Made by a program: the position numbers and the translations under genes
Notes under the pieces: model-generated
What the model was told of the DNA's origin: nothing
The model's input: only the letters and a program-made list of their open reading frames with translations
Databases searched by the model: none
Shown: positions 1 through 25,373 of the stretch, piece after piece
Position numbering within the stretch: the first letter of the stretch is position 1
How the letters are laid out: every line of letters starts with the position of its first letter
NCBI GenBank assembly: GCA_035286525.1
Contig: DATHJR010000098.1
Coordinates: forward strand, 1 to 25,373
DNA length: 25,373 bases
Direction of reading: 5' to 3'
DNA from: Gemmatimonadaceae bacterium
GTDB lineage: Bacteria > Gemmatimonadota > Gemmatimonadetes > Gemmatimonadales > Gemmatimonadaceae

Positions 1-1089
1 CAGAATGTTCTTCCCCTCGAAATTGCCGGCCACGCTCACGCCCCACAGGTCGCGCAGCGCCGCCGCGCCCGCGCCGAGCTGGGCGTCGAGCTCCGATGAG
101 CCCCACACGTAGAACTTTCCCTCGTGACCCTCGCTGTCCGCGTCGAGCGATGAGTAGAATCCGCCATCGGGCGCTGCCATCTCGCGGAGCGCCCAGTCGA
201 ACGTCTCGCGCACGACACGCGCGATCTCCGTGTCGCGCGTGACCTGCCACAGGTGAACACCGAGCCGCGACAGCAGCGCGTTGTCGTACAGCATCTTCTC
301 GAAGTGGGGCACGAGCCATCGGTCGTCCACCGCGTAGCGATGGAAGCCACCACCCACCTGATCGTAGATTCCGCCGCGCGCCATCTTCACGAACGAGTCG
401 CGAACGATCGCGAGCTCCTGCGGCGCGCCGCTCCGCCTCCAGTGACGCAGCAGAAAATCCAGCGCCATCGTCTGCGGAAATTTCGGCGCGCCCTCGAAGC
501 CGCCGTTGCGCGCATCGTAGCGCATCGCGATGCCGCGCGCGGCGGCGTCGAGCTGCGCCGGCGTGAGCTCGCCCGCGCTCACCGCCGCCTGCTGCGCGCC
601 CGCGTACAGCTCGCGAACCCGCGCCGCCGTGTCGAGCACGTCACCGCGCCGCGTGCGATACGCATCCGCCACCGAGCGGAGCACGCGCACGAACGACGGC
701 ATCCCGTGGCGGTCCGAGGGCGGATAGTAGGTACCGCCGTGATACGGAACGCCCTCCGGCGTCAGGAACATCGTCATCGGCCATCCGCCCTGGCCCGTCA
801 TCGCCTGCACTGCGCTCATGTAGATCGAGTCGATGTCGGGGCGCTCCTCGCGGTCGACCTTGATGTTGACGAACAGGTCGTTCATCACCTTCGCCGTCGC
901 CGGATCCTCGAACGATTCGTGCGCCATCACGTGGCACCAGTGACACGCCGCGTAGCCGATGCTCAGCAGAATCGGCTTGTCCTCGGCCCGCGCGCGCGCG
1001 AGCGCCGCCTCGCCCCATGGCTGCCAGTCGACGGGATTGTTCGCATGCTGCAGCAGGTACGGGCTCGTTTCGCCGGCCAGACCGTTCAC
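1..1089 (-). CDS. yyaL: Thioredoxin domain-containing protein, YyaL/SPATA20 family (3' end runs off the window)
   Basis: Not in the ORF track because there is no stop in the window. Manual translation from GTG 1089 gives [45 protein letters not shown] and [24 protein letters not shown], which are family hallmark motifs. GGAG lies upstream of the start. Confidence 0.93.
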
Positions 1090-1125
1090 GTCGCGTATCT
1101 CCGTCGCCCGGGGTGAGAACGAAAG

Positions 1126-1131
1126 CTACAA
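1126..1131 (+). promoter_or_regulatory. Candidate -10 element (TACAAT) for the GT39 gene
   Basis: TACAAT in the divergent yyaL/GT39 gap, 20 nt before ATG 1152. No convincing -35. Confidence 0.35.
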
Positions 1132-1151
1132 TGCCCTTATCGTTCATCTCC

Positions 1152-2684
1152 ATGCGAGCGACCCGATCCGGCGAGCGAGCGCGACGCGCTGCGTACGCGG
1201 TGCTGGCGCTCGCGGTCGGAGGACGGCTCATCGCGGCCGCGTTGGTGCCGCTCGCGCCGGACGAGACCTACTACTGGGAGTGGTCGCGCCGCCTGGCGGC
1301 GGGGTATCTCGATCATCCGCCCGTCATCGCGCTGGTGATACGCCTCGGCACGATGCTGTTCGGTGCGACGCCCCTTGGCGTGCGCATCGGCAGCGTGGTC
1401 GCGGGCGCGGTCGCGTCGGTCGTGCTCGTGCGGGTGGCGGGGAAGCTGGGCGACGAGGCCGCGATGCTGCGCGCCGCGGCAATGATCGCGTGCATGCCGC
1501 TCGCCCAGATCGGGCTCTCGCTCGCGACGCCGGACGCATCGCTCCTCCTGTTCTGGTCGCTCGCACTTGCGGCGCTCGTCGCGGTGCTGCGCCCGCAGAC
1601 GTCGCCGCGCGCGCGTACGCTCGCGTGGGCGCTCACCGGGCTCGCGCTCGGGGCGGCGCTCTCGACGAAATACACCGCGCTGCTGCTCCTCGCGAGCGCC
1701 GGCATGGCTCTGATCGCACAGCCACCGCTGCGGCAGATCCTCGCGACGCGAGGACCGTACATCGCGCTCGCGATCGCGCTCCTCGTTTTCGCGCCGAATC
1801 TCGCCTGGAACGCGACGCACGAATGGACGTCGTTCGCCTATCAGCTCGCGCACGGACTCGCGGTGCACCGCGGCTCACCGCTCCGTCACGAGATGCAGCT
1901 TCTTGGCGGACAGATCGCGCTGGTCTCTCCGATCCTCCTCGCTGCCCTCGCGATTCCCGTGTACCGCGCCCTTAAGCACCGCGACGATCCCGTTCGCACC
2001 ACGCTCGCCATCATCGCGGCCGTCACGTGGCTCGCGTTCGCACTGAGCGCGCTGCGCAGCGCCGTCGAGCCGAACTGGCAGGCGCCTGCGTATCTCTCCG
2101 CGATCGTGCTCGCCGCCTCGTATGAAGGCGGCGACCGGTGGCGACGGCTCGTGCGCAATGGGTGTGTGCTCGGCGGCGTCATGACTCTGCTCATCTACGC
2201 GCATTCGATCGTTCCCTTTGTGCCCCTCGACGCCGCGCACGACCCCACGGCTGCGGGTTTCGGCTGGGACGCGCTCGCCACGCACGTCGATGCCGTGCGA
2301 CACGAGCCATACACGCGCACCACCACTCCAGCCGCGGCGTGGATCGGCGGCGAGCGCTATCAGGAAGCGTCCGAGCTCGCCTTCCACCTGCGGGATCATC
2401 CCGAAGCCGTCACGGTCGACGTGCACGGCCGCCCCAATCAGTACGACCTCTGGCCGCAGTTCTCGCAGCGCGCGCGCGCCGGCGACCGGCTCGTTCTCGT
2501 GCTCGGTCTCTACACGCTTCCCCACGATGACCAGGTGATCGCCGCGCTGAGGCCTCACTTCGACTCGGTTTCGCTGCGCGACGTCGTCGCGCTCCGGCGC
2601 GGCGCCGTGGTTCGCGCGTGGCGCCGCGTGTGGGTGCTCGATGGATGGCGCGGCAGCTGGCCGCGGACCGAGCTCGCCCGGTAG
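1152..2684 (+). CDS. Glycosyltransferase family 39 / ArnT-PMT-like multi-pass membrane protein
   Basis: PDETYYWEW and YLDHPP motifs in the first loop, many TM helices, KYT motif and a C-terminal soluble domain. Start trimmed from 1017, which overlaps yyaL; ATG 1131 is an alternative. Confidence 0.85.
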   Translation: MRATRSGERARRAAYAVLALAVGGRLIAAALVPLAPDETYYWEWSRRLAAGYLDHPPVIALVIRLGTMLFGATPLGVRIGSVVAGAVASVVLVRVAGKLGDEAAMLRAAAMIACMPLAQIGLSLATPDASLLLFWSLALAALVAVLRPQTSPRARTLAWALTGLALGAALSTKYTALLLLASAGMALIAQPPLRQILATRGPYIALAIALLVFAPNLAWNATHEWTSFAYQLAHGLAVHRGSPLRHEMQLLGGQIALVSPILLAALAIPVYRALKHRDDPVRTTLAIIAAVTWLAFALSALRSAVEPNWQAPAYLSAIVLAASYEGGDRWRRLVRNGCVLGGVMTLLIYAHSIVPFVPLDAAHDPTAAGFGWDALATHVDAVRHEPYTRTTTPAAAWIGGERYQEASELAFHLRDHPEAVTVDVHGRPNQYDLWPQFSQRARAGDRLVLVLGLYTLPHDDQVIAALRPHFDSVSLRDVVALRRGAVVRAWRRVWVLDGWRGSWPRTELAR

Positions 2685-2757
2685 CGCCGCTTGCGATGCG
2701 CGCGCGCCTGACGCGAACTTCCGGGCTGCAATCTCTCCTCCCATTCCCGGACTCTGC

Positions 2758-4152
2758 ATGCCGGCAACACTCGCCAGCGATCTCGCGCGCTACCTCGACG
2801 ACAACGACCGTCGCATCCACGACGAGCTGTTCGATTTTCTGCGCATACCGAGCGTGAGTGCGCGGTCCGAGTACGACGAGGACATGCGGCGCGCAGCGAA
2901 GTGGGTCGCCGACAATCTCCGCACCGCCGGCCTCTCGGCCGAGATCATGCCAACCGGCGGCCATCCCGTCGTCCTCGGTGAATGGCGGAAGGCGCCCGCC
3001 GGAGCCCCGACGGTGCTGGTATACGGCCACTACGACGTGCAGCCCGCCGAGCCGCTGGATCTCTGGACCACTCCGCCATTCGAGCCCACGATGCGAAACG
3101 GACGCATCTACGCTCGCGGCTCCGTAGACGACAAGGGACAGCTGTTCTCGCACATGAAGGCGCTCGAAGCCCACATGGGTGCGCGCGGAAAGCTGCCGGT
3201 CAACATCGTCATGCTCGCCGAGGGTGAGGAGGAAGTCGGAAGCGACAATCTCGAGGCGTTCGTGACCGCGCAGGCGAAGCGCCTCGCCTGCGACTACGTC
3301 GTCGTCTCCGATTCCTCGATGTTCGCGCCCGGGCTCCCGTCCATCCTGTCATCGCTCCGTGGTCTCGCCTACTTCCAGATCGATCTCGAGGGTCCCACGA
3401 GCGATCTGCATTCCGGGAGCTACGGCGGCGCGGTCGTGAATCCCGCGATGGCGCTCGCCCGCATCCTCGCCACCTTCTTCGACGAGAAGGGCCGCATCGC
3501 GATTCCGGGTTTCTACGACAGCGTGCGGGAGTGGAGCCCGAAGTTGCGCGGCGCGATCGCCGCGCTCCCGTTCGACGAATCGAATTTCCGGAAGGAGGTC
3601 GGCGCCCCCGCGTTGGGCGGCGAAGCCGGCTACTCAACCCTCGAGCGGCTCTGGTCGCGCCCCACGTGCGAGGTGAACGGGCTGCTCAGCGGCTACACGG
3701 CCGAGGGCTCGAAGACGGTGCTTCCGTCGAAGGCGATGGCCAAGGTGAGCTGTCGGCTCGTTGCGGACCAGTCGCCGGCCGAGATCGAGAAGCTCGTGCG
3801 CGAGCACATCGCCCGCGTGACGCCGCCGGGCGTGAAGGTGAAGGTGCAGATGCTCCACGGCGGACAGCCATGGAGTGCGGAGCTCGAAGGGCCGCTCTAC
3901 GACGCCGCGAAGCGCGCGCTGAATGCCGCGTTCGGGCGCGATCCCGTGATCATCGGCGAGGGAGGCTCGATCCCCGTCGTCAGCGACCTGCAGCGTGTAC
4001 TCGGCGCTCCCGTACTGCTCGTGGGATTTGGGCTCCCCGGTGAGAACGCGCACGCACCCGACGAGTGGTTTCTCGACGAGAACTTTACGAAAGGGATTCG
4101 GGCAATGGCGTCGCTGTGGGACGAGATCGCCGCTGGTGCCAGTGCGCGCTGA
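2758..4152 (+). CDS. M20/M25/M40 family metallo-dipeptidase (ArgE/DapE-like)
   Basis: YGHYDVQP, ARGSVDDKG, EGEEEVGS, DLHSG and ENAHAPDE metal-binding motifs. Start set at MPATLASD. Confidence 0.92.
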   Translation: MPATLASDLARYLDDNDRRIHDELFDFLRIPSVSARSEYDEDMRRAAKWVADNLRTAGLSAEIMPTGGHPVVLGEWRKAPAGAPTVLVYGHYDVQPAEPLDLWTTPPFEPTMRNGRIYARGSVDDKGQLFSHMKALEAHMGARGKLPVNIVMLAEGEEEVGSDNLEAFVTAQAKRLACDYVVVSDSSMFAPGLPSILSSLRGLAYFQIDLEGPTSDLHSGSYGGAVVNPAMALARILATFFDEKGRIAIPGFYDSVREWSPKLRGAIAALPFDESNFRKEVGAPALGGEAGYSTLERLWSRPTCEVNGLLSGYTAEGSKTVLPSKAMAKVSCRLVADQSPAEIEKLVREHIARVTPPGVKVKVQMLHGGQPWSAELEGPLYDAAKRALNAAFGRDPVIIGEGGSIPVVSDLQRVLGAPVLLVGFGLPGENAHAPDEWFLDENFTKGIRAMASLWDEIAAGASAR

Positions 4153-4161
4153 CCCGCGAAT

Positions 4162-7100
4162 CTAGAATTTCCACTCGCGGATGAAGAACGCCCCGAACGT
4201 CGCCTCGGTCTTCACCGGCACATCGGAGGAGAGCGTCGGCTGGTTGACGAGATAGCGCGAGTCGATGCTGGCCTCGATGCGATAGCCTTTCGAGAGCCGG
4301 CGCTGTACGACGAAACCCGGCGTCGTCTGCGCGCGGATCTGCGTCGCAATGTACGTCTGGCGGTCGACGTATTTTCCTGCCTCGATCTGGGTACCCGCGA
4401 GCACGGTTTGCACGCCACTGAGCGAGAGCCCCTGCTCGGGCACATCCGCCGGCGTGATCGTGAAGACGTCCGCGCCAAGCGACCGCGCCGCCGTGGCCGC
4501 GAACTGTCGTGTCATGACCCCGAGCGCCGTCGCCGTGAGCTGTCGCGTCGCCAGCGCTGCCGCGCTGCCGACCAGGGTGCCGTTCCCCGATCCGCCTCCC
4601 GACACACCCGAGTTTCCGGAGGAGCTCAGCAGCGACGTGGACGACTGCCCGAACGCGAGATAGCTCAGCAAATCCGATTGTGACAGCGGCGGCTGCGCGT
4701 CGCTCGTCAGCAGAATGACGGGCCTTCGCGCAGTTCCGTTGATCGCGATGTTGATGTTGAGCGCCGGACGGCCGGCGGGCTGGATCGTGTACTGCGCACC
4801 GAGCTGCAACAACGGATTCAAGTCCTGTCCGCCGGTGAAGATGGCCGACCCGTGCGAGAGCACGAACCGCCGCCCGAGAAACGCGTACTCGCCGCGCTCG
4901 GTGTTCACCACGCCATCGAGTGACACTCCCTCATCTTCCTTGTTCTTCAGGATGGTGAGCGGCCCCTGCGTGTAAAACTCGATGTTCGCATCGGGCGAGC
5001 GCGCCCACGTGTCGCGTGCGACGCTGAGCTTCACGTCGATCGTCATGTTTTCGAGAAGCGGCGATTCCGTGTTGACGATCTTCTGCATCCGCACATCGGA
5101 TGTGTCCACGACGCTGAGCACCGCCGGATCATCGACGTCCACCTGGCGGGGACCATTGCCGTTCGGGATGTAGACGGTGCCGTGCACGATGCGCGCTCTG
5201 CCCGAGACTGAGACGCCATCAAACGGCCCCTTCATCGCGACGGTAGCGTTGGCGTGAAGTTCGCCAATGTCGTTGTCGAGAACCGTCGCATCCGTTGCGG
5301 AGAACTTGATGTCGAAGGTCGGATTCTTCGCGTCCGCGATGCCGATCTTCCCGCTCATGTTGAGCACGCCCTCGCCGGACTTCCCGCCGATCGTGTCGAT
5401 GACGATCTCGTTGCCGGTCATGTGCACCAACCCGCCGATGTCCTTCATGGTCACACCGAGCGGCTCGAGCTTGAAGGTCGCGAAGTCGACGCCGAGTTGT
5501 CCGAGCACCAGCGGTTTCGTTCCGGTGCCGCGTGCCGCGACCGCACCCACGATGCGCCCATGCACGTTGGACACGATGTCGGTGAAGCGCGGCAGCGCAT
5601 CGAGCGGCAGCGAGTCGGCGACAAAGTCGGCCTTGAGCGGGCCATCGAGCACGCGCGAGCCCGTCACTCCCTCGAGCGCCAGATTGACCGGGGCATCCAC
5701 ATCGAGTCGCGCGAGCGACGGTCCACCGTTGCGTATCAGTTCGGCATGGGACACCAGCTTCTCATCCGCGTACTGGAAGCCAGTGCGCAGGTCGGGAAGC
5801 GGCGCGCTCCGGTACGATGCGCCCATCACGCTGAAGGCGCCGCGGATCGCGGGTGCCCGGCGCGTTCCCGCGATGCTGGCCTTGAAGTCGATGAGGCCAG
5901 TGGCGGCGAGGTCGCTCTCTGCGAGTCCCACGAGACTCGCCACCTCCAGCCCGCTGAGATCGACCACCATCTTCATCGGACCCTCCGCCGGGAGATCTCC
6001 GTTCGCGTAGATGCGCCCGTTCGTGCGGTTGCGCAGGTCGAGATCGTGCACGCGTATGCCGTGCTTGCCCCACTGCACGAGTCCGGGCACCGCCGCAACC
6101 CACAGCGCGCTGTCGAGCTGTAGCGACAACGAACGCCACATTACCTGGCTGCTGTCGAGACTCAGCAGGATGTCGGCGCCGGCACGATACACGTAGCCGG
6201 AATCCTGGTACACCGCGAGCTCGATCGTGCCCGAGGGCTCCGCGTACGTCGCCTGAATGGTCGCCGAATCGAGCGCGAAGCCGCTTGCCGACAGCGAATC
6301 CATCGAGCCGCCGACGATGTACTTCATGTGTGGCGTGCCGCCGTTGATCACCGCGTACTCGACCATTGCGCGATGCAGGCCGCTGCCGCGCGCGATGATG
6401 TTCTCCGCCCCCAACCTTCCGCGCACGTTGAAGTCGCTCATGGTGCCGCGGATGATCCCGGCCGTGCGGAGCGCACCGTCCACGGAGTCGCGGTGCAGCG
6501 CCCGCAGCGAGTCGAGCTTGATCTGCGGCTGTGCGCGTCCCGTCGCCTTGTACGCGACTTCGTTGCGATTCGCCTGGCGCGCCGAGTCGGCCTTCGCACG
6601 CGCGATCGCCGCGGCGATGATGGCGGGTCGCTGGCGCACGACGCCGCTGTCCGGACTCGCGAGCCAGCGCCGCAGGGCGGCCAGCGTGTCCACCACCACG
6701 GTGTAGCGCAGTTCGCCCGTTCGTCCCGGTGCCGTCCCCAGCTTGCCGTCCACGAACAACTGCGCGAACGGCGTGTGCACCGTGACCGAATCCATCGTCA
6801 CGATGCCGTCCGCAACAGCAACGCGGATGTTCGCCGAGTCCACGGCGAGGCTGTCGACGGCGGAGTGCAGCACGTTCGCCGCGAGCGACGCCCGCATCGT
6901 CTTGGGGTCGAAGCCGCGGCCCTTCACGGCCAGTGCCGCCGTCAGCGATGTCACCGGCCCGCGCGACACGACGCTGCGCAGATTGAACAGCCGCAGATGC
7001 GTCTCGAGATCGTAGCCCTTCTCGGCGCTGGCGAGATCGAGCCGGCCGTTGGTCTCCAGCTCGCCGCCATCGGGAAGGCGGAGGTCGGCCGCGAGATCGA

Positions 7101-8742
7101 GCGCGCGCATCGAGCCGCCGAGGTGCGCGGTGCCGCTCGCGACGCCGCGCAGCCCGAGGGCGGGCGCGAACTTTCCGGCCGTGATGAGCGAGATCGGATC
7201 GAAGCGCATGTCGGCCGTGACGCCGTCCTTTCCGCCATTCACCGCTTCGCCGTTGGCCACCATCCGTGTCAGCTCGTGTCCCTCGTGGTGCTCGAGGTCC
7301 GCCTTCGCGGTCATTCGGCCTGCGAGCGCGCCGTCGAGCGCCACCGTACCCGTGAGCACGCCGCCAACGGGCAGCGTGGGATCGTAAATGCGCGCGAGCT
7401 CCATTTGGAGCGGCGTGATCGTGACGCGAAGGTTCTTCGCGGTGAAGCCACGGCGTCCCGAGCCAGCGACCCCCACCACGAGCACGCGGCTCGTCCCTGA
7501 GCGCCGTTCGGCGAAGGCGACATCCGCGTCGATGTTCATCGCGGCGGTCGTTCCCGCGAGCGTTGCGCGACCGGTGACGGTGCCGCGACGCGGGATCTTC
7601 ACCGTGGGCACGAGCTGCTCGATCGTGCGCGTATCGATCGACTTGAAGGCGAGCCGCGTGTCGTGCAGGCGGAGCTCGTCGGACCGCTGGCCAACGCCGA
7701 GCCCGAGCTGGCCGCGCATCGTCCCGCCGTCAACGGCGAGATCGACGTTGCGCGCAACGTAATCGCTCTCGCCCGTGTGCCGCATCGCCGCCGTGAGATC
7801 CACGGATCCGCTGCCGTTCGCGGGCATCCGCGGATACGCGAAGCGAAGATCGGTGAGCGCGAGCGGGGCCGCGCGCAGGTTCGCGTCCAGATCGCCAGAC
7901 GTCATCATGTACCGGCCGTCGCCGTGCAGCTGGGTGTACGGGAGCGAAACCGTGAGGCCGTGAAACCAGAGCGAGTCCGTTGCCAGGTAGATCGTGCCGT
8001 GCGCATTTCGCACGTCGGCGGCCGGCGGATTGAAGATCGATGCGCGCGTCGCGAGCGAGCCCACCTGAAACACGCGCGTGGTGCTGTCCGGATCGGAGAA
8101 GCGTACGTGCGGAAGTGCGGCCTGGAGGCTGTCGAACACCATCACGCTCTGATAGCCACCGGGCACCGCGATCACGTTCTGCCGCGCGTTGCCCGCGACC
8201 GCCAGGCGCACGAGGCTGTCGCGCCCCGCCTTCGTCAGCGAGTCTCCCGGCGTCCACGGCGTCCGCACGACAACGCGCCCGTCCGTCACGCGCACGTTGC
8301 GCATCGTGACCCAGGAGCCGAAGCCTCGCGTCGTGTCCTTTGCGCCCGGCGGGGGAGCAAAGAGCGTCGTGAAATTCCACTCGCCCCCCGGCTTTCTGTC
8401 GATCACCACCGACGGCCTCGTGATGCCGAGCGCATCGATGACGATGTGCTTCGACAGAAAATTCACGAGTGAGAACCGCGCCTGCACGAGCGGCGACGCG
8501 AAGAACGGCGCGCCCGCGCTGTCGGTGATGGAGACGTCCCGGAGCGTGATTCCGTGCAGGAGATTCCCGTCCACGCGACCGATGCGCGACACGCCGTGGA
8601 CGCTCTTGTTCATCGCGCTCACCGCGATCAGTCGCACGCGCTCGCGACCGATGTCAGTGTTCGTGAGTCCCATGATCGCACCGGCTGCGAGCAGCACGAC
8701 GGCCGCGATCGTGATTCCGCCGATCTTCAGGATCTTCCACAT
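4162..8742 (-). CDS. tamB: Translocation/assembly module TamB (AsmA-like, DUF490 C-terminus)
   Basis: 1526 aa with an N-terminal membrane anchor, long beta-rich repeats and a DUF490-like C-terminus (GEYAFLGRRF...GKYV) ending in an aromatic (REWKF). Start overlaps the upstream Omp85 stop (TGATG). Confidence 0.85.
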   Translation of the reverse strand: MWKILKIGGITIAAVVLLAAGAIMGLTNTDIGRERVRLIAVSAMNKSVHGVSRIGRVDGNLLHGITLRDVSITDSAGAPFFASPLVQARFSLVNFLSKHIVIDALGITRPSVVIDRKPGGEWNFTTLFAPPPGAKDTTRGFGSWVTMRNVRVTDGRVVVRTPWTPGDSLTKAGRDSLVRLAVAGNARQNVIAVPGGYQSVMVFDSLQAALPHVRFSDPDSTTRVFQVGSLATRASIFNPPAADVRNAHGTIYLATDSLWFHGLTVSLPYTQLHGDGRYMMTSGDLDANLRAAPLALTDLRFAYPRMPANGSGSVDLTAAMRHTGESDYVARNVDLAVDGGTMRGQLGLGVGQRSDELRLHDTRLAFKSIDTRTIEQLVPTVKIPRRGTVTGRATLAGTTAAMNIDADVAFAERRSGTSRVLVVGVAGSGRRGFTAKNLRVTITPLQMELARIYDPTLPVGGVLTGTVALDGALAGRMTAKADLEHHEGHELTRMVANGEAVNGGKDGVTADMRFDPISLITAGKFAPALGLRGVASGTAHLGGSMRALDLAADLRLPDGGELETNGRLDLASAEKGYDLETHLRLFNLRSVVSRGPVTSLTAALAVKGRGFDPKTMRASLAANVLHSAVDSLAVDSANIRVAVADGIVTMDSVTVHTPFAQLFVDGKLGTAPGRTGELRYTVVVDTLAALRRWLASPDSGVVRQRPAIIAAAIARAKADSARQANRNEVAYKATGRAQPQIKLDSLRALHRDSVDGALRTAGIIRGTMSDFNVRGRLGAENIIARGSGLHRAMVEYAVINGGTPHMKYIVGGSMDSLSASGFALDSATIQATYAEPSGTIELAVYQDSGYVYRAGADILLSLDSSQVMWRSLSLQLDSALWVAAVPGLVQWGKHGIRVHDLDLRNRTNGRIYANGDLPAEGPMKMVVDLSGLEVASLVGLAESDLAATGLIDFKASIAGTRRAPAIRGAFSVMGASYRSAPLPDLRTGFQYADEKLVSHAELIRNGGPSLARLDVDAPVNLALEGVTGSRVLDGPLKADFVADSLPLDALPRFTDIVSNVHGRIVGAVAARGTGTKPLVLGQLGVDFATFKLEPLGVTMKDIGGLVHMTGNEIVIDTIGGKSGEGVLNMSGKIGIADAKNPTFDIKFSATDATVLDNDIGELHANATVAMKGPFDGVSVSGRARIVHGTVYIPNGNGPRQVDVDDPAVLSVVDTSDVRMQKIVNTESPLLENMTIDVKLSVARDTWARSPDANIEFYTQGPLTILKNKEDEGVSLDGVVNTERGEYAFLGRRFVLSHGSAIFTGGQDLNPLLQLGAQYTIQPAGRPALNINIAINGTARRPVILLTSDAQPPLSQSDLLSYLAFGQSSTSLLSSSGNSGVSGGGSGNGTLVGSAAALATRQLTATALGVMTRQFAATAARSLGADVFTITPADVPEQGLSLSGVQTVLAGTQIEAGKYVDRQTYIATQIRAQTTPGFVVQRRLSKGYRIEASIDSRYLVNQPTLSSDVPVKTEATFGAFFIREWKF

Positions 8743-10997
8743 CAGAAGGCCTGCCCGATCGAGAGATGGAGCGCGAAGTGATTCAGCAGCTTGGAGAGTC
8801 CGCTGCCGTCCTCCACAGGATTGTAGTCTCGCTGCGAGTGGAGTTCCACCAGACGATGCGATCCGTCCGCTCCGGTCACCTCCGTTATCACCGTGAGCTG
8901 GTCCGTTACTGACGGTCTGAACCCCAGATCCACGCGAATCGGCCCGACCGGCGAAAGATATCGAACGCCGAACCCCGGCGTCACGGCCGCCTTTCCCGTG
9001 GTGAAAGCCGATGAGCCGGACCCCACGAATCCGGCATCGAGGAAGACCGCGCCCTGCAGGCTCTTCATGAGAAACGGAAATCGATATTCGACGCTTCCCT
9101 CGATCAGTGACGTGCCGCCCGTGGGGAGTGACGTAAAGTCGCTCGAGTGAACCTGTGATGAATCGGTATGACCGTTCGGATCACACGACCCATCGGCAAT
9201 CGAGGCGTTCGTGCAGCCCGCGTCCCGAATGAGCCTCGCCGGATCGATCGTGAGAATGCGCGGCCCGAGCTGATTCTCGCCGTAGCCCCGCACCGAGTTC
9301 GCGCCGCCCGCGTAGAAGCGTTTGCGCGGATGCAGGATGTCGTCGAGGCCCAAGCCGCTCGTGGTGCTGCTGGACGACGTCGCCCGCACCCACCCGGCGC
9401 GCAAGTGTCCGGCAAGCACGGCCTTGCCGACCTGCCGGTACATCGCCGCTTCTCCGGACGCTCGATTGTAGCGGAAGTCCGAGAGCGTGAGCCTCGAGGC
9501 GTGCTCGTAATCCGCCCGCGCCGTATAGCCCTCGGTCGGGTTGAACTGGTCGTCCGTGCGCTCCATGTAGTAGTCGAGCGAGACGGGCGACAGGGTATTG
9601 CGGTTGCGAAGGAGGCCGATCGTGTTCTGCTCGCATACGCCGTAGTTCACGCAGAAGTACACATCGCCCGCCTGGACCTGCGTGAGCTCATAGCGATACA
9701 CGAGACTGAGCGGCGTCCGCGGCGCAAGAGCGCGTGTGAACGAGATGCTCGCGCCGTAACCCTTGTCGACAAAGATTCCGGGCGCGCTGCTGCGATGCGA
9801 GAATACGCCCAGGCCGACCGTGTTGCGCGGATCGCCGAACCATCGCTCCGTGAGGTCGATGCTCGCCTGGTACGTGGGCTTCAGATACGTGCGCGAAGAG
9901 TCGCCGGGAAGCCCGTTGTCGGCGAGCACGTCCCGGAATATCCCCGTGCCATTGAGCGCCGGCGCGAGCAGATTCGAGACGACGAGATGCATGTCGAGGC
10001 GCCGCGCATTCCCGAGGAAGCTGTAATTCGTGAACGTTCCCTCGGTTTGTATGAAGTCGATCGTGTTGAAGCCCGCGCTCAGCTTCACGGCGTGCAACCG
10101 CGACTCGTTGACGTTGATGTCGATGAGCTTGGCGCTGTCTCCTCGCGGCGGAAGCACGATCGTCGCACGGCGAAACAGATTCGAGTTGTAGAGCGCCCGC
10201 TGGCTCTCGATGACGTCGTCGCGCTTGTAGATGTTCCCCGGCTTGAGGGTGATCATCTTCTGGACGATGTCGGGCGAAAGAATCGAGTCGCCGTGCACGG
10301 TCACCGATTCCACCGTCGCCACCCACCGCGGATTCACCCGGATCGTCACCTCGGCGGTCCGCGCGCTGTCCTGCACCTGGATCGTATCCACGATCAGCGC
10401 ATCGGCGTATCCCTTGTCCCACAGCGCATCGCGCAGCCGTACGTGGGTGGTGTCGAGATCGACCAGGCTGAGCGGCTTGCCGGAATCCAGCAGCACCGCA
10501 TGCGACAGCGTCGATTTCGACAACAGCGATTCGGGGTTCTGCACCGCGAGCGACCGCACGATGATGGGCTTTCCCTCCGTCACCTTGAACGTCACGCGCA
10601 CGCGATTGGTGTGACTTTTCGCGCGTGTGACGGCGGTGTCGACCTCGGTCTCGCGATAGCCGCGCTTGTAGTAGTACACCTTGATGCGCACGACATCACG
10701 CGCGAGCTCCACGTGGTCGAGCGTGCGCGTGTCGTACACGAGATGCGATTGCGTGAGGAGGCAGAACGGTGCGAGGAGCACGCTCTTGCACTTCGATGCC
10801 CTCGTCGCGAGCCCGACCGCCAGGTCGGCCTCGTCGATCGCCTTCGTCACCCCGACGAAGGTGATCTGCTCCACGACGGGGTGCGTTCGCTCGTCCGGGG
10901 GCGTGGACTGTGCGCGGACGTCCCGCGCACACAACAGCGCGGGAATGGCGAACACGAGACGAAAGTGCGCGCGCCAGGCGGTTACGGAACGGCCCAT
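8742..10997 (-). CDS. tamA: BamA/TamA (Omp85) family outer-membrane protein
   Basis: Signal peptide, POTRA-like repeats, the barrel motifs RFYAGGANSVRGY and GFGVRYLSPVGPIRVDLG, and a terminal F beta-signal (SIGQAF). Coupled to tamB; the tamA assignment rests on that linkage. Confidence 0.85.
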   Translation of the reverse strand: MGRSVTAWRAHFRLVFAIPALLCARDVRAQSTPPDERTHPVVEQITFVGVTKAIDEADLAVGLATRASKCKSVLLAPFCLLTQSHLVYDTRTLDHVELARDVVRIKVYYYKRGYRETEVDTAVTRAKSHTNRVRVTFKVTEGKPIIVRSLAVQNPESLLSKSTLSHAVLLDSGKPLSLVDLDTTHVRLRDALWDKGYADALIVDTIQVQDSARTAEVTIRVNPRWVATVESVTVHGDSILSPDIVQKMITLKPGNIYKRDDVIESQRALYNSNLFRRATIVLPPRGDSAKLIDINVNESRLHAVKLSAGFNTIDFIQTEGTFTNYSFLGNARRLDMHLVVSNLLAPALNGTGIFRDVLADNGLPGDSSRTYLKPTYQASIDLTERWFGDPRNTVGLGVFSHRSSAPGIFVDKGYGASISFTRALAPRTPLSLVYRYELTQVQAGDVYFCVNYGVCEQNTIGLLRNRNTLSPVSLDYYMERTDDQFNPTEGYTARADYEHASRLTLSDFRYNRASGEAAMYRQVGKAVLAGHLRAGWVRATSSSSTTSGLGLDDILHPRKRFYAGGANSVRGYGENQLGPRILTIDPARLIRDAGCTNASIADGSCDPNGHTDSSQVHSSDFTSLPTGGTSLIEGSVEYRFPFLMKSLQGAVFLDAGFVGSGSSAFTTGKAAVTPGFGVRYLSPVGPIRVDLGFRPSVTDQLTVITEVTGADGSHRLVELHSQRDYNPVEDGSGLSKLLNHFALHLSIGQAF

Positions 10998-11021
10998 AGG
11001 GGCCCTCTAATGCAATCGGCA

Positions 11022-11042
11022 GGCCGGGCGCATTCCCCGGCC
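11022..11042 (-). other. GC hairpin between rho and tamA
   Basis: GGCCGGG/CCCGGCC 7-bp stem with a 7-nt loop, just after the rho stop. No U-tract. Confidence 0.3.
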
Positions 11043-11046
11043 GACC

Positions 11047-12645
11047 CTACAGCCCCGCGAGCAGAGTGTCGTTGTTTGCGGTGTTCTGGATTCGCTTGAT
11101 CAACCACTCCATTCCGGCCTGCGGCGGCATCTGCTGCAGCCCGCGGCGGAGAGTGAAGATCGCGTCGATCTGATCCGGGCGAAAGAGCTTGTCCTCGCGG
11201 CGCGTGCCGCTCGTCGCTACATCGATCGCCGGAAAGACACGCTTCTCGGCCAACCCGCGATCGAGCTTGATCTCGCTGTTTCCCGTGCCCTTGAACTCCT
11301 CGAAGATCACGTCGTCCATTCGCGATCCCGTTTCGACGAGTGCCGTCGCGATAATGGTGAGCGACCCGCCGCCGTGCTGGGGCGCCACCGAGCGCGCCGA
11401 ACCGAAGAACGCCTTGGGCTTCGCCATCGCCGTCGCATCGAGACCACCGCTCAACGTGCGCCCGGTGCCGCGCTCCGCCGTGTTGTGTGCGCGCGCGAGA
11501 CGCGTGATCGAGTCGAGCACGATGACGACATCCTTGCCCTGCTCGACGAGCCGGCGCGCGCGCTCGAGCGTCATGTCCGCGACATCGACGTGTCGTTCCG
11601 CCGGCTGGTCGAAGCTCGAGGCGACGACTTCGCCACGTCCCCATTCGATCATCTCGCTCACTTCCTCGGGACGCTCATCGACGAGAAGCACAAGCAACGT
11701 CGCCTCAGGATGATTGATCGCGATCCCCTCGGTGATCGCCTGCAGCAACATCGTCTTTCCGGCGCGGGCCGGCGCCACGATCAGGGCGCGCTGGCCGTAG
11801 CCGATCGGCGCGATCAGATCGATCGCCCGGCGCGTGAGCTCCGGGCCGACCTTCGCCGACTGTCCCGTCTCGAGCACGAGCTTGCGCTCGGGATAGGATG
11901 CGGTGAGCGAGCTGAAGTCCGGGCGACGGAGGGCACTGGTGGGGTCGCCGCCGTTCACGGCGGTCACTTCCGCCACCGCGAGCCGGCCGCGCTGGTCCCG
12001 GCCCGTGGTCGCCTCGACCAGGTCGCCGCGCCGAAGCGCGAACTGACGCACGATCTGCGACGGGACGAACGCATCGTTCGGCGAGGGGAGGTAGCTCTCT
12101 TCCGGGCGGCGAACGAACCCGCCATCGCGGGCCGAATCGAACCATCCAGTGGTGGTGCCGTCGGCAACGAGCACGGACACCGGCGCGTTCGCGTGCTGAT
12201 CGGGACGTGGGCCATTGCGCTGGCGACCGCGGCGACCTCGCCGGCCATTGGCATTGGCGTTATTGCCGATGTCGCGATTTCCGTTGTCCCGATTCCCGTT
12301 GTCGCGACCGCCGCCTTGCTCGCGATTGCCGCGGTTGTCCTCGCGCTCGCGATTGCTCTGGCTGTTTCGGTTGTTGTTGTACCGCGGCTCGCTGCCGCGA
12401 TCGCCGCGATCGTTCTGCGGAGGCGAATTGTATGGAGGCTGTTGCGGCTGCGGAGGGGCGGGAATCCCGGCATCGCCGCCATCCGAAGGCGGAGCCGGCC
12501 TGCTCTCCGGTAGCGCGGTGTCGCTTGGCGCCGGCAGGGATGAGTCATCGCGATATGGGCTGGACTCAGTGCTCGAGTCGAGCGGCGGGCGGCCTGGCGG
12601 ACGGTGTCCGCGACCGCGCCGGGTCGGGCGTCGACGTTCGTTCAT
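11047..12645 (-). CDS. rho: Transcription termination factor Rho with a low-complexity N-terminal extension
   Basis: APARAGKT P-loop, LVDERPEEV, DSITRLARA, GSRMDDVIFEEFKGTGN, SGTRRE, and a cold-shock-like RNA-binding segment. Start set at MNERRR (12645); the 12768 extension has no Rho-like features. Confidence 0.95.
   Translation of the reverse strand: MNERRRPTRRGRGHRPPGRPPLDSSTESSPYRDDSSLPAPSDTALPESRPAPPSDGGDAGIPAPPQPQQPPYNSPPQNDRGDRGSEPRYNNNRNSQSNREREDNRGNREQGGGRDNGNRDNGNRDIGNNANANGRRGRRGRQRNGPRPDQHANAPVSVLVADGTTTGWFDSARDGGFVRRPEESYLPSPNDAFVPSQIVRQFALRRGDLVEATTGRDQRGRLAVAEVTAVNGGDPTSALRRPDFSSLTASYPERKLVLETGQSAKVGPELTRRAIDLIAPIGYGQRALIVAPARAGKTMLLQAITEGIAINHPEATLLVLLVDERPEEVSEMIEWGRGEVVASSFDQPAERHVDVADMTLERARRLVEQGKDVVIVLDSITRLARAHNTAERGTGRTLSGGLDATAMAKPKAFFGSARSVAPQHGGGSLTIIATALVETGSRMDDVIFEEFKGTGNSEIKLDRGLAEKRVFPAIDVATSGTRREDKLFRPDQIDAIFTLRRGLQQMPPQAGMEWLIKRIQNTANNDTLLAGL
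12262..12306 (-). repeat. 3 x 15-nt tandem repeat encoding RDNGN-RDNGN-RDIGN in the Rho extension
   Basis: + strand units: attgccgatgtcgcg / atttccgttgtcccg / attcccgttgtcgcg. Confidence 0.8.
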
Positions 12646-12957
12646 GCTGCGAAAGGTGTCATGAGGTGAAGGCGTACACGCGTGACGAGACCCGAATATT
12701 GGGCGACGAAACGTTGGTTGAGCGATAACGCTGGAGTTGGCGCCGCCCTGTGCGGCGCACGATGTCATCCCGATCCGGCCGCGGATACATCACGCGAGCC
12801 GCTATTCGATGCACGTACACCACGATCAGCTAATCGTGCAGCGAGCCGCTGACGGTTACCGCCAGGTAGCGCGCTCCGCATCGTGGTACGCGGGCATTGC
12901 CAAAGTATTTTGTGGCCACCGTCGGCGTGCCGACGATGCAACGAGTATCACCTGATT

Positions 12958-13079
12958 GGGGCGAATGCGCAACCCTCTCCTTCGTTCCGGCGCCCGGAGG
13001 CGCCCCCGGCGTGAGGGCTTCAGGCGAGTTGGCGTAGCACCACGAAGGGTAGACCCTACGCGTCTCCGCCATCCACCCC
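12958..13079 (-). ncRNA. Putative structured RNA of unassigned family between the HisKA-only gene and rho
   Basis: Nested long-range stems 13067-13079/12958-12969, 13042-13048/12979-12985 and 13037-13041/12989-12993. G-U pairs form only on the minus strand. An alternative c(UCCG)g tetraloop hairpin lies at 12989-13004. Confidence 0.45.
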
Positions 13080-13084
13080 GCACG

Positions 13085-13348
13085 TCATTTCGGGAACATC
13101 GTGTCGTTTACCTTGCTATCCATCTCTCGGACCAGCGTGATCAACCGCCGCACCAGCCCCGTCATTCGATCCACCGCCGCCACGTGCTCCGGGTCCAGCG
13201 TCGTCTCCATCGCGAGCAACTGTGCCTCGGCCAAGAGTGCCGCCAGGGGGTTGTTCAACGAATGCTGCACGAGCGCGGTAATCCGCTGTACGTCGTCGCG
13301 GCGCTGCTCGTTCTGTGAAACTGACGAATCGTTCGATGCTTCAGTCAC
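13085..13348 (-). CDS. Stand-alone HisKA (dimerisation/phospho-acceptor) domain protein, 87 aa
   Basis: H-box-like LVQHSLNNPLAALL followed by a second helix, with no ATP-binding domain. GTG 13348 has GGGAGG upstream. Confidence 0.75.
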   Translation of the reverse strand: MTEASNDSSVSQNEQRRDDVQRITALVQHSLNNPLAALLAEAQLLAMETTLDPEHVAAVDRMTGLVRRLITLVREMDSKVNDTMFPK

Positions 13349-13389
13349 GGCCGACGCCCCTCCCGCCGAGACGGTAAATTTCGCCAGTA

Positions 13390-13983
13390 ATGAGCCCTCT
13401 ATCGATGGATCCCTCCGCGGCGGTCGCGGCCGCCGTCTCAACATACCACGACACCAGCGACTACGGTGTTCTGCTCGAACGATTGCTGGCGATTGCGGAC
13501 GTCACCGAGCCTGACGCGCTTGCCGCCGCCGCCGAGCCCTACCTCGCGATTCCGGAGGTTTCGGGGCCGCTCTACGAGCGAATCGTGGCCGCGCGTCCGA
13601 ACGATTCACGGGCGTTGGTCATCCTCGCGAATTCGTATTGGCTCACGGGGCGCGGGCCCGAGGCAACAGGGGAGCTTGCGGCGCGCGCGCTCGCGGCTGA
13701 TCCGCTCAACCGAGGTGCCTGGCATCTGTGGGCACTCACGGAGGGGGTACCGCGCGAGCGAATGATGCGATGGAAGCAGGTGGTGGAGCGTTTCCCCGAG
13801 GACGATCTCGCGCGCGCGAGCCTCGCCGACAACGCGACGGGACTGGCATCGGGGGAGCGCGATCGGGAGGCGCTACAGCTCGCGATTCGAAGCTACGAGG
13901 TGCTGCGGCGCAAGGCGACGGATCCGACGCAGCGCGCCGCGGTGGAGCGGGCCCTGGCGACGCTGCGGAGCTGGACGCTGTAG
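13390..13983 (+). CDS. Hypothetical TPR-like helical-repeat protein
   Basis: TPR-like segments: YERIVAARPNDSRALVILANSY, ALAADPLNRGAW, VVERFPEDDLARASLA. No signal peptide. Confidence 0.65.
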   Translation: MSPLSMDPSAAVAAAVSTYHDTSDYGVLLERLLAIADVTEPDALAAAAEPYLAIPEVSGPLYERIVAARPNDSRALVILANSYWLTGRGPEATGELAARALAADPLNRGAWHLWALTEGVPRERMMRWKQVVERFPEDDLARASLADNATGLASGERDREALQLAIRSYEVLRRKATDPTQRAAVERALATLRSWTL

Positions 13984-13997
13984 CAGATTGACTCGAG

Positions 13998-14396
13998 CTA
14001 CGCTCGTACGTCGGCCGCGCGGAGCGTGAGCTGACGCGCGAGATCGACCAGGTCGCGGAGATCGAAGGGTTTGCCGAGGGATGCACAGCCGCAGGCGGCA
14101 ATCAGCTCGTGGGCGCGCTCGCTTCCATCGCCCGTGGTGATGATCGTGCGCTGACGCAGATGCGGTTGCACGGAGGCCGCGATCTCGAACAGCTCATCGC
14201 CTCCCATCTCCGGCATGCGGAGGTCGACCACGAGGCAGTCGAAATGCTCGTGATGCAGCAGATGCACCGCATCCTCGGCCGACTCGACCGATCGCACATC
14301 GAAGCCTGCGCGCGCGAAGCAACGCTCCAACGCCCGGCATATCGAATGCTCGTCGTCGACCACCAGAATGCGTGTCGCCCGCGGATCGTCACTCAT
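13998..14396 (-). CDS. Single-domain response regulator (CheY/Spo0F-like receiver)
   Basis: ILVVDDE, VVDLRMP (phospho-Asp), ITTG and KPF: the full receiver signature with no output domain. Overlaps the AraC gene stop by 8 nt. Confidence 0.92.
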   Translation of the reverse strand: MSDDPRATRILVVDDEHSICRALERCFARAGFDVRSVESAEDAVHLLHHEHFDCLVVDLRMPEMGGDELFEIAASVQPHLRQRTIITTGDGSERAHELIAACGCASLGKPFDLRDLVDLARQLTLRAADVRA

Positions 14397-15201
14397 TCAG
14401 CGCGCTCTCCCGATCACCGAACACATCCCCTGGCCGGCATACGAGCGCGGCCATTCGCAGTGAGAATTCTTCCATCGTGAACGCCGACCGCATGGTCGAG
14501 GGACTCATCCCCGTAGCCGTGCGGACCTGCCGCGCAAAGACGCGGATCGAGCTGTAGCCGAGCTTTTTCGCGATGTCCTCGAGCAGAAATCCCGGATCGC
14601 CCATGTAGTGCTTCGCCCGCGTGAGCCGGGCGACGAGGATCGTCGTGCGGGCGGACGCCAGGCCACATCGTTCGAACCATCGATCCAGACTGCGTCTCGT
14701 CATCCCCGACATCCGCGCGAGCTCCTCGACATCGAGGAACTCCTGCGGCGCTTCGAAGAGCCGAGTGATCGCCTGCACGAACAACGCTGGCGCGCCGTGC
14801 AGATGCGGGAGCACGTGCCGTAGAACCGAGTCACTCAGCCGAGTTGCGGGCAGCTGGTGGAGCAGCTGACGAAAGCGTCGGGGCTCGTCGTCGAAGCCGC
14901 GAAGAATGACGTGCTGAACGCCAAGCTTTGCGAGCATGACCGTCGCCTGCATCGAATCCGCCGCGAGCGTGGTGTAGATGACCACCGGCAGTGTGGGATG
15001 CCGAGCGAGCAATTCACGAGCCTGTCCCAGTTCGAGCCCCCCGGAGGTCCGTGGATCCAGAACAACCAGATCGACGGGACGCTCCCGGATGGCGAGTAAC
15101 AGCGCGCCCCAGCCATCGACCACCGTGAGTGAATGATCCCCGGCGAGAGCGATTTGTAGTTGGGCGGCGAGTGGGGCAGAGAGGCGGGCGAGGACTTCCA
15201 C
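14389..15201 (-). CDS. AraC/XylS-family regulator with an atypical N-terminal receiver domain
   Basis: C-terminal twin HTH (DVEELARMSGMTRRSLDRWF; LEDIAKKLGYSSIRVFARQVRTATGMSPS). N-terminal DLVVLDP and VVIYT are receiver-like. Confidence 0.85.
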   Translation of the reverse strand: MEVLARLSAPLAAQLQIALAGDHSLTVVDGWGALLLAIRERPVDLVVLDPRTSGGLELGQARELLARHPTLPVVIYTTLAADSMQATVMLAKLGVQHVILRGFDDEPRRFRQLLHQLPATRLSDSVLRHVLPHLHGAPALFVQAITRLFEAPQEFLDVEELARMSGMTRRSLDRWFERCGLASARTTILVARLTRAKHYMGDPGFLLEDIAKKLGYSSIRVFARQVRTATGMSPSTMRSAFTMEEFSLRMAALVCRPGDVFGDRESALNE

Positions 15202-15218
15202 GTCGGCGGGCGCATATT

Positions 15219-15252
15219 TGTCCTAAAACAGCACATCGATGTCCGAAAATGT
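15219..15252 (+). promoter_or_regulatory. Tandem direct-repeat operator in the araC/peptide divergent promoter
   Basis: TGTCCTAAAA (15219) and TGTCCGAAAA (15240), 21 bp apart. The same motif recurs upstream of the TPR gene. Confidence 0.65.
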
Positions 15253-15284
15253 GTGTTTACGACTGTTTGCGCTACCGTAGCTTC

Positions 15285-15320
15285 GGGATCAAGTCGCAAC
15301 GCCAATCACCACTTGATCCC
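15285..15320 (+). promoter_or_regulatory. 5' UTR stem-loop of the peptide transcript
   Basis: Perfect 10-bp inverted repeat GGGATCAAGT/ACTTGATCCC with a 16-nt loop. It starts 6 nt after a TACCGT -10-like hexamer and ends just before the SD. Confidence 0.55.
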
Positions 15321-15332
15321 CACGAGGTCGCC

Positions 15333-15461
15333 ATGTTTGTCCGCAAAATTACCCTGATCGCCGTTGTTCTGACCTCCTTTGCTCTTGCCGCTTGCACCTC
15401 CCCCACCGCGCCGACGCAGGATTGCGCGATTGCGGTTGGAAGCGGCTGCGGACCCAAGTAA
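15333..15461 (+). CDS. 42-aa exported lipobox peptide (candidate signalling peptide or lipopeptide precursor)
   Basis: MFVRK-ITLIAVVLTSFA-LAA|C-TSPTAPTQDCAIAVGSGCGPK. GAGGT SD 4 nt before the ATG and its own terminator. It is buried at the end of the spurious 15129-15461 ORF in the track. Confidence 0.75.
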   Translation: MFVRKITLIAVVLTSFALAACTSPTAPTQDCAIAVGSGCGPK

Positions 15462-15488
15462 GACCTCAAGCGGGCCTTCAGGGTTGCT

Positions 15489-15533
15489 CGACAGGGGGTT
15501 CCGGGGTGCAAACCGGAACCCCCTGTCGTTTCT
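15489..15533 (+). terminator. Intrinsic terminator between the convergent peptide and TPR genes
   Basis: Perfect 16-bp stem CGACAGGGGGTTCCGG/CCGGAACCCCCTGTCG with an 8-nt loop, followed by TTTCT on +. Confidence 0.8.
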
Positions 15534-16791
15534 ATCCTTCGACGCCCGCCGTCGTACGGAGCTCGTGCATTGCCCTTGCAATTCCCTGGACCTCCGGGGA
15601 CCAGACGGTGTTCCGAATCGTGGTCTGCGCCGCACGATGCTCGCGCTTCTCCTGAGTCTCCAGCTCTCCGAACAGCTCCTCGGCCTCGAAACGCAGCTGC
15701 CCGAGCTGATTTCGGGTAGCGACCTCGATCGCCTTACTGACCGCAGCCTTCGCAAGCACCATCTGATCGAAAGCGCGATGCCCCTGCGCCATATACATGT
15801 AGTAGTAGGTCTCGAGCGCCGGCGGCAGCGACGCGCCGTCGAGTTCGCGACGATACTGCTCGAACAACGTTTCCCTGCGCTCCTGCACCGCAACGTCGAG
15901 CAAGTTGAGCGTGGCCGTCCAGCGCATGTACTGCTCCTGCGCGGTGGCCGCAACGACGAGATAGGCATCACGCGCGGCGCTGAAAACGCCGAGCTGCGCG
16001 AAGCTCGCACCCAAATCGTTTAGCACGCGATCACGCGCCATCTGATTGCGCACGCCCTGCAACGCCTCGAACTGAAGAACGACGGCGTCCTCGAAACGGC
16101 CGCGCCTGAAAGCCACGAGTGCGCGATCGTGGGTTGCCGTCGCGCGGACCTCGGAGAGCCCCGACTCCTTGGCCTGCACGATCGTCTCGTCCAGCAGCGT
16201 TTCGGCGTAGGGAAGATTTCCGCGATCGATCGCGATGTTCGCTTCCTGAATTCGCGCGCGCAGGATGCTCATCATGTCATTGGTCATCGTCGCGACCTGC
16301 GAGGCGGCGGCGAAGCACGTCAACGATTCATCCCATTCCGCGAGCACGCGCAGGCACCGGCCCAGCTGCATGTTGGCCTGGATGACCATATCCGAATCGT
16401 GCACCGGCGTCGCGTACGAGAGCACGGTACGATAGACGTCTGCCGCCAGCGGCCACTTGGCGCCATGCTGTAGTGCGCGCCCGTACGCCATCAATCGGGG
16501 AGCGACCGTGACGATGCGCGGCTGCTCCGCCGTCACCATCGATTCGACGATGCTCGAGAGGAGTCCGCGCGTCGTATCGCGAAAGTCCATCGCGGCGATC
16601 TGATCGCGCACGGCATTGAGCCCCGGCGAGTCGTCGAGGACGACTTCCGCCCCTGCCGTCATCCAGCTGTCGAACAGGCGCAGCACGACCAGCGCAGCGC
16701 TCAAGCTCCGCCACTCGGCGCTGTCATTCGCCAGTTCGGCCAGCCGTTCGAAATACGGTAGATGGGCGAGCGGCCGCGCGATACTACTCAT
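15532..16791 (-). CDS. Cytoplasmic multi-TPR protein, 419 aa (RRNPP/Rap-like architecture, no HTH seen)
   Basis: About 7 TPR-like repeats (e.g. LGRCLRVLAEWDESLTCF, VLNDLGASFAQLGVFSAARDAY) after an ~90-aa helical N-terminus. Strong SD GGAGGAG. No signal peptide. Confidence 0.8.
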   Translation of the reverse strand: MSSIARPLAHLPYFERLAELANDSAEWRSLSAALVVLRLFDSWMTAGAEVVLDDSPGLNAVRDQIAAMDFRDTTRGLLSSIVESMVTAEQPRIVTVAPRLMAYGRALQHGAKWPLAADVYRTVLSYATPVHDSDMVIQANMQLGRCLRVLAEWDESLTCFAAASQVATMTNDMMSILRARIQEANIAIDRGNLPYAETLLDETIVQAKESGLSEVRATATHDRALVAFRRGRFEDAVVLQFEALQGVRNQMARDRVLNDLGASFAQLGVFSAARDAYLVVAATAQEQYMRWTATLNLLDVAVQERRETLFEQYRRELDGASLPPALETYYYMYMAQGHRAFDQMVLAKAAVSKAIEVATRNQLGQLRFEAEELFGELETQEKREHRAAQTTIRNTVWSPEVQGIARAMHELRTTAGVEG

Positions 16792-16866
16792 TTACTCCTC
16801 CGTCTCGGGCGTTTCGCCCAGGGTAGCGATCAACATGCAAGTGAGTATCGGAGGCAACAAGCGCGA

Positions 16867-16939
16867 TTTTAGGACTTTCACATGACATTTTCGGACAATC
16901 TTTTGCCCGAACGCCGAGTTGGGCGCATTTTTTAGGCAC
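16867..16939 (-). promoter_or_regulatory. Direct-repeat operator upstream of the TPR gene
   Basis: Minus-strand copies GTGCCTAAAA (16939-16930), TGTCCGAAAA (16897-16888) and AGTCCTAAAA (16876-16867), spaced 42 and 21 bp. Confidence 0.65.
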
Positions 16940-17030
16940 TGTACAGAAAGTAGACAGCCTATGTACAACTACCACTCCGTTTCCGCGCAGTGATTTTCAG
17001 CCGGCCATCTTCCAGCTTGCGCCCACGATC

Positions 17031-18044
17031 TCAGCGCGCCGCTCGCCCCAGCGCCACGTTCGCCACCGCCGGCCGCGCGATTTTCGAGGGGTCGCCATCG
17101 CTCACGTACCGGTAGCCCTCCAGGCGATCCAGCATCTGCTCGAGCTGGTTGGCGAAAATCTCCACTCGCGGCAACCGCTTGGCATCGAACGCCGGATCGT
17201 ACGGGCTGCGCGCCGGGCCGCCCGCGACCTCGAGCACCGCATCGAAATCGTACCGCGCGACACGGCCGCCGTGCGGATCCTTCCACTCACCCGCTACCGC
17301 GAGCGCACGATTCTTCGGCCAGACTCCAAGCGGCAGCGCGAACGTGCGCACGCGATATCCGGGGACGGCGGAATCGATCGCCAACGTGCCGCGTGCGATC
17401 TGCTCCTGCACCACCGCATCGCTGTACTTCCCGAGGTTGGCGTGCCAGAGCGTGTGCCCGCACAGCTCGAAGCCCTCGTCGGCGAGAAATCGCATCTTCC
17501 GGAAGCGCCACTGCGACTTCTGTCCCTCGATGCCCTTCTCGCCGAAGAATGCGTGTCCGGCGGCGCCGCCGGACAGCACGCAGAACGTCGCCTTGTTCCG
17601 CCAGTCCGGATGCTCCTTGTTGAACGCCAGCCAGATGCCCACCGCGCTGTTCGAATCGATCTCCAGCGTTCCGTTGTGATCGATGTAGCTGAACTGGGAT
17701 GGCCCCGCGTCGTCGAACGTGAACACGACGGGCGATTTTCCCGCGGGCAAATCGATCCTTCTGTCGATCATCTCCGATACCGTGACCGGACGATAGCCGC
17801 TCGCGTAGAGGCGCTCGAGGTCGCGCCGAAAGTGATTGCGCTCGACGTGCCAGCGGGTGTCGCTGTCGCCCAGCAGGTGATACTCCAGAATCGGAATGCG
17901 CCCCAGCTCGTTCGGCGCGAGCTGATTTGTTTTCGAGCCCACTTCCCCGTGGTCTGCGGAGCTGACCGTCGCACTGCGTGACGACCCGTGGCAGGCGAGC
18001 GTGGCCAGGAGCAGCGAAGCGGTGATGCATCGGGCGCGAAACAT
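17031..18044 (-). CDS. Polysaccharide deacetylase (CE4/NodB) family lipoprotein
   Basis: Lipobox-like LAC, TFDDAG motif 1, GHTLWH metal-binding motif 2, FALPLG motif 3. Confidence 0.85.
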   Translation of the reverse strand: MFRARCITASLLLATLACHGSSRSATVSSADHGEVGSKTNQLAPNELGRIPILEYHLLGDSDTRWHVERNHFRRDLERLYASGYRPVTVSEMIDRRIDLPAGKSPVVFTFDDAGPSQFSYIDHNGTLEIDSNSAVGIWLAFNKEHPDWRNKATFCVLSGGAAGHAFFGEKGIEGQKSQWRFRKMRFLADEGFELCGHTLWHANLGKYSDAVVQEQIARGTLAIDSAVPGYRVRTFALPLGVWPKNRALAVAGEWKDPHGGRVARYDFDAVLEVAGGPARSPYDPAFDAKRLPRVEIFANQLEQMLDRLEGYRYVSDGDPSKIARPAVANVALGRAAR

Positions 18045-18162
18045 TGGTGTCCTTGAAACGGGGCAGGGTGGGCCGGAAGAATAATCATCCCGGCGCGCAA
18101 GTGTAGTCCTGCCGGAGACGATCGACGAGGCAACCCAGATACTGCGGCGCTAGTTTTCCGCG

Positions 18163-20046
18163 ATGCCTCCCGCGCGTCGTGGTCGCCCTCCCGCCATTCC
18201 CGTTCCCGACCCGACGTGGGGCGATCGCGTCCGGGCGCTTCGGTACGTGCCGAAGCTCGTCAAGCTCGTGTGGAACACCCATCCTGCATACACCCTGGTG
18301 ATGACGGTGCTCCGCATCGCCCGGGCGTTCGTGCCGGTCGCCGCACTCTGGATCGGGAAGCTGATCATCGATCGCGTCGTTGCTCTCCGCGGCACCCACG
18401 GATCGGCAACGCCACTCTGGCATCTCGTGGCGGCCGAGATCGGGATCGTGTTCGGCGGCGACCTCCTCGGCCGCGCCTCGTCGCTCGTCGAAAGTCTGCT
18501 GGGCGATCTGTTCTCGATTCACACGAGCATTCGCCTGATGGAGCACGCGGCGACGCTGGATCTCGCGCAGTTCGAGGATCCGACCTTCTACGATCAGCTG
18601 GAGCGGGCGCGCAGGCAGACGGTGGGGCGCATCGGGCTGCTCTCCGAGCTGCTGACGATGGGGCAGGACACGCTGACACTGCTCACGCTCGGGACCGCAT
18701 TGGCCGTGTACAGCCCGTGGCTCCTGTTGCTCCTGGCCGTCGCGGTGCTCCCGAGCTTTCTGGGGGAGACGCACTTCGCGGGACTCGAGTATTCGCTGCT
18801 GTACCGGTACACACCGGAGCGCCGGCAGCTCGACTATCTCCGCTACGTGGGAGCGAGCGACGTCACCGCGAAGGAAGTACAGATGTTCGGGATCGCCGGG
18901 TGGATCGTCGATCGGTACCGCGTGCTCGCGAACCGCTTCTACGAGGACAACAAGCGGCTCTCGATCCGAAAGGGAATCCTGAGCAGCGCGCTCTCGATCT
19001 TCGGCACGCTGGGTTACTACGCGGCGTACGTCGTGATCCTCGCGCGCACGATCGGGGGGACGATCTCGATCGGGTCGCTGACCTTTCTTGCCGCTTCGTT
19101 CGGCCGGAGCCGCGACATCGTGCAGCGAGTGCTGTCGAATGCGAGCGACATCTCGGAGCAGAGCCTGTACCTGAAGGATCTCTTCGACTTCTTCGAGATG
19201 AGGCCAACGATCACGACGGCGAGCGGCAGCCGCTCGATTCCGACGGTCATTACGCAGGGGTTCGTGTTCGAGGACGTGGGCTTCCGATATCCGGACAGCG
19301 AGCGCTGGGCAGTGCGCCACATCAGCTTCGCGCTGCGGCCGGGCGAGCGGATCGCGCTGGTGGGTGAAAACGGGGCGGGGAAGACGACGCTCACGAAGCT
19401 GCTGCCACGACTGTACGACCCGACCGAGGGGCGCATTCTGCTCGAGGGCGTCGACATCCGCGAATACGATCTCGGTGAGCTGCGCCACGCGGTGGGCGTG
19501 ATCTTCCAGGACTTCGTGCGCTTCGACATGCGGTTCGACGAGAACATCGGCGTGGGTGAGATCGATCGTGTGCGCGGGTATCTGGATCGCGTCGGAGGCG
19601 ACGGCGCGGAGGCGACGGTACCGGCGGAGCTGGTGGACGCGGCGGAGCAGTCGCTGGCGTCGTCGCTGCTACCGAGGTTCGCGGAGGGGTACCATCAGAT
19701 GCTGGGGCGGCGATTCGAGGGTGGCGTGGCGCTGTCCGGCGGCGAGTGGCAGAAGATCGCGCTCGCGCGCGCGTACCTGCGCGAGGCGCAGCTGCTGATT
19801 CTCGACGAGCCGACGGCGGCGCTCGATGCGCGCGCGGAGTACGAGGTGTTCCTGCGATTCTCCGAGCTCGTGGCGGGGCGAATGGCGGTGCTCATCTCGC
19901 ATCGATTCTCGACGGTGCGGATGGCGGATCGCATCATCGTGCTGCAGAACGGCGGGATCGTGGAGGAGGGGACGCACGACGATCTCGTTACGCGCGGCGG
20001 ACTGTACGCGGAGCTGTTCACGCTTCAGGCGGCGGGGTACCGGTAG
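18163..20046 (+). CDS. ABC exporter, fused permease/ATP-binding protein (MdlB-like)
   Basis: N-terminal TM domain, GENGAGKT, LSGGEWQ, ILDEPT and ISHR motifs. Confidence 0.93.
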   Translation: MPPARRGRPPAIPVPDPTWGDRVRALRYVPKLVKLVWNTHPAYTLVMTVLRIARAFVPVAALWIGKLIIDRVVALRGTHGSATPLWHLVAAEIGIVFGGDLLGRASSLVESLLGDLFSIHTSIRLMEHAATLDLAQFEDPTFYDQLERARRQTVGRIGLLSELLTMGQDTLTLLTLGTALAVYSPWLLLLLAVAVLPSFLGETHFAGLEYSLLYRYTPERRQLDYLRYVGASDVTAKEVQMFGIAGWIVDRYRVLANRFYEDNKRLSIRKGILSSALSIFGTLGYYAAYVVILARTIGGTISIGSLTFLAASFGRSRDIVQRVLSNASDISEQSLYLKDLFDFFEMRPTITTASGSRSIPTVITQGFVFEDVGFRYPDSERWAVRHISFALRPGERIALVGENGAGKTTLTKLLPRLYDPTEGRILLEGVDIREYDLGELRHAVGVIFQDFVRFDMRFDENIGVGEIDRVRGYLDRVGGDGAEATVPAELVDAAEQSLASSLLPRFAEGYHQMLGRRFEGGVALSGGEWQKIALARAYLREAQLLILDEPTAALDARAEYEVFLRFSELVAGRMAVLISHRFSTVRMADRIIVLQNGGIVEEGTHDDLVTRGGLYAELFTLQAAGYR

Positions 20047-20057
20047 CGCACGTCCGC

Positions 20058-20087
20058 TTGTGGGGGCCGCGATCCGCGTGCTAGAAT
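20058..20087 (+). promoter_or_regulatory. Sigma70-type promoter for the ankyrin gene
   Basis: TTGTGG (20058), 18-bp spacer, TAGAAT (20082), with an extended -10 TG at 20079. Confidence 0.55.
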
Positions 20088-20112
20088 GAGGGAGCGCGTC
20101 GGGATCGCGTCC

Positions 20113-20217
20113 GTGTCCGCGGAAAGAGCCGTGCTCACCCCACCAGCTGCATCGTTGGCTACGACACTCTTTTCTGCCTGAAATCCAGCGGACACCAGGC
20201 GTGGCGCGATTTGCGCC
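20113..20217 (+). ncRNA. Putative structured 5' leader (cis-regulatory RNA, unassigned)
   Basis: Nested stems 20113-20120/20188-20195, 20121-20128/20167-20174 and 20143-20147/20154-20158, a crossing pair 20175-20180/20196-20201, and a hairpin at 20203-20217 before the SD. Confidence 0.45.
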
Positions 20218-20232
20218 GGGAAAGGAGGCGTC

Positions 20233-21273
20233 ATGGCAGCGCCCATCGGCATCAATGTCGATCAGTACAGGACGCAGGCGAAGGAGCTGCTGAGCGACGC
20301 GCGGCTCTCGCGTCCCGAAGCGATGACTCGCTTCAAGGAACACCATCCAGAGCGTTCGACAGGGACGGCATTCGCGCGCGTCAAGCTCGCCGATGCGCAA
20401 CTCGTCATTGCGCGAGAGAATGGATTCGCGAGCTGGCCCCGATTCGTCGAGTATCTGCACTTTCGCAACGCCGTCGCCGCGCTCGATGCAGGCGACCTGC
20501 CGCGGCTCGAGGCGCTCATCGACGCGCATCCTTCGCTGCTCCGATATGCGTGCCGCGTGGGGGAATGGTACGAACAGGGGTATTTCGCGGGCGCGACGCT
20601 GCTGTGGCATATCGCAGGGAATCCAATCCGCGGTCCCCTGCCGCGGAACATTCTCGCGATCGCGCGCGTGTTGGTTGATCGGCACTTCACGGGCGAGGAT
20701 GCGCGCAACACCATTGGCCTGCTGCTCACCAGCAAACAGGCGTCGGAGGCGGGCGTCGCGCTGCCCATGATCGATCTGTTGACGCGCTCGGGCGCTCGCT
20801 TTGATCTTGACGCGCCGGACGCCCTGGACGCGCCGCTCCTCAATCACGCGCCGGACACCGCCGAGGCGCTCGTGCATCGCGGCGCGACCCCACAGCTCCG
20901 CCACTCGGCCGCGCTCGGAGACGTCGTCGCGATGAGGCGCATGCTCGGCGAGCCGGTGGATCAAACGACGCTGGATGACGCGCTGGTGTTCGCATGCATT
21001 CGCGGACAGCGCGACGCGGCGGCGCTACTCGTGGCGCGCGGAGCCAACGGCGGCGTGCTGCTCACGCCCGGCGGCCAGACGCCGCGCACCGCGCTTCACG
21101 AGGCTGCGAACCGCGGCTACGCCGAGATCGTCGAGTTACTGATCGCGGCGGGCGCGAGCGCCCTTGTCGTGGAGCCGCGCTGGAACGGGACTGCCGCTGG
21201 ATGGGCGCAGGCAGGCGGCTTCACGGCGTTGGCCGAGAGGCTCTGCGAACTTGGGCAAAGTGGGCGCCAGTGA
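20233..21273 (+). CDS. Ankyrin-repeat protein with an N-terminal helical domain
   Basis: TALHEAANRGYAEIVELLIAAGA and DALVFACIRGQRDAAALLVARGAN ankyrin repeats, an N-terminal LADAQLVIARENGFASW motif, and SD AAAGGAGG. Confidence 0.85.
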   Translation: MAAPIGINVDQYRTQAKELLSDARLSRPEAMTRFKEHHPERSTGTAFARVKLADAQLVIARENGFASWPRFVEYLHFRNAVAALDAGDLPRLEALIDAHPSLLRYACRVGEWYEQGYFAGATLLWHIAGNPIRGPLPRNILAIARVLVDRHFTGEDARNTIGLLLTSKQASEAGVALPMIDLLTRSGARFDLDAPDALDAPLLNHAPDTAEALVHRGATPQLRHSAALGDVVAMRRMLGEPVDQTTLDDALVFACIRGQRDAAALLVARGANGGVLLTPGGQTPRTALHEAANRGYAEIVELLIAAGASALVVEPRWNGTAAGWAQAGGFTALAERLCELGQSGRQ

Positions 21274-21306
21274 TGCCGGGCGCACACCGCCGCGCCGCGG
21301 TTCCGC

Positions 21307-21999
21307 CTAATCCTTGATCAGATATCCGCGGCCGCGAACCGTCTGGATGAGCGGGTTGTGCTTGTCCTCATCCAGCTTCTTGCGGAGATAGTTGATGTAG
21401 ACGTCCACAACGTTCGTGAGCGGATCCACATCGTGCTTCCATACGTGCTCGCTGATCATCTGCCGCGACACGATCCGCCCCGCATTGCGCACCAGATATT
21501 CGAGCAGCGCGTACTCCTTCTGTGTGAGCTCGATCACCTTTCCCGCGCGCTCGACGCGTCGCGCTACCGGATCGACGGTGAGATCGCGCACGCGCATCGT
21601 CGAGCTGCCCGCGGTAATCGTCGAACGGCGAAGGAGTGCCTTCACTCGCGCCAGCAGCTCGGCGTACTCGAATGGCTTCGCCAGGTAATCGTCCGCACCT
21701 GCGTCGAGTCCGCTCACCTTGTCGTCGACGGTCACGCGCGCAGTGAGCATCAGCACAGGAAACTGATAGCCGCGCGAACGAAATTCGCGAGCGAGCTCGT
21801 AGCCGCTCAGCTTCGGAAGTCCCACGTCGAGAATGGCGAGCGCCGGCGGATTGTCCAGAACTTTGTTGAGTCCGTCCTCGCCATCGGTTGCAGTGCGCAC
21901 GAAGTAGCCCGCGCCGCTGAGTATGCGCGGAAGGACGGCGAGAAGATCCGCGTCATCCTCGACAACCAGAACGGTATCCGTGATCGGCCCGTCGGACAT
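21307..21999 (-). CDS. OmpR/PhoB-family response regulator (CusR/MprA-like), no adjacent kinase
   Basis: LVVEDD, ILDVGLP, MLTAR, ADDYLAKPF and a winged helix ending IQTVRGRGY. Start trimmed to MSDGP. Confidence 0.93.
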   Translation of the reverse strand: MSDGPITDTVLVVEDDADLLAVLPRILSGAGYFVRTATDGEDGLNKVLDNPPALAILDVGLPKLSGYELAREFRSRGYQFPVLMLTARVTVDDKVSGLDAGADDYLAKPFEYAELLARVKALLRRSTITAGSSTMRVRDLTVDPVARRVERAGKVIELTQKEYALLEYLVRNAGRIVSRQMISEHVWKHDVDPLTNVVDVYINYLRKKLDEDKHNPLIQTVRGRGYLIKD

Positions 22000-22085
22000 A
22001 TTCCCCGATATTATGGTAAGATGCGTGTTTCGAACCGAAGTTAGCCGCTCTTGATCGATAGATGCGAGCAGCCTTTCTTTCAAGG

Positions 22086-22544
22086 GTGAGCCAGAATCGA
22101 CTGCGAGACGGAATCGGCCTAGGCGTGATCGCGGGCGCCGCCACGGCCGGAACCCTCATGGGATTCGGCCACGTGCGAGGCGCTACCCTGCAACCGCTGA
22201 ACGCCGTAGCCCACATGTTTGCCGGGAGCCGGGCGTTCATGACGACGGGCTTTCAGCCGGCGATCACCGGCGGAGCACTCGTCATCCACTTCCTGTCGAC
22301 GATCGTGTGGGGGGTTCTGCTCGCGTACATTGCCGCGCCGCTGAATGCTCGCGGTCGTGCCCTCGCGCCATTCGGCGTGGGAATGGTAGCATACCTCGTG
22401 GACCGTTTCGTTGCGCCGAGCGGAATGCGCCCTGGGTTCGAGCAGCTGCTCTCCAGTGGAGAAACGACCTTCGTCTATGTCGTTTTGGCCGCCGCCCTGG
22501 CGGCCGGTCTCCGGGTGTCGACCCTAGCAGAGTCGCGCGATTGA
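22086..22544 (+). CDS. Hypothetical membrane protein (about 4 TM)
   Basis: Four hydrophobic Gly/Ala-rich segments. GTG 22086 preferred over the track start. Confidence 0.7.
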   Translation: MSQNRLRDGIGLGVIAGAATAGTLMGFGHVRGATLQPLNAVAHMFAGSRAFMTTGFQPAITGGALVIHFLSTIVWGVLLAYIAAPLNARGRALAPFGVGMVAYLVDRFVAPSGMRPGFEQLLSSGETTFVYVVLAAALAAGLRVSTLAESRD

Positions 22545-22762
22545 CACGATTTGTCGCGGACTGCAACACGGCTGTCACTTAAAGGCAACACTCCGTCTGT
22601 CCGGTTCTATTGTGGATGCGCGCCATTACCATTGAGGTGTTGAATGGGCCAGCTGAGCGCAGTCGAGTCCGGCCTCGCTCTTGCTTCTCCGGTACTCGGA
22701 GACAATAGCTCGCGGACGTCAGCGAACGTCCGGTGCACGACTATTTTTTCACAGGAGGGAAA

Positions 22763-23299
22763 ATGGACTTCCTCGTAATGCTCGAGGAAGGTGTCGATCT
22801 GTCCCCCGTGCTCGCGCGGGTGGATTCGGTTCCCTCGGCGTTCTCCCAGGAGCGTTGCGACCGCGACGTCGTGACTCTCTACGGTGTGCCGAGAACCGAA
22901 TCGCTTGCTCTGGCGCTCGCGGCCGCGGTCGAAAGTCACCGCACCGGCGTGGGCCCTGGCACTTTCCGCCACCTCGGCCTGATGGTCGGACGTGGAGCTG
23001 TGGGTGATGCCGCGTGGCGCGATTCCACTACCGGCGAGATCGTCACCCGCGATCTGGACATCCCGCTCGATGTCCTCACCGCTACCGCACAGCATCTCGT
23101 CGCGCGTTTCGGAGCCAAGCTGCAGCGGCTCGTCGCAGGTCTTTCCATGCCGGATTGGCCGGAGGGCGCACGACGCGCCATCTCGATCACTCTGGACCCC
23201 GTCATCGAGCCCACGCGGGCTGCGATCGCGAAGATCGAGAGCGTGCTCGATATCTTCCGCGAGTCGGACGGGATGGCCTTTGAGCTCGAGGGTGACTAA
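22763..23299 (+). CDS. Hypothetical protein, 178 aa
   Basis: Strong SD AGGAGGG before ATG 22763, globular composition and a downstream hairpin. No family recognised. Confidence 0.65.
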   Translation: MDFLVMLEEGVDLSPVLARVDSVPSAFSQERCDRDVVTLYGVPRTESLALALAAAVESHRTGVGPGTFRHLGLMVGRGAVGDAAWRDSTTGEIVTRDLDIPLDVLTATAQHLVARFGAKLQRLVAGLSMPDWPEGARRAISITLDPVIEPTRAAIAKIESVLDIFRESDGMAFELEGD

Positions 23300-23325
23300 C
23301 GAACCTTCTCAAGTCCGAACGAAGC

Positions 23326-23357
23326 ATGAACGGGAGCGCCTCGGCGCTCCCGTTCGT
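23326..23357 (+). terminator. Strong hairpin, putative terminator lacking a U-tract
   Basis: ATGAACGGGAGCGC-CTCG-GCGCTCCCGTTCGT, a 14-bp stem with one G-U pair, 26 nt after the stop. Confidence 0.55.
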
Positions 23358-23425
23358 ACATCCGGGGGCGGGTGACGCGCGCCGCGATCTGGAGTTCGCC
23401 CTGCACGCGCCGTAACTTCGCCGCC

Positions 23426-24937
23426 ATGCTTATTCATCGCTTTCTCGCCCTCGCCGCGACGGTCGCCGTCGTCGCCGCGCCCGACGCACTCACTCAATCG
23501 CCACTTTCGGGCTTCGATGCCTACGTCGCCCGCGGCGTGAAGGACTGGAACGTTCCCGGACTCGCGATCGCCGTCGTGAAAGACGACTCCGTGGTGTTCG
23601 CAAGGGGGTACGGGGTGCGCAAGCTGGGCACCCAGGACTCGGTAAACACCCACACGCTCTTCGCGAACGCGTCCACGACGAAGGCCTTCACGTCCTTCGT
23701 AGTCGAGCTCATGGCCGACGAAGGGAAGATGCGAATGGATGCGCCGGTGATCACCTACCGGCCCGCGTTCCGCCTTTCCGATCCCGCCGCCACGCGCGAG
23801 GTCACCATCGCGGACCTGCTCTCTCACCGCACCGGCGTTCCCGAGGCCGATTACATCTGGTACGACGATACGTCGTCCTTCGCCGAGATCATGCGTCGCC
23901 TGAGCTACGTGCCCTTCAACGCGCCGCTCCGGTCGCACTTCGAGTACCAGAACATCACCTACGCGCTCGCCGGAAACATTGCGGCGGAGCGCGCCGGCAC
24001 TACCTGGGAAAAGCTCGTGCAAAGCCGCATCCTCGCCCCGCTCGGCATGCGCGAGACCACGACGGGCACTCCGGACGAGGCGTCGCACCGCAACATGGCC
24101 TTTCCGCACGACTACGTGAATGACACCCTACGCGTCATCCCGCGCTACGCCACCGACAACATCGGGCCCGCGGGCGCGATGTACTCGAGCGTGTCCGACA
24201 TGACGATCTGGATGCGCTTCTTACTCGACAGCGCGCGTCTGGGCGGCAAGCGCATGCTCTCGGCGCGCGGCTACGCCGACCTCTTCGCGCCGCACATCCT
24301 CGTCGACGAAAAGCAGTTCTATCCGACCGCCAAGCTCACGCACCCGCGCTTTCAGGGTTACGGACAGGGATGGTTCCTCGAGGACTACCGTGGCGAGTTC
24401 GTCGCCTTCCACACGGGCAGCATCGATGGTATGGTCGCCATCGTCGGCCTCATCCCCGATCGCCATCTCGGCGTCGTCGTCTTCGCGAATCGCGATCACG
24501 CCGAGCTCCGGCACGCGCTCATGTATACGGTGTTCGACCGGTATCTCGGCGCTTCGAAGCACGACTGGAGCGCCGAGATGCTCACGATGTACACGGCGCT
24601 GCGCGAAGAGGGGAAGCAGGCAGAGCGCAAGGTCGACGCGGCGCACATCGCCGGGACGCAGCCGTCGCTGCCGCTCGCGCGCTACGCGGGTGTATATGCG
24701 GACAGCCTCTATGGAACGGCAACGGTGAAGCTGGAGGGGAAGAGGCTGGTCGTCTCCTTCGGGCCGCTGTCGGCAGCCGACCTCGAGCATTGGCACTACG
24801 ATGCCTTCATGGCGCACTGGCACGACGCGTATCGCGGGCGGCAGCTCGTCACCTTCAGGCTCGCCGAAGATGGAACGGTCGCGGGGCTCGCGGTTGGCGA
24901 CGATGTGTTCTTCAGGCGCGTGCAGCTGAAGAGTTAA
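23426..24937 (+). CDS. Serine hydrolase, beta-lactamase/AmpC-like family with DUF3471-like C-terminus
   Basis: Signal peptide, SxxK (STTK), YxN (YQN), HTG motif and the C-terminal YAGVYADSLYG domain. Confidence 0.9.
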   Translation: MLIHRFLALAATVAVVAAPDALTQSPLSGFDAYVARGVKDWNVPGLAIAVVKDDSVVFARGYGVRKLGTQDSVNTHTLFANASTTKAFTSFVVELMADEGKMRMDAPVITYRPAFRLSDPAATREVTIADLLSHRTGVPEADYIWYDDTSSFAEIMRRLSYVPFNAPLRSHFEYQNITYALAGNIAAERAGTTWEKLVQSRILAPLGMRETTTGTPDEASHRNMAFPHDYVNDTLRVIPRYATDNIGPAGAMYSSVSDMTIWMRFLLDSARLGGKRMLSARGYADLFAPHILVDEKQFYPTAKLTHPRFQGYGQGWFLEDYRGEFVAFHTGSIDGMVAIVGLIPDRHLGVVVFANRDHAELRHALMYTVFDRYLGASKHDWSAEMLTMYTALREEGKQAERKVDAAHIAGTQPSLPLARYAGVYADSLYGTATVKLEGKRLVVSFGPLSAADLEHWHYDAFMAHWHDAYRGRQLVTFRLAEDGTVAGLAVGDDVFFRRVQLKS

Positions 24938-24970
24938 ATTGTCACGGAACCTCTCACCCCGATTGATCCC

Positions 24971-25366
24971 ATGAAATTCCTCGTCCTGATCTACAACGAG
25001 CCTGCGCTGCTCGACGCTCTTCCGCCCTCCGAGTTCGACACGACGATGCGCGGGTGTTTCGACAAGGCCGACGAGCTGAAAAAGGATGGAAAGCTCCTCG
25101 ATGCGCGGATGCTGCAGGCTCCGAGCACCGCCAAATCGATTCGCGTGCGCAACGGTCGTCGCACGACGCACGACGGACCCTTTGCGGAGACCAAGGAAGT
25201 GCTCGGAGGCTTCAATCTGATTGAGGCGGCGGATATGGATGAGGCGCTAGGCATTGCGGCGGAATTTCCGTGGTCGAGCACCGGCTGTGTGGAAGTGCGT
25301 CCCCTCGAGGACATGGACGCCGTGCGGCGGCGTGTGAAGGCGGCGCCGGCGATGTCGAGCGCCTGA
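24971..25366 (+). CDS. YciI/DGPF-domain protein
   Basis: DGPFAETKEVLGGF and VEVRPL motifs. Confidence 0.9.
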   Translation: MKFLVLIYNEPALLDALPPSEFDTTMRGCFDKADELKKDGKLLDARMLQAPSTAKSIRVRNGRRTTHDGPFAETKEVLGGFNLIEAADMDEALGIAAEFPWSSTGCVEVRPLEDMDAVRRRVKAAPAMSSA

Positions 25367-25373
25367 AGCGGGC

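What the first reader, a model, noticed from the sequence alone, without database searches (positions are those of the whole stretch)
13085..16791. Gene set resembling a Bacillus Spo0F/Spo0B/Rap/Phr phosphorelay in a diderm
Seen within 3.7 kb: a DHp-only protein, a TPR-like protein, a stand-alone receiver translationally linked to a REC-AraC regulator, a small exported peptide and a Rap-sized TPR protein without HTH. There is no sensor kinase. Known: Rap proteins use an N-terminal helical bundle to bind or dephosphorylate receivers (Spo0F, ComA) and are switched off by imported Phr peptides. Inference: the TPR protein couples peptide sensing to the receivers by protein-protein contact.
Basis: inference. 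Interest (0 to 1): 0.65.

Follow-up and report, generated by a model that had tools for sequence, protein, structure and literature searches.

The report
Lipopeptide signal circuit in soil Gemmatimonadales

Summary
All six genes are real, but they do not form one Spo0F/Spo0B phosphorelay. The host is a Gemmatimonadaceae MAG. The conserved core is a 419-aa TPR protein, a 42-aa lipobox peptide with a variable tip, and a pseudo-receiver-AraC regulator, together in 85 of 93 TPR loci across two families. The stand-alone receiver tracks this core (57 of 64 genomes with it, 3 of 57 without). The DHp-only gene (39/64 versus 22/57) and the small TPR gene (119/120 genomes) belong to the rho neighbourhood instead. 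A 21-bp-spaced direct repeat precedes the peptide gene in 63/84 loci (shuffled 1.2) and, in this genus, the TPR gene. A complex model docks the TPR N-terminal helices on the pseudo-receiver's alpha4-beta5-alpha5 face (score 0.66, best control 0.00; this mark passed 58/80 solved, 2/110 mismatched pairs). The AraC receiver lacks the acidic pocket and lysine; no RapH_N, Spo0B or Spo0A domain was found. Best reading: a Rap/Phr-like peptide-TPR-regulator autoinduction loop using a mini-lipoprotein precursor. Peptide-TPR binding, release, import and target genes are unshown. No paper found; this scan noted the triad before on other DNA.

The parts
15532..16791 (-). Cytoplasmic TPR protein, 419 aa, no HTH: four-helix N-terminal domain (about 11-87), about 7 TPRs (93-383), C-terminal helix (399-414). 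Core; putative peptide receptor and AraC partner
   Evidence: (pLDDT 94.6)
15333..15461 (+). 42-aa mini-lipoprotein: signal 1-20, Cys21, TSPTAP tether, variable tip with Cys31-Cys39. Core; putative signal precursor
14389..15201 (-). Pseudo-receiver + AraC HTH regulator, 270 aa (Asp49 kept; acidic pocket and Lys absent). Core; output
13998..14396 (-). Canonical single-domain response regulator (D14 D15 E16, D58, T88, K109), overlaps the araC stop by 8 nt. Accessory but tightly linked
15219..15249 (+). Operator 1: two 10-bp direct repeats 21 bp apart, 18 nt from the araC start codon and just upstream of the peptide promoter
15256..15283 (+). Putative -35 (TTTACG) / 16 bp / -10 (TAGCTT) of the peptide promoter; read from conservation, not called by the consensus scan
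   Evidence: one search found no sigma-70 consensus
16867..16897 (-). Operator 2: the same 21-bp-spaced repeat about 105 nt upstream of the TPR start
15489..15528 (+). 16-bp-stem terminator-like hairpin between the convergent peptide and TPR genes
   Evidence: (z -4.6), conserved position
13085..13348 (-). HisKA/DHp-only protein, 87 aa, invariant His; orthologues elsewhere carry a degenerate receiver-like N-terminus. Neighbour, not core
13405..13983 (+). Small TPR-like protein, 192 aa, near-universal single-copy gene of the family, usually beside rho. Neighbour, not core

Best explanation
A peptide-controlled autoregulatory switch that works like Rap-Phr acting on a transcription factor. (1) The peptide is exported as a small lipoprotein (sequence shown; lipidation inferred). 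(2) Its variable C-terminal tip of about 7-10 residues is released by proteolysis, reaches the same or neighbouring cells, is imported and binds the TPR groove (inferred). (3) The TPR protein's N-terminal helices bind the alpha4-beta5-alpha5 face of the AraC pseudo-receiver, replacing phosphorylation as the input (model-supported). (4) AraC binds the 21-bp tandem repeats, activating the peptide and TPR promoters and probably repressing its own gene (sites shown; binding and sign inferred). I favour the TPR as an anti-activator relieved by the peptide (about 55-60%) over a peptide-dependent co-activator (about 40%). The stand-alone receiver is most likely an accessory phosphorylation input or output from a kinase encoded elsewhere.
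For: Triad in 85/93 loci, fixed geometry. 26 of the 28 best genome-wide peptide-profile hits lie beside a TPR hit (against 11, 25). Some cassettes keep only TPR + peptide; paralogous cassettes in one genome carry different tips, and two tips are tandem duplicates of a 7-9-residue unit, as in duplicated Phr propeptides (PMC11343458). All 83 aligned peptides have Ala-1/Cys+1 and distinct tips. Purifying selection on the gene. Related contigs diverge from the first variable tip codon (15430) through the TPR C-terminal part, the least conserved TPR region in the genus (44-59% versus 72-89%). Complex TPR-AraC: 0.66/0.66/0.70, best control 0.00, runs agree in at least 90% of contacts, partner pLDDT at least 81; mark reached by 58/80 solved and 2/110 mismatched pairs, only roughly valid with my alignments; interface includes conserved TPR R38 (98%), AraC G94 (97%), D104 (92%). 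Operator spacing 21 in 63/84 loci versus 1.2 shuffled; only two strong sites in the genome, both in the module; AraC helix residue 173 tracks base 5 of the half-site (E-G 26/26), with about 4 changes on the tree. Rap structures are among the top folds (Z 21.6, 21.4). Lsp and three family-5 solute-binding proteins are encoded.
Against: No direct evidence that the peptide binds the TPR. Tip distance did not track putative groove residues beyond phylogeny (partial r 0.08, random-position null 0.066 +/- 0.054, 39% of nulls as high; weak test). No processing protease or importer is linked to the module. A lipid anchor and an outer membrane are obstacles to release and re-import. The best fold match is eukaryotic LGN (Z 25.1), so the Rap likeness may be generic TPR. 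No target gene beyond the module was found, and the TPR-side operator was detected in only 9/71 loci by the locus-specific test.
Confidence: 0.62

Rival explanations
1. Cell-autonomous export or envelope sensor: the same TPR-AraC switch, but the TPR reads unexported precursor or its own recycled fragments, reporting on Sec/lipoprotein maturation or envelope turnover rather than on neighbours.
For: The first 27 residues look like ordinary lipoprotein N-termini of this genome; no linked release protease or importer; the only operators found are inside the module.
Against: 83 distinct tips, different tips in paralogous cassettes (at least 14 TPR copies in one genus) and tandem tip duplication suggest address codes, which a generic stress reporter would not need; paired Cys in 59/83 tips suggests an oxidising, extracytoplasmic mature form.
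Confidence: 0.16
2. The lipopeptide stays anchored on the surface or on vesicles as an identity tag or effector; TPR and AraC control its expression, but the TPR senses something else.
For: Invariant Cys+1, residue +2 never Asp (outer-membrane sorting by the E. coli rule, own knowledge); groove-tip covariation not detected.
Against: TPR + peptide is the tightest pair, kept when AraC is missing and when the TPR is fused to a sigma factor; TPR C-terminal part and tip diverge together.
Confidence: 0.12
3. One reading: an orphan kinase feeds the stand-alone receiver (Spo0F-like), the DHp protein (Spo0B-like) passes the phosphoryl group to the REC-AraC (Spo0A-like), and the TPR is a Rap-like phosphatase.
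For: The stand-alone receiver is intact and tracks the module; the DHp His and the AraC Asp49 are invariant or nearly so; no kinase in the locus.
Against: AraC receiver lacks the acidic pocket and Lys; DHp gene not found in 25/64 module genomes and found in 22/57 without the module, beside the small TPR gene where checked; no SPOB_ab, Spo0A_C or RapH_N in the 89%-complete genome; predicted contact lies away from the active site; no Gln is among the conserved columns of the TPR N-domain.
Confidence: 0.07

Closest known systems
Rap-Phr (RRNPPA family) of Bacillus, especially anti-activator Raps (RapF/RapC on ComA) and Rap of plasmid pLS20
   Same: HTH-less cytoplasmic TPR protein of about 400 aa with an N-terminal helical protein-binding region, next to a small exported propeptide with a variable C-terminal tip, acting on a separate transcription factor; Rap folds align over most of the length (6t3h Z 21.4, rmsd 7.6, 317 aligned).
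   Different: Diderm host; lipoprotein-type precursor, often with a Cys-Cys ring; genes convergent, not an operon; target is a pseudo-receiver-AraC contacted on alpha4-beta5-alpha5, whereas RapH binds around the Spo0F active site (PMC3035606) and RapF binds the ComA DNA-binding domain (PMC3246441 abstract); no RapH_N match; Asp or Gly where RNPP proteins keep Asn in TPR4 (by repeat register).
NprR/PlcR/PrgX/Rgg/AimR one-component peptide receptors
   Same: TPR receptor plus adjacent peptide; autoinduction of the peptide gene (own knowledge for PlcR-PapR).
   Different: These carry their own HTH (PMC9765709); here DNA binding is delegated to a separate AraC protein.
Bacillus Spo0F/Spo0B/Spo0A phosphorelay
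   Same: A canonical single-domain receiver and a His-containing four-helix-type protein lie nearby.
   Different: No Spo0B alpha/beta domain, no Spo0A effector, output receiver degenerate, DHp gene not coupled to the module.
AraC/XylS activators on tandem direct repeats; atypical (pseudo-receiver) response regulators
   Same: Tandem half-sites two helical turns apart abutting the -35, divergent own gene (own knowledge; two literature searches returned nothing citable).
   Different: Input appears to be a TPR partner protein rather than a sugar, an aromatic or phosphorylation.
Enterococcal sex pheromones derived from lipoprotein precursors (cCF10, cAD1; own knowledge)
   Same: Signal encoded in a lipoprotein precursor and read by a cytoplasmic TPR protein.
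   Different: There the pheromone comes from the signal peptide of a large lipoprotein; here the variable, selected part is the C-terminal tip of a 20-residue mature chain.

Membership tests
RRNPP(A) / Rap-Phr | Small propeptide (10-100 aa) adjacent to the receptor gene | tested here: met
   42 aa, adjacent in 87/93 loci; criteria from PMC10075063
RRNPP(A) / Rap-Phr | Receptor of 250-500 aa with TPRs | tested here: met
   419 aa; TPR_12 in 79/83 members; model
RRNPP(A) / Rap-Phr | Sec/SPI signal on the propeptide (strict level); Sec/SPII accepted only at the 'relaxed' level | tested here: inconclusive
   Ala-1/Cys+1 invariant in 83/83, lipoprotein-like; SignalP not available; fits the relaxed level of PMC10075063 only
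RRNPP(A) / Rap-Phr | Sequence match to Rap N-terminal domain (RapH_N) or other RRNPP-specific models | tested here: not met
   None among Pfam hits of 83 members (25 of 26 families shown); none in own genome; no Rap among the best 60 PDB profile hits
RRNPP(A) / Rap-Phr | Strictly conserved TPR4 Asn binding the peptide backbone (RapF Asn227, PMC3601957) | tested here: inconclusive
   By repeat register TPR4 position 6 is Asp 44/Gly 22 of 83, TPR5 Asp 78, TPR6 Asn 40/Glu 38; no residue-level superposition on Rap was available
RRNPP(A) / Rap-Phr | Rap-like overall fold (N-terminal helical bundle + TPR superhelix) | tested here: inconclusive
   Rap Z 20-21.6 over most of the length, but LGN/Pins score higher (25.1, 23.7) and unrelated TPRs tie
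RRNPP(A) / Rap-Phr | Mature peptide is re-imported and binds the TPR groove | not testable with these tools
Rap phosphatase | Catalytic Gln/Glu (RapH Gln47) entering the receiver active site | tested here: inconclusive
   Conserved N-domain columns are H10, R38, D41; predicted interface is away from the active site; the canonical receiver was not modelled as partner
Spo0F/Spo0B/Spo0A phosphorelay | Phosphorylatable single-domain receiver | tested here: met
   D14, D15, E16, D58, K109 invariant, T88 nearly
Spo0F/Spo0B/Spo0A phosphorelay | Spo0B-type phosphotransferase (helical hairpin + alpha/beta domain) | tested here: not met
   HisKA only, chain ends after helix 2; SPOB_ab not found in genome
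Spo0F/Spo0B/Spo0A phosphorelay | Terminal regulator with an intact receiver active site | tested here: not met
   Acidic pocket and Lys absent in all 14 aligned orthologues, only Asp49 kept; Spo0A_C not found
Spo0F/Spo0B/Spo0A phosphorelay | Relay parts co-occur | tested here: not met
   TPR versus DHp: both 39, TPR only 25, DHp only 22, neither 35
AraC/XylS family | C-terminal double-HTH domain | tested here: met
   PF12833 52.6 bits over cut-off 33.6; AdpA DNA-binding domain fold match

The most novel reading that the evidence does not exclude
Gemmatimonadales independently evolved a cell-cell peptide language across two membranes: lipid-anchored mini-precursors release short, often disulfide-closed tips that are imported and read by a dedicated TPR family, which gates pseudo-receiver AraC regulators by direct contact, with a dozen or more orthogonal channels in some genomes.
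Probability: 0.4. Interest if true: 0.85.

Novelty: new variant of a known kind. Interest (0 to 1): 0.68.

Why it matters
Cytoplasmic TPR peptide receptors are described only for Gram-positive Firmicutes and their mobile elements (PMC9765709, PMC10075063, PMC12998947). A counterpart present in about half of sampled genomes of an abundant, mostly uncultured diderm soil order would extend peptide signalling across the outer-membrane barrier, give a new input mode for pseudo-receiver regulators, and supply many natural receptor-peptide-operator sets. The predicted interface, the operator and the candidate ligand make it directly testable by reconstitution in E. coli.

Tried and rejected
Inter-protein coevolution on 83 paired sequences (Neff 56) gave no enrichment at the predicted interface, same as shuffled pairing; underpowered (first run timed out). 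Tip-groove partial Mantel test: no excess over random positions. Search for fusions of the pseudo-receiver into longer proteins: none, weak evidence. Plasmid and viral searches with the window TPR: no match, close relatives only. Relaxed operator scan of the genome: nothing above background besides the two module sites; one third site in G010 led to no clear gene. Expression: no RNA holder listed; laid contigs show presence only. Sigma-70 consensus scan found nothing. The stand-alone receiver and the pseudo-receiver are no closer than generic receivers (hhalign 46%). The search for related loci with the diverse alignment failed. Literature searches for Gemmatimonadota peptide/TPR/AraC signalling and for RRNPP outside Firmicutes found no description; the library lacks most subscription papers. 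Rejected: chance clustering; spurious peptide ORF; small TPR and DHp as core parts; the 119-aa DHp reading. Many genus MAGs break between the peptide and the TPR 3' half; hairpin or strain variation could both cause it, so it was not used as evidence.
Full report
Host and genes. The window is contig C98 of an 89%-complete, 65% GC MAG; the nearest named record (97% identical TPR protein) is an uncultured Gemmatimonadaceae MAG. BamA/TamA-like and TamB-like ORFs lie upstream (by inspection), in line with a diderm. Order: rho (-), DHp-only (-), small TPR (+), single-domain receiver (-), receiver-AraC (-), peptide (+), hairpin, large TPR (-). Each is single-copy in the assembly at orthologue level.

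What belongs together. Searches of relatives and of 301 genomes of the phylum found the large TPR mostly in two families of the order; Atlas neighbours are Gemmatimonadota. In 93 fetched TPR loci the arrangement TPR> <peptide AraC> was complete in 85; two of the misses are contig ends. The receiver followed in 67 of the 85. In one sample of 121 family genomes: TPR module versus receiver orthologue: both 57, module only 7, receiver only 3, neither 54; module versus DHp: 39, 25, 22, 35; small TPR in 119 of 120 (two genomes with contig-cut TPR genes counted as positive; receiver orthologues picked by score and position). Kin are not independent, so these are descriptive. They show a core triad, a tightly linked accessory receiver, and two rho-side neighbours. 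The second family keeps the core and receiver without the rho-side genes and often has a REC-HD-GYP gene upstream. The module tree splits by family, suggesting presence in the order's ancestor with patchy loss and local expansion.

The peptide. 42 aa with a good SD; Met1, Ala20, Cys21 and Pro27 are invariant in 83 orthologues. Signal plus C-xx-S-P-T-A-P tether resembles the N-termini of long lipoproteins in the same genome, so it reads as a mini-lipoprotein, not a Phr-type Sec/SPI peptide (lipidation inferred). Mature length 18-39; all 83 tips differ; 59 have two further Cys, mostly 7-8 residues apart; 23 have none. In 15 genus-level alleles pN/pS is 0.20, with changes concentrated at tip positions 32-35. 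Two tips are tandem duplicates of a short unit ending G-G/S-x-T, pointing to a 7-9-residue mature signal, as for duplicated Phr peptides (PMC11343458). Genomes of one genus hold at least 14 TPR copies, many with their own tip, some without AraC. A sigma-factor-TPR fusion keeps both peptide and AraC.

The TPR protein. AlphaFold2 model pLDDT 94.6: four N-terminal helices, about seven TPRs, a C-terminal helix. Fold matches: LGN/Pins best (Z 25.1, rmsd 4.6, 293 aligned), then Rap proteins (Z 21.6, 21.4, 20.6), MalT, NprR. No Rap-specific Pfam match. Putative groove positions hold conserved R148, R255, D259, H221 rather than a conserved Asn. Within the genus the last repeats and tail are the least conserved, and related metagenome contigs diverge from the first variable tip codon through that part. 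A formal tip-groove covariation test was negative but weak, so I do not confirm the 'matched alleles' wording of earlier scan notes.

The output. The AraC N-domain has a receiver fold but lacks the beta1 acidic pair and the beta5 Lys, keeping Asp49: a pseudo-receiver. The controlled complex prediction placed TPR residues 5-64 on AraC residues 79-112 (beta4-alpha4 loop, alpha4, beta5, alpha5): score 0.66 against best control 0.00, runs agreeing in at least 90% of contacts, partner pLDDT at least 81; this mark was reached by 58 of 80 solved and 2 of 110 mismatched pairs, counts only roughly valid for my alignments. It supports binding and does not show it. RapH contacts Spo0F around its active site (PMC3035606), a different surface, so recall of that complex is an unlikely cause. 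Conserved residues R38, G94 and D104 lie in the interface; coevolution analysis was uninformative.

The operator. Upstream of the peptide gene a direct repeat with exactly 21-bp spacing occurs in 63 of 84 loci, against 1.2 in shuffles and at most 5 at other spacings. In the window it occurs exactly twice, before the peptide and before the TPR gene, and the same two sites account for all but one match in 18 genus genomes; the TPR-side site was found in 9 of 71 loci overall. Residue 173 of the first recognition helix tracks base 5 of the half-site (Glu with G in 26/26; Asp mostly C; Tyr mostly A), with about four changes on the tree, including one first-family locus that has both Glu and G like the second family: modest support that AraC reads the site. 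Position just upstream of a -35-like hexamer suggests activation; nearness to the araC start suggests self-repression (inference from AraC/XylS behaviour, own knowledge). No further regulon member was found.

Mechanism and verdict. Most likely a closed loop: AraC drives peptide and TPR; the TPR holds the pseudo-receiver; the processed tip returns and changes that grip. Shown: genes, conservation, selection, operator. Model-supported: TPR-AraC contact. Inferred: lipidation, release, import, peptide binding, sign of control, role of the stand-alone receiver. It works like Rap-Phr on a transcription factor but is not shown to be a Rap, and the Spo0F/Spo0B relay reading fails three defining tests. 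No paper describing it was found; earlier notes of this scan report the same triad in other genomes and the operator on this stretch. New here are the predicted interface, the separation of core from neighbours, and the receiver's linkage.

Unpublished genomes: G024 contributes one locus or genome to the counts and rows of alignments A1-A3 (without it the triad count is 84/92); G008 contributes two sites. Alignments A4-A7, the structure, complex and repeat statistics do not use them.

Noticed in passing
G347 and G372 (L281-L293): One genus carries at least 14 copies of the TPR family, many with their own lipopeptide and some without an adjacent AraC.
   Followed up: partly
L282:3963 (-), L297:3771 (-): Peptide precursors whose C-terminal motif is tandemly duplicated.
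   Followed up: partly
L237:4001-9574: ECF sigma factor fused to the TPR (P0069), followed by peptide, two convergent AraC genes and a second TPR, beside an IS element and a NACHT gene.
   Followed up: partly
L082:6078-9841 (G021:C10): Two TPR-HD-GYP genes with a 67-aa lipobox peptide between them, in a genome lacking the module's TPR: a parallel TPR-plus-lipopeptide design with a cyclic-dinucleotide output.
   Followed up: partly
L206:3249-6750 (G104): Variant layout: peptide, then AraC-TPR-AraC in one translationally coupled row.
   Followed up: no
L078:6157-8012, L083:4832-7338: A second, distant pseudo-receiver-AraC plus TPR gene pair, co-oriented and without a detected peptide, conserved in the genus.
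   Followed up: no
L267:2026-2823; window 13085-13348: DHp-only orthologues in other genera have a degenerate receiver-like N-terminal domain; the family sits divergently from the small TPR gene in about half of family genomes. Function unknown.
   Followed up: partly
window 13405-13983: Small TPR-like gene is single-copy in 119/120 Gemmatimonadaceae genomes, uncharacterised, usually next to rho.
   Followed up: partly
window 11047-12645: Rho with a long low-complexity N/R/G/Q-rich N-terminal extension; a second rho paralogue (54% identical) lies on contig C78.
   Followed up: no
L232:1500-1530 (G010:C174): A third copy of the operator outside the module, with no clear downstream gene.
   Followed up: partly
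G001, G005, G007, G008, G010, G011, G013, G015: Assemblies of many genus members break in or beside the peptide and the TPR 3' half.
   Followed up: no
window 17031-18044: Polysaccharide deacetylase-like lipoprotein upstream of the TPR gene, conserved in the genus and in some other first-family loci.
   Followed up: no

What the first reader, a model, noticed from the sequence alone, without database searches (positions are those of the whole stretch)
15219..16939. Shared 21-bp-phased operator links the peptide, AraC and TPR promoters into one regulon
Seen: TGTCCTAAAA and TGTCCGAAAA 21 bp apart in the araC/peptide gap. Upstream of the TPR gene, in the same orientation relative to transcription, GTGCCTAAAA, TGTCCGAAAA and AGTCCTAAAA are spaced 42 and 21 bp. 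The 13-mer TGTCCGAAAATGT is identical at 15240-15252 (+) and 16897-16885 (-). The first copy lies 17 nt from the araC start. Known: AraC-family proteins bind direct-repeat half-sites with about 21-bp periodicity (araI1/I2) next to the -35. Inference: the local AraC protein activates both peptide and receptor and autoregulates, the feedback wiring typical of quorum sensing.
Basis: partly seen in the sequence, partly recalled or inferred. Interest (0 to 1): 0.82.

Follow-up and report, generated by a model that had tools for sequence, protein, structure and literature searches.

The report
Shared AraC-type operator, two promoters
Two promoters 1.6 kb apart in a soil Gemmatimonadaceae genome, one driving a tiny exported lipopeptide gene and one driving a TPR protein gene, carry the same pair of 21-bp-spaced DNA repeats found nowhere else in the genome. 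The repeats are conserved and co-evolve with the neighbouring AraC-type regulator, so they form a small self-contained control circuit whose signalling role is still unproven.

Summary
TGTCCTAAAA and TGTCCGAAAA (15219, 15240, + strand) and TGTCCGAAAA and AGTCCTAAAA (16897, 16876, - strand) are 21-bp tandem direct repeats. Both pairs point toward the downstream gene.

They are not chance:
- The 9-mer occurs 4 times in the window against 0.19 expected.
- The tandem pair occurs only at these two promoters in the 3.4-Mb genome.
- In 18 genomes of the genus it occurs at the same two promoters, with one extra site.

The proximal repeat abuts a -35 hexamer in both promoters. The repeats are a phylogenetic footprint. 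In more distant Gemmatimonadales the repeat sequence changes. In several lineages it changes in parallel at both promoters, and it tracks the first recognition helix of the adjacent regulator.

That regulator has a degenerate receiver domain fused to an AraC DNA-binding domain. I read the repeats as its operator, activating the lipopeptide and TPR genes.

Limits:
- The third site (GTGCCTAAAA) is conserved in position but is a different, weaker sequence that overlaps a palindrome.
- TPR coupling is lineage-specific; the peptide promoter is the universal target.
- Autoregulation is only implied by geometry.
- The quorum-sensing reading is untested.

The scan has noted this peptide/TPR module in another Gemmatimonadota genome (e1-2216306).

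The parts
13998..14396 (-). Stand-alone response-regulator receiver, 132 aa, with canonical DD, D, T and K residues. Its ATG overlaps the araC stop (ATGAGTGA).
   Evidence: Pfam Response_reg E=1e-18. Sequence. Conserved downstream of the AraC-type gene in most of the related loci examined.
14389..15201 (-). AraC-type regulator, 270 aa: an N-terminal degenerate receiver fold (no acidic pair, no Lys; Asp49 kept) followed by two AraC-type helix-turn-helix motifs.
   Evidence: Pfam HTH_18 scores 52.6 bits against a cut-off of 33.6. AlphaFold model pLDDT 87 with a (beta-alpha)5 domain plus a 7-helix DNA-binding domain. Foldseek matches receiver domains at TMt 0.68-0.77 and the AdpA DNA-binding domain at TMt 0.81. 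Residue comparison from alignment A2.
15219..15234 (+). Distal repeat of the peptide promoter, TGTCCTAAAACAGCAC.
   Evidence: The TG.C..A.A columns are invariant across 12 genomes down to 35% regulator identity (A4).
15240..15255 (+). Proximal repeat of the peptide promoter, TGTCCGAAAATGTGTG. It abuts the -35 hexamer.
15256..15261 (+). Inferred -35 hexamer TTTACG of the peptide promoter.
   Evidence: TTT is invariant in A4. Inferred from conservation; no transcription start data. The strict sigma-70 consensus scan did not call it.
15278..15283 (+). Inferred -10 hexamer TAGCTT of the peptide promoter, after a 16-nt spacer.
   Evidence: T80, A81, T84 and T85 are invariant in A4. Inferred.
15333..15461 (+). 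42-aa lipoprotein-type precursor: signal peptide, LAAC lipobox, then a 22-aa mature peptide CTSPTAPTQDCAIAVGSGCGPK.
   Evidence: A lipobox peptide ORF with a Shine-Dalgarno site was found in 17 of 19 related loci. The mature N-terminus C-[TSA]-x-P-T-[AG]-P recurs.
15489..15528 (+). 16-bp hairpin followed by UUUCUAUCC: an intrinsic terminator for the peptide mRNA. On the - strand no U-run follows it.
   Evidence: Fold -44.3 kcal/mol, z = -4.6.
15532..16791 (-). 419-aa cytoplasmic all-alpha TPR superhelix protein.
   Evidence: AlphaFold pLDDT 90. Foldseek top hits are LGN/Pins TPR, then Rap proteins at TM about 0.5.
16832..16837 (-). Inferred -10 hexamer CATGTT of the TPR promoter (CAAGTT in other species of the genus), after a 17-nt spacer.
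   Evidence: Invariant block in A3. Inferred.
16855..16860 (-). Inferred -35 hexamer TTGTTG of the TPR promoter, at the same offset from the proximal repeat as TTTACG in the peptide promoter.
   Evidence: CTTG is invariant in A3. TTG-type hexamers sit at the same offset in the family-level loci L011, L012, L014, L019 and L020.
16861..16876 (-). Proximal repeat of the TPR promoter, AGTCCTAAAATCGCGC.
   Evidence: AGTCCTAAA is invariant in 15 genomes of the genus (A3).
16882..16897 (-). Distal repeat of the TPR promoter, TGTCCGAAAATGTCAT.
16930..16957 (-). It lies 42-43 bp upstream of the distal repeat.
   Evidence: A3: G40, C54, A55, G58, C60, A62 and A66 are invariant, with consensus CAGTGSCTAA. 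It does not match the GTCC core, so its role is unknown.

Best explanation
The four TGTCCKAAAA repeats are the operator of the adjacent regulator, which carries a degenerate receiver domain fused to an AraC-type DNA-binding domain.

Proposed mechanism:
- Two regulator subunits bind two direct repeats of about 16 bp, spaced 21 bp start to start.
- In both promoters the proximal repeat ends exactly where a weak -35 hexamer begins (TTTACG for the peptide gene, TTGTTG for the TPR gene).
- The bound protein therefore recruits RNA polymerase, as AraC does at araI1-araI2.
- This switches on the small lipoprotein-type peptide gene and, in this lineage, the TPR gene together.

The distal repeat lies 17 nt from the regulator's own start codon, so the operator must overlap the regulator's promoter or leader and some autoregulation is expected.

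What is shown: the repeats exist, they are unique to these two promoters, they are conserved, and they co-vary with the regulator.

What is inferred: the binding, its sign, the promoter hexamers and the autoregulation.
For: 1. Uniqueness. The tandem pair is found only at these two promoters in the genome. In 18 genomes of the genus there are two per genome, of the same two types, plus one extra, while the reversed-pattern control gives one hit in all.
2. Footprint. Upstream of the TPR gene, conservation across 15 genus genomes begins abruptly at CAAAAGATTGTCC, whereas the 20 columns before it are variable (A3). In the araC-peptide gap the repeats, TTT of the -35 and TA..TT of the -10 are invariant down to 35% regulator identity (A4).
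3. Parallel change. Other lineages use TGGCACAAAA, TGTCACGAAT, TGWCAYAAAA or GATAGGAAA. In L011, L014, L017, L019, L020, L022/L039/L040 and L066 the same variant stands in both promoters of one module, matching 9-10 of 10 bases, against 12-15 of 20 between classes.
4. Link to the protein. The first recognition helix tracks the repeat class: RRSLDRW with TGTCCK, RRTMYR with TGGCAC, TVRTAYRH with TGTCAG/TGGCAG, AIVSVYRN with GATAGG, RRTCERW with TGYCGC, RRHVHRL with TGTCCCC, and two Asn-types with TTCCGWT or GTGCC. Paralogous modules within one genome each have their own pair.
5. Layout. It equals that of AraC: direct repeats separated by 4 bp, with the promoter-proximal one sharing bases with the -35 (PMC11983282).
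Against: - No binding or expression data exist. The metatranscriptome material gave only undirected contigs of relatives.
- The strict sigma-70 consensus scan found no promoter here, so my hexamers rest on conservation alone.
- The TPR-promoter copy of the operator is not evident in family f2 or in several f1 paralogues.
- One lineage (L021/L044) has TGTCCGAAAA with a different recognition helix, RHLRRL.
- Related genomes are not independent, so the co-variation rests on roughly eight classes, not on dozens of events.
- The receiver domain lacks the acidic pair and the Lys, so how any signal reaches the protein is unknown.
Confidence: 0.7

Rival explanations
1. The same operator and the same binder, but the regulator acts mainly as a repressor or as a dual switch, for example by looping between the proximal pair and the distal CTGT-N11-ACAG/GTGCCTAAAA element in the way AraC loops between araO2 and araI1. 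Its own gene would be auto-repressed because its promoter is built from the reverse complement of the repeats.
For: - On the - strand the repeats read CGGACA (15245-15240), then 17 nt, then GACAAA (15222-15217; GACAAT in most species of the genus). This is a plausible -35/-10 pair pointing at araC, which an occupied operator would block.
- A conserved distal element sits 42 bp upstream in the TPR promoter.
Against: - Both target promoters have poor -35 and -10 hexamers directly downstream of the proximal repeat, the usual signature of activator dependence.
- The repeats lie upstream of the inferred core promoters of the peptide and TPR genes, not over them.
- The distal element does not carry the GTCC core.
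Confidence: 0.15
2. The repeats are bound by some other factor, or act structurally as phased A-tracts or UP-like elements. On this reading the adjacent AraC-type gene is merely a neighbour.
For: - No binding data exist.
- Each repeat carries an A4 tract, and further A-runs flank them (CAAAAG, GAAAG).
Against: - A regulon of two promoters per genome, always beside the regulator gene, is what a local regulator gives.
- The non-A part (TGTCC, TGGCA or TGTCG) is the part that is conserved and that co-varies with the recognition helix.
- The stand-alone receiver and the TPR protein have no DNA-binding domain.
Confidence: 0.08
3. The similarity is a chance resemblance or the remnant of a duplicated promoter, with no function.
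For: With one mismatch allowed, the number of 9-mer matches in the window is at the chance level.
Against: - No shuffle reaches four exact copies.
- The tandem form is unique in 3.4 Mb.
- It is kept at both promoters in 15-18 genomes while the flanks diverge.
- It changes in parallel in other lineages.
Confidence: 0.02

Closest known systems
AraC at araI1-araI2 of the E. coli PBAD promoter, and XylS/ExsA-type activators
   Same: - Two direct-repeat half-sites of about 17 bp with a 21-bp period.
- The promoter-proximal half-site touches the -35.
- The regulator gene is divergently transcribed, and its control region overlaps the operator (PMC11983282).
- The protein has the two-HTH AraC DNA-binding domain.
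   Different: - The N-terminal domain is a degenerate receiver fold, not the arabinose-binding cupin.
- The half-site sequence is unrelated to the araI consensus TAGC-N7-TCCATA.
- The proximal site abuts the -35 rather than sharing 4 bp with it.
- No CRP site is evident.
- The targets are a 42-aa lipopeptide gene and a TPR gene, not a catabolic operon.
Response regulators with an AraC-type output domain (receiver plus HTH_18, YesN-like)
   Same: The domain order receiver then AraC HTH, and a receiver fold with the phospho-acceptor Asp position kept as Asp49-Pro50.
   Different: - The acidic Mg-binding pair and the conserved Lys are absent, and Pfam Response_reg scores only 17 bits against a cut-off of 30. 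Phosphorylation is therefore doubtful.
- No cognate histidine kinase is adjacent. A canonical single-domain receiver follows in the operon instead.
Rap-Phr and other RRNPP peptide quorum-sensing cassettes of Bacillota
   Same: - A small exported peptide gene lies next to a cytoplasmic TPR protein of about 400 aa.
- A single-domain receiver (Spo0F-like) is in the module.
- If the peptide feeds back, the peptide and receptor promoters would be co-regulated.
- Rap structures are among the bacterial fold matches (TM 0.46-0.52).
   Different: - The host is a diderm phylum.
- The peptide has a lipobox (signal peptidase II type) and would stay lipid-anchored.
- The TPR protein carries no HTH, and no phosphatase motif was tested.
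- Transcription control sits in a separate AraC-type protein.
- The best fold matches are eukaryotic LGN/Pins, so the resemblance is generic for TPR superhelices.
- No Opp-type importer is in the module.
Type III secretion partner-switch circuits (InvF-SicA, MxiE-IpgC, ExsA/C/D/E)
   Same: An AraC-family activator without a small-molecule domain, a TPR partner protein and a small exported protein are encoded together. The logic in which export frees the TPR partner to act on the AraC protein would fit this trio. This comparison rests on my own knowledge, not on a test made here.
   Different: - No secretion-system genes are nearby.
- The TPR protein is 419 aa, not the 160-aa class II chaperone.
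- Export would go by Sec and Lsp.

Membership tests
AraC/XylS family transcription factor | C-terminal domain of about 100 aa with two helix-turn-helix motifs | tested here: met
   Pfam HTH_18 E=5.7e-14, 52.6 bits against a cut-off of 33.6, residues 161-239. The model's C-terminal 7 helices superpose on the AdpA DNA-binding domain at TMt 0.81, rmsd 2.1 A.
AraC-type tandem operator (araI-like) | Two direct-repeat half-sites with a period of about 21 bp, the proximal one adjoining or overlapping the -35 | tested here: met
   Spacing is 21 bp at both promoters and 21-22 bp in the relatives. The proximal repeat ends at the base before the conserved TTTACG or TTGTTG. The -35 assignment is inferred.
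AraC-type tandem operator (araI-like) | Sequence-specific binding by the cognate protein | not testable with these tools
   The only support is indirect: the repeat class co-varies with the HTH1 recognition helix.
Two-component response regulator (phosphorylatable receiver) | Receiver (beta-alpha)5 fold | tested here: met
   The model has five beta-alpha units in residues 2-115. Receiver domains match at TMt 0.68-0.77, rmsd 2.6-3.3 A.
Two-component response regulator (phosphorylatable receiver) | Acidic pair after beta-1, phospho-acceptor Asp, Thr/Ser, and Lys after beta-5 | tested here: not met
   Asp49 and Thr77 are present. The acidic pair is replaced (LARLSAP) and the Lys position reads LRGFDDE in this protein and its relatives (A2). 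Pfam Response_reg scores 17.3 bits against a cut-off of 30.2.
RRNPP peptide quorum sensing | The cytoplasmic TPR receptor is itself the effector (fused HTH or Rap-type phosphatase or anti-activator domain) | tested here: inconclusive
   The only Pfam hits are weak TPR_12 and TPR_4 and there is no HTH. Foldseek matches Rap proteins at TM 0.46-0.52 but ranks LGN/Pins TPR first.
RRNPP peptide quorum sensing | An adjacent small secreted pro-peptide is processed to a short free peptide and re-imported | tested here: inconclusive
   An adjacent 42-aa exported peptide is present and conserved. It carries a lipobox, which predicts a lipid-anchored product. No importer is in the module. Processing and import are not testable here.
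Bacterial lipoprotein precursor | N-terminal basic and hydrophobic signal followed by the lipobox [LVI][ASTVI][GAS]C | tested here: met
   The sequence MFVRKITLIAVVLTSFALAA|C has an LAAC lipobox. The equivalent Cys and small residues are kept in 17 related loci. This was judged by pattern, not by a dedicated predictor.

The most novel reading that the evidence does not exclude
The four-gene module consists of a lipopeptide gene, a TPR protein, a receiver-AraC regulator and a single-domain receiver. With its private, co-evolving operator it could be a peptide-based cell-cell or envelope signalling system native to a diderm phylum (Gemmatimonadota). In this reading the AraC-type regulator gives positive feedback on both signal and receptor, and paralogous modules with orthogonal operators run in parallel in one cell.
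Probability: 0.3. Interest if true: 0.85.

Novelty: new variant of a known kind. Interest (0 to 1): 0.6.

Why it matters
Gemmatimonadota are abundant soil bacteria with almost no described gene regulation. This work defines a regulator, its likely DNA site, its two target promoters and about eight natural specificity variants from sequence alone.

That gives ready-made test objects:
- gel shifts,
- reporter fusions,
- recognition-helix swaps (Asp to Tyr should switch TGTCC to TGGCA).

It also gives a firm cis-regulatory anchor for deciding what the widespread lipopeptide/TPR module does. If the module proves to be peptide signalling, it would extend Gram-positive-style peptide communication to a diderm phylum. 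If not, it remains a clean example of co-evolution between an AraC-family protein and its operator.

Tried and rejected
- Counting the motif with one mismatch is not significant. Only the exact motif and the tandem form are.
- The strict sigma-70 scan found no promoter in 15100-17100.
- GTCCGCAAA inside the peptide start (15339-15347) is not conserved in orthologues (ATGATCCGCCGCCGA and similar), so it is coding coincidence.
- GATACT in the TPR upstream region sits only 6 nt after TTGTTG, so I rejected it as the -10 in this genus. It does serve as a -10 in family f2 (TTGCCT-17-GATACT).
- Sigma-54 and ECF-type readings of the repeats were considered by eye and dropped. There is no GG-N10-GC pair.
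- A profile-based locus search in genome contigs failed for lack of a conserved stretch. The single-protein search returned only one close relative, an uncultured Gemmatimonadaceae MAG.
- Metatranscriptome and metagenome runs hold only contigs of relatives, without direction or transcription starts. They show that the operator stretch is the best-kept part, but they give no expression evidence.
- PDB sequence search with the TPR protein gave only marginal LGN hits. NCBIfam gave nothing for the peptide and nothing meaningful for the TPR protein.
- Literature searches found no paper linking RRNPP or AraC/TPR/lipoprotein modules with Gemmatimonadota.
Full report
**What is in the sequence.** The window is contig C98 of a 3.39-Mb, 65% G+C, 89%-complete metagenome-assembled genome. 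Source names of close homologues place it in Gemmatimonadaceae.

The region holds these genes, in order:
- On the - strand, a canonical single-domain receiver (13998-14396) preceded by an AraC-type gene (14389-15201, GTG start). The two ORFs overlap in ATGAGTGA.
- On the + strand, a 42-codon ORF (15333-15461). It encodes a lipoprotein-type signal peptide with an LAAC lipobox and a 22-residue mature peptide. A 16-bp hairpin terminator follows it.
- Convergent on the - strand, a 419-aa TPR protein (15532-16791).

**The observation.** All five 10-mers, their spacings of 21, 42 and 21 bp, the shared 13-mer and the 17-nt distance to the araC start are exactly as described.
- The exact 9-mer GTCCKAAAA occurs four times in the window, against 0.19 expected. 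None of 100 shuffles reaches four.
- With one mismatch allowed the count is not remarkable.
- The whole genome has 16 copies on both strands, four of them here.
- The tandem form exists only at these two places.
- A weight matrix built from the genus sites scores the two pairs at 47.9 and 41.8. The next pair in the genome scores 16.5, no better than a reversed-matrix control.

**Conservation.**
- The TPR protein has orthologues in 15 of 17 other genomes of the genus and in many genera of two families. A profile search found it in 55 of 94 genomes of family f1 and 93 of 166 of family f2, and rarely elsewhere in the phylum sample.
- In most of the loci inspected the order is TPR, then the peptide gene on the opposite strand, then the AraC-type gene, then the receiver. 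A few loci gave no receiver match, two gave no peptide ORF, and one locus (L065) gave no AraC-type match.
- Genomes with up to five TPR paralogues were inspected, and in all but one of the paralogous loci fetched the TPR gene has its own AraC-type gene beside it.
- In the genus, the alignment of 15 TPR upstream regions (A3) is variable until CAAAAGATTGTCC. From there both repeats and the stretch to the start codon are nearly invariant.
- The alignment of the araC-peptide gap from 12 genomes, down to 35% regulator identity (A4), keeps TG.C..A.A in both repeats. It also keeps TTT of a hexamer TTTACG that starts right after the proximal repeat, and TA..TT of a hexamer TAGCTT 16 nt further on.
- A pattern scan of all 18 genus genomes finds the tandem motif at the peptide-type and TPR-type promoters only, plus one extra site in G017. 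The reversed control gives one hit.

**Promoter model (inferred).**
- Peptide promoter: repeats at 15219-15234 and 15240-15255, -35 TTTACG at 15256-15261, -10 TAGCTT at 15278-15283.
- TPR promoter, on the - strand: repeats at 16897-16882 and 16876-16861, -35 TTGTTG at 16860-16855, -10 CATGTT at 16837-16832.
- The offset between the proximal repeat and the -35 is the same in both. It recurs with TTG-type hexamers in family-level relatives.
- This matches the AraC layout: direct repeats separated by 4 bp, with the proximal one sharing bases with the -35 (PMC11983282).

**Parallel change.**
- In other lineages the repeat reads TGGCACAAAA, TGTCACGAAT, TGWCAYAAAA, GATAGGAAA, TGYCGCAAAA, TGTCCCCAAA, TTCCGWT or GTGCC. 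It is nearly always tandem with a 20-22 bp period in the peptide promoter.
- In L011, L014, L017, L019, L020, L022/L039/L040 and L066 the module's own variant also stands in its TPR promoter. Matches are 9-10 of 10 bases, against about 12-15 of 20 between classes.
- In family f2 and in several f1 paralogues the TPR promoter shows at most one weak copy.
- The peptide promoter is therefore the general target, and TPR coupling is a feature of this and some neighbouring lineages.

**Who binds.**
- The regulator model (pLDDT 87) is a receiver fold plus an AraC DNA-binding domain. The receiver keeps Asp49 but lacks the acidic pair and the Lys.
- Its first recognition helix sorts with the repeat class. 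Three paralogous modules in one genome (G127) have three helices and three repeat types.
- One exception is L021/L044.
- Kinship inflates such counts. I take them as about eight classes of consistent pairing.

**What remains open.**
- The third site is conserved in place (42-43 bp upstream) as CAGTGSCTAA. It lacks the GTCC core and overlaps a conserved CTGT-N11-ACAG palindrome. It may be a weak site or another factor's site.
- Autoregulation follows only from geometry. On the - strand the repeats themselves read CGGACA-17 nt-GACAAA/T, a possible araC promoter that an occupied operator would block. Alternatively araC could be read through from the TPR gene, because the hairpin has no U-run on that strand.
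- The TPR model (pLDDT 90) is a generic superhelix. LGN/Pins rank first and Rap proteins score TM about 0.5, so RRNPP membership is not established.
- Public RNA runs gave only undirected contigs of relatives.

**Use of unpublished genomes.** G024 (locus L012) enters A1, A2, A4 and the matrix. G008 (locus L024) enters A3. No conclusion depends on either one; removing them leaves every pattern intact.

**Verdict.** The operator is real and shared, and it is most likely bound by the neighbouring AraC-type regulator. The wiring to the peptide gene is general and the wiring to the TPR gene is lineage-specific. Feedback and quorum sensing are hypotheses.

Noticed in passing
window 15532-16791; loci L008, L013, L015, L016, L023-L026: In 8 of 17 same-genus assemblies the contig ends inside the TPR gene, at about aa 90-225. 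Contigs of relatives in public runs stay above 85% identical over araC, the operator and the peptide 5' end. They are replaced by diverged sequence over 15430-15787 (peptide tail, terminator, TPR C-terminus) and over 16058-16179. This points to local hypervariability of the peptide tail and of parts of the TPR protein.
   Followed up: partly
window 16939-16957 (-): The palindrome CTGT-N11-ACAG is conserved upstream of the TPR promoter in the genus (A3). It may be the site of another regulator or a looping partner.
   Followed up: partly
L067 2758-2787 (G017:C19:9757-9786, -): A third tandem operator, TGTCCTAAAA-N12-TGTCCTAAAT, occurs in one species of the genus. It is followed by TTGACG-17-TAGCGT and lies upstream of a 363-aa sigma-54-activator-like AAA+ ORF (L067 1631-2722, -). 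It may be an extra regulon member in that species.
   Followed up: partly
window about 16795-16830 (-); A3 columns 165-200: The 5' leader of the TPR gene is nearly invariant in the genus. It contains a small hairpin (TCGCC-CAAG-GGCGA) just upstream of the GGAGGAG ribosome-binding site.
   Followed up: no
window 14389-14396: The stop of the AraC-type gene and the start of the stand-alone receiver gene overlap (ATGAGTGA), which suggests translational coupling. The stand-alone receiver has all the canonical phospho-acceptor residues, whereas the regulator's own receiver domain does not.
   Followed up: partly
L047-L066 (G314, G127, G367, G376, G312, G255, G416, G084, G119): Some Gemmatimonadales genomes carry 2-5 paralogous TPR modules. 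In most of them the TPR gene has its own AraC-type gene beside it, with its own repeat class and recognition helix. These look like parallel circuits that need not cross-talk.
   Followed up: partly
window 15339-15347: GTCCGCAAA inside the first codons of the peptide gene resembles the operator. It is not conserved in orthologues, so it is most likely coincidence.
   Followed up: yes
window 13085-13444 (-) and 13390-13983 (+): A HisKA-only 119-aa ORF and a 197-aa ORF with a weak TPR_16 hit lie next to the module. They are syntenic within family f1 but not in f2. Whether they belong to the module is open.
   Followed up: no
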